Sequence record: LR756501.1
Length of the DNA: 64,000 nucleotides
Direction: 5' to 3' (one strand)
Positions within the stretch are counted from its first letter, which is position 1; every line of letters starts with the position of its first letter. Shown piece after piece: positions 1-64,000 of the stretch. The translations under genes were made by a program, and so were the position numbers. The notes beneath the pieces are model-generated. The model did not search any database, was not told the origin of the DNA, and was given only the letters and a program-made list of their open reading frames with translations.

Positions 1-1
1 A

Positions 2-208
2 CCATATACAGTAACCAATGATTTTAGATTTAAAACTTTTAATAATTTTAAGAGACAAGTTGTTGATAATCATAAAGTTGTTAGTGTGGAATTTCACGGA
101 TATGAAGATGTTTATAATATAACAGTGGATGATAACCACAATTATAATGTGATAACATCTTTTGATGATAATAAATATATTAGAAGCGGTGGTATTTGTG
201 TTAAAAAT
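2..208 (+). mobile_element. C-terminal splicing region of an intein in the RNR active-site loop
   Basis: HKVVSVEFHGYEDVYNITVDDNHNY...GICVKN followed by extein CGEQ matches intein blocks F/G. The junction N/C is at nt 208/209. Confidence 0.88.
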
Positions 209-1840
209 TGCGGGGAACAAATCCTTCCGATTGGTGGTGTTTGTCTTTTAGGAAATCTTAATTTAACTCAATTTATTAAAGAAGATTTATCTGGTTGGGA
301 TTACGATAAATTAAAAAAGGTTATTCCTGTGGCTGTTAGGTTTATGGATAACGTTAATGATTTAACTTACGTGCCTCTTGAAGATCAGAAAGATAATCTG
401 ATGAATAAGAGAAGAATTGGTTTGGGTATTCTTGGTTACGGTAGTGCTCTTCTTATTATGAAGAAAAGATACGGTAGTCCCGATGCTATTCAACAAACAG
501 AAGAACTTATGAGTTTTATAGCCAATACAGCCTACCAATCATCTGCTCTTTTAGCTAAAGAAAAGGGGCCATTCTTACTCTACGATGAAGAAAAATATTT
601 AAAGAGCGAATATCTGAAAAATCTTTCAGACGAAACAAGAGCATTAATAAAGAAACACGGAATTAGAAATTCACATCTACTTAGTATTCAACCAACTGGT
701 AACAGTTCCATTTTAGCAAATGTTGCTTCAGGTGGTCTTGAACCAGTATTCTTATTTGAGTATGTTAGAACTGTTATTCAACCTTACGCTCCTGATGGAC
801 TTGTATTACCACAGAATGTAGATTGGGTGGGATTATCTTTTGGTATGCCTGGTGACGGTAAGCCTTTCCAAGAATGGAAGTGGATTAAAGAAGGTGACGA
901 GAATATGTTGAAAACAGAATTCAACGGAGTTATCTTTAAATACGATAGAGGGCGTGGTATTCTTAAAGAATCAGTAGTTAAAGATTACGGAGTTCGTTTC
1001 CTTGAACAAAGAGGCGAGTGGGACCCCAGTGCAAATTGGGCAGCCAACATTAACAACTTAAAAATAGAAGAACATATCAACTCAATGAAAGTAATTTCAA
1101 AGTATATTGACTCTTCTATGTCTAAGACTATCAATCTTCCAAGTGATTATAAATTTGAAGATTTCAAACACGTTTATATTGATCTTTATAAGAGTGGAAC
1201 TATCAAAGGTGGAACTACTTATAGAGCAGGAACAATGGCAACTGTAATAAAGAAGAAAGATGAAGAAGAAGTACAACAAGCCACTCAAGAAAATAATGTA
1301 CCTAAACGTCCAAAAGTTTTAGAGTGTGATGTTGTAAGATTTACGAATAAAGGTGAAAAATGGATTGGTTTTATTGGATTGAAAAACGCTTCACCTTACG
1401 AAATATTTACTGGTCTTGCTGAATCTTTCGTTGTACCTGGTTGGGTAGAAAAAGGATTTATAAGAAAAGAGAAAGTAAAGAATAAAGAGGGCGTACTTGT
1501 ATCTAGATATGACTTTGTATATAAGGATAAAGAAGATTACGAAGTTATAATGACTGGTTTGAATAGAGCTTTTCAACGTGAATATTGGAACATTGGTAAA
1601 ATGACCAGTGCTCTTTTAAGACACCATATTCATCTTCCATCTGTAATTGAAATCGTGGAATCATTAAATCTTGATGGTGACGTGATGGGAACTTGGAAGA
1701 AAGGTATGACTAGAATGTTAAAAAAGTATGTTAAACCCGAAGACGGTGGAGATACTTGTCCTGTTTGTGGTTCTAGTAACTTAGTCTACAAGGAGAATTG
1801 TATATCTTGTTTAGACTGTTCTTGGAGTAAATGTGAATAA
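2..1840 (+). CDS. nrdJ: Class II (AdoCbl-dependent) ribonucleotide reductase, 5'-truncated by window edge, intein-containing
   Basis: Frame is open from nt 2. Motifs CGEQ..CLLGNLNL, RRIGLGILG, SIQPTGNSS, SGGLEP, SKTINLP, YRAGT. C-terminal TSCPD-like domain plus CPVCG..CLDCSWSKC Zn ribbon. Confidence 0.9.
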   Translation, partial: PYTVTNDFRFKTFNNFKRQVVDNHKVVSVEFHGYEDVYNITVDDNHNYNVITSFDDNKYIRSGGICVKNCGEQILPIGGVCLLGNLNLTQFIKEDLSGWDYDKLKKVIPVAVRFMDNVNDLTYVPLEDQKDNLMNKRRIGLGILGYGSALLIMKKRYGSPDAIQQTEELMSFIANTAYQSSALLAKEKGPFLLYDEEKYLKSEYLKNLSDETRALIKKHGIRNSHLLSIQPTGNSSILANVASGGLEPVFLFEYVRTVIQPYAPDGLVLPQNVDWVGLSFGMPGDGKPFQEWKWIKEGDENMLKTEFNGVIFKYDRGRGILKESVVKDYGVRFLEQRGEWDPSANWAANINNLKIEEHINSMKVISKYIDSSMSKTINLPSDYKFEDFKHVYIDLYKSGTIKGGTTYRAGTMATVIKKKDEEEVQQATQENNVPKRPKVLECDVVRFTNKGEKWIGFIGLKNASPYEIFTGLAESFVVPGWVEKGFIRKEKVKNKEGVLVSRYDFVYKDKEDYEVIMTGLNRAFQREYWNIGKMTSALLRHHIHLPSVIEIVESLNLDGDVMGTWKKGMTRMLKKYVKPEDGGDTCPVCGSSNLVYKENCISCLDCSWSKCE

Positions 1841-1844
1841 AACA

Positions 1845-1872
1845 AAAAACCCAGTCATTTGACTGGGTTTTT
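1845..1872. terminator. Bidirectional rho-independent terminator
   Basis: AAAAACCCAGTC-ATTT-GACTGGGTTTTT between convergent genes. Confidence 0.85.
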
Positions 1873-1874
1873 CT

Positions 1875-2372
1875 TTATACCTTTAATCCTAGTGATTTTA
1901 GATAATCCACATTAATAATCTTTTCACCAGATTTCTTAATATCAGTAATTGCTTTCTGAATGACCTCTTTACCTCTTGGTGTATCAGCAAGTAACTGCAA
2001 ATTCCTGTATCCCTTCCAGTGCATGATTTCGAATTTGTTTTTATTTTCACCAATACAAATTCCCTTTTTGTAATCATTCTCAAGTTTCTTTTCAACCTTG
2101 GCGTTCAAGGCTGCTTCAATAAGATTATCTACAAACTCATCAAGATTAATGTTATGAGTTTTCTTAACGTAAGCTTCAACCTTTTTAAGAACTTCTTTAT
2201 TTGACTGGTAACTATCGTGGTCTGTACCAGTAGATTGAATAAACAATCCGCCACCCCAACCATCGTCTTGAGCCATAGCAAAAGTTTTACCATTCAAACA
2301 AACATCACAGTCACATGCTACTCCACCGTCGTGGCTACGCATAGTTTTCAACTTCTTAATTGTAATTTTCAT
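1875..2372 (-). CDS. Hypothetical protein
   Basis: 165 aa ORF co-oriented with neighbours. Confidence 0.7.
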   Translation of the reverse strand: MKITIKKLKTMRSHDGGVACDCDVCLNGKTFAMAQDDGWGGGLFIQSTGTDHDSYQSNKEVLKKVEAYVKKTHNINLDEFVDNLIEAALNAKVEKKLENDYKKGICIGENKNKFEIMHWKGYRNLQLLADTPRGKEVIQKAITDIKKSGEKIINVDYLKSLGLKV

Positions 2373-2390
2373 ATCTTTAGTGGTTTTTAA

Positions 2391-2750
2391 TTAAATTTTT
2401 GAAAATTTATCTGATACTTCTTTAGGATCAAAGACACCCCAAGTATATCCTAAACCGTACCAAACAAGATGCTCTTCATCATCAGTGCCTAAACCAAGTT
2501 CAGGGGAATCTTCGATTTTCTGAAGAACTACATCTGGTCCACCCATATGATAAACAGCAAGAACAGTTGTAAGGTGTTTATATTTATCTTTCAGTACTGG
2601 TTTTTCATCCATTGGATCTGCAACATCGTCAGATACAGGTACAAGAATACCCTCCATATCATCAAATACACTACCATCGAAATCAGGAAGATCTAAAATC
2701 TTTGCGTCACTGTTTTCGAAATCCTTTAAAATCTTTGCGAAATCTTTCAT
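2391..2750 (-). CDS. Hypothetical acidic protein
   Basis: 119 aa ORF in a tightly packed operon. Confidence 0.65.
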   Translation of the reverse strand: MKDFAKILKDFENSDAKILDLPDFDGSVFDDMEGILVPVSDDVADPMDEKPVLKDKYKHLTTVLAVYHMGGPDVVLQKIEDSPELGLGTDDEEHLVWYGLGYTWGVFDPKEVSDKFSKI

Positions 2751-2763
2751 ATCTCTTTAGGAA

Positions 2764-3204
2764 TTAGTCATTGATTTTACCATATACTGTTACTTCTCCA
2801 CCCGATACTGATAATGATGTTGTGCTTGTGAAAAAATCAAAAGCCTTTTTATTAACAACAATATTAGTAATAGTGAAATTACCCTTTGCTGTAAGATGGT
2901 TTCTCAAACCAGTGAAAGGTGTGGTACTAATATCAACCTGAATGTCTCTTTGTTTATCCATTGGGACAACGTGAGCGCAAAGTAATACTACACTAACACC
3001 GTCAGATGTTCTGCAGAATGTAGTGTCGTAAGTGATAGTTGATGTGTTCATTGAACTAGTAGTTTCAGGTGAAGAATTCTGATTACCTGAAACGAATTCC
3101 GAAACGGAAGAAGTAACCATTTTACCATACTTGGTTGAAGCAAAAATAAGTCCTACAAGGAAAATTCCGAGGACAATGCAAAAAATTCTCTGTGTTTTAG
3201 ACAT
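2764..3204 (-). CDS. Hypothetical membrane-anchored protein
   Basis: N-terminal hydrophobic helix followed by a Ser/Thr-rich linker. Confidence 0.65.
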   Translation of the reverse strand: MSKTQRIFCIVLGIFLVGLIFASTKYGKMVTSSVSEFVSGNQNSSPETTSSMNTSTITYDTTFCRTSDGVSVVLLCAHVVPMDKQRDIQVDISTTPFTGLRNHLTAKGNFTITNIVVNKKAFDFFTSTTSLSVSGGEVTVYGKIND

Positions 3205-3236
3205 AGTTTTGGATTTTTAATTATTGTTTGACTTTA

Positions 3237-3244
3237 CAAAGATA
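3237..3244 (-). promoter_or_regulatory. Bacteroidota-type -7 promoter element (TAnnTTTG)
   Basis: TATCTTTG on the minus strand 33 nt upstream of the 3204 start. Similar boxes at 19419-19426(-), 25801-25808(-), 37069-37076(-), 41124-41131(-), 60736-60743(+), 63495-63502(+). Confidence 0.55.
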
Positions 3245-3294
3245 CGTAAATTTATATAAATAAAAAAACAAAAGCAAAAAAAAATCTGGATTTT

Positions 3295-3648
3295 TCAACC
3301 CAGATTTTCTTTGTTTATGAATGCCATAATCACTTTTACAACATATGAAATCAAACGCTCATCTAATTCCACTTCTGGTGGTATCTTATGCCATTTATGT
3401 AAACACTCTCTACAACAAGTTGCAGTTGCGTGTTGTGCTATAAAAACAGGATGACCTCTATAAGGAGTTTGTTTACCATCCTTTTCTAATTTCACTTTGA
3501 GATTCTTTGTTACAAAATCATTTGCGTGTTTTTCTATAACATCAATTCCCTTCTCATTCACATATTGTTTATCTTTATCTTTCAGATGAAAGCTTGCTCT
3601 AAATTTAGAGTTAGATAATTTTTGCAATATTTTTTCTACGTCATTCAT
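3295..3648 (-). CDS. DUF4186 family protein
   Basis: SKFRASFHL..DGKQTPYRGHPVFIAQHATATCCRECLHKWH signature. Confidence 0.85.
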   Translation of the reverse strand: MNDVEKILQKLSNSKFRASFHLKDKDKQYVNEKGIDVIEKHANDFVTKNLKVKLEKDGKQTPYRGHPVFIAQHATATCCRECLHKWHKIPPEVELDERLISYVVKVIMAFINKENLG

Positions 3649-4994
3649 TACTTACTCTCATCCATTATGTCGTTCTCAATCACTAAGAATTTAGGATGGA
3701 AATCGAATAAAATAGTTTCCTCTTTGTGATCTCCATCTCTCAATTTTAGAACCTTCAACCTGTACTTATTATGCTTCTTCATTTCTGTGTTACGAATAAT
3801 AGCCCAGAAAGTATCAGCGGTCTCTGCAACAGCTTTAGACTCAGGTACGTCTTGCAACTTAATATCATTTGCTCCCCATACGCTTCTATCTACTTGTGTT
3901 GCTGTGATAAGTGCGATATTGAATTTATCTGCTATGTATCTCAACCCTTCAGCCAAATGTTTTCCCTTCATATAAAGGTTATTGGATATTTCCTTATTGA
4001 GTTTATTAACAGACATAAGGTTGATATAGTCAATTACAACTATGTCTAAATCTATGCCACGGGCTTCTTCTAGTTTAGTAATATAATTATCTATATCTGT
4101 AACCGAACAGTCACCAGTATTGAACTTCTTAACAAAGATTTTTCCTGGCGCGTCTGTATTGAATAAACCGTTGCCTTGATTTTTCAAAGCGTTTATTCTG
4201 TTCTTTATGAAAGTAGAATCTTTACTAACCTCGTCGTAAGTATCAACGTCAATTTTCAATCTCATCGCCCCAAGACGTTTCATAACTTTTCTTTGGGACA
4301 TTTCAACTGTAATTACCGCGACATTCTTTCCTTGATTAGCTGCGTTACAAGCTATATTGTAGAGCCACATTGACTTTCCAACATTTGTCTCCCCCATGAG
4401 GACGTTAAAAGTACCTTTATCCCAACCGCCGTGTAATATCAAATCGACATTTCCCCAGCCTGTGGAGATTTTATTTTTGGAGGTATTTTGTTTGTGCATT
4501 TCGGGATCGTCAAAGTCAGCACCTAAATCTTGGTCGTCGTCTTCAATGAGAGATAAGTTTTGATAGACGGCTTTGATTTCTGATGCTACGCTAGATACAC
4601 TATCGTAGTCGATCTCTTTAAGATTCCTAATTTTCTCAATGCTTTCGTAAACATTGTTTTTGAGTAAGTTTGATAATCTCCACGCTTTGAATTTCTTTTC
4701 AAGCCATTCTTGTTCGTGTACTGTATTATCGTTTTTTAGTATTGCTTTTATTACGTTATTAGACACTTTCTCCTGTGGATCGTGAAGTTTAATCATCGCG
4801 ACTATTTGTTGTGGAGTAGGTGACTTTTTTGATTTAGAAACTAAAAATTCGTCTCTAACTACTTTATAGATAAATTGAATATCTTCGTTCTTAAAGAACT
4901 CTGACTCAACTTTGTAAAATTGTGTAGGATGCTCTAATACCCAAGTGAAGAAAAATTTCTCCATCTGTGCATTCATTACTTCTTTTTCATTCAT
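3648..4994 (-). CDS. Replicative DnaB-family helicase (T4 gp41-like)
   Basis: Walker A GETNVGKS, ITVEMS, VVIDYINLM, ATQVDR, ESKAVAETAD, KLRDG. Confidence 0.92.
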   Translation of the reverse strand: MNEKEVMNAQMEKFFFTWVLEHPTQFYKVESEFFKNEDIQFIYKVVRDEFLVSKSKKSPTPQQIVAMIKLHDPQEKVSNNVIKAILKNDNTVHEQEWLEKKFKAWRLSNLLKNNVYESIEKIRNLKEIDYDSVSSVASEIKAVYQNLSLIEDDDQDLGADFDDPEMHKQNTSKNKISTGWGNVDLILHGGWDKGTFNVLMGETNVGKSMWLYNIACNAANQGKNVAVITVEMSQRKVMKRLGAMRLKIDVDTYDEVSKDSTFIKNRINALKNQGNGLFNTDAPGKIFVKKFNTGDCSVTDIDNYITKLEEARGIDLDIVVIDYINLMSVNKLNKEISNNLYMKGKHLAEGLRYIADKFNIALITATQVDRSVWGANDIKLQDVPESKAVAETADTFWAIIRNTEMKKHNKYRLKVLKLRDGDHKEETILFDFHPKFLVIENDIMDESK

Positions 4995-5088
4995 AATTGT
5001 TGTTGTTGTTTTTTAGTCCTGAATGAGGACAGCATTCCCACATCAATGCTATTGATATTATATTAAAATATAATCAATAAGATTTAAA

Positions 5089-6321
5089 TTAATCAAACAA
5101 TTTCTCGTCGCTCACTTCATCGATTTCAAAATCAACGTCTTGCTCGAATTCTGCGTATTGTTCGTCTAAGGCTTCCATTTCTGTTTGATATTCTTCGTAA
5201 GAAGCGTACCTGAAATATTCATACACTATTGGTTCTAGTGCCTCTAAAACTTCTTTTGTAAAGACTTTACCGTTATATAATTGGCTGTCGAATAATGTTT
5301 TATCTAAATGTTTCACGTACCATTTGGAACCTGGATCGTAGGTTATTTCGCCTGTTTTCTTATCAACAACTGGTTTAACCTTAGCTATACCTGTTTTCTC
5401 GAAGTTTTCTACTGTGCAGAAAAACTCAAGACCCTTGTAGGCGTTACATCCTTTGGAATGATCTATTTCGAACTTCACTTTCTTTGGTTTTGCAAGTCTA
5501 TTTTTTCTTGCCATTGCTGTGATAGTCGACCCGATTGATCCTGTGGATAATTCGTCTTTGTCTTTATCTTCGAGTTTTGCTTTTGATAAGAGGATGATAA
5601 TAGATGCTAAGTAATTCAAACCTTCACCACCTGTTTGTACTGTTTGTGGAAATAAATCCTGTGTGAGATAAGTGTGATTAGTAGCAAGTAATGGTATTCC
5701 TAAATAACCAAGATCATCAATTATAATTCTAAGCATTGATTTAGTGGCCTTTGCGCGGCTCATATCTTGTTTATCGTTGCCTTTGATTGCGTCTTCAATT
5801 TCTTTCTTTGATGCAAGTGCTCCAAGGCTATCAATTACGAAAATGGTTTTGCTAACATCTTCGCCTTTTTCTTTCTGTTTCTTTAATTCATCTAACAATT
5901 GTGCTAAGAACATTTTAAGGTTCTCTACTTTATTACTTCTAATGAGAACAAATTTGTTTGGATCTGATGTATCAATTCCAAACATATCAAAATCGTTATT
6001 CTCAATAGCAAATTCTGTATCGATATAAATTACACTATATCCGTCTTTTTGTGCGTTTCTTACTGTATTTAAACAAATATAAGATTTACCTGTTTGGTAA
6101 GGTCCTGCAAAAATTGTGAATCTGTTTGTTGGAATACCGCCTTTTAGAATACTTTTAGATAGTAAGGCGTTAAGAATGTAAATGCCTGTGCTGATATATT
6201 TTCTTTCTGCTTTCAAATTGTCTATCGTAATCATCGATTTCTTCGACAAATTTTCTATAACACTAGATACTTTTCCTAAATTGAACCCACTGTCCTTTGC
6301 TTTTGATACTGTTTTAGCCAT
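5089..6321 (-). CDS. uvsX: UvsX/RecA-like recombinase
   Basis: ISTGIYILNALLS, Walker A GPYQTGKS, YIDTEFA, VIDSLGAL, NHTY, GGEGLNYLAS, acidic tail. Confidence 0.9.
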   Translation of the reverse strand: MAKTVSKAKDSGFNLGKVSSVIENLSKKSMITIDNLKAERKYISTGIYILNALLSKSILKGGIPTNRFTIFAGPYQTGKSYICLNTVRNAQKDGYSVIYIDTEFAIENNDFDMFGIDTSDPNKFVLIRSNKVENLKMFLAQLLDELKKQKEKGEDVSKTIFVIDSLGALASKKEIEDAIKGNDKQDMSRAKATKSMLRIIIDDLGYLGIPLLATNHTYLTQDLFPQTVQTGGEGLNYLASIIILLSKAKLEDKDKDELSTGSIGSTITAMARKNRLAKPKKVKFEIDHSKGCNAYKGLEFFCTVENFEKTGIAKVKPVVDKKTGEITYDPGSKWYVKHLDKTLFDSQLYNGKVFTKEVLEALEPIVYEYFRYASYEEYQTEMEALDEQYAEFEQDVDFEIDEVSDEKLFD

Positions 6322-6457
6322 TTTTAATTGCTTATTTTTTTATGACCTTTTAAAGGTACATATTGACTTTTTATACCAATAAACCTGAAAAGTTTAAATT
6401 AAATATCATTCAGACCAATTGTTAAATATATATATTAAAAAATAAGAACATATACCT

Positions 6458-6853
6458 ATGAACTTCTACCTAACACTCTGCAAAAATCGTAAAAAATTTG
6501 ATAAGTATGTGAAAGTCAATAGAATAAAGAACAAGGTAATAATTGATATTAAAAGTGCCCTTGAGGAGAACGAAATTTACGACGATAAGTATAACGATTA
6601 TTTCAATTTAATGATATACACTCGAATAATACAAAGTTTAAATAAGGGTAAAGATATTTATTATATACCAAACTTCACGAATGAAAAATTAGATATTTAT
6701 GAAGTGTTAAAAATAAAAAAGATATTGAAGGACGGTACTTATTTTAATGTTCTTATGTTTTTTGATGAATTCAAAGAAGATACAAGAATTCAAAACGACG
6801 TGCTAACTAATATTGGTTTATTCGATAATTCTCAGTTATTGAAAGATTATTAA
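6458..6853 (+). CDS. Hypothetical protein
   Basis: 131 aa ORF divergent from uvsX. Confidence 0.7.
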   Translation: MNFYLTLCKNRKKFDKYVKVNRIKNKVIIDIKSALEENEIYDDKYNDYFNLMIYTRIIQSLNKGKDIYYIPNFTNEKLDIYEVLKIKKILKDGTYFNVLMFFDEFKEDTRIQNDVLTNIGLFDNSQLLKDY

Positions 6854-6891
6854 TTTCCTAAATCTTTTTTCAATTTGTAATGTCGCGTTTT

Positions 6892-6900
6892 TAATATATA
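6892..6900 (+). promoter_or_regulatory. Candidate phage-specific (late-like) promoter TAATATATA, representative copy
   Basis: Exact TAATATATA shortly upstream of starts at 6892, 15919, 42440, 47890, 48634, 54075, 55919, 60125, 61059, 63752 (+) and 18329, 50159 (-). Another copy at 57933, and TTATATATA variants at 58566(+) and about 54031(-). Confidence 0.65.
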
Positions 6901-6918
6901 AAAGAAAAAGACTCTTTA

Positions 6919-8571
6919 ATGTATTCAGAAATTGGATTTATATTTAACCCAGCACTTGGTAGTTACGGAAATAGTGATAACGAAGGTAATATTTATCAAA
7001 GACCTATAAAACTTGCTCCATCAAAACCTAATAGTAATACAAGTCAAGGTCAACCTACACAGGGAAATTCTGGAAGTGGATCACAAAATCCTAATCCTAA
7101 TGATCCAAATAAAGGACCAGCGGCTGAAGACGGTGTATTAGTATATAAAAATCCAAATGAATTTACTGGTACAATAGGAATTAGAAATTATTTAAGATTA
7201 AACGTTTATAAATACGATGATATTAACGAGGACCCATACATATCTTTACTTAGATACTTTGGGGACAAGAAAACAAAAGCCTTAACTCTTAGAGCAGCAG
7301 ACTTTGTTTATCTTAAAGATTTGGGTGTTTATCCTATAAATAGATTATGGATATTAAGAAGGTTTCCAGATAACTGTATAGTACCTAATAATTTACTTGC
7401 TTGGGGTAAAGCTGTAGAGCCAGTTTCTACTGTTGTTGGATGGATGAAAGATAAAGATGATACTCCACTTTTAGCCTTGAATTTTAACGAAGTGTGGACA
7501 GATCAAAATGAAATGATTGATAAAATCTTAACACAGATAATGAGCGATAATTTCAAATTTAAATCTCCAGCAGTCATACCAGTTCCAGGTTGGTCACAAG
7601 GTTTATTATTTGGTATGTTAAATGCTATGGGTCTTACAGATGATTATAACGCAATGAACGTGCCAACAGGAGATCCTAACGTTTTAAGAATAGCTAAAAT
7701 GAGAGATGCTAGCGGTGCTCAAGGATTACAATCAAGAATGAGTCTTTCTTTAGAAACAACTTACGAACAAAAATATATCAACGGTGTTGATCCAGGGCTA
7801 GCAATGATGGATGTGCTTTCTAACCTATTTAAAATGGGAACATCAGATCAAAGATTTATATTGAGTAATAGTCCAATGTTACAACAACTAATAGGTAACA
7901 TAAATGGAAATAAAAACGTAAACGCTTGGTTAGATTTTGTTAAAAATTTGATAGGATCTTTCCTAAAAGGAGTGGTCACTTTCATAAGTGCCATGGCTTC
8001 TGAGAGCGAATCAACAATCACAGCTGCACAATCAACAAGTTTTGAAGAGTCTGTCGGTGGAGGATCACCAGATAAAAATTCTGTTGGGTCAAGTGGTGGC
8101 TTAGTATCAAATGTCGCCAACTCATTACTAGCTGGCACAATAGCAAAATATAGATGGCCTTTGAAAGGCTCCATCGCTTTAATGAGTGGTATCAACACAA
8201 CACCTTGGCACTTAACGATAGGAAATCCATATTCACCTATTATCAATATCGGTAACGTATATGTTAGTAACGTTGAAGTTAAACTCAGTAATGATTTGGG
8301 GTTCAATGATATGCCAGCGAGAATAGATGTTAATATAAGTACTGAATTTGGAAGACCACTTGGTAAACAGGAGTTAGAGAAGATGTTTAATAATGGATAT
8401 AAGAGGGTATATTCTAAAAAATCACCAGGTAGTATAACAGAAACAACACCAGTATCAAGTAATGTAACAGCAAGTGGACAACCAGCTAGTGTAAATGTTT
8501 TGGGGAATGAAAATCAACCAGCTAATACAACATCAAAGATTAACAAGGATGTTTATACACCGTTACCTTAA
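6919..8571 (+). CDS. Putative baseplate/tail-tube initiator-type structural protein
   Basis: First gene of a module with gp53-, gp27- and gp5-like genes; C-terminal PWHLTIGNP..V..VEV..D.G.NDMP..IDV tube-like fold pattern. The assignment is inferred. Confidence 0.5.
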   Translation: MYSEIGFIFNPALGSYGNSDNEGNIYQRPIKLAPSKPNSNTSQGQPTQGNSGSGSQNPNPNDPNKGPAAEDGVLVYKNPNEFTGTIGIRNYLRLNVYKYDDINEDPYISLLRYFGDKKTKALTLRAADFVYLKDLGVYPINRLWILRRFPDNCIVPNNLLAWGKAVEPVSTVVGWMKDKDDTPLLALNFNEVWTDQNEMIDKILTQIMSDNFKFKSPAVIPVPGWSQGLLFGMLNAMGLTDDYNAMNVPTGDPNVLRIAKMRDASGAQGLQSRMSLSLETTYEQKYINGVDPGLAMMDVLSNLFKMGTSDQRFILSNSPMLQQLIGNINGNKNVNAWLDFVKNLIGSFLKGVVTFISAMASESESTITAAQSTSFEESVGGGSPDKNSVGSSGGLVSNVANSLLAGTIAKYRWPLKGSIALMSGINTTPWHLTIGNPYSPIINIGNVYVSNVEVKLSNDLGFNDMPARIDVNISTEFGRPLGKQELEKMFNNGYKRVYSKKSPGSITETTPVSSNVTASGQPASVNVLGNENQPANTTSKINKDVYTPLP

Positions 8572-8587
8572 AAATAATATAATTTAG

Positions 8588-9058
8588 ATGAGTTATTTAT
8601 ATACAAATGAAATTGCAGCCAGAGATTTGAAACAAGGAAATCTCGTAGATATTATCGACCCTGTTGTTATATGGGACGATACTTTGAATTATTTGCCTTA
8701 CGTAGTATCACGTGAGGAGGCTATGAGACCTGATTTAATTTGTTTTAATATATATGGAAACTTTAACTATATAGATGAAATGTTGACTTGGAATAACATA
8801 TTATTGCCTTGGAGCGTTAAAGAAGGACAAATAATATATTTTCTTGAGGAAGATGATATTACAGCTTTACAATTACAGGCTAAAGCAGACGAACAAGAAA
8901 TTGTTACACAACTTGTTAATCCTAGTAAAGATACAAAGAAAGATCCTAATAGAGATACAGGTACTGGATTACCACCAACTATTAAACCTGCTGGTTTAAA
9001 AGAAGTTGAAGTAGATTTTAACAATAAGACAATAAAAATAATGGATAGATTTAAATGA
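8588..9058 (+). CDS. Baseplate wedge protein, gp53/LysM-like
   Basis: YVVSREEAMRPDLICFNIYG..IDEMLTWNNILLPWSVKEGQII. Confidence 0.7.
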   Translation: MSYLYTNEIAARDLKQGNLVDIIDPVVIWDDTLNYLPYVVSREEAMRPDLICFNIYGNFNYIDEMLTWNNILLPWSVKEGQIIYFLEEDDITALQLQAKADEQEIVTQLVNPSKDTKKDPNRDTGTGLPPTIKPAGLKEVEVDFNNKTIKIMDRFK

Positions 9059-10434
9059 TAGAAGTAATAACCAGATCTGGTAAAAAACTAGTACCTCTAA
9101 AATTTGATTACAAAGAAGGGGTTAAAGACAAAGACGCTAAAAGTTACGCAGAAGACATCGGTAAGATGCCTTATATCGTTATGAACGGAGTTACGATTGA
9201 AAGTAAAGATATAACTTATTTCAAGTTACATAACGATAGATATTTACCTGAAATAGAAATGACTTTTTCTGATCCTACAAATAAAATATTCGATTCAAAA
9301 TACCCTTTAGATCAACAGAAGATAAGTTTATTGATAAAGGCGAATGAAACATTACTTATGCCAATAAGAATGGATTTTTGGATAACTGAATTTGGTTCAG
9401 CTAAAAGTAAAGGGGGAGAATCAGATAATAAAGTCTTCGATTTAGTGGCAAAATTAGATGTGCCTTTTATTATAAAAAATGCGAGTTATAAAGGAACAAG
9501 TTACGAAGTTCTAAAGAAAATAGCAGAGCAAACAGAAATGGGTTTTGCCTCAAATATAGAGAACGACACCAACGATAGTATGACTTGGATTAATTGTGGA
9601 ATAGATTACGTTAGAGAACAAATACCAGAGATTGTAAAACGTTCGTACATAAGTGATAACACCTTTTTATGGGCTTACGTTGATTTTTGGTACAATCTTA
9701 ATTACATTGATATTGAAAAACAATTGAGTTTAAGTACTAAAGATGCTAAAGGTTTACCTGGTAGTGAGAGATTAAGTGGTGAACAAAAAACTATACCTCT
9801 TATTTTATCTAATCACCCCAACTATAATCAAACAAATCAGTACATTGATAAATTCAATTTATTGAATAATTCTACTGATGTGAATTTTAATTTGGGTTAT
9901 AATCCTCATATTTACTATTATCAAGTGAAAGAAAAGAATCTACAAAATATTTTATTAGATACAATCTCTACTAAAGGAGATAAGAGTGATAAAATAGTTA
10001 TGAAAGGTCAACCAACTGATAATAATTACGGGTTAGATCAGCAGAAGAATTACTTTTTGGGTAAAAATGATACTGATAATTCTCATCCTAATTATTTATA
10101 CGCCGAACAATTAAATCTTCATAATATTGAGTTTTTACAAAAGATTAGAATGGTTATAGTTTTGGGCACTATTAATTTCGGATTATATAGATTTCAACCA
10201 GTTAATATTCAATTATATAAAACTAAAGAATTAGACGATAATCCGAATCCAGTAACAGTAGATGACGTTAAAACTTCTAAAGATGTTGATAAATATAAAT
10301 TGAATGAGAGGTTAAGTGGAGATTGGCTTATAATCGGAATAAATTATTCTTTTACTAATGGGGGAAGTTTATCACAGGAGATAACAGTTATTAGAAGAGA
10401 ACTAAGTGCAGCTAAAATAGCCAAAAATAGCTAA
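9055..10434 (+). CDS. Baseplate hub-like protein (gp27/late control D-like)
   Basis: Position and size in the baseplate module; SYEVLKKIAE..GFASN; C-terminal LSGDWLIIGINYSF..QEITVIRRE. Confidence 0.6.
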   Translation: MIEVITRSGKKLVPLKFDYKEGVKDKDAKSYAEDIGKMPYIVMNGVTIESKDITYFKLHNDRYLPEIEMTFSDPTNKIFDSKYPLDQQKISLLIKANETLLMPIRMDFWITEFGSAKSKGGESDNKVFDLVAKLDVPFIIKNASYKGTSYEVLKKIAEQTEMGFASNIENDTNDSMTWINCGIDYVREQIPEIVKRSYISDNTFLWAYVDFWYNLNYIDIEKQLSLSTKDAKGLPGSERLSGEQKTIPLILSNHPNYNQTNQYIDKFNLLNNSTDVNFNLGYNPHIYYYQVKEKNLQNILLDTISTKGDKSDKIVMKGQPTDNNYGLDQQKNYFLGKNDTDNSHPNYLYAEQLNLHNIEFLQKIRMVIVLGTINFGLYRFQPVNIQLYKTKELDDNPNPVTVDDVKTSKDVDKYKLNERLSGDWLIIGINYSFTNGGSLSQEITVIRRELSAAKIAKNS

Positions 10435-10451
10435 AAATTAAAAGATAATTA

Positions 10452-13400
10452 ATGGAAGATAGTAACTTAATGACCGTTAACAAATATGTGAAAGGTTACA
10501 ATAGTAACACAAGAGAAGTTATAGAACCAGGGTTTGTGGACGTGCAAACAACTGTCGACTACGACTCTGGTAATTTTAAATACGGTTCGGAATATATTGG
10601 TACTGATAATTATCAAGATCCATTATTTTTCTTTCAAGATCCTCTTTTAACCACCTTTGATATTATTTTAGATACTACGAATTCACCTCTTTTTATAAAT
10701 GGTGCTAATAGTTTAAATGGATTTTTAGAAGATTATAGTGAAATATATTCAATAAGAGCAAGACAAAAAGTACATCAAGAATTTAAAAGAATTATATACA
10801 ACCTATTCAACGCTGAATTTAAACCGATAGATAGAAATAAATCTTATTATATAAATAGTATTACAGGTCTAGATAAATTCACCGCTAGAATAGTTGACTT
10901 TGAAAAAGATAAAATAACTATTAACCTTAACGAAGACGTATCAATGATAGCTGGTTATCTAGCACAATTATATAATAACCTATCGTATTCTTATAGAGAT
11001 CAAAGACAAATGATACCCGCTAACTTATTGAGATTCAATATGTACGTAAAAGTGCATGATGTTAGAAATATGCCATTTTACATACCCACAACTGGTGAAA
11101 CAACTATAACTTCTTTTAATAAGTCTTATCAAATATATTTATTAAGGGATTGCACTTTTGATTTTAGAAAATCTAAGAATTTTGAAGATGTTATAACAGT
11201 TGGTGGATTTGACGCCGGTGCACCAACAAAACCTTCTACTATATCTATTGATGTTGTTTACAAATCGATTGAGGTAGAATCTGAATTTCCATTAATTATG
11301 GATAATTTCTCTAATCCTGAAAGCAGTGCGTTGAAAATGAACAATAAAGATAAAGATATTCTTGCTTATATTGATGGGTTGAATACTGTTTTCACAAATA
11401 ACGCTAAATTGCCAGAAGATTTTGAAGCTCAAGTCGCTTCTGACGGTGAAATAAATAACGATGGAACATCACCATTATCAATAAATGCCACTAAAGAAGA
11501 TAAGGACAAAGCAGCTAAAGACAATTATAAAGGCGGCGTGGTATCATCCGATATTGGTACAAGTAAGACAAGAGAAAAAGATATAAAAGGTTTTGATAGA
11601 GGATGGGAACCAGCGGTTAAAAATAGCGATGTTACATCTGATACTAGTGTTACAACTAACGCTGATGTATATATGGCACACGCTTCTGATCTTGATAATA
11701 CAAGAGGTTGGCAACCAGAAGTTCAAGGTGGTGATGTAACAACAGATACATCAGTAACTACATTTGCTGACGTGCAATTTGCACACGCTTCTGATTTAGA
11801 TGGTACAAGAGGTTGGACACCTGAAATTATTAGTAGTGATATAAACTCAGATACATCTGTAACAACATTTGCTGACGTACAATTTGCACACTCTTCTGAT
11901 TTAGAAAGTGTACCTTATATGTTTGATCCGTCAGTTTTTGATAGTGATTGGAATTACGGTTTTGGTTACGCTGGACCCGAGATGGATTCTATAAGAGTTA
12001 GTGTAATGTCCCAATTGAATTTCAGTTTGGCTGGATTTTTATTCAGTTTACCTTTCAGAATAATAGGTATGTTTTTTGGTGGTTATCATGGAATGCAGGA
12101 GATGTATATTGATACATACGCACCAAATATTCCAGCTATGCCAGATATAAATGTAAATAAAACACCTCATACTAAAGATCCTTTAACTGGTAGTATAGAT
12201 ACTAATGTAAAACCACAAGTACCTTTAACAGGTTCAATAGATACAAATGTAAAACCACAAGTACCTTTAACAGGTTCAATAGACACAACATTTAAACCAC
12301 AAGTACCTTTAACTGGCACAATAGATACAACATTTGATACCAAAGAACCTTTAGCAGGAACAATTAATACTTCATTTGATCCTAAAAAACCATTATCTGG
12401 TTCAATTAATACAGCTTATAAACCTAAACCATTATTATTCGGTTATATAGACACCACAGCCACACCACACCCACCAGTTAGTGGAACAATAGATACTTCA
12501 TTTACTCCACACCCACCAGTTAGTGGTGTTATAGATACTTCATTTAAAGTTCAACCACCTATTAGCGGAACAATTGATACATCATTTAAACCTCATCAAC
12601 CAGTTAATGGAACAATAGACACGTCTTTTAAACCTCATCCACCAGTTAGTGGTGTTATAGATACTTCATTTACTCCACACCCACCAGTTAGTGGAACAAT
12701 AGACACGTCATTTACTCCACACCCACCAGTTAGTGGTGTTATAGATACAACATCTAAAATAAGAGGAGAGATTATACTTGGATCTTTATATAAGAATAAT
12801 TACAAAGAAAGAAATATTGATTTAGGATTATTGTATCTTGGTGTAACACACGAAAATATATTACCTATAACTTATCTTTACGCTAAATCAGAGAAATTTA
12901 ATAGTTTAGCAAATTATTACGTGTTTAATAACGCTGTAAGTGAGAATAAAAAACTTAATAATCTATCAGTTGATCAGACTGTTAGAACTCTTACTCCATT
13001 TGAATTAATATACGAGTACAATAATAACATAGATGTTAATAAGACACTGAATAATATTACTTTATATAACAACGAAATTAATAAAGTTAATAACATGGTA
13101 GCGTTGAATGTTATAGGTAGTGTGAGAACAAAACCTGATTTTACAGAAGTAAAATTGTATAACAATACTAATTTTGAAAAGACTTTGGCTTTAAGATATT
13201 TGTATGATAAAGTTGAAGATAATAAGGTTTTTAGTAAAGAGTATTTATACGAGAAAGTAATTAATGATAAAAAATTAGATGGACAATCTATATCATTAGA
13301 AGTTGATAATTTAGATCCTGTTGTGATTAATTTGGGTAATATAGTAACAACTAAGCCAGTTGAAAGAGGAAGTGTAGAACTAGGATTACTTTACGAACCA

Positions 13401-14096
13401 AGCAAGGTTAAGAAAATTTTAGAACCATCTATATTATTTGAACCAAAAACTAAAAAAACATTGGATCTTGGTAGAATAAGTGATAATTTCGTTGAGAAGA
13501 ATTTCAACAATCTTACTGAAACTGAAAGTAAAAAACCATTTGGTATGATCGCAGAATATGATGATAAACCAATAAATTTAGTGAATAAATTAGAAGAATC
13601 CAGAAAAGATTTCGAACAATCTAAACTAGAAAAACAATTTGCACCAGACGCTAAAAACTTGCTTGGTCAATATATAAGTGAGAACGAAATAAAAGATAAA
13701 AAATCACTAGATGGTAATACTATATCATCCGAAGAACATAAAGAAAGGATGAGATTAAATAATGAACAAATAGAGAACGAAACAAAAGATAAAAAATCAC
13801 TAGATGGTGATACTATATCATTCGAAGAACATAAAAAAGGTACTCTTGAGACCGAAAATAAAAAACTTGGTTCAATTGCAGAATACGATGGTAAATCTAT
13901 AAATGTTAAGGAATCTAGAAAAGATTTCGAACAATCTAAAATAGAACAAATCATAATTGAAGATAAACCCATAGTTAAGCAATATATAAGTGAAGACGAA
14001 ATAAAAGATAAAAAATCACTAGATGGCGATACTATCTTCACGACAGAAGAATATAAAAAAGAAAAACCAGGATTAGACAATGAAAGACTTAGATAA
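10452..14096 (+). CDS. Large repeat-rich putative virion structural protein (1214 aa)
   Basis: Long ORF inside the baseplate module, with a globular N-terminal domain and three classes of internal repeat. Confidence 0.75.
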   Translation: MEDSNLMTVNKYVKGYNSNTREVIEPGFVDVQTTVDYDSGNFKYGSEYIGTDNYQDPLFFFQDPLLTTFDIILDTTNSPLFINGANSLNGFLEDYSEIYSIRARQKVHQEFKRIIYNLFNAEFKPIDRNKSYYINSITGLDKFTARIVDFEKDKITINLNEDVSMIAGYLAQLYNNLSYSYRDQRQMIPANLLRFNMYVKVHDVRNMPFYIPTTGETTITSFNKSYQIYLLRDCTFDFRKSKNFEDVITVGGFDAGAPTKPSTISIDVVYKSIEVESEFPLIMDNFSNPESSALKMNNKDKDILAYIDGLNTVFTNNAKLPEDFEAQVASDGEINNDGTSPLSINATKEDKDKAAKDNYKGGVVSSDIGTSKTREKDIKGFDRGWEPAVKNSDVTSDTSVTTNADVYMAHASDLDNTRGWQPEVQGGDVTTDTSVTTFADVQFAHASDLDGTRGWTPEIISSDINSDTSVTTFADVQFAHSSDLESVPYMFDPSVFDSDWNYGFGYAGPEMDSIRVSVMSQLNFSLAGFLFSLPFRIIGMFFGGYHGMQEMYIDTYAPNIPAMPDINVNKTPHTKDPLTGSIDTNVKPQVPLTGSIDTNVKPQVPLTGSIDTTFKPQVPLTGTIDTTFDTKEPLAGTINTSFDPKKPLSGSINTAYKPKPLLFGYIDTTATPHPPVSGTIDTSFTPHPPVSGVIDTSFKVQPPISGTIDTSFKPHQPVNGTIDTSFKPHPPVSGVIDTSFTPHPPVSGTIDTSFTPHPPVSGVIDTTSKIRGEIILGSLYKNNYKERNIDLGLLYLGVTHENILPITYLYAKSEKFNSLANYYVFNNAVSENKKLNNLSVDQTVRTLTPFELIYEYNNNIDVNKTLNNITLYNNEINKVNNMVALNVIGSVRTKPDFTEVKLYNNTNFEKTLALRYLYDKVEDNKVFSKEYLYEKVINDKKLDGQSISLEVDNLDPVVINLGNIVTTKPVERGSVELGLLYEPSKVKKILEPSILFEPKTKKTLDLGRISDNFVEKNFNNLTETESKKPFGMIAEYDDKPINLVNKLEESRKDFEQSKLEKQFAPDAKNLLGQYISENEIKDKKSLDGNTISSEEHKERMRLNNEQIENETKDKKSLDGDTISFEEHKKGTLETENKKLGSIAEYDGKSINVKESRKDFEQSKIEQIIIEDKPIVKQYISEDEIKDKKSLDGDTIFTTEEYKKEKPGLDNERLR
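11598..11912 (+). repeat. Coding tandem repeat, 3 x 105 nt (35 aa: RGWxP.V..SDVTxDTSVTTxADVxxAHxSDL)
   Basis: RGW codons at 11598, 11703 and 11808. Confidence 0.9.
12180..12767 (+). repeat. Coding tandem repeat, 14 x 42 nt (14 aa: P[LV]xGxIDTxFxPxP)
   Basis: Units PLTGSIDTNVKPQV grading into PVSGTIDTSFTPHP, counted directly. Confidence 0.92.
13540..14060 (+). repeat. Dispersed charged coding repeats (KDKKSLDGxTI x3; IAEYD..ESRKDFEQSK x2)
   Basis: AAAGATAAAAAATCACTAGATGG occurs three times. Boundaries approximate. Confidence 0.75.
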
Positions 14097-15024
14097 GCTA
14101 TGGGTAGGATTAGTTGAAGATAATAAAGATCCAGATAGATTAGGTAGAATTAAAGTAAGAGTTCAAAGTGTATATGATGATATTCCTGTCGAAGATATAC
14201 CTTGGGCAAATCCTATAAAACAATTAAGTGCTAGATCATACGAAATGCCAGCTATTGGTAAAATAGTATCTGTTTTCTTTCCTAACGATAATATATACGA
14301 GCCTTACTATATGTACGCGGACCATTATAACGTCAATTTGAAAAAGAAACTATCTGATCTATCTGATGGTGAATACGTCAATTTCTTCGCTGTTGTTTTT
14401 GATCATAGAACAAAAGTGTATTCAGATGATACTGAATTAACTATGGATTATTTATATAATAAAATAACTATTACAAACGACGATATTAATTTAGAATTAA
14501 AGGATAACAGTAGAAAAGTAAATATAGGTTGCCAAACTGCTAGTCAACAAGCTGTGTTAGGTAATCATTGGTTTGATTGGATGGATAAGTTTGTAGAGGC
14601 ATTAGTAAAACCATCGTCTTTAATTGGTAATTCTGGTGCTCCAGTATTAAAACCAGAGATTGATCAATTATTAGTAGAATACAGAACTCTTCGTGAGACT
14701 TTTGTTTCAGATCACGTTTATATTGTAGATGATAATAAGGTTGATAAATTAGAAATGAAGTATAATTCACCATTTATGGACGACGGTGTTAAAATAAATT
14801 CCACAAATGTAACAGATATTAAAAATGTAACAGATGGTGCCCCACAATCTTTATCAGATAAGATAAAAGATCAAAAAAACAAAGAATTAGAAACTCTTAA
14901 AAACGCTGTTCCTAGTGACGCCACGAAAGAAGATAGAATGGTAGATTTACCAGAAGACGACGGTCCAGTACCTGACCCAAGTAAAGTTGGTGAAATAACA
15001 GTTTACTTTGAAATAAAATCTTAA
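14080..15024 (+). CDS. Baseplate central spike gp5/VgrG-like OB-fold protein
   Basis: WVGLVEDNKDPDRLGRIKVRV..IPWANP..MPAIGKIVSVFF; later QQAVLG..W..FVEAL. Confidence 0.85.
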   Translation: MKDLDKLWVGLVEDNKDPDRLGRIKVRVQSVYDDIPVEDIPWANPIKQLSARSYEMPAIGKIVSVFFPNDNIYEPYYMYADHYNVNLKKKLSDLSDGEYVNFFAVVFDHRTKVYSDDTELTMDYLYNKITITNDDINLELKDNSRKVNIGCQTASQQAVLGNHWFDWMDKFVEALVKPSSLIGNSGAPVLKPEIDQLLVEYRTLRETFVSDHVYIVDDNKVDKLEMKYNSPFMDDGVKINSTNVTDIKNVTDGAPQSLSDKIKDQKNKELETLKNAVPSDATKEDRMVDLPEDDGPVPDPSKVGEITVYFEIKS

Positions 15025-15025
15025 T

Positions 15026-15901
15026 ATGCCAGATAAAGTAGAGATAACACAAAAAAGATACGACGAAATAAAAAATCAAGATTTGCAAGACAATAATCTT
15101 GATGTGTACGAAACAGTTGATAATCAACAGGACGCTGATGATATTATATCTTCTATGGATAATTATGTTGACGAAGATATGATGATGGAGCAGGACACGG
15201 ATCAATTGGCTTACGGTTACGACCCGAATGCTAATTATGTTTATACTGCACCAGATAACGGTTTATATGTTGATAAAAACGCACCAGTCGCTAGTAGTAC
15301 TACAAATGGTAAACCTTATACTGGTTCTGGCGTTAGTGTTGGTTGTAAAGATATAGTTAATAATTTCAGTAGAAGTTTGAAAATATCAAAACATTTTACT
15401 CTTAGTGATGTCGCTGTATATTTTAATAGATTAGAGGATAAAACTGTAAGTGTTAAGAGAAATGGTAAAAGAGAGTCAGTATATTTCACTAAATATCAAT
15501 TAGCTTGTAACTTAAAAGCTTTAGCTGTTAATGTGTTGGATAAAATTAAAGATCAATATCCTGATATGTCTATTAATAGTTCTATTAGAAATTTGGGAAC
15601 TGGATCAGAACACGAAACAGGTCAAGCCGCGGATTTAAAATTTCCAAAACATAAAAAGAAAGATTATTATTTAATAGCAAATTGGATAATGCAGAATTGT
15701 CCTTATAATCAATTATTTTTAGAATATAGACCTTCAGAAAATCCAAGAGGTGGATGGATTCACGTGTCTTACGCAGATCCAAAAAATCTAATATTTGGAG
15801 CTTCCAAAGCAGTATCTTCACTATATAATGATAAATCAGATGCACCAGGTACAAGAGGTGGACTATCAAATATAATGTCTAATGGTGATTGGTACGGTTA
15901 A
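15026..15901 (+). CDS. Peptidase M15-family cell-wall hydrolase with acidic N-terminal region
   Basis: ISKHFTL, SSIRN..SEHETGQAADL, YNQLFLEY, WIHVSY (Zn ligands H, D, H). Confidence 0.85.
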   Translation: MPDKVEITQKRYDEIKNQDLQDNNLDVYETVDNQQDADDIISSMDNYVDEDMMMEQDTDQLAYGYDPNANYVYTAPDNGLYVDKNAPVASSTTNGKPYTGSGVSVGCKDIVNNFSRSLKISKHFTLSDVAVYFNRLEDKTVSVKRNGKRESVYFTKYQLACNLKALAVNVLDKIKDQYPDMSINSSIRNLGTGSEHETGQAADLKFPKHKKKDYYLIANWIMQNCPYNQLFLEYRPSENPRGGWIHVSYADPKNLIFGASKAVSSLYNDKSDAPGTRGGLSNIMSNGDWYG

Positions 15902-15932
15902 TATTTAAAATTTCTTTTTAATATATAGTTAC

Positions 15933-16721
15933 ATGAGTTTTGTTAAAACATACGAAGAATGGAAATTTGGGGACGCTAATAACGAAGATTTACCAGCAGA
16001 AAACGTTGATAAATTCGCTAGACATAATCCAATTAAAGTACATCCAGAAGCAGAAAAGACGCTTATCTTTACACCCGAAGACGAAGAAGGCTATCCATAT
16101 AAAATAGACGAGAGAACACACGGTCTTGAAAGTCATGCTATTAAACACTTATACGAATTCAAACCAAAAATATTTTCAGATTATATAGAAAAATCTAGAG
16201 ACATTTTAATGCCTTATATAGATGAGCAAATGAAGATATTAGATAATAGAGGATATATAATTGACGATGTTACTGAATACGAGGATATAGAAGAAATGAA
16301 CCCTTATTATATAATAAACGCTTTAGACTTTATTAATGATAAAACATATAACAACGAAGAACTTACAGAAGTAGAAGAAAAACTTATAAAATTAGTTATA
16401 TCACCAATCACAGACGAATACTGGAGATTAATAAACTTCATATTTAAAAACGCTATTAGAGTTCAAGATTATAGAAAAGACATGGGTAATAAACCAGTGT
16501 ATTATCCTGTATCATGGAAGGCTGGTAATCAGATGCTTAACTATTACGATCCAAATACAAAGGGGTTAATGGGAATAACAACAGATAAGTTGAGAGTAAA
16601 CACGTTGTTTAAGATTACCAATAATACTATCTACGAGTATTATAAGAATTTAAAAGAAGGAAGTAAGAAGCCTACACCAAACTCCGAAATTTTAGGTTTT
16701 CTCAGAACATACGGTAAATAA
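15933..16721 (+). CDS. Hypothetical protein with N-terminal KTYEEW tag
   Basis: 262 aa ORF directly after TAATATATA. Confidence 0.7.
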   Translation: MSFVKTYEEWKFGDANNEDLPAENVDKFARHNPIKVHPEAEKTLIFTPEDEEGYPYKIDERTHGLESHAIKHLYEFKPKIFSDYIEKSRDILMPYIDEQMKILDNRGYIIDDVTEYEDIEEMNPYYIINALDFINDKTYNNEELTEVEEKLIKLVISPITDEYWRLINFIFKNAIRVQDYRKDMGNKPVYYPVSWKAGNQMLNYYDPNTKGLMGITTDKLRVNTLFKITNNTIYEYYKNLKEGSKKPTPNSEILGFLRTYGK

Positions 16722-16771
16722 ATAAACCTTTCACTATTTTTTTGATAAAATATAAAAAATAATGAACTGTT

Positions 16772-17719
16772 ATGTCTGTTAAAAACCAATTATTTTGGAG
16801 AAAATATCGTCCAAAAACCTTAAATAATTTAGTCTTATTACCTAGAATTAGAAAAGTAATAGAAAACGGAATACAACAAGACCTCATCCTACACGGACAC
16901 CCAGGTACTGGTAAATCCACTTTAGCTGAAATCTTACTTAAAGATAAGCATTTTATAAAAATTAATGCTTCTATGGAAAACGGTATTGATACTCTTAGGG
17001 ATAAAATATTAGATTTCTGTGAAACAATGCCTAGTCCTTTTGTTAAATCAACAGATAAAATGAAATACGTTTATCTTGAAGAATTTGATAAAGTAACAAA
17101 TAACTTCCAAGATGGGTTTAAAGCCTTTGTGGAAAATTACGATGAAAGAGTTAGATTTATTATATCTATGAATGATATAACTAACGTCATACCTGCTTTA
17201 ATATCAAGGTTTACAAGAATATCTTTTAATCCATCCAACGATGAAGAGAAGAATTATTTATTAAGTAATTACCACAAGTACTTATTAAGTGTGTCTAAAC
17301 ATTCTAAAATGGATGTAGATGATACCGTATTAAAGAGAATCATAAGTTCAAATTTCCCAGATCTCAGGGCGTCAGTTCAACAGTTACAAACAATGCAAAT
17401 AACTGGTAGTGAAGACGAAATGGCTAGCGGTGATTATAGTGACGTTATTGGTTACATGATGAATGGTGATAATAATTTCTCTGATAACTTCTATTTTGTA
17501 ATGGACAATTGGGTTAATCAACCAAAAGATTTACTTGATATTCTTGGAAGACCATTCTATTATCATCTACTTAGAAATCATCAAAGTATAATAGATGAAA
17601 AAGGGTTTATGTTATTAGAATTAACAAAGAAATATAACGCTGAATTTGAGATGACTACTGATCCACCTCTTCACGTGTTTTCACTTATTTGTGATATGAA
17701 AGCAATCTTAAACGGATGA
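16772..17719 (+). CDS. Sliding-clamp loader AAA+ subunit (T4 gp44/RFC-like)
   Basis: WRKYRPKTL, Walker A GHPGTGKST, INASMENGIDTLR, LEEFD, PALISRF, FPDLR. Confidence 0.92.
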   Translation: MSVKNQLFWRKYRPKTLNNLVLLPRIRKVIENGIQQDLILHGHPGTGKSTLAEILLKDKHFIKINASMENGIDTLRDKILDFCETMPSPFVKSTDKMKYVYLEEFDKVTNNFQDGFKAFVENYDERVRFIISMNDITNVIPALISRFTRISFNPSNDEEKNYLLSNYHKYLLSVSKHSKMDVDDTVLKRIISSNFPDLRASVQQLQTMQITGSEDEMASGDYSDVIGYMMNGDNNFSDNFYFVMDNWVNQPKDLLDILGRPFYYHLLRNHQSIIDEKGFMLLELTKKYNAEFEMTTDPPLHVFSLICDMKAILNG

Positions 17720-18012
17720 AAGAAGTATATTATAAAATGGGGGAATTCTCTGTTGACGTAATGCCAGACGCAACCCCAATAGAACATTTATTAAAACTAA
17801 AACACGAAGCCCAAGAGGCGATCGATGAACCAGGTGATATAGTCGAGTACGCTGATTGTTTATTGGCTCTTTACGCAGCAGCCTACAAATCGGGATTTAC
17901 TTACGAAGAACTAAGAAGAGCAGGTGAGGAGAAGATAGAAGTTTTAAAGACACGAAAGTGGAAAAGAATAGAAGACGGTACTTATCAACACATAAAAAAA
18001 GAGGACTTATAG
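17716..18012 (+). CDS. DUF550-like dATP/dGTP pyrophosphohydrolase (MazG-like)
   Basis: HLLKLKHEAQEAIDEPGDIVEYADCLL..KIEVLKTRKW. Ends in TAG. Confidence 0.7.
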   Translation: MKEVYYKMGEFSVDVMPDATPIEHLLKLKHEAQEAIDEPGDIVEYADCLLALYAAAYKSGFTYEELRRAGEEKIEVLKTRKWKRIEDGTYQHIKKEDL

Positions 18013-18021
18013 TCCTCTTTT

Positions 18022-18312
18022 TTATTTAGATTTCCACAAAACAAAACCAACTTTAGCTGTTACACCGTAACTAAATTTATCACTAGCGTAAGCAACCTTT
18101 GGCTCTATTTTAAATTTCCATCTTTGATAAGACATACCAAATTCAAGATTATAAGTTGGAACTAATGGATATGCTATGATATTAGTACCTAAAGCCATTC
18201 CAATTTCATACTTTACTTTTGGTTTTGGTTTTACAATTGAGTCATTTTTTGTTTCGGCAAATAAAGGAAACAACATTAATATAAAAAGAATTGTGAATAA
18301 TAGTTTTTTCAT
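18022..18312 (-). CDS. Secreted or outer-membrane hypothetical protein
   Basis: Start moved to MKKLLFTILF (signal peptide), downstream of TAATATATA. Confidence 0.6.
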   Translation of the reverse strand: MKKLLFTILFILMLFPLFAETKNDSIVKPKPKVKYEIGMALGTNIIAYPLVPTYNLEFGMSYQRWKFKIEPKVAYASDKFSYGVTAKVGFVLWKSK

Positions 18313-18413
18313 AAAGTTTTTACTTTTATATATTATAACCAAACTCAAAAGTCCCCTTATTTAGACTGATTTAACTATTTGTTAATTTATAGTTAGCAAT
18401 CATTTAGCATAAA

Positions 18414-18443
18414 AAAAGCCTTGTAACTGAATACAAGGCTTTT
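18414..18443. terminator. Rho-independent terminator
   Basis: AAAAGCCTTGTA-ACTGAA-TACAAGGCTTTT. Confidence 0.8.
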
Positions 18444-18460
18444 AATAATTTTAGATGTGA

Positions 18461-18907
18461 TTAGAAATTTATAGCAATTCCAATATTTTGTTTAGATGGA
18501 GTCAAAGTAATGTTTTTACTTCGATTCACTAAAACTGCTGCTTTACCGAAATTAACACCAGCTAAGATGAATTCAATTCCACCTAGTACACAACAGGTAA
18601 CACCTGTATAAAATCTCCAAGTATTTGGATAATTAACATATGGGCTTGGTTGATAGGCTAAAAATAAAGCTCCAGTACCACCCAATAAGAATCCCCAAGC
18701 TAAATCCAGACCACCTTGTTTTCTGAGTTTGTGAGCTTGTTCGTTTAAATCGTAATAACTCTGAGAATGTTGCTGTTGTTGAGGTGGAGTACTTTTCAAG
18801 TCAAGATTCTCAGTTGGTTGTGTAGGTTTAATAGGATCGTTAACACCTTGTGTAAATCCTATTAAACTCGTTAAAAATAATGCGATGATCAATAATAACT
18901 TTTTCAT
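18461..18907 (-). CDS. Signal-peptide-bearing membrane protein
   Basis: MKKLLLIIALF signal peptide and two further hydrophobic segments. Confidence 0.7.
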   Translation of the reverse strand: MKKLLLIIALFLTSLIGFTQGVNDPIKPTQPTENLDLKSTPPQQQQHSQSYYDLNEQAHKLRKQGGLDLAWGFLLGGTGALFLAYQPSPYVNYPNTWRFYTGVTCCVLGGIEFILAGVNFGKAAVLVNRSKNITLTPSKQNIGIAINF

Positions 18908-18923
18908 AGTTTTTTTAATTTTT

Positions 18924-19388
18924 TTATTCGTGTAGAATCATAAGACCCCAATGGCAACCAGTCCAACCTGGAGCAAACTTATAACATTTAACAATAAATT
19001 TGTACCATCCAGATGATGTTGGTTGAAAATCAACAATTGCAGTAGATTCAGTTTTAGTGTCCTTAATTACAAGTTGATAAGTACCATCAGACATTCTTTT
19101 CCATACTTCAATATCCATATCTTCAGCTTTACCACTTTCACCAATAAGATAAGCTCTATAAGTATATCCATAAGTTAATACCCTAAAGCACTCTTTTGGT
19201 TCTGATTTAATAATATCAAATTCAAGATGAACTATCTCATATCCCTTAGTGGTTTCAACTAAATCAATAGCTTCCCACATTGTTTTAACGATAGGTTTCA
19301 TACTCTTGGAATCATACTCATTAAACCCCTGTGAATAAGAGACTAAAGACGCGAATAAGATTGCAATAACACATAATAATTTTTTCAT
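18924..19388 (-). CDS. Secreted hypothetical protein
   Basis: Start moved to MKKLLCVIAILF signal peptide. Confidence 0.7.
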   Translation of the reverse strand: MKKLLCVIAILFASLVSYSQGFNEYDSKSMKPIVKTMWEAIDLVETTKGYEIVHLEFDIIKSEPKECFRVLTYGYTYRAYLIGESGKAEDMDIEVWKRMSDGTYQLVIKDTKTESTAIVDFQPTSSGWYKFIVKCYKFAPGWTGCHWGLMILHE

Positions 19389-19447
19389 AAGCGTTTTTCT
19401 TTTCTTTTTTATATGTTGCAAAAATAATTTTGTTTATTTTTTAGCAT

Positions 19448-19476
19448 AAAAAAAGGGGTTAAACAACCCCTCTTTT
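19448..19476. terminator. Rho-independent terminator
   Basis: A-run, GGGGTT-AAAC-AACCCC, T-run. Confidence 0.75.
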
Positions 19477-20001
19477 TTATTTTTTTATCAACTGAGCGTC
19501 AATGAAATCTAAATCCACTAGTACTCTTTTAGTTTCTACTTTCTTATCATTCTTTTTTTCGTATGTTACTTCGTAAATTTCCTGATATATAACATTCACA
19601 GTATCACCAATATGTCCATTTAATTTATCGTAAAGAATTTTATATTTAGATACTTGATTGTTTTTAGTCCCGTCTCCTTGAATAGTAAAAGTTCCGTGTT
19701 GGCATTGAAATACTACACCAAATTTTTCAGGAATAGTTGATTCACTAACTTGAACAGTTTGTCCGTTCATTTTACCAATTACAATCCCTTTATCTCCATT
19801 CATATCAACTCCACCAAGAGGATTGTTCATATCTCCCATCATGGTGGTTCCCAAATGAACGTCGTGTTTTGATGGTGTATAAATCATATTTACAATAACA
19901 GCTTTTTCGTACATGTTGGCTGATTGTTCTCTTTCTGGTCCACAAGATGTTAAGAAAAACCCTAACACAAATACTGATAATACTAAAAATATTTTCTTCA
20001 T
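19477..20001 (-). CDS. Putative lipoprotein
   Basis: Lipobox FFLTSC-G after a hydrophobic stretch; SD AAGGAG upstream. Confidence 0.75.
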   Translation of the reverse strand: MKKIFLVLSVFVLGFFLTSCGPEREQSANMYEKAVIVNMIYTPSKHDVHLGTTMMGDMNNPLGGVDMNGDKGIVIGKMNGQTVQVSESTIPEKFGVVFQCQHGTFTIQGDGTKNNQVSKYKILYDKLNGHIGDTVNVIYQEIYEVTYEKKNDKKVETKRVLVDLDFIDAQLIKK

Positions 20002-20013
20002 TTTTCTTTCTCC

Positions 20014-21171
20014 TTATTTTGTTAAATTAAACCATCTTTTTTTCTTTACTTCTACCTTTTTAGGTAAATTTTTTGTTGGGTTTTCACTTTCTAATTTCTC
20101 CATGAAATCTTCAACGTAGTTTACATATTCTAAGAACTTAGGTTCTCTTTTGATATGTATATCCCTTACATTAGGAAGATCTACTTCAATGTGGCATCTT
20201 ACGTTAGCAGGATTTGCGTCGATAATGAATATATCTGTTGATAAGAAAATAGCCTCTCTGATATCGTGTGTAACAAGAATTACAGTAGGATCGATATGGT
20301 TATTATCTTGAAAGATCTTCCTCATAAATTCCTGCATTGCTCTCCTTGTTACAATATCCAAAGCCCCAAATGGTTCGTCCATAAGAAGAATGGTTGAATT
20401 AGCAACGAGGTTTCTTGCAATAGCCACCCTTTGTAACTGTCCACCAGAGAGATTAGGGTACTTCGCGAATTTATCTTCGTGTCCTTCTAATCCAACGATC
20501 TTAATCATTTCCATCGCTTTCTCGTGAGCGTCTTTCTTTGAAACATGTTTCAATGTTAATGGCATTGCTACGTTCTCAATTACAGTCAGCCAAGGGAAAG
20601 AAGAATAGTTCTGAAAAACCATTGGAATTCTATCGTTCTCAGTCAACTCTTTACCGTGAAGAAGAACCTTACCACTTGTAGGTTGCTGTAAACCAGCAAT
20701 ATAACGAAGAATTGTAGATTTACCACAACCACTTTGTCCAAGAATTGTAACAAACTGACCCCTATCAATGATGTCTTTTATTTCTAAAGTAAAATCATCG
20801 AAGATGGTGACTTTACCGTTGTTATAAGTTTGTGTGATATGAGAAACATCCATGATGTTTACTGGATTGTACTGCACACCACTTAATTTCTCGATAGTTT
20901 GTGGTTTTACTTTAACAACAGGAGTAGGTTCCACACTTAGTTCTACTACTCTAGGTTCTTCTTTTACACCAAAAGCCTGTTGTATATTTTTAGCCAATTC
21001 CGAGCTAGAGTCTTTTTGCACGTTATCAAGAAATGGATTTGATTTCCCACTACTGGGAGTTTCATCTATATCAAAATTAGAAGGAGTTTTGGTTTCAGCG
21101 ACAACTTCCACCTCTACTTCTTTGGTTTCTTCAACCTCTTCTTTTTCTTTACCTCTATTAAAAAAATTCAT
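20014..21171 (-). CDS. ABC transporter ATP-binding protein (TauB/SsuB/NitT type) with acidic N-terminal extension
   Basis: GQSGCGKST, MVFQNYSSFPWLTV, LSGGQLQRVAIAR, LLMDEPFGALD, VTHDIREA. Confidence 0.95.
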   Translation of the reverse strand: MNFFNRGKEKEEVEETKEVEVEVVAETKTPSNFDIDETPSSGKSNPFLDNVQKDSSSELAKNIQQAFGVKEEPRVVELSVEPTPVVKVKPQTIEKLSGVQYNPVNIMDVSHITQTYNNGKVTIFDDFTLEIKDIIDRGQFVTILGQSGCGKSTILRYIAGLQQPTSGKVLLHGKELTENDRIPMVFQNYSSFPWLTVIENVAMPLTLKHVSKKDAHEKAMEMIKIVGLEGHEDKFAKYPNLSGGQLQRVAIARNLVANSTILLMDEPFGALDIVTRRAMQEFMRKIFQDNNHIDPTVILVTHDIREAIFLSTDIFIIDANPANVRCHIEVDLPNVRDIHIKREPKFLEYVNYVEDFMEKLESENPTKNLPKKVEVKKKRWFNLTK

Positions 21172-21217
21172 TTTCTTTATTTTTTATTGTTGTTTATATT
21201 GCTGTTTGACTTCAATA

Positions 21218-22039
21218 TTATACATATTTCCATTTAAATAATCTTCTTTCACCCATTCTTAAAAGTTTATCTTGAATATAACCTACAATAAGAACAAGTA
21301 AAAGGATAGCGTATAAGGCGTCGTACCTTGATTCATTTCTAACATTATTAGCTAAAGCACCAACACCGCCAGTATTATAAATCATTTCAGCTACAACGAT
21401 GTAAGTCCAAGAAATTGCGATAAGAACGATAATATCGATAGATATTTTAGATAAGACAGATGGAAGATAAACTTTTCTAAACATTTGCCATTTAGTTGCT
21501 CCAAGTGTCCACATTGTTTGTTTAAGTGTTTCATCTACTTCCATAATTCTTTGAACTACAACTGGAAGAAGATATACAAAAATACCAACCGCTAAAAAGT
21601 GAACCTTTACACCGTAAGTTAATCCAAAAGTGAAAACAAAGATACTAGTCATAATTGGAAGTGGAAGGAACCTCGCTGTATCAACAGGTTTACTCATAGT
21701 GTAGTTAAAGAAAGCAAATAAACCCATAAGAAAACCAAGTGGAAGAGCAAGAGCAACAGCTTCTAAGTAACCCAAAATATTTACTCCAAGTGAAAATCCA
21801 GTGTTAAGGAGTAAATGTTTTTCATTGAATAAGTATGGAATAGACGAGAAAACTTTAATAGGACTAGGAAGAGCTTTGTCTGATACAACCCCAATTGCTG
21901 ATATAATCCACCAGGTTGAGAAAAACAAAACAATTCCTAAATATGATAAGATAGTTTTGGAGCTCATACTGATTTTGTTATCAGCTCCCATCTTAAACAT
22001 AAGTGGAATTTCTTTGAAGAATAATTTTATTATTTTCAT
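21218..22039 (-). CDS. ABC transporter permease (TauC/SsuC type)
   Basis: LPSPIKV, TM helices, EAA-loop region TLGATKWQMFRKVYLPSVL, IVVAEM. Confidence 0.92.
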   Translation of the reverse strand: MKIIKLFFKEIPLMFKMGADNKISMSSKTILSYLGIVLFFSTWWIISAIGVVSDKALPSPIKVFSSIPYLFNEKHLLLNTGFSLGVNILGYLEAVALALPLGFLMGLFAFFNYTMSKPVDTARFLPLPIMTSIFVFTFGLTYGVKVHFLAVGIFVYLLPVVVQRIMEVDETLKQTMWTLGATKWQMFRKVYLPSVLSKISIDIIVLIAISWTYIVVAEMIYNTGGVGALANNVRNESRYDALYAILLLVLIVGYIQDKLLRMGERRLFKWKYV

Positions 22040-22069
22040 TTTCTTGATTTTAATTTGATTGGTTTAGAT

Positions 22070-22107
22070 AAAAAAATTGGGGGTCTTCTTGCGTCAACCC
22101 CCAATTT
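22070..22107 (-). terminator. Intra-operon terminator/stem-loop between SBP and permease genes
   Basis: 11-bp stem AAATTGGGGGT/ACCCCCAATTT followed by a U-tract on the minus strand. Confidence 0.75.
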
Positions 22108-22121
22108 GCGTCAAACAACAA

Positions 22122-23708
22122 TTACTCAGCAATTAATCCAAAGTCAGTTCTACGATTAGCGGCCTTCTGATTTTCAGTAGCGTTTGCTGCTACTATGTCG
22201 GTCGAACCATTTGCAGGTTTGTCAGGGCCATTACCAACAATCACAAATTTATTAGCGTCAAACCCGTAGGTTTTGATAAGATAATCAGCTACAGCATTGG
22301 CTCTCTGTTTCGAGAGAGACACATTGCTCTTATAGTTACCAGTGTTATCGGTGTTACCCTCAACCCTGATTTTTGCACCCTTCCAACCCTTTGCAATTGG
22401 ACCCATTTCCCTATCAATGATAGTCTTAGCGTCATTATCTAAGAGGGCAGAACCAGTTGCGAAGTTAATAGATACCATACGGGTAGCCATTGCAGGTTTG
22501 GAAAGATCTGCTGTGGTTGTTGGAGCAAACTTCTGCTCAGTTTCAGCCACATTGTTTCCACTATTCATATCAGTAATACTTTCAATAATACCAGAGTACG
22601 ATGCCTTTGTCCAAGGAATAGGATTCTTTGCGTAGAAACCACCAGTTTCAGATGAAGTCTGTGAGTAAATCCTACTCATACGAGTATAGAGATCGTCACC
22701 GTCAACACCCTGGTAATTTGCGTCTAATCCAAAGAACGCCTTGTTATCACCATAAGTTGAGAACCTTACTTTATTAACACCGTCAATAACGAGATCAAGT
22801 GTGAAACCAAATGCCTTTGAGAAAGCTTCTGCTGCAAGTTTACGGTTACCCTCATCCTGCATATCAGCGTTGGCAGTCAACCAACCCCTTACTAACTTAT
22901 CAAAGTCTTTAGCTTTATCTTGAAGAACACTTTTCTTAGCAATCATTCCATCCATAATAATAGAGGTAGCAAATTTTGTAGAAGTTACAACCTTTGATCC
23001 AGTTACTGCTTTGATACAGTCACCGTCATCTGGAGACCAAACTACTGCTAAATCAACCTGACCTGCCTTGAACAATTCAGCGGCTTTTGCACCACTTTCA
23101 ACATATACGATAGTTACATCTTTGATAGTCTTTCCACCTGCGTCCAACCAGTTAATTAAAAGGGTTGAAGAAGCTGTTGGGAAAGCACAAGCGATCTTTG
23201 TATTTTTGGTTAAGTCGGCTACACTATTAAAAGAACGAGTCCCTACAATAACGTCAGCTCCACGACTATCATCAACCTTGAAGAACTGTACCACACCAGC
23301 CTTAGCCAATTCACCAGCTTCGCCCATTTCAGAACCTGAAATATCGGTTGTGGTGTAGATAGCATCTACCTGATCTGCTAAAAGTGACTCAATACAAACC
23401 TTACGGTCGTCCATCTGATTGATTTGAAGTTTGAGATCAAAATTCTTGAACATCTTGCTCTCTTTGTTTACGTCTTTTCCACTATTGTACCATACGACTG
23501 GAGCAAATCCACTCCAAGTATTAAGTCCGATAGTGAGGTCGGCGGACTTTCCACCAAACCAAGAGGAAATTCCTCCACTTTTTGTTTCACCCGCACTAGG
23601 CGTGTTACTTTTGAATTTTGGGAAGAGCCAAAAAGCTGACCCAAAAAGAAGTCCTGCGATTACCAAACCGACGAGAACTTTACCTGTTGTTGTTAATCTA
23701 CTAAACAT
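22122..23708 (-). CDS. Membrane-anchored NMT1/SsuA-like substrate-binding protein fused to an OmpA peptidoglycan-binding domain
   Basis: N-terminal TM helix; PBP2-type region (NTWSGFAP, DDSRGADVIV, AVVWSPD); C-terminal INFATGSA..VEGNTDNTG..LSKQRANAV..NRRTDF. Confidence 0.88.
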   Translation of the reverse strand: MFSRLTTTGKVLVGLVIAGLLFGSAFWLFPKFKSNTPSAGETKSGGISSWFGGKSADLTIGLNTWSGFAPVVWYNSGKDVNKESKMFKNFDLKLQINQMDDRKVCIESLLADQVDAIYTTTDISGSEMGEAGELAKAGVVQFFKVDDSRGADVIVGTRSFNSVADLTKNTKIACAFPTASSTLLINWLDAGGKTIKDVTIVYVESGAKAAELFKAGQVDLAVVWSPDDGDCIKAVTGSKVVTSTKFATSIIMDGMIAKKSVLQDKAKDFDKLVRGWLTANADMQDEGNRKLAAEAFSKAFGFTLDLVIDGVNKVRFSTYGDNKAFFGLDANYQGVDGDDLYTRMSRIYSQTSSETGGFYAKNPIPWTKASYSGIIESITDMNSGNNVAETEQKFAPTTTADLSKPAMATRMVSINFATGSALLDNDAKTIIDREMGPIAKGWKGAKIRVEGNTDNTGNYKSNVSLSKQRANAVADYLIKTYGFDANKFVIVGNGPDKPANGSTDIVAANATENQKAANRRTDFGLIAE

Positions 23709-23787
23709 AATTTTTCTCCTTTTTAAATTTTAATTGTTTAATTAATTGTTGATTGTTGTTTATAATTGTGTTAATTGTTTGCTTATA

Positions 23788-24849
23788 TTAAATTAAATCT
23801 TTAAATGTGCCACTGGTTTTCTGAGTCATTGGCTGAGCCAACACTTTCTGGTAATCATTGGAAGTCTGAGCAAAAGTTGCGTTTTCGTCCTTGTTTACCA
23901 ATGAGCGGAAGTCTGTGAGTTGGTTAAATGTATCTTGATCATACATTGATAACAGTTTAGCTCCTTCATCTTCCCATACTGCTGACTGAATATCTTTATC
24001 ATATACCCAATCCTTTGCCTGCTCTGTGAAGCGGGTGATGTTTGCTACATAATTGGAAACCTTTTCAGCGTAAGCCTCAGTTGCCATTTCCCAAAGAGCT
24101 CTTTCATCAGGGTTATCATTAAGAAGTGATTTTGCTGAATCAAAAGCATTTGATGTGCTAGTCAATAGTTTCAAGTCACTCTTTTTCAGATCAATATCCT
24201 GTTTCAAAAGTTCGAGGTCGTCTCCCCAACTATCATACAATCCAGTACAATATTTGATTGCGGTTTGAATTGCTTTCAGACGAGGAACAAGGTTCTGGTT
24301 TGACTGCATTAACCTGTTTGCGATGATTGAGTTTTTGTTGGCTCTCCTAGCGTACTCGGGATCTTTCTTCTTCTCAGTAATTTCCTGTGCTTTCTTAGCC
24401 TGTGCAAACTTGTCTTTAGCCATAGTTTGTTTTTCATCCATTGCCATTAACAGTTCGTGCTCACCAGCCTTCATAGTCTTAATTGACTCGTTGAGTTCCT
24501 GACGTTTTCCTGACCATTTTCTCCACTGGATTTCCATAACAGAGATAGGGTCACTTTTTACGATAGATCTCCAAAGTTTCTTCACGAAGAGCTGATAACG
24601 TAAGGAAATCATATCTTTATTGGCCCAAATGAGCCAGCAGATTAACCCAACAGTGCCTAACATAGCACCGAGGATTATAGCGTTTGTAACGATTGATATA
24701 AGAATTGGTAGTACTTTCCATAAGACCCACCCAATCCCTACGATGGCTCCACCAGCAACCAACCAAGACACTAACTTTTCGTTAGGGGCTAGGATGCCTT
24801 TTTTATTGTCGCCATTACCACTTGTAGGTAACATGTTTTGCATTTCCAT
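23788..24849 (-). CDS. TM-anchored PspA/IM30-like long coiled-coil protein
   Basis: Two N-terminal hydrophobic helices followed by about 200 aa of helical coiled coil. PspA relationship is inferred. Confidence 0.6.
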   Translation of the reverse strand: MEMQNMLPTSGNGDNKKGILAPNEKLVSWLVAGGAIVGIGWVLWKVLPILISIVTNAIILGAMLGTVGLICWLIWANKDMISLRYQLFVKKLWRSIVKSDPISVMEIQWRKWSGKRQELNESIKTMKAGEHELLMAMDEKQTMAKDKFAQAKKAQEITEKKKDPEYARRANKNSIIANRLMQSNQNLVPRLKAIQTAIKYCTGLYDSWGDDLELLKQDIDLKKSDLKLLTSTSNAFDSAKSLLNDNPDERALWEMATEAYAEKVSNYVANITRFTEQAKDWVYDKDIQSAVWEDEGAKLLSMYDQDTFNQLTDFRSLVNKDENATFAQTSNDYQKVLAQPMTQKTSGTFKDLI

Positions 24850-24894
24850 AATAGTTTATTTCTAATTGTTGTTTATAATTGTTGTTTGTTGTTT

Positions 24895-25047
24895 TTATTT
24901 TGGACCAGTGAAATTATCACCTAATCTTTTATCATATGTTAAATTACATTTATCACAGTGCCATTTGCCGTTTATACCGTAAGCTGAATGAAACATTCTA
25001 CAATACCACACATCACTGAACCAGTTGATTAAGAAGTTTTTTATCAT
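24895..25047 (-). CDS. Small Cys/His (Zn-ribbon-like) protein, not in ORF track
   Basis: MIKNFLINWFSDVWYCRMFHSAYGINGKWHCDKCNLTYDKRLGDNFTGPK (50 aa); ATGA overlap with the upstream stop. Confidence 0.65.
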   Translation of the reverse strand: MIKNFLINWFSDVWYCRMFHSAYGINGKWHCDKCNLTYDKRLGDNFTGPK

Positions 25048-25772
25048 TTTACGTAACTTTGAATTTTCTGAATATCACCGTTAACCTTGTCTACTACAAT
25101 CTGGTAAGCCTTTTCAAACTTAGTCTTTTTGATAGTAATCTTCTGACTTTCACCCTGAATAAAGGTGTTATTCTCAGCAATCTTCTGTGCATTTAACACC
25201 ATCTGTTGCTGTAAAGTCTGAATCTGTTGAGTAATTTCATTGATTTTGGCTTCAGCTGCTGCGTTAGCCTGTTGGAGAGATTGAATCTCTTGTGTCTTGG
25301 CGTTAACCTGTGCACTACCCTCTTGAGAAAGGTAAGATTCGAATTCTTGTTTATGTTTTTCGAACAAATCAATATACTTTGAAGCGGTTTGTACAAGAAC
25401 AGTGGGTGTAACACCCTGTGCTTTCAAACCGACATAAGCTAATTGATAGAGACTTGGCTCGGGAATACTACCAGCCATTTGACCCATTTCGTGCAATGTG
25501 TTTGCGTATTCGAAATAATCTGGACCAGGAATATTCTGATCTTCCATAAATTTATAGAGATGGTCAAGATAAGCCTGATCTGGGGTTTCTACGTCTGCGT
25601 TCATTACCACTGGTTGTGGCATGATAACTGGATTAACAATAGGTTGTGAACCTGCGTACCTAGCCTGAAACTGTGATGGATTCACTGTCTGTGGAGAGGT
25701 TTCATTTTGAACTGGTTGTTCGTCTTCCTTAATAAGAAGACCTTTTAACCAACCACCTTTTTCTTTTGCCAT
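25044..25772 (-). CDS. Coiled-coil hypothetical protein, first gene of the ABC/OmpA operon
   Basis: MAKEKGGWLKGLLI.., PGPDYFEY, Q-rich coiled coil; TAnnTTTG box upstream. Confidence 0.75.
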   Translation of the reverse strand: MAKEKGGWLKGLLIKEDEQPVQNETSPQTVNPSQFQARYAGSQPIVNPVIMPQPVVMNADVETPDQAYLDHLYKFMEDQNIPGPDYFEYANTLHEMGQMAGSIPEPSLYQLAYVGLKAQGVTPTVLVQTASKYIDLFEKHKQEFESYLSQEGSAQVNAKTQEIQSLQQANAAAEAKINEITQQIQTLQQQMVLNAQKIAENNTFIQGESQKITIKKTKFEKAYQIVVDKVNGDIQKIQSYVK

Positions 25773-25864
25773 AAAATAATTTGTTTTTATAAATGTAACA
25801 CAAAAGTATAACTAAATTTCGACACTACAAAATTATTTTGAAAATATTTTAAACTTTTTAAAAA

Positions 25865-26104
25865 TTATTTGTTCCAATTCTCTTCTCCGTAGGGGTCCAA
25901 GTCACTAAAAATTCTTTCACCTTCTTCATTTTTCACCATACTCTCATACTTGAAATCTAGATAGAATATTTTACCTATTGGTAATCTTTCCATTCTACTA
26001 TCTCTATTAAATGGTATAGTAGCCTTGTAAGGGTTTCTATTTCCCATCATATTAGGATTATATCTTGGTAGATTTGTTTCCTTTAAATTTAATTTTTTCA
26101 TCAT
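25865..26104 (-). CDS. Small protein with C-terminal DPYGEENW tag
   Basis: Ends SDLDPYGEENWNK. Confidence 0.7.
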   Translation of the reverse strand: MMKKLNLKETNLPRYNPNMMGNRNPYKATIPFNRDSRMERLPIGKIFYLDFKYESMVKNEEGERIFSDLDPYGEENWNK

Positions 26105-26307
26105 GCTGAACCATATTTATAAGAAGCCCAACAATCGTATTCTTCTGTCCAAAAGAAACCCAATTCATCTAATTCTTTTTTATCTTCATCTGAAATTTGA
26201 TCCTCAGTATAACCACATATCAACATAACATCGTGTTCGCAATGTGTGGGATAACTTTCATTTCCGTATTTCAGGAATATCTGTAAAGCTTTAATTAAAT
26301 CTTCCAT
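26101..26307 (-). CDS. Conserved-looking small phage protein
   Basis: MEDLIKALQIFLKYGN..PTHCEHDVM..LDELGF pattern. Confidence 0.7.
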   Translation of the reverse strand: MEDLIKALQIFLKYGNESYPTHCEHDVMLICGYTEDQISDEDKKELDELGFFWTEEYDCWASYKYGSA

Positions 26308-26317
26308 TTTTATTATA

Positions 26318-27658
26318 TTAATCGTGAATACATCTAATTGATAACGCGTCCCTATTATCAGTCATACCTCTCCAAATCCAAGTACTTATATGTTCAAAAC
26401 TTAAAGTATAACCTGTCCAATTTTGTGAATTGAAATAACGTTTAGAAGTGTAAAAATTGGCATTTAAATTAATATTGCAGTAATAAGATCCACCATCTTT
26501 AACCCACATTCCACCAGGTAAAGCCGTAAATCCACTTGAATTAGTAGCCCCAGTGTTTGGGTCGGTCCAATGATTAAAACTAGTTTCTTTCATATATCCA
26601 CCAGCAATGGTATCAATACTAAGCCAAGGATTAATGACTTGCCAAGATCCACCAAAAGATACAACTAATTCATTCCATTCAGCATCTGTTGGAATATGCC
26701 AATCATCTGGGCAAATTCCCTGTGCCCCTTCTGTGGTATCATAAGCCATTGCTTCATCCCAACTATAAAGTCCACCGTAAATGTTACAATTATCTTGATC
26801 ATTACCGTAACAAAATTTCTCTACAATAGTATCTTGATGAAATCCTTGTCCACTGGTTCTAAATGTTCCGACATTCAGATTTTCAGCCATCCATATCTGC
26901 ATAGTAGTGTCCATAGGGGATTTTTTACTATTTACAGCAATCTGCACTGTGGCGTAATTATGTCCATTAATATCTAGACATTTAAGAAAATTGAAAGTGA
27001 GAGTCTTACTCTTGTTTGGTCTATCCATAATGAAATTGGTATAGGTACCTGTTGTTCCCTTGTACTGTAAGAGTTCACCATTTTCGTAAGTCATTTCAAC
27101 CGTTGTCTGACTATTTTTCAATTTACTACCACCTGTCTGTGGTTCAAAGGAAGTGTAACTAATATTTATATCATTTTCAAAAAAACTATTACTTAATAGT
27201 TTAGTGGAATAATTGAAATTCTTACCACTAACTCTTACAAGGTACATTCCTTGTTTAACACCATTAATTGTAAATGTATGCAATCCGTATTGTAAGAATT
27301 TATCTGTGGTATAAAGAGATTTCCCACACATATCTATAATTGAAATGTTGGTATTTCCAGAACCTATAAATTTTAGAGTGGATTTATCAGTCATTGGATT
27401 TGGATAAATCTGCATATCTGACTGTTTTTCAGGATTTTGAATTCCAACGCCCCATCCAATAAGGTGAAGAACCTCACCCCCGTTTAGATAGACTGTATCT
27501 GGATCTGAAATATTAACAACTTGAATTGTACCAACAACGTTGGTATCACCAGAAGCGCCAAAACTAATAAGATAATCTGGTAGATTAAATTGGGCGTAAG
27601 ACGCGATGGCAAGAGCCAAGAAAACAATTACTGATGTAAATCTTTTCATATTTTTCAT
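26318..27658 (-). CDS. Secreted protein with T9SS type-A sorting domain and FISUMP domain
   Basis: Signal peptide; IYPNP..IIDMCGK..GMYLVRV; QIWMAENLN, YGGLYSWDEA, QGICPDDWHIPTDAEW, TNSSGFTALPGG. Confidence 0.85.
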   Translation of the reverse strand: MKNMKRFTSVIVFLALAIASYAQFNLPDYLISFGASGDTNVVGTIQVVNISDPDTVYLNGGEVLHLIGWGVGIQNPEKQSDMQIYPNPMTDKSTLKFIGSGNTNISIIDMCGKSLYTTDKFLQYGLHTFTINGVKQGMYLVRVSGKNFNYSTKLLSNSFFENDINISYTSFEPQTGGSKLKNSQTTVEMTYENGELLQYKGTTGTYTNFIMDRPNKSKTLTFNFLKCLDINGHNYATVQIAVNSKKSPMDTTMQIWMAENLNVGTFRTSGQGFHQDTIVEKFCYGNDQDNCNIYGGLYSWDEAMAYDTTEGAQGICPDDWHIPTDAEWNELVVSFGGSWQVINPWLSIDTIAGGYMKETSFNHWTDPNTGATNSSGFTALPGGMWVKDGGSYYCNINLNANFYTSKRYFNSQNWTGYTLSFEHISTWIWRGMTDNRDALSIRCIHD

Positions 27659-27711
27659 ATTTAGATTGTAAAATTACAACTTAATTACGAAATAAAAAAA
27701 TAAATTTAAAA

Positions 27712-28590
27712 TTATTTATGATTATTAGGTTCAACGTGAACATTCACTATCGCAGTTGGTTGAATTTTATTAATTTCTTTTTCTAAATCTTCTGAAATAC
27801 CGTGTGCTTCAGTTAAAGAATACTTATCATCAACGTGTACACAAACATCTACGTAATACTGGTGTCCAGATTGTCTTACTTTAAAACTATGATAAGATAA
27901 AATACTGGTAAATCTTTTTATAACTGTTTCTATATCATCTACACAATCAGGTGCTCTATCAAGAAGTGCGTCTACCGCTCTTTTACCAAGTTTCCAACAA
28001 ACGTGAATAACAATCAGAGCTACAAACAAAGCAGCAATAGAGTCAGCGTAATTAAAGAGTTTAATTCCCGTCATTTGTCCGATAGTCACAGAAATAAGAC
28101 CAAGTAAAACAACCGCTGAACTCCATATATCTGTTGAAAAATGTAAAGCGTCCGCTTCAAGTGCTTGACTATTATACTTTTTAGCTGCTCTCATAAGTTT
28201 CCTACTTCTCCAAACATCAATCACAATAGATGTAATAACTACAATATAACTAAATATAGTAACTTTAATATCAATGTTACCTGTTATAAGTCTATGTATT
28301 GCTTCGTAACAAATCCAAAAACAAGTCACAAACAGAAGTAGTGTTTCAATAAGTGCTGAGAAGTTTTCTATTTTACCGTGTCCGTAATGGTGATCTTTAT
28401 CAGCGTCTTTAGTTGATACTCTTACAGCGAACAAAGTGATAATGGCAGCAACTAAATCTAAACCAGAGTGTAGTGCTTCAGATAAAATACCCAAACTATT
28501 GGTCATAGTACCAATAGTGAGTTTAAATCCTGTTAAAAAGATAGCAGCAAAAACAGATATTAATGCTACTTGATTTTTTTCTTTGTTCAT
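27712..28590 (-). CDS. Cation diffusion facilitator (FieF-like) metal efflux transporter
   Basis: SEALHSGLD, HHYGHGKIE, ALEADALHFSTD, DALLD, C-terminal VHVEP. Confidence 0.93.
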   Translation of the reverse strand: MNKEKNQVALISVFAAIFLTGFKLTIGTMTNSLGILSEALHSGLDLVAAIITLFAVRVSTKDADKDHHYGHGKIENFSALIETLLLFVTCFWICYEAIHRLITGNIDIKVTIFSYIVVITSIVIDVWRSRKLMRAAKKYNSQALEADALHFSTDIWSSAVVLLGLISVTIGQMTGIKLFNYADSIAALFVALIVIHVCWKLGKRAVDALLDRAPDCVDDIETVIKRFTSILSYHSFKVRQSGHQYYVDVCVHVDDKYSLTEAHGISEDLEKEINKIQPTAIVNVHVEPNNHK

Positions 28591-28592
28591 TT

Positions 28593-28805
28593 TTATAAAG
28601 AATAATAACTATCACTGGGAAGACAAATCCAACATATCGCGTAAAGAAGAATTCCTATACCGTAACAAAAAACTGATAGACCCCAAAAGATTCTTAAAAT
28701 AACTGGATCTATACCGAAATAATCACCTATACCTGAGCACACGCCAGCAAGTATAGAATGGTCGTACCTTCTTATAACTCTGTTTTCTATTCTTTCGTTT
28801 TTCAT
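28593..28805 (-). CDS. pspC: PspC domain protein
   Basis: RRYDHSILAGVCSGIGDYFGIDPVILRI..LLYAICWICLP. Confidence 0.9.
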   Translation of the reverse strand: MKNERIENRVIRRYDHSILAGVCSGIGDYFGIDPVILRIFWGLSVFCYGIGILLYAICWICLPSDSYYSL

Positions 28806-29008
28806 TCTAACTCGGGTGCTGGTGAATATAATATACTATCGTAACAACCAGTTCTATCACTAGTTATCTCTTCGTAACAAATTCTTTTTTGTTCCTTACA
28901 TTTAGTTATAGCAAACTCAATCATAAGATCAACAATCTCTTTCTTGTAACCAGTGATAATACTATGGCTACCTTTAAATTTACTATCAAATAATTCGTTT
29001 GCGGTCAT
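28802..29008 (-). CDS. Hypothetical protein
   Basis: 68 aa, translationally coupled. Confidence 0.65.
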   Translation of the reverse strand: MTANELFDSKFKGSHSIITGYKKEIVDLMIEFAITKCKEQKRICYEEITSDRTGCYDSILYSPAPELE

Positions 29009-29011
29009 ATC

Positions 29012-29347
29012 TTAAACGTTGAATGGGTAAAGTTTGTACCAAAGATTGTCGTCTTTTTGTTGTCTAATTTTCACTACTTCAAAATCATCGAATATCTTAG
29101 ATACTGTGGCGTCAAAATTTCTTGTTCTTTTTTGTCCGTCAGTGGTCCTTACTTGAAACTGACCGGTTACAAGAGTTGAACCGTCAGATTGATTCTTAGC
29201 CGAAAGAACAGATACGTCGTATAACCACTTGCTACCCATGTGTCCACCTCTCCATTCTAATCCCAAAGCCTCAGTTCCCCAATGTTCCACAATCGAGTGG
29301 AATTTATCGTTTAATTTATCTTTTACTATTTCTAATTGAGTTGCCAT
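29012..29347 (-). CDS. Hypothetical protein
   Basis: 111 aa ORF in operon. Confidence 0.65.
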   Translation of the reverse strand: MATQLEIVKDKLNDKFHSIVEHWGTEALGLEWRGGHMGSKWLYDVSVLSAKNQSDGSTLVTGQFQVRTTDGQKRTRNFDATVSKIFDDFEVVKIRQQKDDNLWYKLYPFNV

Positions 29348-29348
29348 A

Positions 29349-29660
29349 TTATTTTCCGAATAAAGATTTTATTTCATCAATTAATTCTTTTCCAAAGTAC
29401 CAAAGAGCCCACACGATAAATGCTATAATAGCTCCAATGAAACATTCACCCAATGTTAGTACCCAAAGATTTTCAAAGAATGTTACATCTGGTGTTGATC
29501 TGAAATTATCTGGATGATAGATTCTGCCAAAATATACAATCACACAATTTATAAGTATGATAGCAACAGCACTAAGTACTGGATAAAATTCGATATCTCT
29601 TTTCGTAGTATCTTTAATATACTTATCGTGCCAATCTTCTGGACTAAACACTTTTCTCAT
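29349..29660 (-). CDS. Hypothetical membrane protein
   Basis: Two hydrophobic segments. Confidence 0.65.
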   Translation of the reverse strand: MRKVFSPEDWHDKYIKDTTKRDIEFYPVLSAVAIILINCVIVYFGRIYHPDNFRSTPDVTFFENLWVLTLGECFIGAIIAFIVWALWYFGKELIDEIKSLFGK

Positions 29661-29726
29661 GATTTTCTTCTTTTAATGATAAGATAAACTATTAATACAA
29701 TAGCAATAATAAATAATGTTTTCATA

Positions 29727-30563
29727 TTACTTCATTTTACAATGACTGACGTCTTTCTTTGCAAATAAATGTTTTGGAACTCTCCAACTAATACCAGAGT
29801 TAACAAATGAGTTATCCAAACCACTTACGTAATTTACACCAAATGATAAATCCCATTGAATATTATCTGTGATATAGAATACACAACCAGCGTCACCCAT
29901 ATTACTTGGTGCTGTCCAATCAGCGTACATCACCATTGTCTCAGCAAAGATAGCGAATTTCGGTGTAATAAAAAAATACGCGGCTAAAGAAGCGTTATAT
30001 TGCATTCTTGGATCAAATCCATTATAGAAAAAACCAGCGTTACCAAAGAGTACAAGTTTATCAAAAAAACATTTTTGAACTGCTAAATTTACAGATGGTG
30101 CAAAATCTGGATAACGAAACTCCGGAATACCTACAACTGGAAGATAAGTAGTGGCAACAATAGCAATATCTGGTGCGTATTTCTTATCAGCAAGAAGGGG
30201 AATTTTAAATCCAACATTCACTCCCCTAACACCTGTATTAGTGAAAGTTCCAGTTGAATCACTCCAATTCATATTACCAAATTCAACACCGTAACGGAAC
30301 TCTAACCATTTAAAAGCACCGTAACGAATATAATTTGTATTGTAAAAAACGTTAGTTTTGGCACCATTATTAATATAAGATACGTTATTAAAATAATTGA
30401 AACCAAATCCCATTTCAATGTCCATTTGATGTAATCCTACAAGTTTTGCGTTATAAGTATATCCTGGACGATCTGGAATGTAAATGGTTTCACAAGTATC
30501 ACTTTGTCCGAAAAGCACAGTGCTAAAGAGCACTGTTAAAATTGCTAAAAATAATTTTCTCAT
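29727..30563 (-). CDS. Putative outer-membrane beta-barrel (transporter-like) protein
   Basis: Signal peptide, DRPGYTY motif, alternating aromatic strands, ends GISWR. Confidence 0.7.
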   Translation of the reverse strand: MRKLFLAILTVLFSTVLFGQSDTCETIYIPDRPGYTYNAKLVGLHQMDIEMGFGFNYFNNVSYINNGAKTNVFYNTNYIRYGAFKWLEFRYGVEFGNMNWSDSTGTFTNTGVRGVNVGFKIPLLADKKYAPDIAIVATTYLPVVGIPEFRYPDFAPSVNLAVQKCFFDKLVLFGNAGFFYNGFDPRMQYNASLAAYFFITPKFAIFAETMVMYADWTAPSNMGDAGCVFYITDNIQWDLSFGVNYVSGLDNSFVNSGISWRVPKHLFAKKDVSHCKMK

Positions 30564-30599
30564 TGTTGTTTGTTTTATGTATTTGTTATTAATTGATTA

Positions 30600-31580
30600 T
30601 TAACGCATTCCACCACCAGACTTCTTTGATCCACCAGATGGCGGTCTTGACGAAGGTCTTGATTGATTACTTGGTTGCCTAGTGGGTTGATTTCTTTGCA
30701 TGTTATTGTTATTACTAGGTCTTGGTTGATTATAGTTGTTATGTTGTGGCTGTTGCCTATTTGGTTGATTATGTTGTGGTTGTCTATTAGGCTGATTGTA
30801 ATTATTATGAATAGGGACAGGTTGTCTGTTACCTGGTCTATAAATATTGTTATTCCTACCTGGTGAATAAGTATTATTATAATGTTGTCTCATTTGAAGA
30901 GATTGATTCCTATAAGGTGCGTAATACCTATGAGCATTCGGTGCTCTATAAACATATCCTCTTCTGTAATAGTTATAATAAGGAGTGTGATAACCATGAT
31001 AAACATCATAATAATAAGGTGTCCAAGGATTCCAATAACCAGGGTAATATCCCCAACGATAAGGAGATACATATACACTATAATAAGGATTATACATATA
31101 ACTCATTATGGCCCAATTATATACAGGCACATAAGTTACTGTATTAGTTGTAAGAGCGTCACCCATACTTGGGTTTGGTGTGCTAGTTGGTGGTTCGATT
31201 ATATAATTTTCACCATAGAGTGCAACGTCTCCAACTACTTGAACGTGAATTTGTCCACCTTCTTTTTCAACTTCTATAACTGCAACGTCTTGTTTTTCAA
31301 ATTCGTTTACTGCTACTCTTAGAACTATAGCGTGTGCTGAACCATTCACGTGATCAACAACGTGAATATAATCAGTTCTTCCGTCACCGTTAAGATCAAG
31401 ATTGTTTATTCTTGAATCTTCAACGTTAAGATTTCTCTCAAAGTCTTCAAGAGTTTGTGATTTTTGGAATAGGTTTAATACTCCATAAAGGTTCAAGTTA
31501 TCACCTGGCATACCAAGTTGTTCTTGACCAAATAATACTGTGCTAAATAACATCAGTATAATAATAATAAATTTTCTCAT
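30600..31580 (-). CDS. Bacteroidota-type secreted protein with EF-hand-like DLNGDG motif, YxPY/W-rich segment and N/Q/P/R low-complexity tail
   Basis: Start moved to MRKFIIIILML; NNLDLNGDGRTDYI; QDVAVIEVEK. Confidence 0.75.
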   Translation of the reverse strand: MRKFIIIILMLFSTVLFGQEQLGMPGDNLNLYGVLNLFQKSQTLEDFERNLNVEDSRINNLDLNGDGRTDYIHVVDHVNGSAHAIVLRVAVNEFEKQDVAVIEVEKEGGQIHVQVVGDVALYGENYIIEPPTSTPNPSMGDALTTNTVTYVPVYNWAIMSYMYNPYYSVYVSPYRWGYYPGYWNPWTPYYYDVYHGYHTPYYNYYRRGYVYRAPNAHRYYAPYRNQSLQMRQHYNNTYSPGRNNNIYRPGNRQPVPIHNNYNQPNRQPQHNQPNRQQPQHNNYNQPRPSNNNNMQRNQPTRQPSNQSRPSSRPPSGGSKKSGGGMR

Positions 31581-31677
31581 ACAAAAAGTGTTGTTTTTAA
31601 GATTTCTAATTTCTCTTGAAACACAGGTTTGTTTTTGAAACAATCCTGTATATTTTTAATCATAGCATTATATCTAC

Positions 31678-32412
31678 TTATATCCTCTTTGTTGTTTTTA
31701 TTAACCAACTTATTATACATCGATTCAACTTCTCGACTTCAGGAAGATATGGAACTAATCCTTTTTCAGCGTAGACTTTACCACTATAATAAAATCCAAG
31801 ACTTTCTGCTGTATCACAACTATTACAAATGTTATCATCAAATTTTTCTGCTGATAAATCTAATGTGTAATACAGATAATTGAATATCATTTGATGAATA
31901 TTGTTGGCGTGCATGTAGTAACTTCTACCACCGTCTATATCAATTTCGTATTCATCCATAGTGGCACCACCAGCAACAGAAAGAAGTTTATGTTTATCAA
32001 GTTTTTTCCAATAATTAATAACACCTAATGTTCCGTAATGTGAAGAATGTCCACAACTATCGTAAGGTTGATATTCGTTTCCGAAATCTTCGTCGTCATA
32101 ATAATCATCGTCCTTTTTATGATTTTTTTCCCAATCGTTAATTTCTTTCTTAATCTTATCTTCGTTTGGAAGATAATCAATCATATAGTCACTAATTTCT
32201 TTAAGAGTAACTATTTTATCTCCAAAGATATATTCTTTATTGAGGTCACTAAGTTCTTTGATAGTTTCGTACCATTCCATAGTAGTCTGCAATTGGGCTG
32301 CAGGTTTACCATCATCGTAAAGTCTTTCTTTACAAAGATATTTTATTTTATTACGATCTTGTTTCTTATACCATTCATCTATGGTATTCCATCTATTTTT
32401 CAGATTTTCCAT
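31678..32412 (-). CDS. Hypothetical protein
   Basis: 244 aa ORF. Confidence 0.7.
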   Translation of the reverse strand: MENLKNRWNTIDEWYKKQDRNKIKYLCKERLYDDGKPAAQLQTTMEWYETIKELSDLNKEYIFGDKIVTLKEISDYMIDYLPNEDKIKKEINDWEKNHKKDDDYYDDEDFGNEYQPYDSCGHSSHYGTLGVINYWKKLDKHKLLSVAGGATMDEYEIDIDGGRSYYMHANNIHQMIFNYLYYTLDLSAEKFDDNICNSCDTAESLGFYYSGKVYAEKGLVPYLPEVEKLNRCIISWLIKTTKRI

Positions 32413-32687
32413 TCTAATTCGGTTAAAGTTTTTAAATCTTTTTCACTAACTTCTAAACATTTTTTAAAATAAGAAACCAAATACTCTCTATCATATAAAT
32501 CAATAAGACTCTTATACATATCTATATCAGACTGTAACAATTTAATCTTTTCACCTATTAGTTGGAGATCAAAGAAAAAACCTTCGGGACCAATAGAAAT
32601 TGGGCAAACTACTATATGATATTTATCAAAGATAGTAAATTTTCCACAATCTACAAAAAGATTTATTTGATCTGTCGTAAATTTCAT
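32400..32687 (-). CDS. Hypothetical protein
   Basis: 95 aa, overlaps neighbours by a few nt. Confidence 0.6.
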   Translation of the reverse strand: MKFTTDQINLFVDCGKFTIFDKYHIVVCPISIGPEGFFFDLQLIGEKIKLLQSDIDMYKSLIDLYDREYLVSYFKKCLEVSEKDLKTLTELEWKI

Positions 32688-33118
32688 TTATTTTTATTTT
32701 TATTATATTCATCAATCATTTCGCACTGTTTAAAAAGTATTTCATCACCCAAAAGTGCGAAAATAAACAGATGAGCCATTTCCCAACCTTTACCAGTTGG
32801 TTCAAATCTGGCAATAGGTGAATGGAAATCTTTATTCTCAGCAAAATGAGGATCAATACTTCCTTGTTTCAATAGATCATCCATCGAACATTCATATACC
32901 ATTACCTTATTACCTTCGTAATTAATACAATCTAAATATTTTATTTCAAGAAGTAAATAATTATCAAATTCCTGGTACCTGATTATCTTGTAACGATTAG
33001 GATTAGGATTAGGCAAAGGAGGAGTAGGGACTTTTACTATTTTAGTCTTAACTACTTCTCTATCAACGTACCTCACCTTATCGTAAGAACTACTCGAAAA
33101 ACCAATTGAAATTCCCAT
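32684..33118 (-). CDS. Hypothetical protein
   Basis: Start moved to the ATG at 33118; PTPPLPNPNP linker. Confidence 0.65.
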   Translation of the reverse strand: MGISIGFSSSSYDKVRYVDREVVKTKIVKVPTPPLPNPNPNRYKIIRYQEFDNYLLLEIKYLDCINYEGNKVMVYECSMDDLLKQGSIDPHFAENKDFHSPIARFEPTGKGWEMAHLFIFALLGDEILFKQCEMIDEYNKNKNK

Positions 33119-33128
33119 AACACAAATA

Positions 33129-33263
33129 TTAGTAATATACAACAGGTATTGGATCTCTTTCCATTGCTTCTCTAACTAAGTCACACTCAACACCGTTGTT
33201 TGAGTTGTAAACCATCATCATATCGTCTGGAAAATATTCCAGTTCTTCGTAATTTATATCCAT
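33129..33263 (-). CDS. Small acidic hypothetical protein, not in ORF track
   Basis: MDINYEELEYFPDDMMMVYNSNNGVECDLVREAMERDPIPVVYY fills the gap. Confidence 0.5.
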   Translation of the reverse strand: MDINYEELEYFPDDMMMVYNSNNGVECDLVREAMERDPIPVVYY

Positions 33264-33266
33264 GTC

Positions 33267-33731
33267 TTATCGTGTATAAACTGTTTCTATTGTTTTATCG
33301 TCTAAGTCAATTACCACATTGTAATCCCACCCCGAAAGAGTGATTACATTTTTCTTTTTATATACGTCTCTAATTTCGTAGACATTAAATAAAACTTTCC
33401 TATCACCAAAATCAAACATATAAAAATCTTCACTGTTCTTCAATTGGTAAAGATTTGGAGTACCTTCAGGGACAAAGAATGTTCCTTTTTCTTCCATACC
33501 GTCAGTGTTCCAATATTCCTTTGAATAAATATCATCTAAGTCTTGATATCTAATGAAATTTTTAAGTTCGTCTTTATCAATACCGTGAAGTTCCCACTTC
33601 TTTATTTCACTTTTACCAAACCAAGTATCTTTAAATTGCTTTGGTACGTCTTTAATTTTAGGTCCTAATACTTCTTCAGCTACATATGCTTCAGCGTATT
33701 CGTCAAACCAATCTTTTTCTTCTGTTGCCAT
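33267..33731 (-). CDS. Hypothetical protein
   Basis: 154 aa ORF. Confidence 0.7.
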   Translation of the reverse strand: MATEEKDWFDEYAEAYVAEEVLGPKIKDVPKQFKDTWFGKSEIKKWELHGIDKDELKNFIRYQDLDDIYSKEYWNTDGMEEKGTFFVPEGTPNLYQLKNSEDFYMFDFGDRKVLFNVYEIRDVYKKKNVITLSGWDYNVVIDLDDKTIETVYTR

Positions 33732-33735
33732 AATT

Positions 33736-33924
33736 TTAAGTATTTACGTTATTTTCATCTGAAACTAATTTATCTAAAATGGGAGTTACTGTATTAATAA
33801 CACTCTGCATTTTCCTTGCGTACTTAGCCCATTCTTCAATATCACCGTAAGTAAAGTTCTTATCGGATGCTTTACTTAATGATTTTTTGATTTCATCTAG
33901 CACTAATCTTTCTGTTACGTTCAT
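33736..33924 (-). CDS. Hypothetical protein
   Basis: 62 aa, coupled. Confidence 0.6.
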   Translation of the reverse strand: MNVTERLVLDEIKKSLSKASDKNFTYGDIEEWAKYARKMQSVINTVTPILDKLVSDENNVNT

Positions 33925-34118
33925 AATTTTTGATGTTTATCGTCTGTTATCCATTCTACTATTTCTCTATTTGCACATCTAGCTGACCAATAAGAAGATG
34001 CTCCCCCAAATCCTTGGGCTATACCGTAATGAAACATTTTAACTCTACATGGACAAAATATATGCCACAGTCCTATGTGCCAGGACATCCACCATTTAAA
34101 AATATTTTTCTTTTCCAT
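33921..34118 (-). CDS. Hypothetical Trp-rich protein
   Basis: 65 aa, coupled. Confidence 0.55.
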   Translation of the reverse strand: MEKKNIFKWWMSWHIGLWHIFCPCRVKMFHYGIAQGFGGASSYWSARCANREIVEWITDDKHQKL

Positions 34119-34489
34119 TATTCTATTGTATAAGTTGTTGGTAATGTGAAACCTTTATAATAAACAAATAATTCTTTTGTTTTATCGTTCACAACAATTG
34201 AATCTATTGTATTTTGACCTTTATTTATATACTTTATCTTTGAGTTGTTGTAATGAATAGGATTACTACAATTCCCTTTATGAGTACAGAAATCCGCGTA
34301 ATACCCTTGAAACAAGAAATATTCACAACCATCAATCTTAGTTATACCAAGAATTTGTGGTTTCCTACCTGTTGAAGTCATTGTTAATTTCTGTTCTGCG
34401 TTCATTTGTTCCAATTCAGCAGCACTTGGCCCACAAGATGTTAAGAACAATCCAGCAAACATCATCAATACACATGTAATTGTTTTCAT
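34118..34489 (-). CDS. Putative lipoprotein
   Basis: Lipobox LFLTSC-G; IDGCEY..THKGNCSNPIH motif. Confidence 0.75.
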   Translation of the reverse strand: MKTITCVLMMFAGLFLTSCGPSAAELEQMNAEQKLTMTSTGRKPQILGITKIDGCEYFLFQGYYADFCTHKGNCSNPIHYNNSKIKYINKGQNTIDSIVVNDKTKELFVYYKGFTLPTTYTIE

Positions 34490-34491
34490 AA

Positions 34492-34791
34492 TTAATAATT
34501 AAAAGGGTTTTTACCAAATGATAAATCTAAATTCTGTTTTGCGGTATAATCTCCAAGATGAATCTTCTTAGCCTTATCATAATGGTCTTTTGTTATTTCA
34601 CTCCAAAACATAAGTTTGAAATTGTGATCTGGATAATGAGATTTTGATTTACCCTTAGTATTGGTATATTCATACCACCCTCTATTGACTCTTTCATACC
34701 ATTCCATAGGATGAATATCAATAACATCACAATAAAAGTTATTCCCTAAGTCAGCCCAGCTATAGTGAATAAAATAATATTTCTCTTCCAT
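34492..34791 (-). CDS. Hypothetical protein
   Basis: 99 aa; DVIDIHPMEW..LMFWSEIT. Confidence 0.65.
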   Translation of the reverse strand: MEEKYYFIHYSWADLGNNFYCDVIDIHPMEWYERVNRGWYEYTNTKGKSKSHYPDHNFKLMFWSEITKDHYDKAKKIHLGDYTAKQNLDLSFGKNPFNY

Positions 34792-34797
34792 AATAAA

Positions 34798-35034
34798 TTA
34801 AATTAAAGGCCTTATAGCCCATGTTAACATAAAAACAAACGCGTTATTCAAAATTCCTTCTCCTAGATCCCCATCACAATATGCCATTAACCATATTAAA
34901 AAGCCAATCCACATGTATCCGAATAATAGAAATCCAAAAAATGCCCACCACCCTAGTGCGATACCACCAAGTATCATTGGTGTGAGGAACATAATTAATA
35001 ATACTACAAATAAAATTTTTCCAAATATAGACAT
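34798..35034 (-). CDS. Small membrane protein
   Basis: Almost entirely hydrophobic, 78 aa. Confidence 0.6.
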   Translation of the reverse strand: MSIFGKILFVVLLIMFLTPMILGGIALGWWAFFGFLLFGYMWIGFLIWLMAYCDGDLGEGILNNAFVFMLTWAIRPLI

Positions 35035-35044
35035 AATTTTAATA

Positions 35045-36325
35045 TTAACCTGAATAAACTAAATAAAAACCATTATTACTTTTCTCTAACTCTATCAACC
35101 CTAATAAATCAAATATATCTCTCTGCACCTTTAACCCGTTTCCAGATTTGTAACCAGTTGGATAACACTTATCTACAAGACTTTCAGCTTCGTAAAAATC
35201 TTCTAAATCATCAATCAATGTATTAACAGATTTATATTCTTGTTTTGGTTGCATATCAGGACCTTTGTTACATTCTAACATAAATGGGTTCAAGTCTTTA
35301 TCAACTACGAAATCCATTCCGAACACTTGTGCACAAAGATTGTTGTTTAAATTGCCTTTTCTACCAAGACTTGGTTTAACAGCGTCTATCACCATAGCCA
35401 CCTTGTTGTTTATTCTTTCAAAGAGCACGTCAGGATTATCATATCCGTTATCTAATAGATATGTTCTTAACTGTCTCATAGTCATTGGATTTTCATCGTA
35501 GACTTTAAGATCCAAATTGAAACTAGTAATGTTGTTTTCGAAATCAAGAGTTGAGTCGTCGTATTCTTTATTGGAGTAGATACATGTGGCGTATTTATTA
35601 ATGTGTGCTTCTACTACTCCATTTTTTATGGTGAGGAGAAGGTACATTCTTATATTAAGTTTTCTTTTATTTATAAGGAGAAGGTCTCTCTTGTAATTTT
35701 GAACAAGAGTGTAATTTTCTTTAGATTCAAGAATATCTTTGAGTTCTCTTGTGAGTTTTAATCCTTCTTTCCTTTGTCTTCTTGATTTGAGAATATAAAT
35801 TTCATTTTGTTTATATTGTTCTTTAAACAATTGAACGTGGTCGTCATTTGATAGGACAAATGTTTCTGGTAAAAGTTGGCTAGCACCTACTCTACCGTAA
35901 GCTTTTTCAAGAATGTTCCAAAGACAGGTTTTACCAACTAAGTCGTCACATCCCTGCACACCAAATATGATTTGATTTTCGTTATGAGGTGTTAATTTTT
36001 CTAAATCAATTTCAATTCTATTATAACCATTTGGTATATAGATGTTCCAATCATCGTCAAAATCTAGTTGATAGAATTTATATTTTCTAAGGATTTTAAT
36101 GAAACCAGATACACTGGAAGAATGACTATCACAATAGAATGATTTATATTTGCGAGTATCTTCTCTAACGAGATCTGAGAACTTTGGTAAGTTCATATAT
36201 TTGTGATAAATATCAGAAATCATATCTGTGATTTCGTGATTTCTATCAAGGAGGAAATCAAAAGTTTCAGGTTTTTTTTGAAACTTACTTATAATTTTTT
36301 CTAATAAAGACACAGTATCAGACAT
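35045..36325 (-). CDS. Tubulin-tyrosine ligase (TTL/TTLL) family ATP-grasp amino-acid ligase
   Basis: LLPETFVL, YILKSRRQRKEGLKLT, LVQNYKRDLLLINKRKLNIRMYLL, VFGMDFVVDKDLNPFMLECNKGPDM. Confidence 0.85.
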   Translation of the reverse strand: MSDTVSLLEKIISKFQKKPETFDFLLDRNHEITDMISDIYHKYMNLPKFSDLVREDTRKYKSFYCDSHSSSVSGFIKILRKYKFYQLDFDDDWNIYIPNGYNRIEIDLEKLTPHNENQIIFGVQGCDDLVGKTCLWNILEKAYGRVGASQLLPETFVLSNDDHVQLFKEQYKQNEIYILKSRRQRKEGLKLTRELKDILESKENYTLVQNYKRDLLLINKRKLNIRMYLLLTIKNGVVEAHINKYATCIYSNKEYDDSTLDFENNITSFNLDLKVYDENPMTMRQLRTYLLDNGYDNPDVLFERINNKVAMVIDAVKPSLGRKGNLNNNLCAQVFGMDFVVDKDLNPFMLECNKGPDMQPKQEYKSVNTLIDDLEDFYEAESLVDKCYPTGYKSGNGLKVQRDIFDLLGLIELEKSNNGFYLVYSG

Positions 36326-36331
36326 TATTTT

Positions 36332-36691
36332 TTATTTAGAAGTATCTAACGTATTAATTATTCTGTTAATTTTTTGCTTATTTAATCCCTTTTTCTTATT
36401 CTTGTACTTATTCTTTAACATTTTATAGAGATACTTACCGTCCTTATATTTTTTAATCTTATCGTCATTCACTTTTAAGATGTATATTGTTTTGTCTCCA
36501 CATCCGTAATACATCTCTCTAAAGACTTTTATATCTATATCACCCTCCCATACTTCTTCTTCAAATTTATCCTCTGGTGTATCAGACACCTTTATAAAAA
36601 TACCAAACCCGTCTTCGTGTTTAGATTTAGTAACAAGTAAATCACTATTTAGAGAAATAGTATCTCTAAGTAATTGTTTCAATTTCTTCAT
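36332..36691 (-). CDS. Hypothetical protein
   Basis: 119 aa ORF. Confidence 0.6.
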   Translation of the reverse strand: MKKLKQLLRDTISLNSDLLVTKSKHEDGFGIFIKVSDTPEDKFEEEVWEGDIDIKVFREMYYGCGDKTIYILKVNDDKIKKYKDGKYLYKMLKNKYKNKKKGLNKQKINRIINTLDTSK

Positions 36692-36706
36692 CCTAACAAA
36701 ATCTCT

Positions 36707-37063
36707 TTAATCGTTGGAAAAGTCATTTTCAAATTCTTTTTTAAGTTTAAGATACTCTTCGTATCTCCATTTTTTACTTTGTTCTTTCCTCTTTTCCAGT
36801 GAAAGTTTTCTCTTTTCAAACTCTTCGTCAGTTTCTTCTCTGTATCTCCAAACTTCCACTATATAACAAGGATCACTTGAACAATCTTGATCTTGATAAC
36901 CCTCATCAACTTCAATTCTTAAAGTATCAGTATCTTCTAATACAATATTCTTATCTTCTAACATCTTTTTTACTTCACCCCAATTATATTGGCGGCTTTC
37001 AGTCATTCTGGGAATTCCTTTTGATTTATGAAAGATTCTTTCCCTTTTTATCTCTTTTTTCAT
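36707..37063 (-). CDS. Hypothetical protein
   Basis: 118 aa; RYREETDEEFEKRK..YEEYLKLKKEFE. Confidence 0.7.
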   Translation of the reverse strand: MKKEIKRERIFHKSKGIPRMTESRQYNWGEVKKMLEDKNIVLEDTDTLRIEVDEGYQDQDCSSDPCYIVEVWRYREETDEEFEKRKLSLEKRKEQSKKWRYEEYLKLKKEFENDFSND

Positions 37064-37385
37064 GTTTACAAATATAATTAGAAATTTTGAGAAATAAAAA
37101 TTTCATAAATTTAATTTTTAAATCTTCCCACCAATTTGATAAATCAATGAGTTTATTTTGTATTAATGTTTTTTCAACAGTTAACTCTTCTTGATTATAA
37201 CATTCATCTGGTATTAAATAACCACAATCATATTCTAACCTATTATCCTTTATTAGAGCCCAGCCTTCACAATGATATATAATTCTACTATGTTTCCTTA
37301 GGTTCTTTATAATAACACAATGATGCTTGGTATTCTTACCAAACATCATCTGTGCTACCTGCCAATCTTTTAATTCTTCTTTCAT
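37026..37385 (-). CDS. Hypothetical protein
   Basis: 119 aa ORF directly downstream of groEL. Confidence 0.55.
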   Translation of the reverse strand: MKEELKDWQVAQMMFGKNTKHHCVIIKNLRKHSRIIYHCEGWALIKDNRLEYDCGYLIPDECYNQEELTVEKTLIQNKLIDLSNWWEDLKIKFMKFLFLKISNYICKHEKRDKKGKNLS

Positions 37386-37386
37386 A

Positions 37387-39003
<1,617 letters not shown>

Positions 39004-39017
39004 TTATTAATTATTTT

Positions 39018-39218
39018 TTAATGTGTTCCGTCAGCCAACGAAAATCCATGATGAAGACCGTGTTCGAAATCACATTTTTGATAACCAGCGACCTCTTCGT
39101 CTAAATGTTTACCAACCACTATACCAACTATATTACCAATATCAGATAAATCGCAACCTTTTGGAATTCCATTAAGTCCGCTTATTAATTCTTTTATAAT
39201 TACAGTAGTGTCTTTCAT
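39018..39218 (-). CDS. Hypothetical protein
   Basis: 66 aa; ends GFSLADGTH. Confidence 0.6.
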   Translation of the reverse strand: MKDTTVIIKELISGLNGIPKGCDLSDIGNIVGIVVGKHLDEEVAGYQKCDFEHGLHHGFSLADGTH

Positions 39219-39221
39219 AAC

Positions 39222-39389
39222 TTAATATTTTTTATCTCCGCAATTACTACATCTATCATAGTCTATCATATATGGATGATTTTTTAATCTGCACAAAAAT
39301 CTTTCCCATCTATTAACTGTCCTCCATCTATCATAAAGATATTTTTCTGTTTCAGCGTCTGGTTTTTCTATTAGATGTTTCAATTTCAT
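39222..39389 (-). CDS. Small hypothetical protein with C..H..CxxC, not in ORF track
   Basis: MKLKHLIEKPDAE..FLCRLKNHPY..RCSNCGDKKY, 55 aa, ATGA-coupled. Confidence 0.55.
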   Translation of the reverse strand: MKLKHLIEKPDAETEKYLYDRWRTVNRWERFLCRLKNHPYMIDYDRCSNCGDKKY

Positions 39390-39718
39390 TTTTGTAATTT
39401 CTTTATTATATCCATTTTCTTTTGTGGATATATTTTGATATAAACTTCAACTGGTGAGTACCTGTTTTCTCCTCTAAGATTACCAGTCTTTATTAATTTA
39501 CTTATATCTGTTTTTTCAGTAATTGTTTCGTCCGATGTTATTATACAAGGACAACATCTAAGATCTAGTTTCATTGGGCGTTTTGTATAACCCATTGTAA
39601 CTAGATCATTATAGATGTCTGATTCTTCATTTAATTTATTCTTTGATTCTTTGTTACTGTAATAATACAGCCATTGTAATTCAAGTTCTACTAGTTTATT
39701 TAATTCTTCTATCGTCAT
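39386..39718 (-). CDS. Hypothetical protein
   Basis: 110 aa ORF. Confidence 0.65.
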   Translation of the reverse strand: MTIEELNKLVELELQWLYYYSNKESKNKLNEESDIYNDLVTMGYTKRPMKLDLRCCPCIITSDETITEKTDISKLIKTGNLRGENRYSPVEVYIKIYPQKKMDIIKKLQK

Positions 39719-39843
39719 TATACTTCATTCTTGAGCCTCTTCAAAAGTTCAGAGTTCTTTTCAATTATTTTTCTGTTCTTCACCTTGTTAGCTCTGTTTT
39801 TGCTATAAATTTTGTGTTGCCTTTTCTTAATTGATTGTCCCAT
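39718..39843 (-). CDS. Small highly basic protein, not in ORF track
   Basis: MGQSIKKRQHKIYSKNRANKVKNRKIIEKNSELLKRLKNEV (41 aa); its stop overlaps the next start. Confidence 0.55.
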   Translation of the reverse strand: MGQSIKKRQHKIYSKNRANKVKNRKIIEKNSELLKRLKNEV

Positions 39844-39860
39844 TTTATCTTACTTATTTT

Positions 39861-40028
39861 TTATCTATATATTATTGTGGTCAATATTTTACTGCTCTCA
39901 CTTATATTACTAGGTATATATATTTGTGATATAGTTACTATCTCAACGTCCTCTTCGTCATATAACCAATTATCAAGGGATTCTTGAAACTGTAAAAATG
40001 ACTTATTTTCAAAATATATCGTTTTCAT
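39861..40028 (-). CDS. Small hypothetical protein
   Basis: Start moved to MKTIYFENKS. Confidence 0.55.
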   Translation of the reverse strand: MKTIYFENKSFLQFQESLDNWLYDEEDVEIVTISQIYIPSNISESSKILTTIIYR

Positions 40029-40029
40029 A

Positions 40030-40824
40030 TTACATATAATATATTCCGTGTCCACCATATTCGTCCCAATCATTCATATAACCGTACCTATCCATTTCAT
40101 TTCCAACCTTTTTATCACCGATTGGAAGTTCTTCCCATTTAATTAAACAAGAAGCCTTTGCTAGATTTTCAAGAAACTTAATATCAGTTCTTTCAGAATG
40201 GCTATGTTCGTTGAAGTAACCAACTGATAAGTTAGTACACTCTGGCACAACACCGAAAAAAGTTGCACTATCAGTAAAAATACCAGTATTATCTGGACGA
40301 TAGTTAAGACCATGAGAATTAAGCTGCTCGGCTAAGGTGAGCGCAAATTCCTGACTACAACCACGTCTACCAATTTGGTGAGTGATAACAGAATGATAAG
40401 CCCTTCTATCAAAGGATACCATTCTATCAAAGTCTGAGAAGAATTCTCTGTCTTTACGTAAAATCGCGTCAGAACCTACACATCCACTTTCTTCACCCTG
40501 GAAGAAGTAGTAAGTTCCTGGAATTTTCCTATAAATCATATACAGCATAATAGCCATACCGCACTTGTCGTCTGCACTTAGTACAGTTTTTCCGTCTGTT
40601 GAAATCATGTTACCGTTGATAACGTGGGTAACTTTCTCGTAACGACCGCAAGCTGTGTCCATGTGGCAAGTGAAGATAGTTCTGCTACCTTTACCGATTG
40701 TAATATAATAGTTCCCGCACCCGTCTTCGATTATATCTTTTGGGAAGAATTTTTCCAATCTGTTTTCCATTCCGTGTGGAATGGTATATTCTGTTAGTTC
40801 TAAAAATAGTTTTTTAATGTTCAT
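40030..40824 (-). CDS. Zn-dependent M28/M20-family peptidase-like protein
   Basis: CHMDT, LSADDKCG, GEESGCVGS, SFDRR, TNLSVGYFNEH. Confidence 0.85.
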   Translation of the reverse strand: MNIKKLFLELTEYTIPHGMENRLEKFFPKDIIEDGCGNYYITIGKGSRTIFTCHMDTACGRYEKVTHVINGNMISTDGKTVLSADDKCGMAIMLYMIYRKIPGTYYFFQGEESGCVGSDAILRKDREFFSDFDRMVSFDRRAYHSVITHQIGRRGCSQEFALTLAEQLNSHGLNYRPDNTGIFTDSATFFGVVPECTNLSVGYFNEHSHSERTDIKFLENLAKASCLIKWEELPIGDKKVGNEMDRYGYMNDWDEYGGHGIYYM

Positions 40825-41107
40825 CTTTAAGTTTATTTATTAGTTCAATTAATATATCGCCGTGACAAGGTTTTGGACTACACCAACAACCTAATGTCTT
40901 TCCCTCTAATTCCCCTAAAGAACTAAGTAAATGAGGTTGATTTAATATCCATTCTTTATATTTAGTTATAGCTTCTTTTCTTGTATCTACAAGAAATTCT
41001 GCTTTAGTTTGTTTGTCTTTAATGTGTGTAAATGGATTTCCCCATTTCGAAGGTCTTCCAATGTACACATCATATTTATCTCTCTTACAATGTACTACTT
41101 TGGTCAT
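40814..41107 (-). CDS. DUF4326 family protein
   Basis: VVHCKRDKYDVYIGRPSKWGNPF..LEGKTLGCWCSPKPCHGDIL; start moved to MTKVV. Confidence 0.88.
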   Translation of the reverse strand: MTKVVHCKRDKYDVYIGRPSKWGNPFTHIKDKQTKAEFLVDTRKEAITKYKEWILNQPHLLSSLGELEGKTLGCWCSPKPCHGDILIELINKLKDEH

Positions 41108-41155
41108 TTTATTTAATCTTTTGCAAAAATACAATAATTAATCTAAATAAAAAAA

Positions 41156-41335
41156 TTATTTATTAGAATAATCGTATATATCAGAATCCACATTTTCTCT
41201 CAAAGAGTCAATACCGTCTTCACATGCTTGTTTAGTTGTGTAGCCTTCACTTACTGCAACTATTTCACCATTACGTGCTTTAACTCTGAAATAAAATTGT
41301 TCGTCTACTCCAGTGAAAATTTCTATCTTTCCCAT
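41156..41335 (-). CDS. YegP/DUF1508 (UPF0339) family protein, not in ORF track
   Basis: MGKIEIFTGVDEQFYFRVKARNGEIVAVSEGYTTKQACEDGIDSLRENV. Confidence 0.85.
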   Translation of the reverse strand: MGKIEIFTGVDEQFYFRVKARNGEIVAVSEGYTTKQACEDGIDSLRENVDSDIYDYSNK

Positions 41336-41351
41336 AGCTTTTCTTTATTTT

Positions 41352-41744
41352 TTATAGGTTTATCAATGTGCCTAAGTTCCAATTCTCAGTATTTGTTCTT
41401 TTATAATACTCGTTCTTCCATAATTCAAAATCCCATCTTTCGTCAACTAAAAACCTTATCTTCTTACCGTTAGCGTCAGCGTATTCTATTTCACTTTTAG
41501 TTGACGCTCCGATATAACCACCTGGGTTTATAACGAAGATTTCGTTACATAGATCAATTTTACCTTTATGTAATTGATCCAGCATAGTTTTTTCTTCTAC
41601 TGTTAATTTCTCACCGTCTGCCTGTCCAAACAAACCAACTGAAATAACAATATTTCCTTGAAGTGTTAACCATTTAGTAACATCAAGGAAATCTTCTTTA
41701 AACTTAGTGCTTCCGCACAAAGTTATAACATTAAATTTATCCAT
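41352..41744 (-). CDS. Nucleoside deoxyribosyltransferase-like/DUF4406-like protein
   Basis: VITLCGSTKF..HKGKIDLCNEIFVINPGGYIGASTKSEIEYA. Confidence 0.6.
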   Translation of the reverse strand: MDKFNVITLCGSTKFKEDFLDVTKWLTLQGNIVISVGLFGQADGEKLTVEEKTMLDQLHKGKIDLCNEIFVINPGGYIGASTKSEIEYADANGKKIRFLVDERWDFELWKNEYYKRTNTENWNLGTLINL

Positions 41745-42036
41745 TCAATCTCTCTTTATATTTTTGTAGTTCGTCAATTAAAGTATCAATTTCGTTTGTT
41801 GTAACGTTATCATATTCCTCTAATTGGAATCTACCTGGATAGATAAGTTCTACCCTACTTTGCCCTTGTCTAATAGGAAGCCATACGTGTTCGATGTAAT
41901 AATTTTCTTTAACGTCTTCTGGTAAATTTAAAGGTGCGTATTCTTGCATCAATTGATACAATGATTGTTCTGCCTGTTGGCGTGTTAATCCATCTACATT
42001 AACGTAAAACGCCATTACTATAAGTTTTCTTTTCAT
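41737..42036 (-). CDS. Hypothetical protein
   Basis: 99 aa ORF. Confidence 0.65.
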   Translation of the reverse strand: MKRKLIVMAFYVNVDGLTRQQAEQSLYQLMQEYAPLNLPEDVKENYYIEHVWLPIRQGQSRVELIYPGRFQLEEYDNVTTNEIDTLIDELQKYKERLNG

Positions 42037-42038
42037 AA

Positions 42039-42389
42039 TTAAAATGATTGCTCTGCAAATCCACCTTCAAACCAGTAATACGTATCACCAGGTTTTGGTA
42101 ATGGATCTACTCCTTTATTTTCTTTTCCGCTTCTATTATGACCCTTCATTTCGTCAATAGTGTAATATCCTTTCATAGAAAGGGCACCTTGTACAAAACC
42201 TAACCACCTGTTAGCTTTTTCTTTTTTATCTGGGTTATCTAATATATTTGGAATTTCATTAACCATCCACAAAATGTGGTTCATATCGTAATCGTTACTA
42301 AATGGTTCACGGTGTTTTGGAGTAAATCCTTCTTTCCTCAAAAGTTCACCGTACTCTACACATATTTCTGCTATTTGATTCTTGTCCAT
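42039..42389 (-). CDS. Hypothetical protein
   Basis: HILWMVNEI..EKANRWLGFVQGAL pattern. Confidence 0.7.
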   Translation of the reverse strand: MDKNQIAEICVEYGELLRKEGFTPKHREPFSNDYDMNHILWMVNEIPNILDNPDKKEKANRWLGFVQGALSMKGYYTIDEMKGHNRSGKENKGVDPLPKPGDTYYWFEGGFAEQSF

Positions 42390-42453
42390 TGTCGTGTATT
42401 TTTTATCTTTTTTTATACAAAATATTAGGAAAAGTTTTTTAATATATAGAGTT

Positions 42454-43179
42454 ATGATAAAAGATTATTTCACATATATAAAAGAATCTATTGAAGAAGA
42501 AAAATTTAAAATAGGTGATAAAGTTATCATTAATGGTATAGTTGACGATACTGGGTTTGATAATCAACCAGATACAATAGACGATATATCAGAAGATAGA
42601 GTTGATACCAATATGGACAAAAATGGTCAATGTGATATGTACCCATATAAAGGTATAACTTATCATATGGCTGAAGCACAATGGTGGGTATCTCCATATA
42701 ATTTGAAGAAAGGTAATTATAAAAGAGTATTCAGTAAAGAAGATCCTTACGGTGAAGAAAACTGGGATAAAGAAACCAACGAGGCCAAGAAAGTTAAAGG
42801 AGAAGAGATATTGATGCCTTTAATGGGGAACGAATTTCAATTAGGTGTTAATCATTCAATAAGAGATATCATGGGTGGAAGAATGAATGAAATTGGAAGA
42901 AACGTTGTTATCGATCTTTTAGGTAAAACAAAAGGTAAAAAGGTGTGGTTTGTTAATACGAAGTTAGGTAAAAATCTTAAAAAAGAAAGAATATCAGAGG
43001 GGTTTTACTGGATGGAAGATAGAGAGAACGGTTGGCTAGGTTGGTCACTTATGATGATAGGCACTAAAAAAGATTATTTTGTTAATGTAACTAGACAAAT
43101 TGGATATTATACAGAAGGGGAAAAATATAAAAGAACAATATCACCACTTGATCCTTACGGTGAAGAAGTATGGGATTAA
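42454..43179 (+). CDS. Two-module protein, each module ending in DPYGEExW
   Basis: Start moved to MIKDYFTYIKES after TAATATATA; tags at 42742 and 43150. Confidence 0.75.
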   Translation: MIKDYFTYIKESIEEEKFKIGDKVIINGIVDDTGFDNQPDTIDDISEDRVDTNMDKNGQCDMYPYKGITYHMAEAQWWVSPYNLKKGNYKRVFSKEDPYGEENWDKETNEAKKVKGEEILMPLMGNEFQLGVNHSIRDIMGGRMNEIGRNVVIDLLGKTKGKKVWFVNTKLGKNLKKERISEGFYWMEDRENGWLGWSLMMIGTKKDYFVNVTRQIGYYTEGEKYKRTISPLDPYGEEVWD

Positions 43180-43196
43180 AAAAGAAAAATAAAGAT

Positions 43197-43571
43197 ATGG
43201 TAAAAAATTATTTACAATTCATAAACGAAGCAGATGCACCTCCACCAGCACCAGCTCCACAAGCACCACCAGCTCAGCCTCCTGCACAACCAGCTCCAGC
43301 TGCACAACCACCAGCTCAACCAGCTCAAAGTGGTTCAACTCAAAATGAACTATCTGCACAAGAACCAGCACCACAAGGACAATCAACAGAAGAAAAATCT
43401 GGTGATTTATCTAACTATAACAACGAAGGTGCAACTAAATTTCCTGATACTGTTAAGAAAATGGTGGACTTAATAAAAGACTTGGATAAGGAACAACTTA
43501 TTAAATTAAGAACTCTCATAGCAGAGTTGAAAAGTATCAACGACGCCAAAGCTGAAATCGGAAAACTATGA
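43197..43571 (+). CDS. Pro/Ala/Gln-rich protein with N-terminal KNYLQFINE tag
   Basis: Start moved to MVKNYLQFINEA. Confidence 0.7.
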   Translation: MVKNYLQFINEADAPPPAPAPQAPPAQPPAQPAPAAQPPAQPAQSGSTQNELSAQEPAPQGQSTEEKSGDLSNYNNEGATKFPDTVKKMVDLIKDLDKEQLIKLRTLIAELKSINDAKAEIGKL

Positions 43572-43945
43572 TAAAAATGTTCGAACAATTCAAAGAAAGT
43601 CTAGAAGATCCTTATGGAGAAGAAATAGAAGGTGAACTACCAGTACAAGATAACGATAAAGATATTCCAGATGATGAAATGGTAGATATTGATGATCTCT
43701 ACGACGTTATGGGCGACTTGATGTGGAAAGCCAATGTGCTCTATTGTAAATTTAGTGGTGAAAATCCAGATGAAGTTGATAACGCTCCTTCACCCGAAGA
43801 CGCTATGGAATCAATGGATGAAATACCCGAAGATAGTGAATATTACGAAGAGGCTACAAACATTTCAAATGAAATAGGTACACTCCAAGAACAAATTGAC
43901 GAAAAAGAAGCAGAAGAAGCTTTTGAAGACGATGACGAAGATTAA
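43568..43945 (+). CDS. Very acidic protein with KMFEQF and DPYGEE tags
   Basis: MIKMFEQFKESLEDPYGEE; D/E-rich throughout. Confidence 0.7.
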   Translation: MIKMFEQFKESLEDPYGEEIEGELPVQDNDKDIPDDEMVDIDDLYDVMGDLMWKANVLYCKFSGENPDEVDNAPSPEDAMESMDEIPEDSEYYEEATNISNEIGTLQEQIDEKEAEEAFEDDDED

Positions 43946-45642
43946 TCTTCTCTTATCATCGAATAACCATTCACTTTCTCCATCCTTATAACTCTATCAA
44001 AATGAACTATATCGAAAGTTAAAGGTGTCGCTATAATTACATTCATTTTATTTCTCTTCGAGAAGTTTCTTAATACCTTTAATATCAAATCTACGTTCTC
44101 ATCATCCACAGAAGCAAAGACTTCATCCATAAAAAGTATGTTAGTTCTCTTATTCATACTTATTACCATTTCCATATAAGATAAAGCAATAGCCACATTT
44201 ATCTTTCTAGCTTCACCTGTTGATAAAGACTCTACATGAATATCATCTATAAACCTCTCCTTTATTATAGCGTCAAAATTATCATCTAACCTCACATTAA
44301 ACATTGACTCTAAATCAATTAAATACTTCGCTAAATGTTCATTAATTGGATCAACAACAGTCTTTATAATACCTCTCCTTATACCCTTCTCTGATAAAAG
44401 TTCTACCAACTTCTCTTGCTTAACAATTTTCTCACCTAATTTATCAAACGCTTTACTGTATTTAATGTTTTCACTTTCAAGTAGTTCCACATTTCTATTT
44501 AATTCTACGATAGATACTGAATCTGTATTTCTATCGTATTCGTTTCTAAGGTCTTTAATTTTATCTTTAAGGTAATCAAATCTAATCTCTTTTTGATTAA
44601 GTTCGTTCATTACTTGTTTTCTTTCATCTACTTTGGCTGATACTTCTATTCTAACTTCGTTGTAACTCTTTTTGAGTTCTATTAAACTATTCTTAGCTTC
44701 TTCGTATTCTTGAAGAAGTTTTTTAAGTTCTTTGTCGTGAAAATCGTCTGTTAGTACAGAACCACAGAAAGGGCAACTGCCTTCTTTGAATATATCAATC
44801 TTCTTACTTAACTCACCTAATAAGAATTCGTCTTCTGTAATTTTACTTTTCTTAATATTATAAATATCACTTTTACTTCTTATCTCTGGTATTAACCCAC
44901 TAACAACCTCTTTCAAATCATTTATATCATTCTTTAACGGTATGAATTCAGTCTTATATCCTGTAATTTCTTCTTTAATCTTCTGTTTATCAATACTTCC
45001 ACTGTTCTCTAATATGATTTGAACGTTATTTTTATAAGTTCCTATTGTATTTGTATTTGTAAGTATGAGTGATTCTAATTTTTCTTTTCTTTTATATGAG
45101 TTCTTTAATAGTTCTTTAGCGATGGATAAATAACTATCCATTTCATCTATGTTAAATAATTTATTAAGAAGTTTCTTTTTAGTTTCAGTATCAAGATTAA
45201 TGAAGTTTGCGAAGTCAGCCAGGTTGAGGGATACAAGAGATTTATAAGTATTATATTCTATACCAATTATATCATCTTTTTCTTGTTGTTGCATAACTTC
45301 ATATCTATCAGTTCTATCTGCGCCGTTGATAGATATTTTGAAACCTTTAGGTGTAAGTCTTCTGTTTATAATAACGTTATCGTTGTTCCAGTTAACAAAA
45401 TCAATTTCAGTTTCGAGATTTTTATTGGTTCTATTGGGTAGGATATAGTTAGGAACTCTTTTGGTATTTTTACCTCTAACTATATTAAAGAGGGCAAAGT
45501 CAATAGACTCAAGGAGGCTGGACTTACCTTTACCGTTGGTACCAGTAAGCAGAATAAGTGAGCCTTCTTCTGAGAAGGTTAATTTTTGTAAGTTATTACC
45601 ATAACTTTTGAAGTTTCTTAACGATATTGAGTTTATTATCAT
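43942..45642 (-). CDS. sbcC: Recombination exonuclease ATPase subunit (T4 gp46/SbcC/Rad50)
   Basis: ISLRNFKSYG, GTNGKGKSS, Zn hook CPFC, LSTGE, LFMDEVF, coiled coil. Confidence 0.92.
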   Translation of the reverse strand: MIINSISLRNFKSYGNNLQKLTFSEEGSLILLTGTNGKGKSSLLESIDFALFNIVRGKNTKRVPNYILPNRTNKNLETEIDFVNWNNDNVIINRRLTPKGFKISINGADRTDRYEVMQQQEKDDIIGIEYNTYKSLVSLNLADFANFINLDTETKKKLLNKLFNIDEMDSYLSIAKELLKNSYKRKEKLESLILTNTNTIGTYKNNVQIILENSGSIDKQKIKEEITGYKTEFIPLKNDINDLKEVVSGLIPEIRSKSDIYNIKKSKITEDEFLLGELSKKIDIFKEGSCPFCGSVLTDDFHDKELKKLLQEYEEAKNSLIELKKSYNEVRIEVSAKVDERKQVMNELNQKEIRFDYLKDKIKDLRNEYDRNTDSVSIVELNRNVELLESENIKYSKAFDKLGEKIVKQEKLVELLSEKGIRRGIIKTVVDPINEHLAKYLIDLESMFNVRLDDNFDAIIKERFIDDIHVESLSTGEARKINVAIALSYMEMVISMNKRTNILFMDEVFASVDDENVDLILKVLRNFSKRNKMNVIIATPLTFDIVHFDRVIRMEKVNGYSMIRED

Positions 45643-45901
45643 TTAATACTTTATCTATTAATTCTGTTCTAGTTTTATTTTTCCATTCACCAACCGAAAT
45701 TAAACATTCACCTTCCCAACCACATTTACATGTATAATATATTTTAACTTTAGATGTTAAATTAAAAATGTAATCAACTGATCCACAAGACGGACAAACG
45801 TAATCTTCATTCTTAGCTAATACTGAATAACTTGTAAAAGTACCATCCGTCCACTCTTCGGGTTTATGTTTATTTAGCATACTATAATAGTCAAATTCCA
45901 T
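45596..45901 (-). CDS. Zn-ribbon protein with RTELIDKVL tag
   Basis: CPSCG..CKCGWEG. Confidence 0.7.
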   Translation of the reverse strand: MEFDYYSMLNKHKPEEWTDGTFTSYSVLAKNEDYVCPSCGSVDYIFNLTSKVKIYYTCKCGWEGECLISVGEWKNKTRTELIDKVLNDNKLNIVKKLQKLW

Positions 45902-46136
45902 CTAACACCTTGTCTATTAATTTTGTTCTCTTAATATTCTTATATACATTTTCATTCATTAATTCATTTCCAACGTGTCCACATCCTAAACATTCGTAAC
46001 TACTTATAACATGAATTTTTACGTTGTCTCTTATTTCTTCCTTACTTTCGAATTTCCATTCAGTAGATCCGCAAATAGGACAAACACTACCTACCATACC
46101 AAATATTTCAGCGAATAAATTATATTTTTTCTTCAT
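45891..46136 (-). CDS. Zn-ribbon protein with RTKLIDKVL tag
   Basis: CPICG..CLGCG. Confidence 0.7.
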   Translation of the reverse strand: MKKKYNLFAEIFGMVGSVCPICGSTEWKFESKEEIRDNVKIHVISSYECLGCGHVGNELMNENVYKNIKRTKLIDKVLDGI

Positions 46137-46404
46137 TTAATACTTTATCTATTAATTCTGTTCTTAATATGTTTTGAGTTTCCTCGGGGGTGTAAAAATG
46201 TTCGTATCCTTCTTGTTTTGAAAATACCCAATCTGGACCAGTTTTTTGTTTTATTAAAGTTGATCTATGATTAGGTAATCCCATTGATACAGCACCAGAA
46301 TCAATATATTCAAATTCAACATCGTATAATTCACCTACTGTTAAAGGGAAATAACATTTTCCCTTATAAAGTTTTTCATATGATTTTTTACACAAGGATT
46401 TCAT
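46120..46404 (-). CDS. Small protein with RTELIDKVL tag
   Basis: MKSLCKKSY..FYTPEETQNILRTELIDKVL. Confidence 0.7.
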   Translation of the reverse strand: MKSLCKKSYEKLYKGKCYFPLTVGELYDVEFEYIDSGAVSMGLPNHRSTLIKQKTGPDWVFSKQEGYEHFYTPEETQNILRTELIDKVLNEEKI

Positions 46405-46630
46405 TTAGTGCTCTATCTATTAATTTTGTTCTTTTAGTGTTTTTAAATTCTTCTTCTGTATTAATAAGTTCACGATACTCACCGACCCATTTACATTCTG
46501 GGCAAGAGGTTGGGACTTTATCATAAATCCAATCACCTTTTTCATTTTTTTCTGTCGCTGGGTCTATAAATGTTGTTTCTTTTGAAAAACAATTTGGGCA
46601 ATATTTACCAATCCATCCTCTAGTCGACAT
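46388..46630 (-). CDS. Zn-ribbon protein with RTKLIDRAL tag
   Basis: Start moved to MSTRGW; CPNC..CPECKWVG. Confidence 0.7.
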   Translation of the reverse strand: MSTRGWIGKYCPNCFSKETTFIDPATEKNEKGDWIYDKVPTSCPECKWVGEYRELINTEEEFKNTKRTKLIDRALNEILV

Positions 46631-46646
46631 ACCTTCTTCTGTTTTT

Positions 46647-46859
46647 CTATCTCTCCAATAACATATCATCTATTAATTGTGTTCTTTTTCTACACAACAT
46701 TTCATCTCTATGCAACATGTCTCTATATTCACCTTCCCAATCACAATCATGACAATTCACAATGCTACCGTTTTGAGTCTTAAAAAAATCATTACCTAAA
46801 CAAATAGGACAATATTTGAAATGTCCAACAATTTTCAACATAATTTTCTTATGTTCCAT
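46647..46859 (-). CDS. Zn-ribbon protein with RTQLIDDML tag
   Basis: Start moved to MEHKK; CPIC..CHDCDWEG; ends in TAG. Confidence 0.7.
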   Translation of the reverse strand: MEHKKIMLKIVGHFKYCPICLGNDFFKTQNGSIVNCHDCDWEGEYRDMLHRDEMLCRKRTQLIDDMLLER

Positions 46860-47427
46860 ATTTATATTTCTCCAATAAACTATAAATAACAAAAGCGTGT
46901 CCCATTTTCATGTTAGGATCGTTACAAACCTCTGTTAAATTTTTACCCATTTCAATATGATTATAACCGTCAAAATCTATCAAATAAATATCTTTCTTTG
47001 TAGTACGATAAATCTGTAAAAGTTGTTTAAAAGCTTTCGTTTTTATACAACCCCTTGCATATATTGGTATATATATCTTCTTCCTAGCTTCTATGTAAGT
47101 TAACTTTTCACCGTCCCACCACGAGTAAAGTGGTTTAACTCCTTTACCCATTGGGTACCTGTGAGCGTAACTATCATTCCAAATTCTTTGCGCCCAAAGG
47201 AAATAATCTTTGGTTGGTGTGCCGTTGTTATCGTGTTGAGCGTAGACTTTACTGGCTTGCCAAGCGTTTTCTACGTTTTTAGCGTAGTATTTACCGTAGA
47301 GATGACCACCTTCTATTATGAATGGAGAAAATCCTTTTGTCCAATTATCACTTCTAGATGTGGTATCTATAATGATTGCTGTATCTGGCAATCTATCTTT
47401 GTTCCAATATTTTTCTACATATAACAT
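46849..47427 (-). CDS. DUF6939-like conserved protein
   Basis: IIDTTSRS..FSPF..VENAWQASKVY..RYPMGKG..YIEARKKIYIPIY..MGHA. Family name is from memory and unverified. Confidence 0.55.
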   Translation of the reverse strand: MLYVEKYWNKDRLPDTAIIIDTTSRSDNWTKGFSPFIIEGGHLYGKYYAKNVENAWQASKVYAQHDNNGTPTKDYFLWAQRIWNDSYAHRYPMGKGVKPLYSWWDGEKLTYIEARKKIYIPIYARGCIKTKAFKQLLQIYRTTKKDIYLIDFDGYNHIEMGKNLTEVCNDPNMKMGHAFVIYSLLEKYKYGT

Positions 47428-47849
47428 TACTTTAACATATTGTCTATCAACAATGTTCTTTTCATATTTTTTATTTCGTCTTTATCCATGAACATGTGTT
47501 CACTTTTAAAATAGTAAGTCCAAGGTCTTCCAAAAGTTATAACTGGATAAGTTGTACCTATTGGTACATTTTTTCTAGATTCCTTTTCTTTTGTTACAAC
47601 TGAAAATTTTAATATTATATTATTCTTATATTTAATATTATAACCATATCCAGTAAATCCTTTAGATATAAGATCTTCATGTGTTATTTTATTATAAAAA
47701 AACACAGGTAATAATTTAACAAATTCTTTATTTCTCCAAGTTATTCTCCTTAACTCTTTAAGAAGAGCAATTTTTACCTCTACTGTATCATTAATGTCTA
47801 TAAAATCTGGGAAAGCCTTTAAAAATTTAAAGTAGTCTATTTGTTTCAT
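47427..47849 (-). CDS. Hypothetical protein with RTLLIDNML tag
   Basis: 140 aa ORF. Confidence 0.65.
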   Translation of the reverse strand: MKQIDYFKFLKAFPDFIDINDTVEVKIALLKELRRITWRNKEFVKLLPVFFYNKITHEDLISKGFTGYGYNIKYKNNIILKFSVVTKEKESRKNVPIGTTYPVITFGRPWTYYFKSEHMFMDKDEIKNMKRTLLIDNMLK

Positions 47850-47903
47850 TTCTATTATATGACGAAAATCAAAAATGGTTTATAAAAAATAATATATAGG
47901 TTT

Positions 47904-48617
47904 ATGGATTATATGAAGTCATACAAAGACAAGTTAAATGAGGAAGTCAATGATATGGATATTGGTTTTGATTTAACCACTATCTTCAATAAAATACCTG
48001 ATGATCCTAAAAGTCCAGAGGTACAACGTCTTATTGAAATAGCCAAAAAAGGTAATCTCTATAAATATATCACTACCGGTGAAAGGAAACTCACCTTTGG
48101 TATGTTAAAAGCCTTACATGAAGACGCTTTGGCGTTCAAGAAAAAAAGAGAATTAACACAAGGTGTAGAAAAAGCCTTATGGAGAATAGTTCCACTTATT
48201 CTTGCACCAATTTTCTTACCTATATGGGCAATATCATTCTTACTTGGTGGTGCTAGAGCTTTAAATAAGGTTATGGTTCAAGTTTCAAAAATGAATAATA
48301 GAACATACGATGGTTTCTTACATAATATTATAAATAAAACAATGGACCTAACGGAAGGTGAGATTACAAGATTAACTAGTGATGACTGGTTCTATAAATC
48401 TTTTGCTATAGAAAAAGGTCTTATTAATATGGTAAGAAAAGAACACATTATAGATTTTAGTTTTTATATAGTTAAGAAGATACAATATCAAGATGACTTA
48501 GCAATTGTGCCACCATATTTCGTTGAGAATGAATTTAGAAGATGGTTGAATAAGAAATTTAGGTTTGAACCCCCATTACCGTTAAAGAAGAAGCCAAATA
48601 GGCACGAAAAATTCTGA
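47904..48617 (+). CDS. Hypothetical protein with N-terminal KSY..LNEE tag and hydrophobic hairpin
   Basis: Follows TAATATATA. Confidence 0.7.
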   Translation: MDYMKSYKDKLNEEVNDMDIGFDLTTIFNKIPDDPKSPEVQRLIEIAKKGNLYKYITTGERKLTFGMLKALHEDALAFKKKRELTQGVEKALWRIVPLILAPIFLPIWAISFLLGGARALNKVMVQVSKMNNRTYDGFLHNIINKTMDLTEGEITRLTSDDWFYKSFAIEKGLINMVRKEHIIDFSFYIVKKIQYQDDLAIVPPYFVENEFRRWLNKKFRFEPPLPLKKKPNRHEKF

Positions 48618-48656
48618 CGTACAGAGGCTACTTTAATATATAAAGATAAAAGCCAT

Positions 48657-49077
48657 ATGGGACTAGCACATTTTACAAACATTCACACAGCAAACTGTTA
48701 TATTGAACCAATATACAAAGCTCTTGCTGAAGCAGAATTTTACGAAGAGAATAAAATCAATCCAATTCCTTTATTCACAGAACAAATTTATAAGATAAAT
48801 GATAATAAAATTTATTTCAATCTTAATTGGGACATTAAAGATAAATAAAGAGATTATACCACCTTTGGATAAAATTGTAGAATTAATAAAAAATGAAACA
48901 CCATTAACCGTAAATGTTTCATTTCACGATAGAGAAGGTGTTATAATGTATAAAACTAAAATGGAGAAATTCAAATTCACTAAAATTCTGAATGATTTAG
49001 ATTTCGATTATAATCAAAAAGATTTCAAAGATTTAGTGGTAGAATATACCTATGAAAGAAAGGAGATTTTAGTATGA
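48657..49077 (+). pseudogene. Tail-tube (gp19)-like gene split by a +1 frameshift near 48835-48848 (pseudogene, programmed shift or sequence error)
   Basis: ORF1 MGLAHF..EPIYK resembles a tube N-terminus. The +1 frame ORF2 carries VNVSFHDREGVIMY..F....LDFDY..VEYTYE, resembling a tube C-terminus. Confidence 0.55.
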
Positions 49078-49424
49078 GCCCACTAGCACATTTTCCGGGA
49101 GGACCAAGATATTGGGGTGATGCCCAGATATACTTAAATCCAATAGTTTTATGTTTCGATAATAAAGAATGCGATAAATTATTGAAAATTGAAATACCAA
49201 ATCCAATAGATAAAAAAACTTCATCAATTAAAGCGTCTTTTAAAGAAGATGACGAAATGAGAAATACTCTTTTAAAAGAAAATCCAAAGGATTTAAGAAT
49301 AGAATTCTATGATAGAGAAGGTAAAACTATAAGAATCATTTACATGCGAGAATGTAAATGTGTTGAAATGCCTAATAACGAGGTTGAAATTCAATTAGAA
49401 TCTTGGGAAGATAAATATTTTTAA
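49074..49424 (+). CDS. Short degenerate tail-tube-like paralog
   Basis: MSPLAHF..IYLN..IEFYDREGKTIRIIYMREC parallels the upstream gene. Confidence 0.55.
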   Translation: MSPLAHFPGGPRYWGDAQIYLNPIVLCFDNKECDKLLKIEIPNPIDKKTSSIKASFKEDDEMRNTLLKENPKDLRIEFYDREGKTIRIIYMRECKCVEMPNNEVEIQLESWEDKYF

Positions 49425-49702
49425 TCTAAAGTTAAATCTCTAACGTCATCTTCGACTTGATCGTAAAAATCTGGATATTCGTCTTCTATAATAGATAGAA
49501 TTTCGTCTGCTTTATCCATTCTATAATCTAAGTCGTCACTTCCAAGTAATTTATCTAATTTCTTGTCTATACTCTTGTTTTTCAGAAGTTTAAAGAATCT
49601 GATTATATTACCGTCGTATTCTATTTCACCTGACCATTTTTCTTCACCGTAAGGGTCTAGTTCGCTTTTATCTGCGTTTTCGTTAAATTTCTTTATTTTC
49701 AT
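49421..49702 (-). CDS. Small acidic protein with KKFNE and DPYGEEKW tags
   Basis: MKIKKFNENADKSELDPYGEEKW. Confidence 0.7.
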   Translation of the reverse strand: MKIKKFNENADKSELDPYGEEKWSGEIEYDGNIIRFFKLLKNKSIDKKLDKLLGSDDLDYRMDKADEILSIIEDEYPDFYDQVEDDVRDLTLD

Positions 49703-50142
49703 ATATATGCTTCGTGTTTGTTGCCTTCTATATCGTAGGCAATTAATTTCATACTACTTAAATAACATTTATCTTGAAAATCATTTTGAGGATCGTTTGG
49801 AGCGTTGTCTACAAGATCTTGTAAATCATCTTCTATTTCAACATCGGGTCTTCCACCCCTGTTACTAATAACATTTCTATATTCTCCATTAATTCTTCTA
49901 GAACGAATTCTACCACCGTAACTACCACAATCTAAAACTTTCTTGAGTCTTTTATATTTTTCAATTATTTCTTTGATTTCATCGGCGTGTTCGTCTATTT
50001 CAGAATATCTTATTCCCAATGAAATTTCTTCTGGGTGACGAGTATCAGCGTCTCCGCCTTCGTATAACAACCACAACCAAACTTGGTCTGTTTTACATCT
50101 TTCAACTTCTTTAAATTTGAAGCCTTCAAAATTTTTGATCAT
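49699..50142 (-). CDS. Hypothetical protein with KNFEGF tag
   Basis: Follows TAATATATA at 50159-50167(-). Confidence 0.7.
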   Translation of the reverse strand: MIKNFEGFKFKEVERCKTDQVWLWLLYEGGDADTRHPEEISLGIRYSEIDEHADEIKEIIEKYKRLKKVLDCGSYGGRIRSRRINGEYRNVISNRGGRPDVEIEDDLQDLVDNAPNDPQNDFQDKCYLSSMKLIAYDIEGNKHEAYI

Positions 50143-50171
50143 AATTTGATTTTTATTTTATATATTAAAAT

Positions 50172-50762
50172 TTATTTATAACTTCCTCCACCTACCCATA
50201 GTACTAAACTTCTTCTACACCCTTTAGTTATTGGAGTAACTCTATGTAACAAGAAACTTGGAAAAAATATTCCACAACCTTTTATTTTTGGTAAAGTCTT
50301 AAAATCACCACCTGTCCATATATCAAAATTACCTCCTTCGTATTCAGATGAATCAGATAATTGAATAGTAACACTTATCTTTCTATGATTTATAGGATAG
50401 GGTCCAATATCCATATGCCAATCGTAATGTCCACCACCCTCATAATATTCAGTATATTGAATAGAATCTACAATAGAATGTAAATTATAACCGTAACTCT
50501 TATTAGCCTCAATGAACAGATCTTTTAATCTTTCATATACCCAATAAGATTTATCGTCGTAATGAATCCATTTAATCTTAGATTTCCTAATAGGTTCAAC
50601 CTCTTCAACTGGCGATCCAACAGTTGTGGCTGTTTGAAATGGGTATAATTCTTTTAAATTATTAATCCACATCAACTGCTCTTCGTTAAATACTTCATTG
50701 ATAGCCACAAAACTTGTTTGGTCTATAGCGTTATCAAATTCAAATACAGGTCTAAAATCCAT
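50172..50762 (-). CDS. 2OG-Fe(II) oxygenase (prolyl-4-hydroxylase-like)
   Basis: RKSKIKW, HYDWHMD (HxD), RKISVTIQLS, EYEGG, FPSFLLHRVTP..RRSLVLWVGG. Confidence 0.92.
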   Translation of the reverse strand: MDFRPVFEFDNAIDQTSFVAINEVFNEEQLMWINNLKELYPFQTATTVGSPVEEVEPIRKSKIKWIHYDDKSYWVYERLKDLFIEANKSYGYNLHSIVDSIQYTEYYEGGGHYDWHMDIGPYPINHRKISVTIQLSDSSEYEGGNFDIWTGGDFKTLPKIKGCGIFFPSFLLHRVTPITKGCRRSLVLWVGGGSYK

Positions 50763-53700
50763 TATTTAATCTTACTTTTTAATTCTTGTAACTCACTTAA
50801 CCAAATAGATTCCTCACTGGTCTGTTCCAACTTCTTTAACTTCTCTCTCAATTTATCGTATTCTTCCTTCAACTCCTGCAACCTATCTTTTGTGAAAGAC
50901 ATAATAGACATATTCAAAAGATAACCATATGATTCTTCTACTCTTTCAAGTTTATGTTTTTCTAAATCCTGCTCAACCAGATCTCTACTTCGCTTGTTAA
51001 TTATGACTTCACCGTCTATAACCAACTTTAAAAATTTCATTCTATTTTGATGTATTCTTATATCCTTTTTTAACTCCTCTAGTTGATAATTTTTTCTCTT
51101 CGTGTAATATTCTAATCTCACTTTATAGAAATCATCTATTATATTATATTGATCAGTATATTTTTTAATTTTACATTCTTCATCAAAAAGATGCATGTTC
51201 TTTGTAGATAAATAAGTCTCCAAACTCAACTTCTTATAAACATTACCGTCACCAAGTAATTCTTCCATTTGTTCTTTAGTAAGTATAATCTTTATATCTA
51301 TAACCTGATCAGTACAATTCTTTACATAATCCTTTATTATCTTATCTTCAATTAACTTATCTAACTTCTTAAAATACTCATCGTTCCACATTCCAATAGG
51401 AAGCTCAGTCACTCTAATCACATTAGCATTTGGCTTATCATATATACCTCTTGTTATATATCTTCCACCTTCTTCGTCTCTTATTATCTCACCCTTAAAT
51501 CCTTTATAATATGGTAAAACTTCTTTTGTTTTCTTACCCTGTATTTTATTAGCTAAATATGAAATTATCTCTAAAGGATTATACATAGGTACATTACTAG
51601 AATATCCAGTTCCTAAACCAAAAGCACCATTCACTAAAACCATTGGTATAATAGGAACGTAATATTTTGGCTCAATTGGAGCACCGTCGTCATCTAAATA
51701 ATCAAGTACATCATTATCTTCTTTCCTAAAAATATAACCACTTATATCACTTAACTTTGTGAAAATATATCTTGGTGAAGCACTATCTTGTCCACCCTTT
51801 ATTCTTGATCCAAATTGTCCCTTTGGTGATAATAAATTTATATTGTTTGTACCTACAAAAGTCTGTGCCATTCCAACAATGGCTTCTTCGAGTGAAGTGT
51901 TGCCGTGATGATAAGCAGCAGACTCAATTACCGCACCAGAAAGTGAACTAACTTTTATTTCATTCCTAATGTTCTTCTTAACAAGAGTATAGAAGGCCTT
52001 TCTCTGACTTGGTTTAAATCCATCTATTGAGTTCTGTATTTGTCTTACATTACTATACATTGAATACTCAATATACTCATTATTAATGAACTTATCATAA
52101 GTCTGTTTCACACTAAACTTATCAATAAAATCCACAGGAGCATAAGTCTTTAACCATTCTTTTCTATCGTCTGCTCTCTTATCATTAAACAACATATCAA
52201 GAAGATCCTTAGTCTCAGGCTTATCGTAATGAAACCTAATAAGATGCTTACTTATCTTCTTGAAAAACTCTTTCATTTCATCTGGTTGTATAGTGCCCAA
52301 ACCTTTGTAATACTTTATAAACCAGTCTTTTGTATTAGTTTCAGATTTCCATTTCTTGTAATCACCCAGTCTGTAAAAGTACTTATATACTTTACCTTTT
52401 TCAATTCTAACAATAGGTGTAATGAATTCGTAAATGAAATCAAGGTGAAGAAGTTCAGGCCAGAACGTATCAAAAATATTCATAAGTAATCCTTTGATAT
52501 GTTTACCATCAGCGTCTTCGTCAGACATAAGAACAACTTTACCGTATCTAAGTTTCTTAGTATCAGTATATTTTTTACCAAATTCAAGACCTAGGATATT
52601 AATGATATTTTTAAGTTCGTCATTTTTACCTATGTCTGCCATTGAGGCTCTTCTAACATTTAGTCCAGATCCTTTTAATGGAAATATACCAAAATAATCA
52701 GAATCAACTTCTGAAAGACCAGCAACACAGGATGAAGCTGCAGAGTCACCTTCTGTTAAGAATAATAAACATTTTTCACTTTCGTTAGTGCCAGCTTTAG
52801 CTGCGTCGTCGAGTTTACCTATTTTAACTTTTGATTTGGCTATATCTTTCTTAGCGTCAAAATCTTCTTTAATCATCAGAAAACGAATTAGTTCGTCAAT
52901 CATTGCTGATCCAGCGATCTTTTTAATTAGATTATCAGATACTTCTGGAGCAGTTACTTTACTTATTAAGTTCTCTTTAGATTGTGTGTCGAATAATGGA
53001 TTAACAACTTTACAATTAACAAATATAAATAAGTGATTTTTAATATCATTTTGTTTTATATTAAGTTTCTTATTCTTCTTTAATAGGGTTTCAGCAACTT
53101 TTTTTGTAATTTGATTACTCACAGAGTTAACGTGGGTACCACCGTTATAAGTAGATATACCATTAACCATAGATACTTGGTTGAATGAATTATCAAGGGA
53201 TCTTGATACACCAATTTCCCATTTATCGTCAAGTTTTTCGTAGAATGATTCTTGTTCACCAACGAACATTTCCATATAGGATTTGAAATTCTTTGTGGGT
53301 ATATGTATGTTATTGTAATACACTTTAACTTTACTACAATACACGGAAACGTCTATACAACGTTTTACGATGATTGATTCGATCTCTTCATCTATACCAT
53401 CTAATTCAAAACGTGCAAAATCAGGATAAAAGGTTATTTTAGTATATTGTTTCTTTGACGCCTTTATTTTAGGTTTGCCAATTTTATTCATATTGTTTTC
53501 GAACTCTTGATGATAATGTTTCTTACCGTCACAAGTTTCTAATATGAATTTTTTAGAAAAGATATTTGTTAATTTGGCACCAAGTCCGTTTTTTCCACCC
53601 CACACTCTATCTATTGTATCGTCAAAATTTTCTCCTGCAAGAAGATGTCCAAAGATAAGTTCGGGTATATAACATTTTTCTTTTGAGTGCATCTCAACAG

Positions 53701-54010
53701 GAATACCTGTGCCGTCGTTCTCAATTGATATTGAATCCTTTGTAACATTAACTTTAATATATTTAACGTCACCACTACGTATAGAGTGGTCGGACGCGTT
53801 AGTAAGAATTTCGTCAAAAAGTTTTAGAAAGCCTGGATTGAAGTTGATAGGTTTATTAACTATTTTAATATTGTTTAAGTCCTTTGGATCTTCAACAACG
53901 AAGATATTTCTAGTTTCTGTAATGGTTGATCCGACGTATGTATCTGGCCTTAGAAGGACGTGTTCTTTATGAGTTAATTTTTGATATTTTTCCGAATTAG
54001 TTTTAACCAT
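50762..54010 (-). CDS. Type IIA DNA topoisomerase, single-chain (B and A subunits fused)
   Basis: HVLLRPDTYVGS, FDEILTNA, GGKNGLGAKL, LTEGDSA, DEDADGKHI, YYKGLGT, DGFKPSQRK, AYHHG, catalytic SPRY. Confidence 0.95.
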   Translation of the reverse strand: MVKTNSEKYQKLTHKEHVLLRPDTYVGSTITETRNIFVVEDPKDLNNIKIVNKPINFNPGFLKLFDEILTNASDHSIRSGDVKYIKVNVTKDSISIENDGTGIPVEMHSKEKCYIPELIFGHLLAGENFDDTIDRVWGGKNGLGAKLTNIFSKKFILETCDGKKHYHQEFENNMNKIGKPKIKASKKQYTKITFYPDFARFELDGIDEEIESIIVKRCIDVSVYCSKVKVYYNNIHIPTKNFKSYMEMFVGEQESFYEKLDDKWEIGVSRSLDNSFNQVSMVNGISTYNGGTHVNSVSNQITKKVAETLLKKNKKLNIKQNDIKNHLFIFVNCKVVNPLFDTQSKENLISKVTAPEVSDNLIKKIAGSAMIDELIRFLMIKEDFDAKKDIAKSKVKIGKLDDAAKAGTNESEKCLLFLTEGDSAASSCVAGLSEVDSDYFGIFPLKGSGLNVRRASMADIGKNDELKNIINILGLEFGKKYTDTKKLRYGKVVLMSDEDADGKHIKGLLMNIFDTFWPELLHLDFIYEFITPIVRIEKGKVYKYFYRLGDYKKWKSETNTKDWFIKYYKGLGTIQPDEMKEFFKKISKHLIRFHYDKPETKDLLDMLFNDKRADDRKEWLKTYAPVDFIDKFSVKQTYDKFINNEYIEYSMYSNVRQIQNSIDGFKPSQRKAFYTLVKKNIRNEIKVSSLSGAVIESAAYHHGNTSLEEAIVGMAQTFVGTNNINLLSPKGQFGSRIKGGQDSASPRYIFTKLSDISGYIFRKEDNDVLDYLDDDGAPIEPKYYVPIIPMVLVNGAFGLGTGYSSNVPMYNPLEIISYLANKIQGKKTKEVLPYYKGFKGEIIRDEEGGRYITRGIYDKPNANVIRVTELPIGMWNDEYFKKLDKLIEDKIIKDYVKNCTDQVIDIKIILTKEQMEELLGDGNVYKKLSLETYLSTKNMHLFDEECKIKKYTDQYNIIDDFYKVRLEYYTKRKNYQLEELKKDIRIHQNRMKFLKLVIDGEVIINKRSRDLVEQDLEKHKLERVEESYGYLLNMSIMSFTKDRLQELKEEYDKLREKLKKLEQTSEESIWLSELQELKSKIK

Positions 54011-54088
54011 TGATATTAGTTTAGTTTTTCTTATATATAACTTCGACTGGGTTTTGTTTTTTATAAAAAAATTTTAATATATAGGAGT

Positions 54089-54604
54089 ATGATAAAAGAT
54101 TATAAATTATTTAGAGTGTTCGAAGAACTGACCGAACCTTGGGACGAAGAACCACCTCTTCAATATAATCAATATTTCACTAATAACTGGGTTGGTTTTA
54201 AACAGGAGTTATTAGATGATTTGAAACTCAAGTTGATAGGTAAAACAATTTGTATAGACGCAACAAGACAATATGATTGGAGAGTAAAACAAGAACCTGA
54301 TCCTATTGATAATATAGTTATTAACGGTACACATGTAAAACCTATTTATAAAATAACAGTTAAGGATATTCAGTACGATGGTAGTCACAGGCAGGAAGTT
54401 TATTACGTTGATATTATAGATGACGAAGGTAAAAGATATAAATTAAAGAAGATAGTTACAGATAAAACATATGCTAATTTTGCCAAGAAGGCTGGTAAAG
54501 AACTAGAAAGAATGGCGGAAGAAAAGAGAAAGAAGGAAAGATTGAAGTTGAAGCATTTATATCACGATCCTTACGCCGAAGAACTTTGGGATGAGGACGA
54601 TTAA
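54089..54604 (+). CDS. Hypothetical protein with KDYKLF..FEE and C-terminal DPYAEELW tags
   Basis: Follows TAATATATA. Confidence 0.75.
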   Translation: MIKDYKLFRVFEELTEPWDEEPPLQYNQYFTNNWVGFKQELLDDLKLKLIGKTICIDATRQYDWRVKQEPDPIDNIVINGTHVKPIYKITVKDIQYDGSHRQEVYYVDIIDDEGKRYKLKKIVTDKTYANFAKKAGKELERMAEEKRKKERLKLKHLYHDPYAEELWDEDD

Positions 54605-54619
54605 AAATAATTTAAAAAT

Positions 54620-55057
54620 ATGATATACAATTTCGAAGAATTTTCATTGAACGAAAAATATTACGACGATCTTACACCATATACATACGATGCTATAAGG
54701 TGGGCTAAAAATCCTGTTAATATTGGTTGGCTAGATAAAGGACAAGATTATACAAAAGGTGAAGTGCCTGCTGGATTTCTAAACAAATTGGGTAGTGCAG
54801 ACACTTGTGGTAGGCATAAGGGAAGTCATAATTGTCCTTTCTGTGGGGGATCTGATAGTAGTAACGTGTTGTATGTTCAAGGTAAAGGTGTAACTTATGT
54901 ATTTCCTGAAATGTTATCTCATTATATAAGAAAACACGGATATAAACCACCACAAGAATTTATTGACGCAGTAATGGCTTTACCCGATAAGGAAAAAGAA
55001 AGATATAAGGGTGGATTTCATCATGGATTCGGTAGTAATTCGCCATGGGGGTGGTAA
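54620..55057 (+). CDS. Cys/His-motif domain protein (NIGWL..HxCPFC..FPE..HYI..HxYKPPQEFIDAV)
   Basis: The same domain recurs in the next gene. Confidence 0.75.
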   Translation: MIYNFEEFSLNEKYYDDLTPYTYDAIRWAKNPVNIGWLDKGQDYTKGEVPAGFLNKLGSADTCGRHKGSHNCPFCGGSDSSNVLYVQGKGVTYVFPEMLSHYIRKHGYKPPQEFIDAVMALPDKEKERYKGGFHHGFGSNSPWGW

Positions 55058-55070
55058 AAAAATTTAAACT

Positions 55071-55910
55071 GTGAAGAATTATAAACAATTCGTAAACGAA
55101 TATTACACATGGGATGATGATGTTACTGAAAAAACAATAGATCTTGGTGTTCTCTATGAACAACAAGAGGGAAACTCTGATCACATATTGCAAATTTTAC
55201 AATATGAATTTAGACCAATACAATCAAATGATGAATATAAAGTTATCAATTTAGTCGGTAAGTATAGTAAAGTTAATTTAACATTGGATAATCGTGCGCA
55301 ATATCCCGGAGGTATAGAAATGGATGAAAAAGGACTCCTATTCTCATCAAGATTAAGAGACAGATTAACATTCAGACGTTTAACATTTGATCTTTTTCCC
55401 AGATTTCTTTTTAAAATTAAAATATTAAAAAGAAGATTTATCCCTGAAGATCCATATGGAGAAGAAGAATGGGATATAAATGAATCCTATTATCCAGATT
55501 TATCACCATATAATTATAGTTGGGAGATGCCTGAGTGTGTTAATATTGGTTGGCTAGATGATAAACACGATTTTGAAAAAGGCGAAGTTCCTGAAGGTTT
55601 TGTAGATAAGTTGGTAAAAATGCCAAGGTTTGTACAACATTGTGGTTATCACAATTGTCCATTCTGTGAAGGCGGAAGAGATACATGGAGCAGTAGTATT
55701 AAATTGGCTATAGGAGACGGTGTAGTTTACCTTTTCCCAGAATTGACGAAGCACTATATATCTAAACATCATTATAAACCACCACAAGAATTTATTGACG
55801 CTGTATTAAAAATGGAAAATATGTCTGATGGTGATGCCCATAGATACATGAATAATATCATGTTAAGACATAAGGAACATTTTGATAAAATGTTCCATAG
55901 AAAGAGATAG
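55071..55910 (+). CDS. Two-module protein: unknown domain plus DPYGEEEW, then a copy of the 54620 domain
   Basis: Tag at 55449; exact 21-nt and 29-nt matches to the upstream gene; ends in TAG. Confidence 0.75.
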   Translation: MKNYKQFVNEYYTWDDDVTEKTIDLGVLYEQQEGNSDHILQILQYEFRPIQSNDEYKVINLVGKYSKVNLTLDNRAQYPGGIEMDEKGLLFSSRLRDRLTFRRLTFDLFPRFLFKIKILKRRFIPEDPYGEEEWDINESYYPDLSPYNYSWEMPECVNIGWLDDKHDFEKGEVPEGFVDKLVKMPRFVQHCGYHNCPFCEGGRDTWSSSIKLAIGDGVVYLFPELTKHYISKHHYKPPQEFIDAVLKMENMSDGDAHRYMNNIMLRHKEHFDKMFHRKR

Positions 55911-55946
55911 ATGACTTTTAATATATACTAGAAAAAACATTTCTAA

Positions 55947-56666
55947 ATGAGAATAAGTTCACAAAATAATCAATTTATATTCCAATTACCAGTCGATTTT
56001 TTAAGTAAATACCTTTACGAAAAATTTCAAATATTTCTGGATAACCAAAGAATGCCGTACGATAACGCACTTGATTATCTTAACTCTACAATTAAAGAGG
56101 TAGTATTTCCTTCTATTACTTACGAAAATGTAACACAGAGGTTATATGGTGGTAAAACAGTTGATTATAAATCAGCAAAGAATATATACGACACTTATCA
56201 ACACGATTTAGATATAACATTTAGAAATGTAGATTCCCATACAAATTACTGGATGATGCAAGAAATCCTCGCTGAATTTTGGTTGAATACAAGAAAACCT
56301 TACGTGCCTTATTTCTCTTTATCAATTTTGGATAAAAACGGTGATTTAATTTATACTGTGTTATTTAAAAATATATTATTAAAAACACAAGGTGAGAATA
56401 GATTTCAATACCAGAAGCAGGACTTTGGTGAACAAACTTTTTCAATTACTTTCTCATATAACTATTTAGATATTATTTGGGAACTCAGAAAATCTCCAAA
56501 AGAAGAAGGTTCAAGTATATTCGATTTGCCTTACGGTCAAGGTTATTGGGAAAGACAGAGTAAACCAGATTGGGAAAATTTACCTGATATTTCAACAACA
56601 AAGGAAAGAAAAAATCCTATAATCTTTCCTGATGAGAGACCAACGTGGGGATCGACACAGGTATAA
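55947..56666 (+). CDS. Tail-tube-fold structural protein (gp19/gp54-like)
   Basis: NSTIKEVVFPSI, LDITFR, SILDKNGDLIYTVLFKN..FSITFSYNY; follows TAATATATA. Confidence 0.55.
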   Translation: MRISSQNNQFIFQLPVDFLSKYLYEKFQIFLDNQRMPYDNALDYLNSTIKEVVFPSITYENVTQRLYGGKTVDYKSAKNIYDTYQHDLDITFRNVDSHTNYWMMQEILAEFWLNTRKPYVPYFSLSILDKNGDLIYTVLFKNILLKTQGENRFQYQKQDFGEQTFSITFSYNYLDIIWELRKSPKEEGSSIFDLPYGQGYWERQSKPDWENLPDISTTKERKNPIIFPDERPTWGSTQV

Positions 56667-56743
56667 TCATAAATATTTAATTACGCGCATTTTTTAAAAC
56701 TTATGATTTTTCGTCGCCTATAAATCTGTATAAATCTAAAACT

Positions 56744-57910
56744 ATGATAGAAACATTAACGCAACCCAAAGGAATGGTCTTGGAGGACGATTTCTTTGAA
56801 AAATTAAAGAATGAAAACAAAGTTTTCAAGTACAAGAACAAAGACAAACACGCTTCCCTAACCGATGATTACTTATTCTTCCTTAAAAAATTAGAAGAGT
56901 CAACGACTACTTTTAAACAAATTGAAGAAGGAGAAGTAGTTGAAGGTAACATTGTTAGTATCGATAAGAAAGAAATTATTATTGATATTAATTTCAAAGA
57001 TACTGTATTCGTAGAAACGAAAACTATTGACCAAAACATGTTTGATAACTTACATGTTGGCGACCCTATTAACGTTATGATCACTGAAATTAGTGATACT
57101 CCGTACTTCATCAAAGGATCTCTTAACGATCTTCTAAAACTCAATATTTCAAATATTGTTAAGGAACATTTTAATGAGAACAGATGTTTGTACGCTACTG
57201 TGAAAGAATCACAACCAGCAGGTTATTATCTCAACTTAGAGGTTGAAGGACAAATAATTGACGCATTTATGCCAAACACACTAGCTGGTGTTAATAAACT
57301 TCACGACCCAAGTGCCATTGTTGGACAAAGATTCGAAGTTATGATTGAAACTTTGGAACAAGACAAAGGTATTTATGTTGTTAGTCGTAAAAAATTCCTT
57401 GAAGATCAAATTCCTGAGAAGATCAAGATTTTGAAAAAGGAATGGATTAAAGACAAAAATAAAGTCTATTACGGACATATCACTGGCACAACTCCATTTG
57501 GAGCATTTGTTGAATTCCAAGGCGAGCCTTTAACATGTATGATACATCGTTATAACATTCAAGAAGACTGGCAAACAGATGAAAAATGGGCACAGTTGAA
57601 ACCAGGAATGATGGTAAACTTTTATGTGAAGGATATTATCACACGTAAGAACAAGATTATTTCAACTCAAATTCTACGTGATTCTTTATGGGACACTATT
57701 AAAGTTGACGATACTGTAAAAGGTAAAGTTATAGCTATCAAGCCATTCGGTGCACTCATTCAATTGGATGAAGAAACAAATGGACTTATACAAAATACCT
57801 ATCTTCAAAAGAATAAGATTGAATTGAAACTTGGACAGGAAATTGAAGTGAAGGTAACAAGTATTATGAAAGATGAAAGAAAAATTAATTTATCTCTAGT
57901 GAGTAAATAA
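56744..57910 (+). CDS. rpsA: Ribosomal protein bS1-like protein (about four S1 domains)
   Basis: EGEVVEGNIVSIDKKEIIIDINFK; GHITGTTPFGAFVEF; GKVIAIKPFGALIQL..EIEVKVTSI..RKINLS. Confidence 0.85.
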   Translation: MIETLTQPKGMVLEDDFFEKLKNENKVFKYKNKDKHASLTDDYLFFLKKLEESTTTFKQIEEGEVVEGNIVSIDKKEIIIDINFKDTVFVETKTIDQNMFDNLHVGDPINVMITEISDTPYFIKGSLNDLLKLNISNIVKEHFNENRCLYATVKESQPAGYYLNLEVEGQIIDAFMPNTLAGVNKLHDPSAIVGQRFEVMIETLEQDKGIYVVSRKKFLEDQIPEKIKILKKEWIKDKNKVYYGHITGTTPFGAFVEFQGEPLTCMIHRYNIQEDWQTDEKWAQLKPGMMVNFYVKDIITRKNKIISTQILRDSLWDTIKVDDTVKGKVIAIKPFGALIQLDEETNGLIQNTYLQKNKIELKLGQEIEVKVTSIMKDERKINLSLVSK

Positions 57911-57943
57911 GAAAAAACTAACATCTATACATTAATATATAAG

Positions 57944-57979
57944 AAATGATAGCATATAATAATGTGCTATCATTTTTTT
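57944..57979 (+). terminator. Rho-independent terminator after the S1 gene
   Basis: AAATGATAGCA/TGCTATCATTT stem plus T-run. Confidence 0.7.
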
Positions 57980-58022
57980 ATATGAAATAAAATTCATAAT
58001 TTAGCAAAAATAAATTAATTCA

Positions 58023-58505
58023 ATGAAAGACTTTAAACTTTTTGGTGGGCAAGAATTGAAGGACCTTGGTGAATATCTACGGGAATATTACGCATTATAT
58101 CCTGATATACAGATATTTATTGGGACGGACTCTGCTCAACACGGTAAAGTCACAAAATACGCTACTGCTATTTCTTTGTTACATCCAGGTAAAGGTGTGC
58201 ATGTTATTTTCAATAGACATAATATCAAGAGGGAACGTGATATGTTTACACGTCTATGGAACGAAGTAGAATATACACGTGAAGTAGCTGATTACGTTCA
58301 CGATATAATGGTTGATATTTATCCACATAAGGAAGATACTAAAATTCCAGTACTTCACTTGGACTTTAATAAACAACCACGTCATAAGTCAAACGTAGTT
58401 CACGACTTATCAGTTGGATATTTGAAAGGATTTGGTTACGAAGTTCATACAAAACCAGATTCATGGTGTGCTACGTTCTGCGCAGACATGTTAGTTAAAA
58501 ACTAG
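58023..58505 (+). CDS. RNase H-like YkuK/DUF458 family protein
   Basis: IFIGTDS, GKGVHV, RLWNEVE, LHLDFN..HKSN..GY..GFG...TKPDSWCATFCAD; ends in TAG. Confidence 0.85.
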   Translation: MKDFKLFGGQELKDLGEYLREYYALYPDIQIFIGTDSAQHGKVTKYATAISLLHPGKGVHVIFNRHNIKRERDMFTRLWNEVEYTREVADYVHDIMVDIYPHKEDTKIPVLHLDFNKQPRHKSNVVHDLSVGYLKGFGYEVHTKPDSWCATFCADMLVKN

Positions 58506-58523
58506 ATTTCCTTGACCTTGGCT

Positions 58524-58553
58524 AAAAAGGGGGCTTAACGCCCTCTTTTTTTT
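58524..58553 (+). terminator. Rho-independent terminator
   Basis: AGGGGGC-TTAAC-GCCCTCT followed by a T-run. Confidence 0.75.
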
Positions 58554-58579
58554 GTTCAAAAATATTTATATATAGTGGC

Positions 58580-59278
58580 ATGAAAAAGTACAATGAATAT
58601 CTTTTAGAGGAAAAATTTAATCAAACCAATACTGATCTAATTTTAGAAAAATCCGCTTTCGCTGCTTATAAAGACGTTCAACACCTTGTGTTAAAACAAT
58701 ATGGATCACAACTTTATTTTATAGCAACATTCAATTCAGCTATTGTATCTTTATATCCTATTGTTAAACATGTAATATACAATTCAAATCTTGATATAAA
58801 CATATCAACTTATCAAATAGCTTTATTAACTATATTTGCTATTGCTGAAATCTTACACGTTAACAACGACGCTGTTAAAGATATTAAAAGAAAATTGATA
58901 GAAGATCATTTTCTTATTCACGTTCAGGCTGTTAAGAAAACATTATTCTCAGTAGAGAAAATAGTTAGAGTAGTAGCAAAAACAGTTGGTAAGACTATAT
59001 CTTTATTTATTGATATGTTAGCGTATGTAACTATTCTTGTACCTATTAATGATGCACTTATAGAAATAATAAATAAGGACGGATTAGATATGAATACTTT
59101 GCCACATAAGGTATTAGGATTAGGTATAGGATTAGGTATTTTGACTTTTAAAAATATAATTGTTAGGATATTAGATAAAATAGGATTACATACATCTATA
59201 TCTAAGGTTGATGATGTTATAGAAGATGAAAAGAAGAATGTCTATCACAAAATGAGAACCAAAGAAAAAATGAAGTGA
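58580..59278 (+). CDS. Hypothetical membrane-associated protein with KKYNEY..EE tag
   Basis: Several hydrophobic helices; TTATATATA upstream. Confidence 0.7.
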   Translation: MKKYNEYLLEEKFNQTNTDLILEKSAFAAYKDVQHLVLKQYGSQLYFIATFNSAIVSLYPIVKHVIYNSNLDINISTYQIALLTIFAIAEILHVNNDAVKDIKRKLIEDHFLIHVQAVKKTLFSVEKIVRVVAKTVGKTISLFIDMLAYVTILVPINDALIEIINKDGLDMNTLPHKVLGLGIGLGILTFKNIIVRILDKIGLHTSISKVDDVIEDEKKNVYHKMRTKEKMK

Positions 59279-59281
59279 TAG

Positions 59282-60127
59282 ATGAAAGTTAAGAAACTAC
59301 AAGAATATAACACTAAAAGAATAATGGTCTTTAGTGGCTCAGCTAGATGTATGGACAATTGTCCTGGTCAAGATGGTAAGACTAATTATATTGTAGAACA
59401 AGCAATTAAAGACTTACCAAAAGACATAGAAATTGATCTGGTTGATCTTTCAGTTGAAACTGATAAACCTATTATTCAACCTTGTAAGGGCTGTATATCA
59501 ACCGCTGGTGGTGCTCACTGCCATTTTCCATGTGATTGTTACTTTAAAAAGAATAAAGATTATCCAGATTTAATGCACGATTTTGATATTTACAAAAGAC
59601 TTTTAAAAGCTGACGCTTTCATAGTATTTACTCCTATTAATTGGTGGAGTGTACCTACACAAGTTAAAGCAATGTTTGATAGATTAGTATGTGGTTCTCT
59701 TACCATTACAGATAAACAAGCACAAGAACTTTGGCCCGATGACGTTAAGAATCCTAAAAAGACAAAACCATTTTCAGACACAGAAAAATACAAAGAGATG
59801 GTAAAGAATCATTATGAAGGAAAGGTTGGAGCATTTTATGTTCACGGAGATGACGGAGCGGATGATTACAAGAACAGAGAAATGCCAGACTCTTATAAGA
59901 AATATGAAATAGGTAAATTTGACGAACCTATAAATACTATTAAACCTATTATCTGGCAATGTAGATATATGGGAATAGATGTACCTGATGAATTGGTTGA
60001 GGCTTTTTATATGAATGAAGATATAAGTTATAGTGACGCTAATGATAAGTTAAAGGAAGGTAAGTTGAATTTTGCTGTGAAGAAGGCTAGGAAATTAATT
60101 TTAGATACTTTTGATTATATAAAATAA
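59282..60127 (+). CDS. Flavodoxin-like NADPH-dependent FMN reductase / Fe-S flavoprotein
   Basis: FSGSAR, IQPCKGC..CHFPCDC, ADAFIVFTPINWWSVPTQVKAMFDRL. Confidence 0.85.
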   Translation: MKVKKLQEYNTKRIMVFSGSARCMDNCPGQDGKTNYIVEQAIKDLPKDIEIDLVDLSVETDKPIIQPCKGCISTAGGAHCHFPCDCYFKKNKDYPDLMHDFDIYKRLLKADAFIVFTPINWWSVPTQVKAMFDRLVCGSLTITDKQAQELWPDDVKNPKKTKPFSDTEKYKEMVKNHYEGKVGAFYVHGDDGADDYKNREMPDSYKKYEIGKFDEPINTIKPIIWQCRYMGIDVPDELVEAFYMNEDISYSDANDKLKEGKLNFAVKKARKLILDTFDYIK

Positions 60128-60138
60128 TATATAGTGAT

Positions 60139-60711
60139 ATGTTAACGAAATTTGAATTATTTTTGGAAGGTAAATGGTTTGGAGGCGGTAGAGCAGCAAA
60201 GGCTGGCCCTAATGCTCCAGTTGTTGTTCCTAATCAAGAGCAAGCAAAGAAAAAAGTTTACGATAAACCAGATGATGATATAATAGAATGGATGATTAAC
60301 TATCTTAAAAAGACTGGTGTTGATGAGACAAAATTAACTGATGATTATAATTTATCTCCAAAAACTTTTGAACCTAAACAATGGTGGGAATATAAATTTA
60401 TAAAACAAGGAAAGACTAATCCATTGGATCCTTACGGTGAAGAAGATTGGCCAGGAGCTACTGGTAATAAACAGATTAATATAAGAATAGAAAAGAGATC
60501 TCTACTTGGTGACAAATATGAATATTATTATAGGTTCAAAGTTAATGATAATGATTTAGATGTATCTGAAAAATATATTAAAAGAATAGTAGAATTACTT
60601 GACGCCCCAAAAGAAGCAAGAAGGTTGGCGAGAGAAAAAAGGGAGGCTGAAGCTAAGAAATCCAAGAATGACGCAATAAGAAGAGATTTATTTGAAAAAA
60701 GATCGAAATAA
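60139..60711 (+). CDS. Hypothetical protein with TKFELFLE and internal DPYGEEDW tags
   Basis: Follows TAATATATA; tag at 60427. Confidence 0.75.
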   Translation: MLTKFELFLEGKWFGGGRAAKAGPNAPVVVPNQEQAKKKVYDKPDDDIIEWMINYLKKTGVDETKLTDDYNLSPKTFEPKQWWEYKFIKQGKTNPLDPYGEEDWPGATGNKQINIRIEKRSLLGDKYEYYYRFKVNDNDLDVSEKYIKRIVELLDAPKEARRLAREKREAEAKKSKNDAIRRDLFEKRSK

Positions 60712-60762
60712 TTTTTTTATTCGAACTCGTCGCAGTATCTTTGTGTTATCAAATCAAAAACA

Positions 60763-61038
60763 ATGGCTGGAGAGAAAATGTTTACCAACTTTCAAGTTTT
60801 AAGAAATAAATTCAACACCGTTGAAGATTTTGCAGACGGTTTGAAGAAAATGACTAAAGATAAAGACGCTATATTTGTTAGTCCTGGCAAACGTCGTGAA
60901 TCACGTGCTGGAAACAAATTTTGGGAACATAAAATTGATAGTGAAGATATTAGATTACAAAATAATGTTATTTGGGTATCCGATAAACATTATTTATCAT
61001 TAAATGATTTAGATCAGTGGTACATTAGAATAAAATAA
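60763..61038 (+). CDS. Hypothetical protein
   Basis: 91 aa; TATCTTTG box upstream. Confidence 0.65.
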   Translation: MAGEKMFTNFQVLRNKFNTVEDFADGLKKMTKDKDAIFVSPGKRRESRAGNKFWEHKIDSEDIRLQNNVIWVSDKHYLSLNDLDQWYIRIK

Positions 61039-61089
61039 TTAAAACAAATTTCAATTATTAATATATAAATAAAAAAGGAGAAACAAACA

Positions 61090-61473
61090 ATGTCGTAGAT
61101 TTACAAATTAATCGTAGTAACAAGACAAGATCTTACCCCTGGCTATCAAGCCACACAGGCAACTCACGCCGCATTATTATTCGCACAAGAATTTCCATAG
61201 ATTTATGAGCAGTGGTCAAAAGACCCTTATTTAGCTTTGCTTTCTGTTAAGAATGAGCAAGAGCTTCGTATTCTCATATCCAAATTAGAAAAATCCAAAA
61301 TCAAATTTTCAGTATTCAGGGAACCTGATATTAACAATCAGATTACCGCTATCTGTATTGAACCTTCTGAAGCATCCAGAAAGGCTACTAGCTCTTTGCC
61401 CCAAATGTTAAGAGACTTGAAGACTGAGAATCAGATTGATAAAAATAATTACGTAAAGGAGGAAGTATTATGA
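61090..61473 (+). CDS. Pth2-family peptidyl-tRNA hydrolase with two in-frame TAG codons (codons 3 and 37)
   Basis: SD AAGGAG, then M-S-*-IYKLIVVTRQDLTPGYQATQATHAALLFAQEFP-*-IYEQW..LLSVKNEQEL..FREPDINNQITAICIEP..SSLPQM. TAGs at 61096-61098 and 61198-61200. The ORF track shows only the 3' part (61237-61473). Confidence 0.85.
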
Positions 61474-61736
61474 AAGAAATTAAATGTTACACATGTAAAA
61501 GTAGAAACTTAGATCCTGTTCCAGAAGATTTACCGTGTGTTGATTGTTGGAATGAAATGGACTATGTTAATTATGAACCTAAAACAACAGAAGAATTAAA
61601 AAAACAATTTGAAGATAGAAGATGGGATCTTTTAGATTGGTTGAACTCAGCGAGAGAAATAGACGATGAGGTATTAACAATATCAGATGAAATGGAATCA
61701 ATATTAAACGAACTTAAAGAAAGGAAAACAAAATGA
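61470..61736 (+). CDS. Small Cys-motif protein
   Basis: CYTC..PCVDC; SD upstream. Confidence 0.7.
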   Translation: MKEIKCYTCKSRNLDPVPEDLPCVDCWNEMDYVNYEPKTTEELKKQFEDRRWDLLDWLNSAREIDDEVLTISDEMESILNELKERKTK

Positions 61737-62080
61737 AAAAATTAGAATTAGAAATTAAGAATTGTAGTGGATGTCCATACTTGACTTATGATAGTCATTA
61801 TTCAATGAGTAGAGATAGTGGATATGATTGTAAAAAATCACACAGAAGGGTTATTGATGATTGGGATTACAATAATACCAATAATCCTAAAAGATTAGTC
61901 CAAGATTGGGATAACAGTTATCCAATTCCATCGCCTGATTGGTGTCCATTAGAAGATAAATTGGAATTTGATTTTGGTAATCCAATGGAAGGAAAAGAAT
62001 TAGAAATATTAAAAAAGACAGCAAGTAGATTGATTTCAAATAAACCAACAACATTAAATAAAAAGGGGGAAACAAAATGA
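61733..62080 (+). CDS. Small Cys-motif protein
   Basis: IKNCSGCPY..YDCKK..IPSPDWCPL. Confidence 0.7.
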   Translation: MKKLELEIKNCSGCPYLTYDSHYSMSRDSGYDCKKSHRRVIDDWDYNNTNNPKRLVQDWDNSYPIPSPDWCPLEDKLEFDFGNPMEGKELEILKKTASRLISNKPTTLNKKGETK

Positions 62081-62541
62081 AAACTTATAAAGAAAAAACA
62101 ACAACTTACGTCCCTAAAGAAATTGAGGTAGATGTTTGGAAAACAGATGATGGTAGAACTTTCAGAAATGAAAATGAAGCTATTAAACACGAAGAATGGC
62201 TCAACAAAAGAAAATCAATATCAAATAAATATAAATGTAAAGATATTTATACAGACGATTATGGTATCTCAGTTGATAGTGGTTGGGAAACATCAGCAAA
62301 AATGATGTACATTGAAAAACTTGACGATGAAACTATTAAAGATTTGATGGAATTATATGAATATTTAAAATATAATGGAAGACAATTAAAGGATATGAAA
62401 CCAGGTTGGAATATTTTTGTCGAATCTGAATATGATTCAAACTCTTGTAGCAGATGGGGAGGTTATGATTTAAGTATCTATAATGTTAACGATGTTATGG
62501 AACAAAAAATAAAACAAATAGAAAGGTTAAAAGAATTATGA
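62077..62541 (+). CDS. Hypothetical protein
   Basis: WKTDDGRTFRNENEAIKHE. Confidence 0.7.
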   Translation: MKTYKEKTTTYVPKEIEVDVWKTDDGRTFRNENEAIKHEEWLNKRKSISNKYKCKDIYTDDYGISVDSGWETSAKMMYIEKLDDETIKDLMELYEYLKYNGRQLKDMKPGWNIFVESEYDSNSCSRWGGYDLSIYNVNDVMEQKIKQIERLKEL

Positions 62542-62918
62542 AAGAATTAGAAAATGTTAAAATGTTGTATGGGTCAGGTTGGTGGGACGGCCCTTTAAGT
62601 GGGCTTTGTGAATATGAAAATAAAATGTATTGGTTTAGTGTTCATCAAGAAGAAGAGTATGACGAAGAGAAAGAAGAATGGGGATATAGAATTCACAAAC
62701 TTATTGAAATAGAACCTTGGCAATTAGCTTATGAATTATATTGGCATAGTGTGTTTGTGAGTAATGTTTACAGAAATGCAAAATGCAGAACTCAATTTGA
62801 AGAAAATCTAAAAAATGAAAGATTCTATATGAAAGAAGATTTCTACAAGAAAAGGAAAAAAGAACATAAAGAGATAGATTATAGTAATAATAATGTTATT
62901 GGAACATTTAAATTTTAA
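62538..62918 (+). CDS. Hypothetical protein
   Basis: WWDGPLSGLCEY..MYWF. Confidence 0.7.
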   Translation: MKELENVKMLYGSGWWDGPLSGLCEYENKMYWFSVHQEEEYDEEKEEWGYRIHKLIEIEPWQLAYELYWHSVFVSNVYRNAKCRTQFEENLKNERFYMKEDFYKKRKKEHKEIDYSNNNVIGTFKF

Positions 62919-62934
62919 AAGAAAGGAGAACGAT

Positions 62935-62958
62935 ATGTCGTAGAGTAGGCCGCCTTAA
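62935..62958 (+). other. SD-led amber mini-ORF / leader: ATG TCG TAG AGT AGG CCG CCT TAA (M-S-*-S-R-P-P-stop)
   Basis: AAAGGAG 7 nt upstream of the ATG; first 9 nt identical to the Pth2 gene start. Confidence 0.55.
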
Positions 62959-63054
62959 AGGTGATACAGAAAACCAGCAAAACAAGTTTAATCACTATCG
63001 ACTTGTAAATAAAAGATAGTGAATATAAAACAACAAAAAATAAAATATAAAATT

Positions 63055-63471
63055 ATGGAAACAACATTAAAAGCTGGTGTTACGTACACCTATAATAGAA
63101 GTGAATTAGACAAGAAAATCTGTGATACTATTAATTTTATCAAAGAAGTAATCGCGAAGAATGATTACCAAGTAAAAGGAAACATTGAAGAACTTTACGT
63201 TCTTGAGTACCCTAACTTATCAATGAATCAGATGAAGAAGATTCAGAAATATTGTTACTGGATTCAGAGGAATCCTTCTTTGAAGAAGATCAATACTTTC
63301 TTTAGTTTATTATCAAAACTCTTTGGGGTTGAGAGAGTACAAGTGAAAATTTCTTTGAAAGAAGAAGCTATCCAGAAAGCTAAGAAAGAATGGATCAAAT
63401 CTAGAAATGAAGCCGATAGACTTTTAAAGGCTTATAAGGATGAAAAAGGTGATTTTTACAAAAGAAAATAA
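63055..63471 (+). CDS. Hypothetical protein (C-terminal KAKKEWIKSRNEADRLLKAYKDEKGDFYK)
   Basis: Start moved to the ATG at 63055; lies between the amber leader and the suppressor tRNAs. Confidence 0.75.
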   Translation: METTLKAGVTYTYNRSELDKKICDTINFIKEVIAKNDYQVKGNIEELYVLEYPNLSMNQMKKIQKYCYWIQRNPSLKKINTFFSLLSKLFGVERVQVKISLKEEAIQKAKKEWIKSRNEADRLLKAYKDEKGDFYKRK

Positions 63472-63524
63472 TTTTTTAGTTTAAAAATTATATGTATATT
63501 TGTGGAGTGAAATTCTCCACAAAT

Positions 63525-63597
63525 CCCTCGTTAGCTCATTTGGAAGAGTGTCAGATTCTAGCTCTGACGGTAGTAGGTTCGAATCCTACACGGGGGT
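63525..63597 (+). tRNA. Amber suppressor tRNA, anticodon CUA (copy 1)
   Basis: Acceptor CCCTCGT/ACGGGGG, D-stem GCTC/GAGT with GG, anticodon arm TCAGA-TTCTAGC-TCTGA (CTA at 63558-63560), T-arm GTAGG-TTCGAAT-CCTAC. CCA not encoded. Confidence 0.92.
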
Positions 63598-63602
63598 CAA
63601 AA

Positions 63603-63677
63603 CGGATAGTAGCTTAGCCAGGCCAAAAGCATCGGTCTCTAAAACCGATATCGAGGGTTCAAATCCCTCCTATCTGA
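63603..63677 (+). tRNA. Amber suppressor tRNA, anticodon CUA (copy 2, tRNA-Trp-like anticodon arm)
   Basis: Acceptor CGGATAG/CTATCTG, D-stem GCTT/AAGC, anticodon arm TCGGT-CTCTAAA-ACCGA (CTA at 63639-63641), T-arm GAGGG-TTCAAAT-CCCTC. Confidence 0.92.
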
Positions 63678-63769
63678 CTAAAAATAATCACCCTGATTAT
63701 CAACGTCTTCTTACGTTTGCCCCCATTTTAGAAAAAACTAGTAAAAAAGTTTAATATATACTCAGGTAT

Positions 63770-64000
63770 ATGATTAAGCGTACTTTATTCAAAACAAAAA
63801 AGCCAGGTGTATCTCAAAGGGATAAATCTGGTTTTTTTATTGCGAACAAAAAAACATCAGTTACTATGGGAAAACGTAAGAACAACATGCTTTCACCAAT
63901 CAACGCTGACGAAGATGTCCTTGATGCTGTTTGCAACCACCGACGCTTTACATCAGATGCTATCTTTACCAAGAAACAATACGGTGAAGTCCTTCTTAAA
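63770..64000 (+). CDS. Hypothetical protein, 3'-truncated by window edge
   Basis: Open frame MIKRTLFKTKKPG..MGKRKNNMLSP.. to the window end, after TAATATATA (63752); the start could instead be the later ATG. Confidence 0.55.
   Translation, partial: MIKRTLFKTKKPGVSQRDKSGFFIANKKTSVTMGKRKNNMLSPINADEDVLDAVCNHRRFTSDAIFTKKQYGEVLLK

What the first reader, a model, noticed from the sequence alone, without database searches (positions are those of the whole stretch)
61059..63680. Candidate amber-gated translation-control system: two CUA suppressor tRNAs, a TAG-interrupted Pth2 and an amber leader in a standard-code genome
Seen: within 2.6 kb lie two CUA tRNAs, a Pth2 gene needing two TAG read-throughs, and a second SD-led ATG-TCG-TAG mini-ORF. 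The other ORFs here, including the long RNR, GroEL and topoisomerase genes, have no internal TAG. Only about four genes end in TAG (18012, 46647, 55910, 58505). Known: some phages recode TAG genome-wide (code 15) with suppressor tRNAs, and Pth recycles peptidyl-tRNA that drops off ribosomes. Inference: this is a gene-specific switch. Pth2 is made only when suppressor tRNA outcompetes RF1, which is when suppression, mistranslation or drop-off would make extra Pth useful.
Basis: partly seen in the sequence, partly recalled or inferred. Interest (0 to 1): 0.92.

Follow-up and report, generated by a model that had tools for sequence, protein, structure and literature searches.

The report
Amber-gated Pth2 and suppressor tRNA cassette
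A giant phage that otherwise uses the standard genetic code carries two amber-suppressor tRNAs next to exactly two reading frames that need them, a peptidyl-tRNA-hydrolase-like gene and a tiny leader ending in Pro-Pro-stop, and this cassette is conserved in dozens of large phages and appears undescribed.

Summary
The window (100% identical to the 735,411-bp phage LR756501.1) holds two canonical tRNA(CUA) genes, a Pth2-family ORF with in-frame TAG at codons 3 and 37, and a second SD-led ATG-TCG-TAG frame. Scans of the whole genome found no other credible in-frame TAG, so this is not code 15.

The arrangement is conserved, not accidental. Of 59 distinct homologues in public phage contigs, 53 have ATG, 1-5 codons, then TAG just before the mature N-terminus. 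Fifty have a suppressor tRNA within 3.7 kb, always on the same strand. The second frame is a conserved 7-10-codon mini-ORF, M-x-TAG-(I/V)...(K/R)(A)-P-P-TAA, found in about 22 loci. It resembles RAPP arrest peptides and lies upstream of a conserved unknown gene.

In the single phage whose linked tRNA is UUA, both gates are TAA and the mini-ORF's terminal stop becomes TAG.

Best reading: a lock-and-key translational circuit in which suppressor tRNAs license two dedicated targets. Why a Pth2-like enzyme is the target remains inferred. A literature search found no description of it. A cultured phage (Tenacibaculum pT24) carries the gate, so it is testable.

The parts
61077..61080 (+). Shine-Dalgarno GGAG of the Pth2-like gene, 9 nt before the ATG
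   Evidence: Read directly from the sequence. The spacing fits the ATG at 61090, not the ATT after the TAG.
61090..61098 (+). Amber leader ATG TCG TAG (first gate, TAG at 61096-61098), followed by ATT
   Evidence: The same M-x(1-5)-TAG-(ATT/GTA) leader occurs in 53 of 59 distinct homologues, and the base after the TAG is always A or G.
61090..61473 (+). Pth2-like (PF01981) ORF of 127 codons that needs read-through of two TAGs. The second TAG is at 61198-61200 and the terminal stop is TGA.
   Evidence: Both pieces match Pfam PTH2 collinearly. Relatives match PTH2 7/7, best E 6e-13. A profile of relatives hits archaeal Pth2 2zv3 at E 5e-9. An AF2 model of a relative has pLDDT 93.9, and its top 14 PDB hits are Pth2-family proteins (archaeal Pth2 and homologues, human Bit1), the best at TM 0.70-0.77. 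The second TAG is shared with L016, L145 and L154, and with the distant L210.
61470..62918 (+). Four small overlapping or abutting ORFs of unknown function (88, 115, 154 and 126 aa) between the Pth2-like gene and the mini-ORF
   Evidence: Searches give no family match. The stop/start overlaps suggest one transcription unit, and no terminator-like site lies between them.
62925..62958 (+). SD (62925-62928) plus the amber-gated mini-ORF ATG TCG TAG AGT AGG CCG CCT TAA (M-S-*-S-R-P-P-stop)
   Evidence: Conserved as M-x-TAG-x..(K/R)(A)-P-P-TAA in about 22 distinct loci, with synonymous changes at the Pro codons. Controls with an internal TAA or TGA give 4 and 1 hits. It is the only such frame in the 735-kb genome. 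In the tRNA(UUA) phage it reads ATG ACG TAA ... CCA CCG TAG.
63001..63034 (+). Small hairpin TCACTATC-N15-GATAGTGA between the mini-ORF and the next gene
   Evidence: One compensatory pair is seen among close relatives, and other lineages have different hairpins at this place. The folding z-score is only -1.35, so this is weak.
63055..63471 (+). 138-aa protein METTLKAGVTYTYN..., the gene that always follows the mini-ORF
   Evidence: In 21 loci an ORF starting ME-T or MK-T begins 52-122 nt after the mini-ORF. It has no Pfam or PHROG match.
63500..63523 (+). 8-bp hairpin TTGTGGAG-N8-CTCCACAA immediately 5' of the first tRNA
   Evidence: Read from the sequence. Its function was not tested; it may be a processing site or a terminator-like element.
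63525..63598 (+). Suppressor tRNA 1, anticodon CUA, with G37 and U73
   Evidence: It is only 53% identical to tRNA 2, and its closest genomic tRNAs (Arg) are at 70%, so its amino-acid identity is unresolved.
63603..63678 (+). Suppressor tRNA 2, anticodon CUA, loop CUCUAAA, A73
   Evidence: The same acceptor type (CGGATAG...) occurs in L144, L150, L151 and L156.

Best explanation
This is a conserved phage translational lock-and-key cassette.

The keys are one or two phage-encoded suppressor tRNAs with anticodon CUA.

The first lock is a phage-specific Pth2-fold hydrolase gene. Its translation aborts at a TAG placed 1-5 codons after the ATG (here also at codon 37) unless the suppressor out-competes release factor 1. 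The amount of enzyme made therefore tracks UAG read-through activity in the infected cell.

The second lock is a 7-10-codon leader. Without suppression it terminates after two codons. With suppression it runs on to (K/R)(A)-Pro-Pro followed by a stop codon that the suppressor does not read. That is an RAPP-like, termination-resistant C-terminus expected to stall the ribosome. The stall would report suppressor activity to the downstream ME-T/MK-T gene and perhaps to the tRNA genes beyond it.

The rest of the genome uses the standard code.

Shown here: the sequence anatomy, the Pth2 fold, conservation, linkage, stop/anticodon covariation, and specificity to these two frames.

Inferred: that read-through occurs, which amino acid is inserted, that the Pro-Pro-stop leader stalls ribosomes, and the adaptive reason. 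The favoured reason is that the enzyme recycles peptidyl-tRNA produced as a side effect of suppression, or must be kept strictly off until the phage translation kit is working.
For: 1. Anatomy.

2. Family and fold. The two pieces match PTH2 collinearly. Relatives match PF01981 7/7. A profile hits archaeal Pth2 at E 5e-9. The AF2 model has pLDDT 93.9, and its top 14 PDB hits are Pth2-family proteins (archaeal Pth2 and homologues, human Bit1), the best at TM 0.70-0.77.

3. Conservation of a stop codon across 30-88% amino-acid identity.
- 53 of 59 distinct homologues have ATG + 1-5 codons + TAG with no canonical start after it.
- Four further huge-phage genomes also have the leader.
- The cultured Tenacibaculum phage pT24 has it too.
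- Divergent members without the early TAG carry one internal TAG instead (L206, L207, L210).

4. Linkage. 50 of 59 loci have a suppressor tRNA within 3.7 kb (median 1.1 kb), and 61 of 61 are on the same strand. Of 117 unrelated viral loci, only 9 have one. All 9 turned out to carry the same leader, either on a Pth2-like gene or the mini-ORF of a Pth2 module, or on a second gated gene family.

5. Covariation. The one phage with tRNA(UUA) and a TAA gate has TAA in the Pth2 leader and in the mini-ORF. Its mini-ORF ends in TAG instead of TAA.

6. Specificity.
- The 735-kb genome has 59 tRNAs, and only these 2 are suppressors.
- TAG-bridged coding pairs are no commoner than TAG's 5% share of stops.
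- The SD-ATG-x-TAG+ORF scan gives two hits: this gene and a site at genome 131576 whose TAG is directly followed by ATG, so an ordinary start.
- In relatives' flanks, 37 of 40 such TAG leaders belong to Pth2 or to duplicated Pth2 5' ends, against 6 (TAA) and 5 (TGA) controls.
- The ORF gain from reading TAG as sense is no larger than the TGA control.

7. Context. The base after gate TAGs is A (41) or G (12), never a pyrimidine. Genuine TAG terminators in this genome have 12 pyrimidines out of 28. A purine at that position is the classical good-suppression context (my own knowledge: Bossi 1983; Miller and Albertini 1983).

8. Mini-ORF. About 22 distinct loci carry it, with synonymous Pro-codon changes. 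RAPP arrest motifs are documented (PMC10951233). The link between C-terminal proline and SsrA tagging is cited in PMC11890864.

9. Wider partnership. The Pth2-like gene also sits beside a suppressor tRNA in phages where the frame carries no internal stop (TAG-recoded Lak-A1) or where a start directly after the TAG makes read-through unnecessary (Catera, Myrna). This suggests a functional partnership beyond the gate.
Against: - There is no experimental evidence of read-through, of the amino acid inserted, or of hydrolase activity.
- The window's own two Pth2 pieces are each below Pfam's gathering score (13.1 and 16.8 against 23 bits).
- The family lacks the Gly-Lys dipeptide of the canonical GKGK loop and has Glu where archaeal Pth2 has the RD-motif Asp (alignment). 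The substrate may therefore not be ordinary peptidyl-tRNA.
- The codon after the TAG is ATT, ATC or ATA in 36 of 53 cases. These are weak start codons, so termination followed by reinitiation is not excluded for the first gate.
- In mycobacteriophages the SD is spaced for the GTG after the TAG, so the gate is not universal. XacN1 and Lak-A1 are ungated.
- Nine of 59 loci show no suppressor in the fetched flank, although four of those flanks are cut short.
- The tRNA and the gated gene are probably co-transcribed, which argues against a simple early/late timer.
- The RNA structure after the mini-ORF is weak.
- Only this one genome was scanned whole. Relatives were scanned only in flanks of 10 kb or less.
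Confidence: 0.8

Rival explanations
1. Incipient or partial code-15 recoding. On this reading the phage acquired suppressor tRNAs, and in-frame TAGs are now accumulating more or less neutrally (the route proposed by Borges et al.). Pth2 merely happens to be the first gene hit, with no dedicated regulatory role.
For: The Borges preprint describes suppressor acquisition by standard-code relatives that precedes recoding, along with depletion of TAG stops in low-GC phages. TAG terminates only 5.4% of long ORFs here. Lak phages, which are fully TAG-recoded, carry the same Pth2-like gene next to a suppressor tRNA.
Against: - Neutral accumulation would scatter TAGs over many genes and positions. Here the same gene carries the TAG at the same place in 53 of 59 diverged homologues, while flanks and the whole 735-kb genome have none.
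- The second target is a purpose-built mini-ORF with peptide-level conservation.
- Both targets and the mini-ORF's terminal stop switch together with the anticodon.
Confidence: 0.08
2. Suppressor-independent start-stop coupling. On this reading ATG-x-TAG is a two-codon upstream ORF whose terminating ribosome reinitiates at the adjacent AUU, AUA or GUN codon. The neighbouring CUA tRNAs would serve another purpose.
For: In 36 of 53 cases the codon after the TAG is ATT, ATC or ATA, which are rare bacterial start codons. In Catera and Myrna a GTG directly follows the TAG, and the SD is spaced for it.
Against: - It cannot explain internal TAGs at codon 37 (window, L016, L145, L154, L210) or elsewhere (L185, L206, L207).
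- It cannot explain why the stop is always TAG and never TGA.
- It cannot explain why the stop becomes TAA exactly where the tRNA is UUA.
- It cannot explain the same-strand linkage to suppressor tRNAs.
- Seventeen of the 53 following codons are GTA, GTT, AAC, AGC, AAT, GGC or AGA, which do not initiate.
Confidence: 0.06
3. A decaying pseudogene or an assembly or sequencing error, with the suppressor tRNAs nearby by coincidence.
For: There are two nonsense codons in a 127-codon ORF. The ORF's codon-usage score is low (0.19 and 0.08 per codon).
Against: The same stops appear in dozens of independent assemblies, with intact downstream frames across 30-88% identity. The frame is still the best of six. 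Both nonsense codons are TAG in a 32% GC genome where TAA dominates.
Confidence: 0.01
4. The Pth2-like product is harmful, and the amber gate is a safety catch rather than a dosage sensor. For example, it might hydrolyse fMet-tRNA or other N-blocked aminoacyl-tRNAs and shut down host initiation. The gate would keep it strictly off until the phage's own tRNA kit is expressed. The gating mechanism is the same as in the best explanation; only the purpose differs.
For: - The gate sits at the very start, so no truncated product is made.
- Some genes carry two gates (window, L016, L145, L154, L185), which multiplies tightness.
- The active-site loop differs from canonical Pth2.
- The family is confined to phage contigs in the scan of 185,579 species' genomes, which returned 3 hits, all phage-like MAG contigs.
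Against: No toxicity data exist. Ungated versions occur in Lak-A1, XacN1 and probably the mycobacteriophages. My recollection that archaeal Pth2 does not discriminate the initiator tRNA could not be confirmed in the searchable literature.
Confidence: 0.25

Closest known systems
Stop-codon recoding in phages (code 15 / code 4) with suppressor tRNAs as proposed regulators of late and lysis genes (Borges et al., bioRxiv 10.1101/2021.08.26.457843; Lak and crAss-like phages)
   Same: [quoted passage not shown] Lak-A1 even has the same Pth2-like gene beside a suppressor tRNA.
   Different: Here the genome is standard-code and only two dedicated frames carry the stop. The stop sits at a fixed place (codons 2-6) next to the key tRNA. 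The targets are a translation-recycling-type enzyme and a leader peptide, not structural or lysis genes. That preprint does not contain the word 'hydrolase'.
prfB (RF2) autoregulation by an in-frame UGA
   Same: In both, a translation-apparatus gene carries an early in-frame stop whose decoding outcome reports the balance between termination and an alternative event.
   Different: prfB escapes by +1 frameshifting and senses its own product. Here escape is by a dedicated suppressor tRNA encoded alongside, and the product is not a release factor.
RAPP / SecM-type ribosome arrest leader peptides (ApdA, ApdP; PMC10951233) and TnaC-type termination arrest
   Same: Both have a short upstream ORF ending in (R/K)(A)PP just before a stop, placed 50-120 nt ahead of a regulated gene. 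L021 and L175 read exactly RAPP-stop.
   Different: The phage leader is only 7-10 codons long. The arrest motif is reached only after amber read-through. The window copy reads S-R-P-P, not RAPP. Stalling is untested.
Lambda bar minigenes (two-codon ORFs whose peptidyl-tRNA drop-off is lethal when Pth is limiting; own knowledge)
   Same: Without suppression, both leaders are SD-led ATG-NNN-stop minigenes, and they are physically tied to a peptidyl-tRNA-hydrolase-type gene.
   Different: The second codon is not conserved (TCG, TCA, ACG, AAA, AAT ...). The stop is always the suppressible one, and the frames continue meaningfully after it. No toxicity is known.
Archaeal/eukaryotic Pth2 (PF01981; PDB 2zv3, 1wn2, 1xty, human Bit1 1q7s)
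   Same: The fold is the same (TM 0.70-0.77) and the length is the same. The K-L-x-V-x-x-R-x-D-L N-terminal strand and the Q...H helix motif are also shared.
   Different: This is a phage-only subfamily with an FREPDI-x-N-x-x-TA signature. It has a two-residue deletion in the GKGK loop and Glu in place of the RD-motif Asp. Its activity is unknown.
Synthetic amber-codon gating of toxic or reporter genes with an orthogonal suppressor tRNA (genetic code expansion practice; own knowledge)
   Same: The logic is identical: a gene is silent unless the cognate suppressor is supplied, and two ambers are used for tightness.
   Different: This is a natural, conserved, mobile cassette.

Membership tests
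Pth2 peptidyl-tRNA hydrolase family (PF01981) | Sequence match to the family profile at or above the curated threshold | tested here: met
   Seven of 7 uninterrupted relatives match, with a best E of 6e-13 and member 1 at 27.3 bits against a cut-off of 23. The window's two pieces match collinearly but are each below the cut-off (13.1 and 16.8 bits). Piece 2 is 40-88% identical to those relatives.
Pth2 peptidyl-tRNA hydrolase family (PF01981) | Pth2 alpha/beta fold | tested here: met
   The AF2 model of relative L144 has pLDDT 93.9 and pTM 0.85. The 14 best PDB hits are Pth2-family proteins (archaeal Pth2 and homologues, human Bit1), the best at TM 0.70-0.77, with E down to 8e-8. The window's own protein was not modelled because it would have to be read through stops.
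Pth2 peptidyl-tRNA hydrolase family (PF01981) | Catalytic residues of archaeal Pth2 (the Lys of the GKGK loop and the Asp of the RDAG motif; residue roles are from my own knowledge of the S. solfataricus work) | tested here: inconclusive
   The profile alignment to 2zv3 places a two-residue gap at the 'gk' of GMGKgk, and it aligns F-R-E-P-D with I-R-D-A-G. The Lys may therefore be missing and the Asp replaced by Glu. Other polar residues are invariant or nearly so (R9, D11, Q20, H23, R74, E75, D77).
Pth2 peptidyl-tRNA hydrolase family (PF01981) | Hydrolysis of peptidyl-tRNA or N-acyl-aminoacyl-tRNA | not testable with these tools
   This needs an enzyme assay or complementation of E. coli pth(ts).
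Nonsense-suppressor tRNA | Canonical tRNA cloverleaf with an anticodon complementary to a stop codon | tested here: met
   ARAGORN and Rfam agree. Hand numbering gives U33-C34-U35-A36, a 7-bp acceptor stem, a 5-bp anticodon stem and a T-loop of TTCGAAT or TTCAAAT.
Nonsense-suppressor tRNA | Aminoacylation and decoding of UAG in vivo | not testable with these tools
   The amino-acid identity is unresolved. The best matches among the genome's own tRNAs are only 70-75% (Arg; Cys/Trp). The 65 distinct linked suppressors are very diverse. Uninterrupted homologues have E/D/Q/K at the internal TAG columns.
Pyrrolysine system (ARAGORN labels CUA tRNAs 'Pyl') | Atypical tRNA-Pyl architecture plus pylS and pylBCD genes | tested here: not met
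   The tRNAs are canonical, with high Rfam tRNA scores and a normal D-loop and variable loop. The pyl genes were not searched for specifically.
Code-15 (TAG-recoded) phage genome | Many genes with in-frame TAG, and low coding density under code 11 | tested here: not met
   Whole-genome scans gave these results.
- TAG-bridged coding pairs number 2-4, against 24-56 for TAA.
- The ORF gain from reading TAG as sense is 1.01-1.08 in 13 of 15 chunks, no more than the TGA control. The two exceptions are alternative frames of giant repetitive genes.
- By contrast, the Lak-A1 locus gains 3-fold.
RAPP-like ribosome arrest leader peptide | R/K-A-P-P or a related motif at the arrest point, in a short ORF upstream of the regulated gene | tested here: inconclusive
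   The motif family (K/R)(A)PP-stop is present in about 20 of about 22 mini-ORFs, and it reads exactly RAPP in L021 and L175. The window reads SRPP. A downstream ORF follows at 52-122 nt in 21 loci. Known RAPP peptides are much longer.
RAPP-like ribosome arrest leader peptide | Demonstrated ribosome stalling and downstream regulation | not testable with these tools
   This needs toeprinting or ribosome profiling, and reporter fusions.
Lambda bar-type minigene | SD-led two-codon ORF whose expression is toxic when Pth is limiting | not testable with these tools
   The sequence form is present at 61090 and 62935. Toxicity is untested. The variable second codon argues against targeting of one tRNA.

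The most novel reading that the evidence does not exclude
The cassette may be a self-contained natural 'amber circuit'. A dedicated suppressor tRNA would act as a trans-acting translational activator for exactly two cis targets. One is a Pth2-fold enzyme. The other is an amber-gated arrest peptide that measures UAG read-through against RF1 and relays it to a downstream gene of unknown function.

Such a circuit would be a new class of gene regulation by tRNA. It would also be a plausible stepping stone from the standard code to full TAG reassignment in phages. It would explain 'orphan' suppressor tRNAs in standard-code jumbo phages, whose targets have been reported as unknown (XacN1 paper). It is mobile enough to have been captured by a second gene family and by homing endonucleases.
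Probability: 0.45. Interest if true: 0.92.

Novelty: new variant of a known kind. Interest (0 to 1): 0.86.

Why it matters
Suppressor tRNAs are common in large phages that do not use an alternative code, and their targets have been an open question. The XacN1 authors searched for targets and found none. This cassette supplies concrete, conserved targets, and with them a testable function.

It shows that stop-codon suppression can be used in nature as a gene-specific switch rather than a genome-wide code change. It links suppression to peptidyl-tRNA-hydrolase-type chemistry and to arrest-peptide sensing. It offers an intermediate on the path to code 15.

There is also a practical consequence. 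Standard gene callers truncate or miss these genes, as in the pT24 gp293 annotation, and some tRNA annotations are wrong (Catera 'tRNA-Arg', Myrna 'tRNA-Ser').

Finally, the tRNA and leader pairs are a natural library of matched suppressor and context parts for genetic-code engineering.

Tried and rejected
- A naive search for TAG-bridged ORFs suggested a gene with 8 in-frame TAGs at genome 405.9-408.6 kb. This proved to be an alternative frame of a 3,483-codon repetitive gene and was rejected.
- Codon-usage-filtered scans with TAA and TGA controls then found no excess of in-frame TAG.
- Backup stops after TAG-terminated genes are no closer than after TAA or TGA, so there is no sign of genome-wide adaptation to read-through.
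- The amino-acid identity of the tRNAs could not be assigned by similarity to the genome's 57 other tRNAs or from the columns aligned to internal TAGs (E/D/Q/K).
- The motif scan GGAGAA-N-ATGTCGTAGA in IMG/VR returned mostly chance hits. It was reused as a control set, which turned out to be contaminated by true modules.
- XacN1's Pth2-like domain is an ungated C-terminal fusion far from its tRNAs, so this cassette does not explain XacN1's suppressors.
- The mycobacteriophage copies have a TAG just upstream of the annotated GTG, but the SD spacing favours the GTG. They were not counted as gated.
- RNA structure after the mini-ORF is weak: z = -1.35 and one compensatory pair. The promoter and terminator scans were uninformative.
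- Neighbouring ORFs have no family matches.
- Literature searches for Pth2 plus suppressor or recoding in phages found nothing relevant. A search to confirm Pth2 activity on fMet-tRNA was unproductive.

Full report
**Identity of the window.** The last 4 kb of the window is 100% identical to LR756501.1/LR756503.1, the unannotated 735,411-bp 'uncultured phage'. This is the largest genome of Al-Shayeb et al. 2020, whose text mentions neither suppressor tRNAs nor peptidyl-tRNA hydrolase. Window position 1 corresponds to record position 627,061. I fetched the record in 15 pieces so that genome-wide claims could be tested.

**The observation.** ARAGORN finds exactly two tRNAs in the window, at 63525-63598 and 63603-63678 on the + strand, both with anticodon CUA. 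Rfam scores them 57.8 and 63.8 bits as tRNA. Both number as canonical cloverleaves. They are only 53% identical to each other, so they are not a recent duplication.

The frame 61090-61473 reads MS*IYKLIVVTRQDLTPGYQATQATHAALLFAQEFP*IYEQW...EEVL*. Both internal stops are TAG and the terminal stop is TGA. GGAG lies 9 nt before the ATG. The 33-aa and 90-aa pieces match Pfam PTH2 at profile positions 1-31 and 42-103 (13.1 and 16.8 bits). The domain therefore spans the second TAG, and the ATG-TCG-TAG sits where the family's N-terminus belongs.

A second SD-led ATG TCG TAG starts at 62935. The 9-mer ATGTCGTAG occurs three times in the 1.47 Mb of both strands of the genome, and these are the only two with an SD.

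**Is the genome recoded?** No.
- The genome has 59 tRNAs in three clusters on the other strand. The two CUA tRNAs are the only suppressors, and they sit alone, about 300 kb from the nearest cluster.
- ORFs of at least 150 aa end in TAA 402, TGA 91 and TAG 28 times.
- A first scan suggested a gene with eight in-frame TAGs near 406-409 kb. That frame overlaps a 3,483-codon repetitive gene and is an artefact.
- With a codon-usage filter and TAA/TGA controls, stops flanked by coding sequence on both sides number TAA 24-56, TAG 2-4 and TGA 0. TAG is thus no commoner than its share of ordinary terminators.
- A scan for SD-ATG, at most 12 codons, a stop, then a coding frame gave two TAG hits genome-wide. 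One is this gene. The other has its own ATG right after the stop.
- Reading TAG as sense lengthens ORFs by 1-8% in 13 of 15 chunks, no more than the TGA control.

**Relatives.** A scan of IMG/VR with piece 2 and then with an alignment of relatives returned 11 and 71 loci.

After removing duplicates there are 59 distinct homologues. Fifty-three have an ATG, 1-5 codons (two in 32 cases), then a stop directly before the mature N-terminus. None of these has a canonical start between the stop and the conserved K-L anchor. The other four huge genomes of the same study (462-642 kb) read MK*, MNN*, MT* and MKN*.

Divergent members without the early stop carry a single internal TAG instead (L206, L207, L210). 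L210 and four members of the window's clade share the F-P-TAG site. A nonsense codon kept at one place across 30-88% protein identity, with intact frames behind it, is under selection.

The family is PTH2. Seven of seven relatives match, with a best E of 6e-13. A profile hits archaeal Pth2 2zv3 at E 5e-9. An AlphaFold model of relative L144 (pLDDT 93.9) has Pth2-family proteins as its 14 best PDB hits, the best at TM 0.70-0.77. The alignment does show a two-residue deletion in the GKGK loop, and Glu where archaeal enzymes have the RD-motif Asp. Its chemistry may therefore differ.

A scan of one genome for each of 185,579 species found only three hits. All are MAG contigs that look like phage, and one is the same 425,361-bp contig as an IMG/VR entry. 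The subfamily therefore appears phage-specific.

**Link to the tRNAs.** Fifty of the 59 loci contain a suppressor tRNA within the fetched flank. The median distance is 1.1 kb and the maximum 3.6 kb, and 61 of 61 are on the same strand as the gene. Four of the nine loci without one have truncated flanks.

The 117 loci from an unrelated motif scan served as a control. Only nine carried a suppressor, and all nine turned out to hold the same leader. In three the leader belongs to a Pth2 module. In six it heads a second, unrelated gene family (MS*IEFxCxDxVFHFNKKHLED...) with a tRNA(CUA) about 30 nt upstream.

The decisive natural experiment is L024/L199. Its linked tRNA has anticodon UUA, and its Pth2 leader is ATG ACG TAA.

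The base after gate TAGs is A in 41 cases and G in 12, never C or T. Real TAG terminators in this genome are followed by a pyrimidine in 12 of 28 cases. A purine there is the classical high-suppression context (own knowledge). The I/V codon stays next to the stop while its distance to the K-L anchor varies, so it belongs to the gate rather than to the fold.

**The second frame.** Read through, 62935-62958 is ATG TCG TAG AGT AGG CCG CCT TAA, that is M-S-*-S-R-P-P-stop. Close relatives read as follows:
- L016 and L154: M-S-*-V-K-P-P-stop
- L145: M-S-*-T-R-P-P-stop
- L036: M-S-*-I-K-P-P-stop

The last Pro codon changes synonymously between them (CCT, CCA, CCC).

A pattern search over all fetched loci found 28 such frames, about 22 of them distinct. 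They have the form M-x-TAG-(I/V)-x0-3-(K/R)(A)-P-P-TAA, including exact RAPP in L021 and L175 and KAPP in L170, L189 and L191. The same pattern built on an internal TAA gave 4 hits, and on an internal TGA gave 1. Two of the four TAA hits are the tRNA(UUA) phage. There the frame is ATG ACG TAA GTA AAT AAA CCA CCG TAG: the internal stop has become TAA and the terminal stop has become TAG.

Both gated frames thus follow the anticodon, and the leader's last stop is kept different from the suppressible one. The pattern occurs exactly once in the 735-kb genome.

In 21 loci the mini-ORF lies 52-122 nt upstream of an ORF of 53-180 aa that begins ME-T or MK-T and has no family match. In the window this is 63055-63471, followed by the tRNAs.

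RAPP motifs stall ribosomes at the peptidyl-transferase centre (PMC10951233). C-terminal prolines hinder termination, and TnaC arrest sequesters tRNA-Pro (titles cited in PMC11890864). I therefore read the mini-ORF as an amber-gated arrest leader. Hairpins follow it in each lineage, but they differ in sequence and are weak. The way a stall would be relayed downstream is open.

**Mechanism.**
- Shown: two frames that can only be completed by decoding UAG; keys encoded alongside on the same strand, probably in one transcription unit (tight gene packing, with only a single chance-level terminator-like match, inside the 63055-63471 gene); and specificity, conservation and covariation.
- Inferred: suppressor tRNA competes with RF1 at codon 3 (and at codon 37 here), so Pth2-like output rises steeply with suppressor activity. 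Two gates multiply the dependence.
- If key and lock are indeed co-transcribed, the arrangement is less a timer than an AND gate, or a sensor of working suppression (tRNA processed, charged, and beating RF1).

**Why a Pth2-fold enzyme?** The gene sits beside a suppressor tRNA even where the gate is absent or doubtful. This holds in TAG-recoded Lak-A1 (tRNA-UUA 770 nt upstream). It also holds in cluster C mycobacteriophages: in Catera the tRNA(CUA) is 250 nt downstream and is annotated tRNA-Arg, and in Myrna it is 130 nt downstream and is annotated tRNA-Ser. This suggests the enzyme deals with a consequence of suppression, such as peptidyl-tRNA from drop-off or from ribosomes that read through stops. 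A safety-catch role for a harmful enzyme is the main alternative purpose. Neither is tested.

**Rivals.**
- Neutral early recoding does not explain a fixed site in one gene, a purpose-built leader, or triple covariation.
- Reinitiation at the AUU after a start-stop ORF does not explain internal TAGs, the exclusive use of the suppressible stop, or the linkage.
- A pseudogene or assembly error is excluded by conservation.
- Pyrrolysine is unlikely because the tRNAs are canonical.

**Novelty.** Full-text searches combining Pth2 or peptidyl-tRNA hydrolase with suppressor tRNA, recoding and phage found no description. The Borges preprint proposes recoding as a regulator of late genes and notes suppressor acquisition by standard-code relatives, but it does not mention a hydrolase. 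The XacN1 paper states that targets of its CUA tRNAs could not be identified. XacN1's own Pth2-like domain is an ungated fusion, so this cassette does not solve that case.

The cultured Tenacibaculum phage pT24 has ATG AAA TAG ATA..., with a tRNA-Sup 2.6 kb upstream. Its annotated CDS starts inside the Pth2 domain, about 44 codons after the leader ATG (27 codons after the first conserved residue). This gives a laboratory system.

I rate this as a new variant of a known kind (suppression-based control in phages). The open possibility is that it is a distinct regulatory class.

Noticed in passing
L150 2095-3130; L151 3030-4060; L167 1706-2460; L177 4169-4970; L148 3797-4990: Homing-endonuclease-like ORFs (HNH in L167; repeated IHGxF...GCPxC modules plus a C-terminal nuclease-like part in the others) are fused in frame to a duplicated Pth2 5' end. 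The duplication includes the M-x-TAG leader and 4-21 Pth2 codons, and it lies just upstream of the intact gated Pth2 gene. These mobile genes appear to have captured the amber gate.
   Followed up: partly
L041 901; L043 4034; L062 3055 (-); L085 3020; L118 13522; L123 14211: A second, unrelated gene family (MS*IEFxCxDxVFHFNKKHLEDxTIPMWVLKFHGETYYV...SHTKGSIKVK; no Pfam match) carries the identical leader GGAGAA-N-ATG TCG TAG ATT. In four of the six loci a tRNA(CUA) ends about 30 nt upstream of the gene. The gate-plus-key design is therefore not restricted to Pth2.
   Followed up: partly
L226 (Tenacibaculum phage pT24, NC_049383.1 194,086-195,036): The annotated CDS HYP10_gp293 starts about 44 codons after the leader ATG (27 codons after the first conserved Pth2 residue). 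The frame really begins ATG AAA TAG ATA and encodes a Pth2 domain plus a C-terminal extension of about 190 aa. The record's tRNA-Sup lies 2.6 kb upstream on the same strand.
   Followed up: yes
L215 3614-3687 (Catera) and L216 3466-3537 (Myrna): The tRNAs annotated tRNA-Arg (Catera) and tRNA-Ser (Myrna) directly downstream of the 'peptidyl tRNA hydrolase' gene are read by ARAGORN as anticodon CUA. About 200 cluster C mycobacteriophage records carry this gene. A TAG sits immediately before the annotated GTG start (ATG TAG GTG in Catera, GTG TAG GTG in Myrna).
   Followed up: partly
LR756501 record 102,876-118,625 (-) and 399,999-410,450 (-), outside the window: These are giant repetitive ORFs (3,483 codons at about 400-410 kb, and a stretch of about 5,000 codons at 103-118 kb). 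Their alternative frames are open except for TAG, so they mimic recoded genes in naive scans.
   Followed up: partly
L005 4243-4333, 28902-28971, 29021-29090 (record about 204-229 kb): ARAGORN reports three odd tRNA-like genes in the same genome. One has a four-base anticodon (ttac) and two have a two-base 'ta' anticodon call. The genome also encodes tRNA-Ser(CGA), which reads the rare TCG used as codon 2 of both leaders.
   Followed up: no
L217, L218, L219 (genome contigs): Contigs binned as Pacearchaeota, Methanobacterium and Saprospiraceae MAGs carry the phage Pth2 module. L217's contig has the same length (425,361 bp) as an IMG/VR viral contig. These are probably mis-binned phage sequences.
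   Followed up: no
window 63500-63523: There is a perfect 8-bp hairpin (TTGTGGAG / CTCCACAA) one base before the 5' end of tRNA 1. It may be a processing or termination signal between the 138-aa gene and the tRNAs.
   Followed up: no
window 61090-61473: The Pth2-like gene has a much weaker codon-usage score than typical genes of this genome (0.19 and 0.08 per codon, against a threshold of 0.25 met by ordinary genes). This fits a mobile cassette exchanged among phages.
   Followed up: no
window 59282-60127: An FMN-reductase / flavodoxin-like gene (PF03358, E 1e-10) lies upstream. It is conserved in synteny with the cassette in L016 and L154.
   Followed up: no

What the first reader, a model, noticed from the sequence alone, without database searches (positions are those of the whole stretch)
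62921..62958. Amber mini-ORF M-S-*-S-R-P-P-stop sharing the Pth2 start
Seen: strong SD (AAAGGAG), then ATG TCG TAG, the same first three codons as Pth2. Read-through gives MSxSRPP then TAA, about 97 nt upstream of the 63055 gene. Known: two-codon minigenes (lambda bar) promote peptidyl-tRNA drop-off and are toxic when Pth is limiting, and Pro-Pro-stop or R-x-P-P-type motifs stall ribosomes. Inference: a suppression sensor or leader controlling the downstream gene or tRNAs, or a deliberate generator of Pth substrate.
Basis: partly seen in the sequence, partly recalled or inferred. Interest (0 to 1): 0.65.

Follow-up and report, generated by a model that had tools for sequence, protein, structure and literature searches.

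The report
Amber-gated stalling leader in huge phages
A seven-codon mini-gene with a built-in amber stop codon, kept across dozens of giant-phage genomes, most likely tells the phage whether its own stop-codon-reading tRNA is working and then switches on the next gene, a kind of sensor I could not find described in nature.

Summary
AAAGGAG (62922-62928) is followed by ATG TCG TAG AGT AGG CCG CCT TAA (62935-62958). The window is part of a 735-kb uncultured phage, LR756501.

The mini-ORF is not chance. A mini-ORF of the form M-x(1-5)-TAG-x(1-4)-[R/K]-x-P-stop lies 52-164 nt upstream of the homologous 138-aa gene in 67 of 82 non-redundant relatives. The count is 0 of 82 on the opposite strand and 0.1 in shuffles. 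Arg uses five codons from two codon families and Pro uses all four, so the peptide is what is conserved.

The 27 nt starting at the mini-ORF stop pair with the start region of the downstream gene, and the two arms change together. In simulations a ribosome at the final stop opens this helix, and one at the TAG does not.

The R-x-P tail resembles RAPP/SecM arrest motifs.

The neighbouring Pth2 gene carries an early in-frame TAG in all 58 relatives, and a tRNA(CUA) sits nearby.

Best reading: an amber-suppression sensor. Read-through of the TAG leads to a stall at RPP-stop, which unmasks the downstream gene. Stalling and regulation are inferred, not shown. In the window itself the helix covers codons 6-13, not the AUG.

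The parts
62922..62928 (+). Shine-Dalgarno-like AAAGGAG, 6 nt before the mini-ORF ATG
   Evidence: It is conserved as AAAGGAG(G) in the window's clade. AAGGAG precedes only 1.6% of long ORFs in this phage.
62935..62958 (+). Mini-ORF ATG TCG TAG AGT AGG CCG CCT TAA, read as M-S-[amber]-S-R-P-P-stop
   Evidence: Homologous mini-ORFs occur in 67 of 82 relatives.
62941..62943 (+). In-frame amber codon, the gate, followed by a purine
   Evidence: In 69 mini-ORFs the TAG is followed by A in 54 and G in 12. At least 4 sense codons separate the TAG from the final stop.
62947..62955 (+). AGG CCG CCT = R-P-P, the proposed arrest core next to the stop
   Evidence: Tail tally: RPP* 23, KPP* 21, RGPT* 6, RGP* 4, RYPP* 4, RSP* 3, and one each of RAP*, RDP* and others. 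Motif comparison uses PMC12992588 and PMC7897499.
62958..62979 (+). 5' arm of a long-range helix, starting in the mini-ORF stop codon
   Evidence: Duplex of -20.4 kcal/mol, z = -6.3. The same pairing appears in the minimum-energy fold.
62992..63022 (+). Inner hairpin TCACTATC...GATAGTGA, enclosed by the long-range helix
   Evidence: one compensatory pair change; the hairpin is absent in L045. Role unknown.
63072..63092 (+). 3' arm of the long-range helix, inside the downstream ORF at +18 to +38 (codons 6-13)
   Evidence: A simulated ribosome at the final stop lowers the cost of opening -15..+36 from 17.4 to 11.5 kcal/mol.
63055..63471 (+). Downstream 138-aa gene, the presumed regulated target. 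It is a helical protein of unknown function with a conserved C-terminal YKxEKGDFYK.
   Evidence: The model has pLDDT 86.6. No informative fold match was found.
63525..63598 (+). tRNA with anticodon CUA (amber suppressor), copy 1
63603..63678 (+). tRNA with anticodon CUA (amber suppressor), copy 2. This is the type conserved in relatives.
61090..61473 (+). Pth2-type peptidyl-tRNA hydrolase gene with in-frame TAG at codon 3 (61096-98) and codon 37 (61198-200)
   Evidence: The Pfam PTH2 match spans residues 5-96, across the second TAG. All 58 relatives have an early TAG.

Best explanation
The mini-ORF is a translated regulatory leader that reports whether amber (UAG) codons are being read through. 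If release factor wins at codon 3, the ribosome leaves after two residues and never reaches the sequence behind the mini-ORF. If the phage's tRNA(CUA) decodes the TAG, the ribosome makes four more residues ending in R-P-P and then sits at the TAA. An R-x-P tail in the P site is the core of known RAPP/SecM-type arrest peptides, and C-terminal prolines slow termination. A ribosome held there covers about 10 nt after the stop. Those nucleotides are the 5' arm of a helix that otherwise pairs with the start region of the downstream 138-aa gene, so the stall frees that region and the gene is translated. The neighbouring Pth2 gene is tied to the same signal more simply, by an amber codon at its codon 3 in the same sequence context. 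Together with the tRNA(CUA) genes these form a conserved four-part module of huge phages. Shown here: conservation, peptide-level selection, the co-varying helix and its geometry, and the linkage of the parts. Inferred: that the TAG is read through by these tRNAs, that the ribosome stalls at RPP-stop, and that the result is activation.
For: (1) Relatives keep the mini-ORF with wobble and conservative changes, for example ATG TCG TAG ATA AAG CCG CCC TAA and ATG TAC TAG GTA AAG CCG CCA TAA. (2) The strict motif is present in 67/82 non-redundant upstream regions, 0/82 on the reverse strand, 0.1 in shuffles, and 3 times in the whole 735-kb genome. (3) Selection acts on the peptide. Arg is encoded by AGA 34, AGG 10, CGA 7, CGG 3 and CGC 2. 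Pro is encoded by CCA 63, CCG 29, CCT 22 and CCC 9. Lengths differ by whole codons. (4) The residue between R and P, when the stop follows directly, is P, G, S, A or D. That is the same set found permissive or partly permissive at that position of ApdA/ApdP (PMC12992588). RGP followed by Thr fits the reported A-site preferences (PMC7897499). (5) The 27 nt from the stop pair with the cognate start region at a mean of -11.5 kcal/mol, against -8.0 for non-cognate partners (0 of 5000 permutations). Other leader windows give only -5 to -6.5. The arms change together, for example GUUUCCAUAA:UUAUGGAAAC, AGUUGUUGUCA:UGACAACAAC and the window's AAGGUGAUAC..ACCAGC:GCUGGU..GUACACCU. (6) In simulated ribosome masks, the cost of opening -15..+15 of the main ORF is 6.3 kcal/mol when free, 6.8 with a ribosome at the TAG and 2.7 with a ribosome at the final stop. 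It drops by at least 2 kcal/mol in 52/69 loci. (7) The TAG is never closer than 4 sense codons to the stop and is followed by a purine in 96% of cases. (8) No terminator-like site lies in the leader. (9) Pth2 lies upstream in 51/52 loci, and 58/58 Pth2 genes have an N-terminal amber codon. The mini-ORF and Pth2 heads co-vary within a phage. A tRNA(CUA) lies on the same strand in 55/92 loci. (10) Where the mini-ORF is missing (L065, L138), the gene abuts the amber-gated Pth2.
Against: There is no experimental evidence of translation, read-through, stalling or regulation. RNA-library contigs do not cover the leader. In the window's own clade the 3' arm lies at +18 to +38, so the AUG region itself is not masked: the opening cost of -15..+15 stays at 3.8 versus 3.6 kcal/mol, and repression by that helix is uncertain. 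About a third of the mini-ORFs have K instead of R, whereas Arg is irreplaceable in the characterised RAPP peptides. [quoted passage not shown] The peptides are 7-12 residues long, far shorter than known arrest peptides, and such short peptidyl-tRNAs may drop off rather than stall. About 14 of 69 loci show no convincing helix (z > -1). The function of the regulated protein is unknown, and the amino acid carried by the tRNAs is unresolved.
Confidence: 0.65

Rival explanations
1. The leader is amber-gated as above, but the output differs. The read-through or stalled ribosome might repress the downstream gene. It might act through Rho or polarity on the tRNA(CUA) genes behind it. Or the ribosome might only need to transit to the final stop, without a true arrest.
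For: In the window clade the helix covers +18..+38, not the AUG. The tRNAs lie directly downstream in this clade. K replaces R in 21 tails.
Against: In most loci the masked segment includes the AUG, and a ribosome at the stop lowers its opening cost. The tRNA lies upstream of the leader in many relatives. The conserved R-x-P tail is unexplained if no pause is needed.
Confidence: 0.17
2. It is a two-codon minigene (M-S-stop) of the lambda bar kind, whose role is to shed peptidyl-tRNA and load Pth, or to titrate a tRNA.
For: A strong SD plus ATG-NNN-stop under the standard code. A Pth2 gene is always nearby.
Against: The codons after the TAG are conserved in frame at the peptide level. The head before the TAG varies from 2 to 6 codons. 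The element stays with the 138-aa gene and pairs with its start region.
Confidence: 0.05
3. It is an RNA-only element (a helix or protein-binding site), and the open frame is incidental.
For: The helix is real and co-varies. No translation data exist.
Against: Two Arg codon families and all four Pro codons are used, the ATG-TAG-RxP-stop frame is kept, lengths differ by whole codons, and the motif is absent from the reverse strand.
Confidence: 0.03
4. It is a chance ORF or an inert duplication remnant of the Pth2 start.
For: The 10-nt identity with the Pth2 start.
Against: It is conserved down to 30% identity of the neighbouring protein, in at least 67 independent contigs.
Confidence: 0.01

Closest known systems
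RAPP/RGPP and SecM-type arrest peptides (ApdA, ApdP, ApcA, SecM; PMC7897499, PMC10951233, PMC12992588)
   Same: An R-x-P core sits at the very end of a small upstream ORF, and x is drawn from the same permissive set (G, A, S, D, P). The ORF lies upstream of a gene whose start region is held in a helix that a stalled ribosome would open.
   Different: The peptide is 7-12 residues instead of about 100 or more, and it has no signal peptide or membrane segment. The core is usually followed by a stop codon, not by Pro. K replaces R in about a third of cases. The input sensed would be amber read-through, not protein export. The elements are phage-encoded.
Macrolide-resistance leaders such as ErmCL (from memory)
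   Same: A short leader peptide, and a stalled ribosome that remodels the mRNA so that the downstream start site becomes available.
   Different: The trigger there is a drug bound in the exit tunnel. Here it would be decoding of an in-frame stop codon.
TnaC of the tna operon (cited in PMC6412442, refs 110-113)
   Same: A ribosome held at a stop codon with peptidyl-tRNA(Pro) in the P site (the peptide ends ...R-P-stop), used as a regulatory signal.
   Different: TnaC needs free tryptophan and acts on Rho-dependent termination. It has no in-frame stop gate.
prfB programmed +1 frameshift (from memory)
   Same: A natural device that measures how efficiently one stop codon is decoded and sets gene expression from the result.
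   Different: It measures RF2 at UGA by frameshifting within the regulated gene itself. It uses no arrest peptide and no suppressor tRNA.
Engineered amber codons in tna/trp leader peptides (Liu et al. 2011, described in PMC6412442 section 6)
   Same: An amber codon placed in a leader peptide, so that suppression by a tRNA(CUA) switches the downstream genes on.
   Different: That system is man-made and transcriptional. This one is natural, conserved and apparently translational.
Phage 'code change module' (suppressor tRNA + aaRS + release factor; Borges et al. preprint 10.1101/2021.08.26.457843)
   Same: A phage-encoded suppressor tRNA clustered with translation-related genes, with in-frame stops used as a timing or conditional gate.
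   Different: This module has no aaRS or release factor. It holds Pth2, a sensing leader and an unknown helical protein. The 735-kb genome is not globally recoded.
Lambda bar minigenes (from memory)
   Same: An SD followed by ATG-NNN-stop, and a link to peptidyl-tRNA hydrolase.
   Different: See the rival explanations: the part after the stop is conserved as peptide, and the head length varies.

Membership tests
RAPP-like arrest peptides | R-A/G-P as the last three residues of the arrested peptidyl-tRNA, with Arg irreplaceable | tested here: inconclusive
   The window has R-P-P. A-to-P at the middle position was nearly or partly permissive in ApdP/ApdA. Across relatives an R-x-P tail occurs in 45 of 67 and a K-x-P tail in 22 of 67.
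RAPP-like arrest peptides | A Pro codon in the A site at the arrest point | tested here: not met
   In the window, if R-P-P fills the P-site positions, a TAA stop follows. The same holds in most relatives (RPP*, KPP*, RGP*, RSP*, RAP*). Only RYPP, RNPP, RHPP and REPP have the extra Pro.
RAPP-like arrest peptides | Ribosome arrest shown by toeprint or by peptidyl-tRNA accumulation | not testable with these tools
   Needs in-vitro translation.
RAPP-like arrest peptides | An N-terminal signal or membrane segment, so that export force releases the arrest (monitoring substrate) | tested here: not met
   The peptide is 7 residues in the window and 7-12 in relatives.
Leader peptides that unmask a downstream start site by stalling (SecM/ErmCL logic) | A helix between the sequence just after the stall site and the downstream translation initiation region | tested here: met
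   In the window the 3' arm lies at +18..+38. In most relatives it covers the AUG.
Leader peptides that unmask a downstream start site by stalling (SecM/ErmCL logic) | Expression of the downstream gene depends on the stall | not testable with these tools
   Needs reporter assays.
Transcription attenuation leaders (trp type) | An intrinsic terminator and an alternative anti-terminator between the leader and the gene | tested here: not met
   No terminator-like site lies between 62958 and 63055. Rho-dependent control cannot be tested.
Lambda bar-type minigenes | Function resides in a two-codon ORF, and nothing beyond its stop is needed | tested here: not met
   In-frame peptide conservation after the TAG, and a head of 2-6 codons.
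Stop-codon-recoded phage (code 15-like) | Many genes with in-frame TAG, and TAG not used as a stop | tested here: not met
   35 of 819 long ORFs end in TAG. Candidate internal TAGs fall between domains or genes. Only Pth2 has a domain spanning a TAG.
Pth2 (PF01981), the neighbouring gene | A Pfam PTH2 match above the curated cut-off | tested here: met
   32.1 bits against a cut-off of 23, residues 5-96, with the TAG read as X. One search gives the same result.

The most novel reading that the evidence does not exclude
Huge phages carry a self-contained amber-suppression module with four parts: tRNA(CUA) genes, a Pth2 hydrolase that can be made only by reading an amber codon at its third codon, and a 7-12-residue amber-gated arrest peptide that measures read-through and in response unmasks a fourth gene of unknown function. 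This would be the first natural sensor of nonsense suppression built from an arrest peptide and the shortest RAP-type arrest peptide known. It occurs in a genome that otherwise keeps TAG as a stop, so the suppressor tRNA would serve some purpose other than whole-genome recoding.
Probability: 0.55. Interest if true: 0.9.

Novelty: new variant of a known kind. Interest (0 to 1): 0.85.

Why it matters
Phage suppressor tRNAs and stop-codon recoding are well documented, but how a phage checks or times the code switch is unknown. This leader gives a concrete, testable device: an in-frame amber codon placed at least four codons before an R-x-P-stop tail, and a helix positioned so that only a ribosome that read through can open it.

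It would extend arrest-peptide biology in three ways: to peptides of 7 residues, to arrest at a stop codon, and to a new sensed input.

It also shows that Pth2 in these phages is universally amber-gated. That ties a peptidyl-tRNA hydrolase and an uncharacterised helical protein family to suppression.

The 735-kb genome is not globally recoded, so the work raises the question of what the suppressor tRNAs are for. Nature appears to have arrived at the same design as synthetic amber-controlled leader switches.

Tried and rejected
- **Rfam:** only the two tRNAs scored at gathering level. Nothing matched at E <= 1 in 62850-63130.
- **GenBank phage records:** DNA search found only the source record and its duplicate. 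Protein search found only four uncultured huge-phage records.
- **Downstream protein and neighbours:** Pfam and PHROGs gave nothing usable.
- **Fold search:** the good model (pLDDT 86.6) gave no significant match in the PDB or BFVD. The wide search gave only helical-bundle matches at Z <= 6.5, below the noise level for helical proteins.
- **ESM Atlas:** busy on both tries.
- **Prokaryote genomes:** no relative of the protein in 185,579 genomes, so there is no host or prophage lead.
- **RNAalifold on the window clade**: MAFFT put the variable 5' arm out of register, so only CAGC:GCUG and the inner hairpin were recovered. I used duplex and permutation tests instead.
- **tRNA identity:** the nearest paralogues in the genome are only 70-75% alike (Arg, Cys, Trp), so it is unresolved.
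- **Global TAG recoding of the phage:** rejected.
- **RNA evidence:** metatranscriptome contigs cover part of Pth2 (from a relative, with its in-frame TAG) and the 61470 gene, but not the leader. Contigs from RNA libraries do not prove transcription.

Full report
**1. The observation**

AAAGGAG lies at 62922-62928 and is followed by six bases. Then come ATG (62935), TCG, TAG (62941-43), AGT, AGG, CCG, CCT and TAA (62956-58). The TAA is 96 nt before the ATG of the gene at 63055.

The Pth2 gene at 61090 starts with the same AAAGGAG...ATG TCG TAG. The nonamer ATGTCGTAG occurs twice in the window against 0.17 expected. It occurs three times in the whole genome.

**2. Context**

- The window is bases 627061-691060 of LR756501.1, a 735,411-bp 'uncultured phage' record.
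- Two tRNAs with anticodon CUA lie at 63525-63598 and 63603-63678. The genome holds 59 tRNA genes in all.
- The Pth2 reading frame has TAG at codons 3 and 37. The Pfam PTH2 match (32.1 bits, cut-off 23) runs from residue 5 to 96, across the second TAG. This gene therefore needs amber read-through.
- The genome as a whole is not recoded. Under the standard code 35 of 819 long ORFs end in TAG. Most 'in-frame' TAGs are real stops near ORF ends, spurious upstream extensions, or boundaries between separate genes or domains.
- For this reason I read TAG only as X, and I do not assign an alternative code to the phage.

**3. Conservation**

Relatives were found through the flanking proteins, and they keep the mini-ORF:

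| Source | Mini-ORF |
|---|---|
| Window | ATG TCG TAG AGT AGG CCG CCT TAA |
| L043 | ATG TCG TAG ATA AAG CCG CCC TAA |
| L045 | ATG TAC TAG GTA AAG CCG CCA TAA |
| L046 | ATG TCA TAG AGA AAT AAA TCA CCA TAA |
| L042 (33% protein identity) | ATG AAG CCA TAC TTA TAG ATT ATC CGA CCC CCA TAA |

There are 82 non-redundant upstream regions of the homologous gene.
- 78 hold a TAG-containing mini-ORF.
- 67 fit a strict pattern: ATG, at most 7 codons, TAG, at most 6 codons, [R/K]-x?-P-[P/T]?-stop. None fit on the reverse strand, and shuffles give 0.1 on average.
- The pattern occurs only three times in the 1.47 Mb of both strands of the source genome.

The exceptions are explained:
- contigs cut inside the mini-ORF;
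- longer tails that still contain IRSP or IRGPT;
- N in place of R/K;
- one subclade that lost the mini-ORF and gained an AAGGAG in front of the gene;
- two phages (L065, L138) in which the gene starts 9-25 nt after the amber-gated Pth2.

**4. The peptide is what is conserved**

- Arg is written AGA (34), AGG (10), CGA (7), CGG (3) and CGC (2).
- Pro is written CCA (63), CCG (29), CCT (22) and CCC (9).
- Lengths vary by whole codons.
- ATG, TAG, the R-x-P tail and the stop stay in one frame.
- The TAG is followed by A in 54 and by G in 12 of 69 cases, and the next residue is Ile or Val in 52.
- The TAG is never fewer than four sense codons from the final stop.
- Tails are RPP* 23, KPP* 21, RGPT* 6, RGP* 4, RYPP* 4, RSP* 3, and single cases of RAP*, RDP*, RNPP*, REPP*, RHPP* and KSP*.

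**5. Resemblance to arrest peptides**

In ApdA, ApdP, ApcA and SecM the arrested peptidyl-tRNA ends in R-A-P or R-A-G. Arg is irreplaceable. Gly is fully permissive at the middle position, and Ser, Asp and Pro are partly permissive. Pro is the best A-site residue, followed by Cys, Thr, Asn and Ser (PMC12992588 and PMC7897499; structures in PMC10951233).

In the phage tails where the stop follows R-x-P directly, the middle residue is P, G, S, A or D. That is the same set. RGP followed by Thr also fits the reported A-site preferences.

The differences are real:
- a stop codon, not Pro, usually follows the core;
- K replaces R in about a third of the tails;
- the peptides are only 7-12 residues long and have no export signal.

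Separately, C-terminal prolines are known to slow termination (Hayes et al. 2002, listed in PMC12856214; statement in PMC6412442).

**6. The helix**

The sequence that begins in the mini-ORF stop codon pairs with the start region of the downstream gene.

In L043 the minimum-energy fold pairs GUUUUCAUAAU with AUUAUGGAAAC. Many relatives use GUUUCCAUAA:UUAUGGAAAC, which may also explain why the protein so often begins M-E-T.

Other loci have quite different but matching arms. Examples are AGUUGUUGUCA:UGACAACAAC in L075, and further pairs in L164, L152, L129 and L140.

Cognate pairs average -11.5 kcal/mol and non-cognate pairs -8.0. No permutation out of 5000 reached the observed mean. Other 27-nt windows of the same leaders reach only -5 to -6.5.

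In the window and its six closest relatives the 5' arm (62958-62979) pairs with 63072-63092, which is +18 to +38 of the ORF. The energy is -20.4 kcal/mol with z = -6.3.

**7. Geometry**

I masked the stretch a ribosome would cover, from 15 nt before to 12 nt after the first base of its A-site codon. I then computed the cost of opening the main ORF's initiation region.

| Region opened | Leader free | Ribosome at TAG | Ribosome at final stop |
|---|---|---|---|
| -15..+15, mean of 69 loci (kcal/mol) | 6.3 | 6.8 | 2.7 |
| -15..+15, window only | 3.8 | 3.8 | 3.6 |
| -15..+36, window only | 15.0 | 17.4 | 11.5 |

The cost drops by at least 2 kcal/mol in 52 of 69 loci (Wilcoxon p about 2e-12).

The minimum spacing of four codons is what keeps a terminating ribosome at the TAG off the helix. 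For the window itself only the wider -15..+36 region responds, so for this locus the link from helix to repression is the weakest step.

No terminator-like site lies in the leader. No Rfam family matches it.

**8. The module**

- A Pth2 gene lies upstream on the same strand in 51 of 52 loci that have enough flank. All 58 Pth2 genes with an identifiable start carry an in-frame TAG before the domain, at codon 3 in 36 of them.
- Within a phage, the residues before the TAG in the mini-ORF and in Pth2 tend to match. The length is the same in 34 of 52, the peptide is identical in 16 of 52, and the Spearman correlation is 0.61. Relatedness inflates this figure.
- A tRNA(CUA) lies on the same strand within 3 kb in 55 of 92 loci, either downstream of the gene or upstream of Pth2.
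- The regulated protein is a confident helical model (pLDDT 86.6) with no informative structural or family match. It has no relative in 185,579 prokaryote genomes.

**9. Mechanism proposed**

Shown:
- the conserved coding mini-ORF;
- the amber codon and its spacing;
- the R-x-P-stop tail;
- the co-varying helix;
- the linkage of the four parts.

Inferred:
- the tRNA(CUA) reads the TAG;
- the ribosome is then held at RPP-stop;
- the held ribosome opens the helix and the 138-aa gene is translated.

Pth2 would be coupled to the same signal directly, through its own amber codon.

A possible rationale (speculation): products that deal with the side effects of suppression are made in proportion to suppression. 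A further speculation is that Pth2 clears short peptidyl-tRNA(Pro) shed from the leader.

**10. Rivals and novelty**

The rivals are the same sensor with another output, a bar-like minigene, an RNA-only element, and chance. They are weighed in their own sections of this report.

I found no paper that describes such a leader. The nearest natural analogues are RAPP/SecM leaders, TnaC and the prfB frameshift. The nearest design is the engineered amber codon in tna/trp leaders.

I file it as a new variant of a known kind: an arrest-peptide leader with a new input, amber read-through.

**11. Limits**

Everything rests on sequence comparison and folding calculations. The RNA-library contigs found do not cover the leader. 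The reads call used 2,701 letters.

Noticed in passing
window 61090-61473, and the Pth2 genes of L042-L164: Every Pth2 homologue in this phage group starts M-x(0-15)-TAG before the hydrolase domain. The window's copy has a second TAG at codon 37, where relatives have E, N, D, H or K. In the 735-kb genome Pth2 is the only gene where a protein-domain match spans a TAG.
   Followed up: yes
window 63494-63524: Directly before the first tRNA(CUA) lie a TAtaTTTG motif and a hairpin (TTGTGGAG...CTCCACAA). The motif resembles the Bacteroidota -7 promoter element TAnnTTTG (recalled from memory). L043, L045 and L046 have TAnnTTTG plus a hairpin of unrelated sequence at the same place. Across loci the motif is only modestly enriched: 17/69 against 7/69 in control windows.
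   Followed up: partly
whole record LR756501.1; window 62922-62928 and 61075-61081: Shine-Dalgarno sequences are rare in this phage. AAGGAG precedes 1.6% of long ORFs and any 4-mer core precedes 7.5%. Yet both amber-gated ORFs (the mini-ORF and Pth2) carry AAAGGAG. More distant relatives have no SD before the mini-ORF.
   Followed up: partly
LR756501.1 358528-358854, minus strand (outside the window): A short open frame of about 174 aa matches only the RF-1/GGQ peptidyl-tRNA hydrolase domain at 94 bits. Its size suggests an ArfB-like rescue factor rather than a full release factor. It lies beside a tRNA array.
   Followed up: no
L065 2543-2990 (636-kb phage WNFQ01000001.1) and L138: These loci have no mini-ORF. 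The 138-aa-family gene starts 9-25 nt after the stop of the amber-gated Pth2, which suggests translational coupling as another way to make it depend on suppression.
   Followed up: partly
L132, about 150-115 nt upstream of the gene start at 422: One short contig has TAA where the others have TAG (ATG AAA GAA CGC TAA GTA CAA ACA CGA GGT CCG TAA). This may be a decayed copy or an ochre-gated variant.
   Followed up: no
L144, 93 nt upstream of the gene start at 2632: This mini-ORF reads M-T-TAG-I-L-I-R-S-P-TAG. The codon after the R-S-P core is a second amber codon rather than TAA or TGA.
   Followed up: no
window 62992-63022: An inner hairpin (TCACTATC...GATAGTGA) is enclosed by the long-range helix. 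It is conserved with one compensatory change in the window clade but absent in L045. L043 has a different, perfect 13-bp hairpin at the same place. Its role is unknown.
   Followed up: partly
LR756501.1 472420-474315 (outside the window): A UvsW-like helicase ORF ends at a TAG. A T5orf172/MUG113 (GIY-YIG-like) domain follows in the same frame. This is probably a separate endonuclease gene rather than a read-through product.
   Followed up: no
window 61050-61356 and 61527-61685: Contigs from lake metatranscriptome libraries match the 5' part of Pth2 and the gene at 61470. The Pth2 match comes from a relative and keeps ATG ACG TAG ATT. This is not proof of transcription, and the leader is not covered.
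   Followed up: partly
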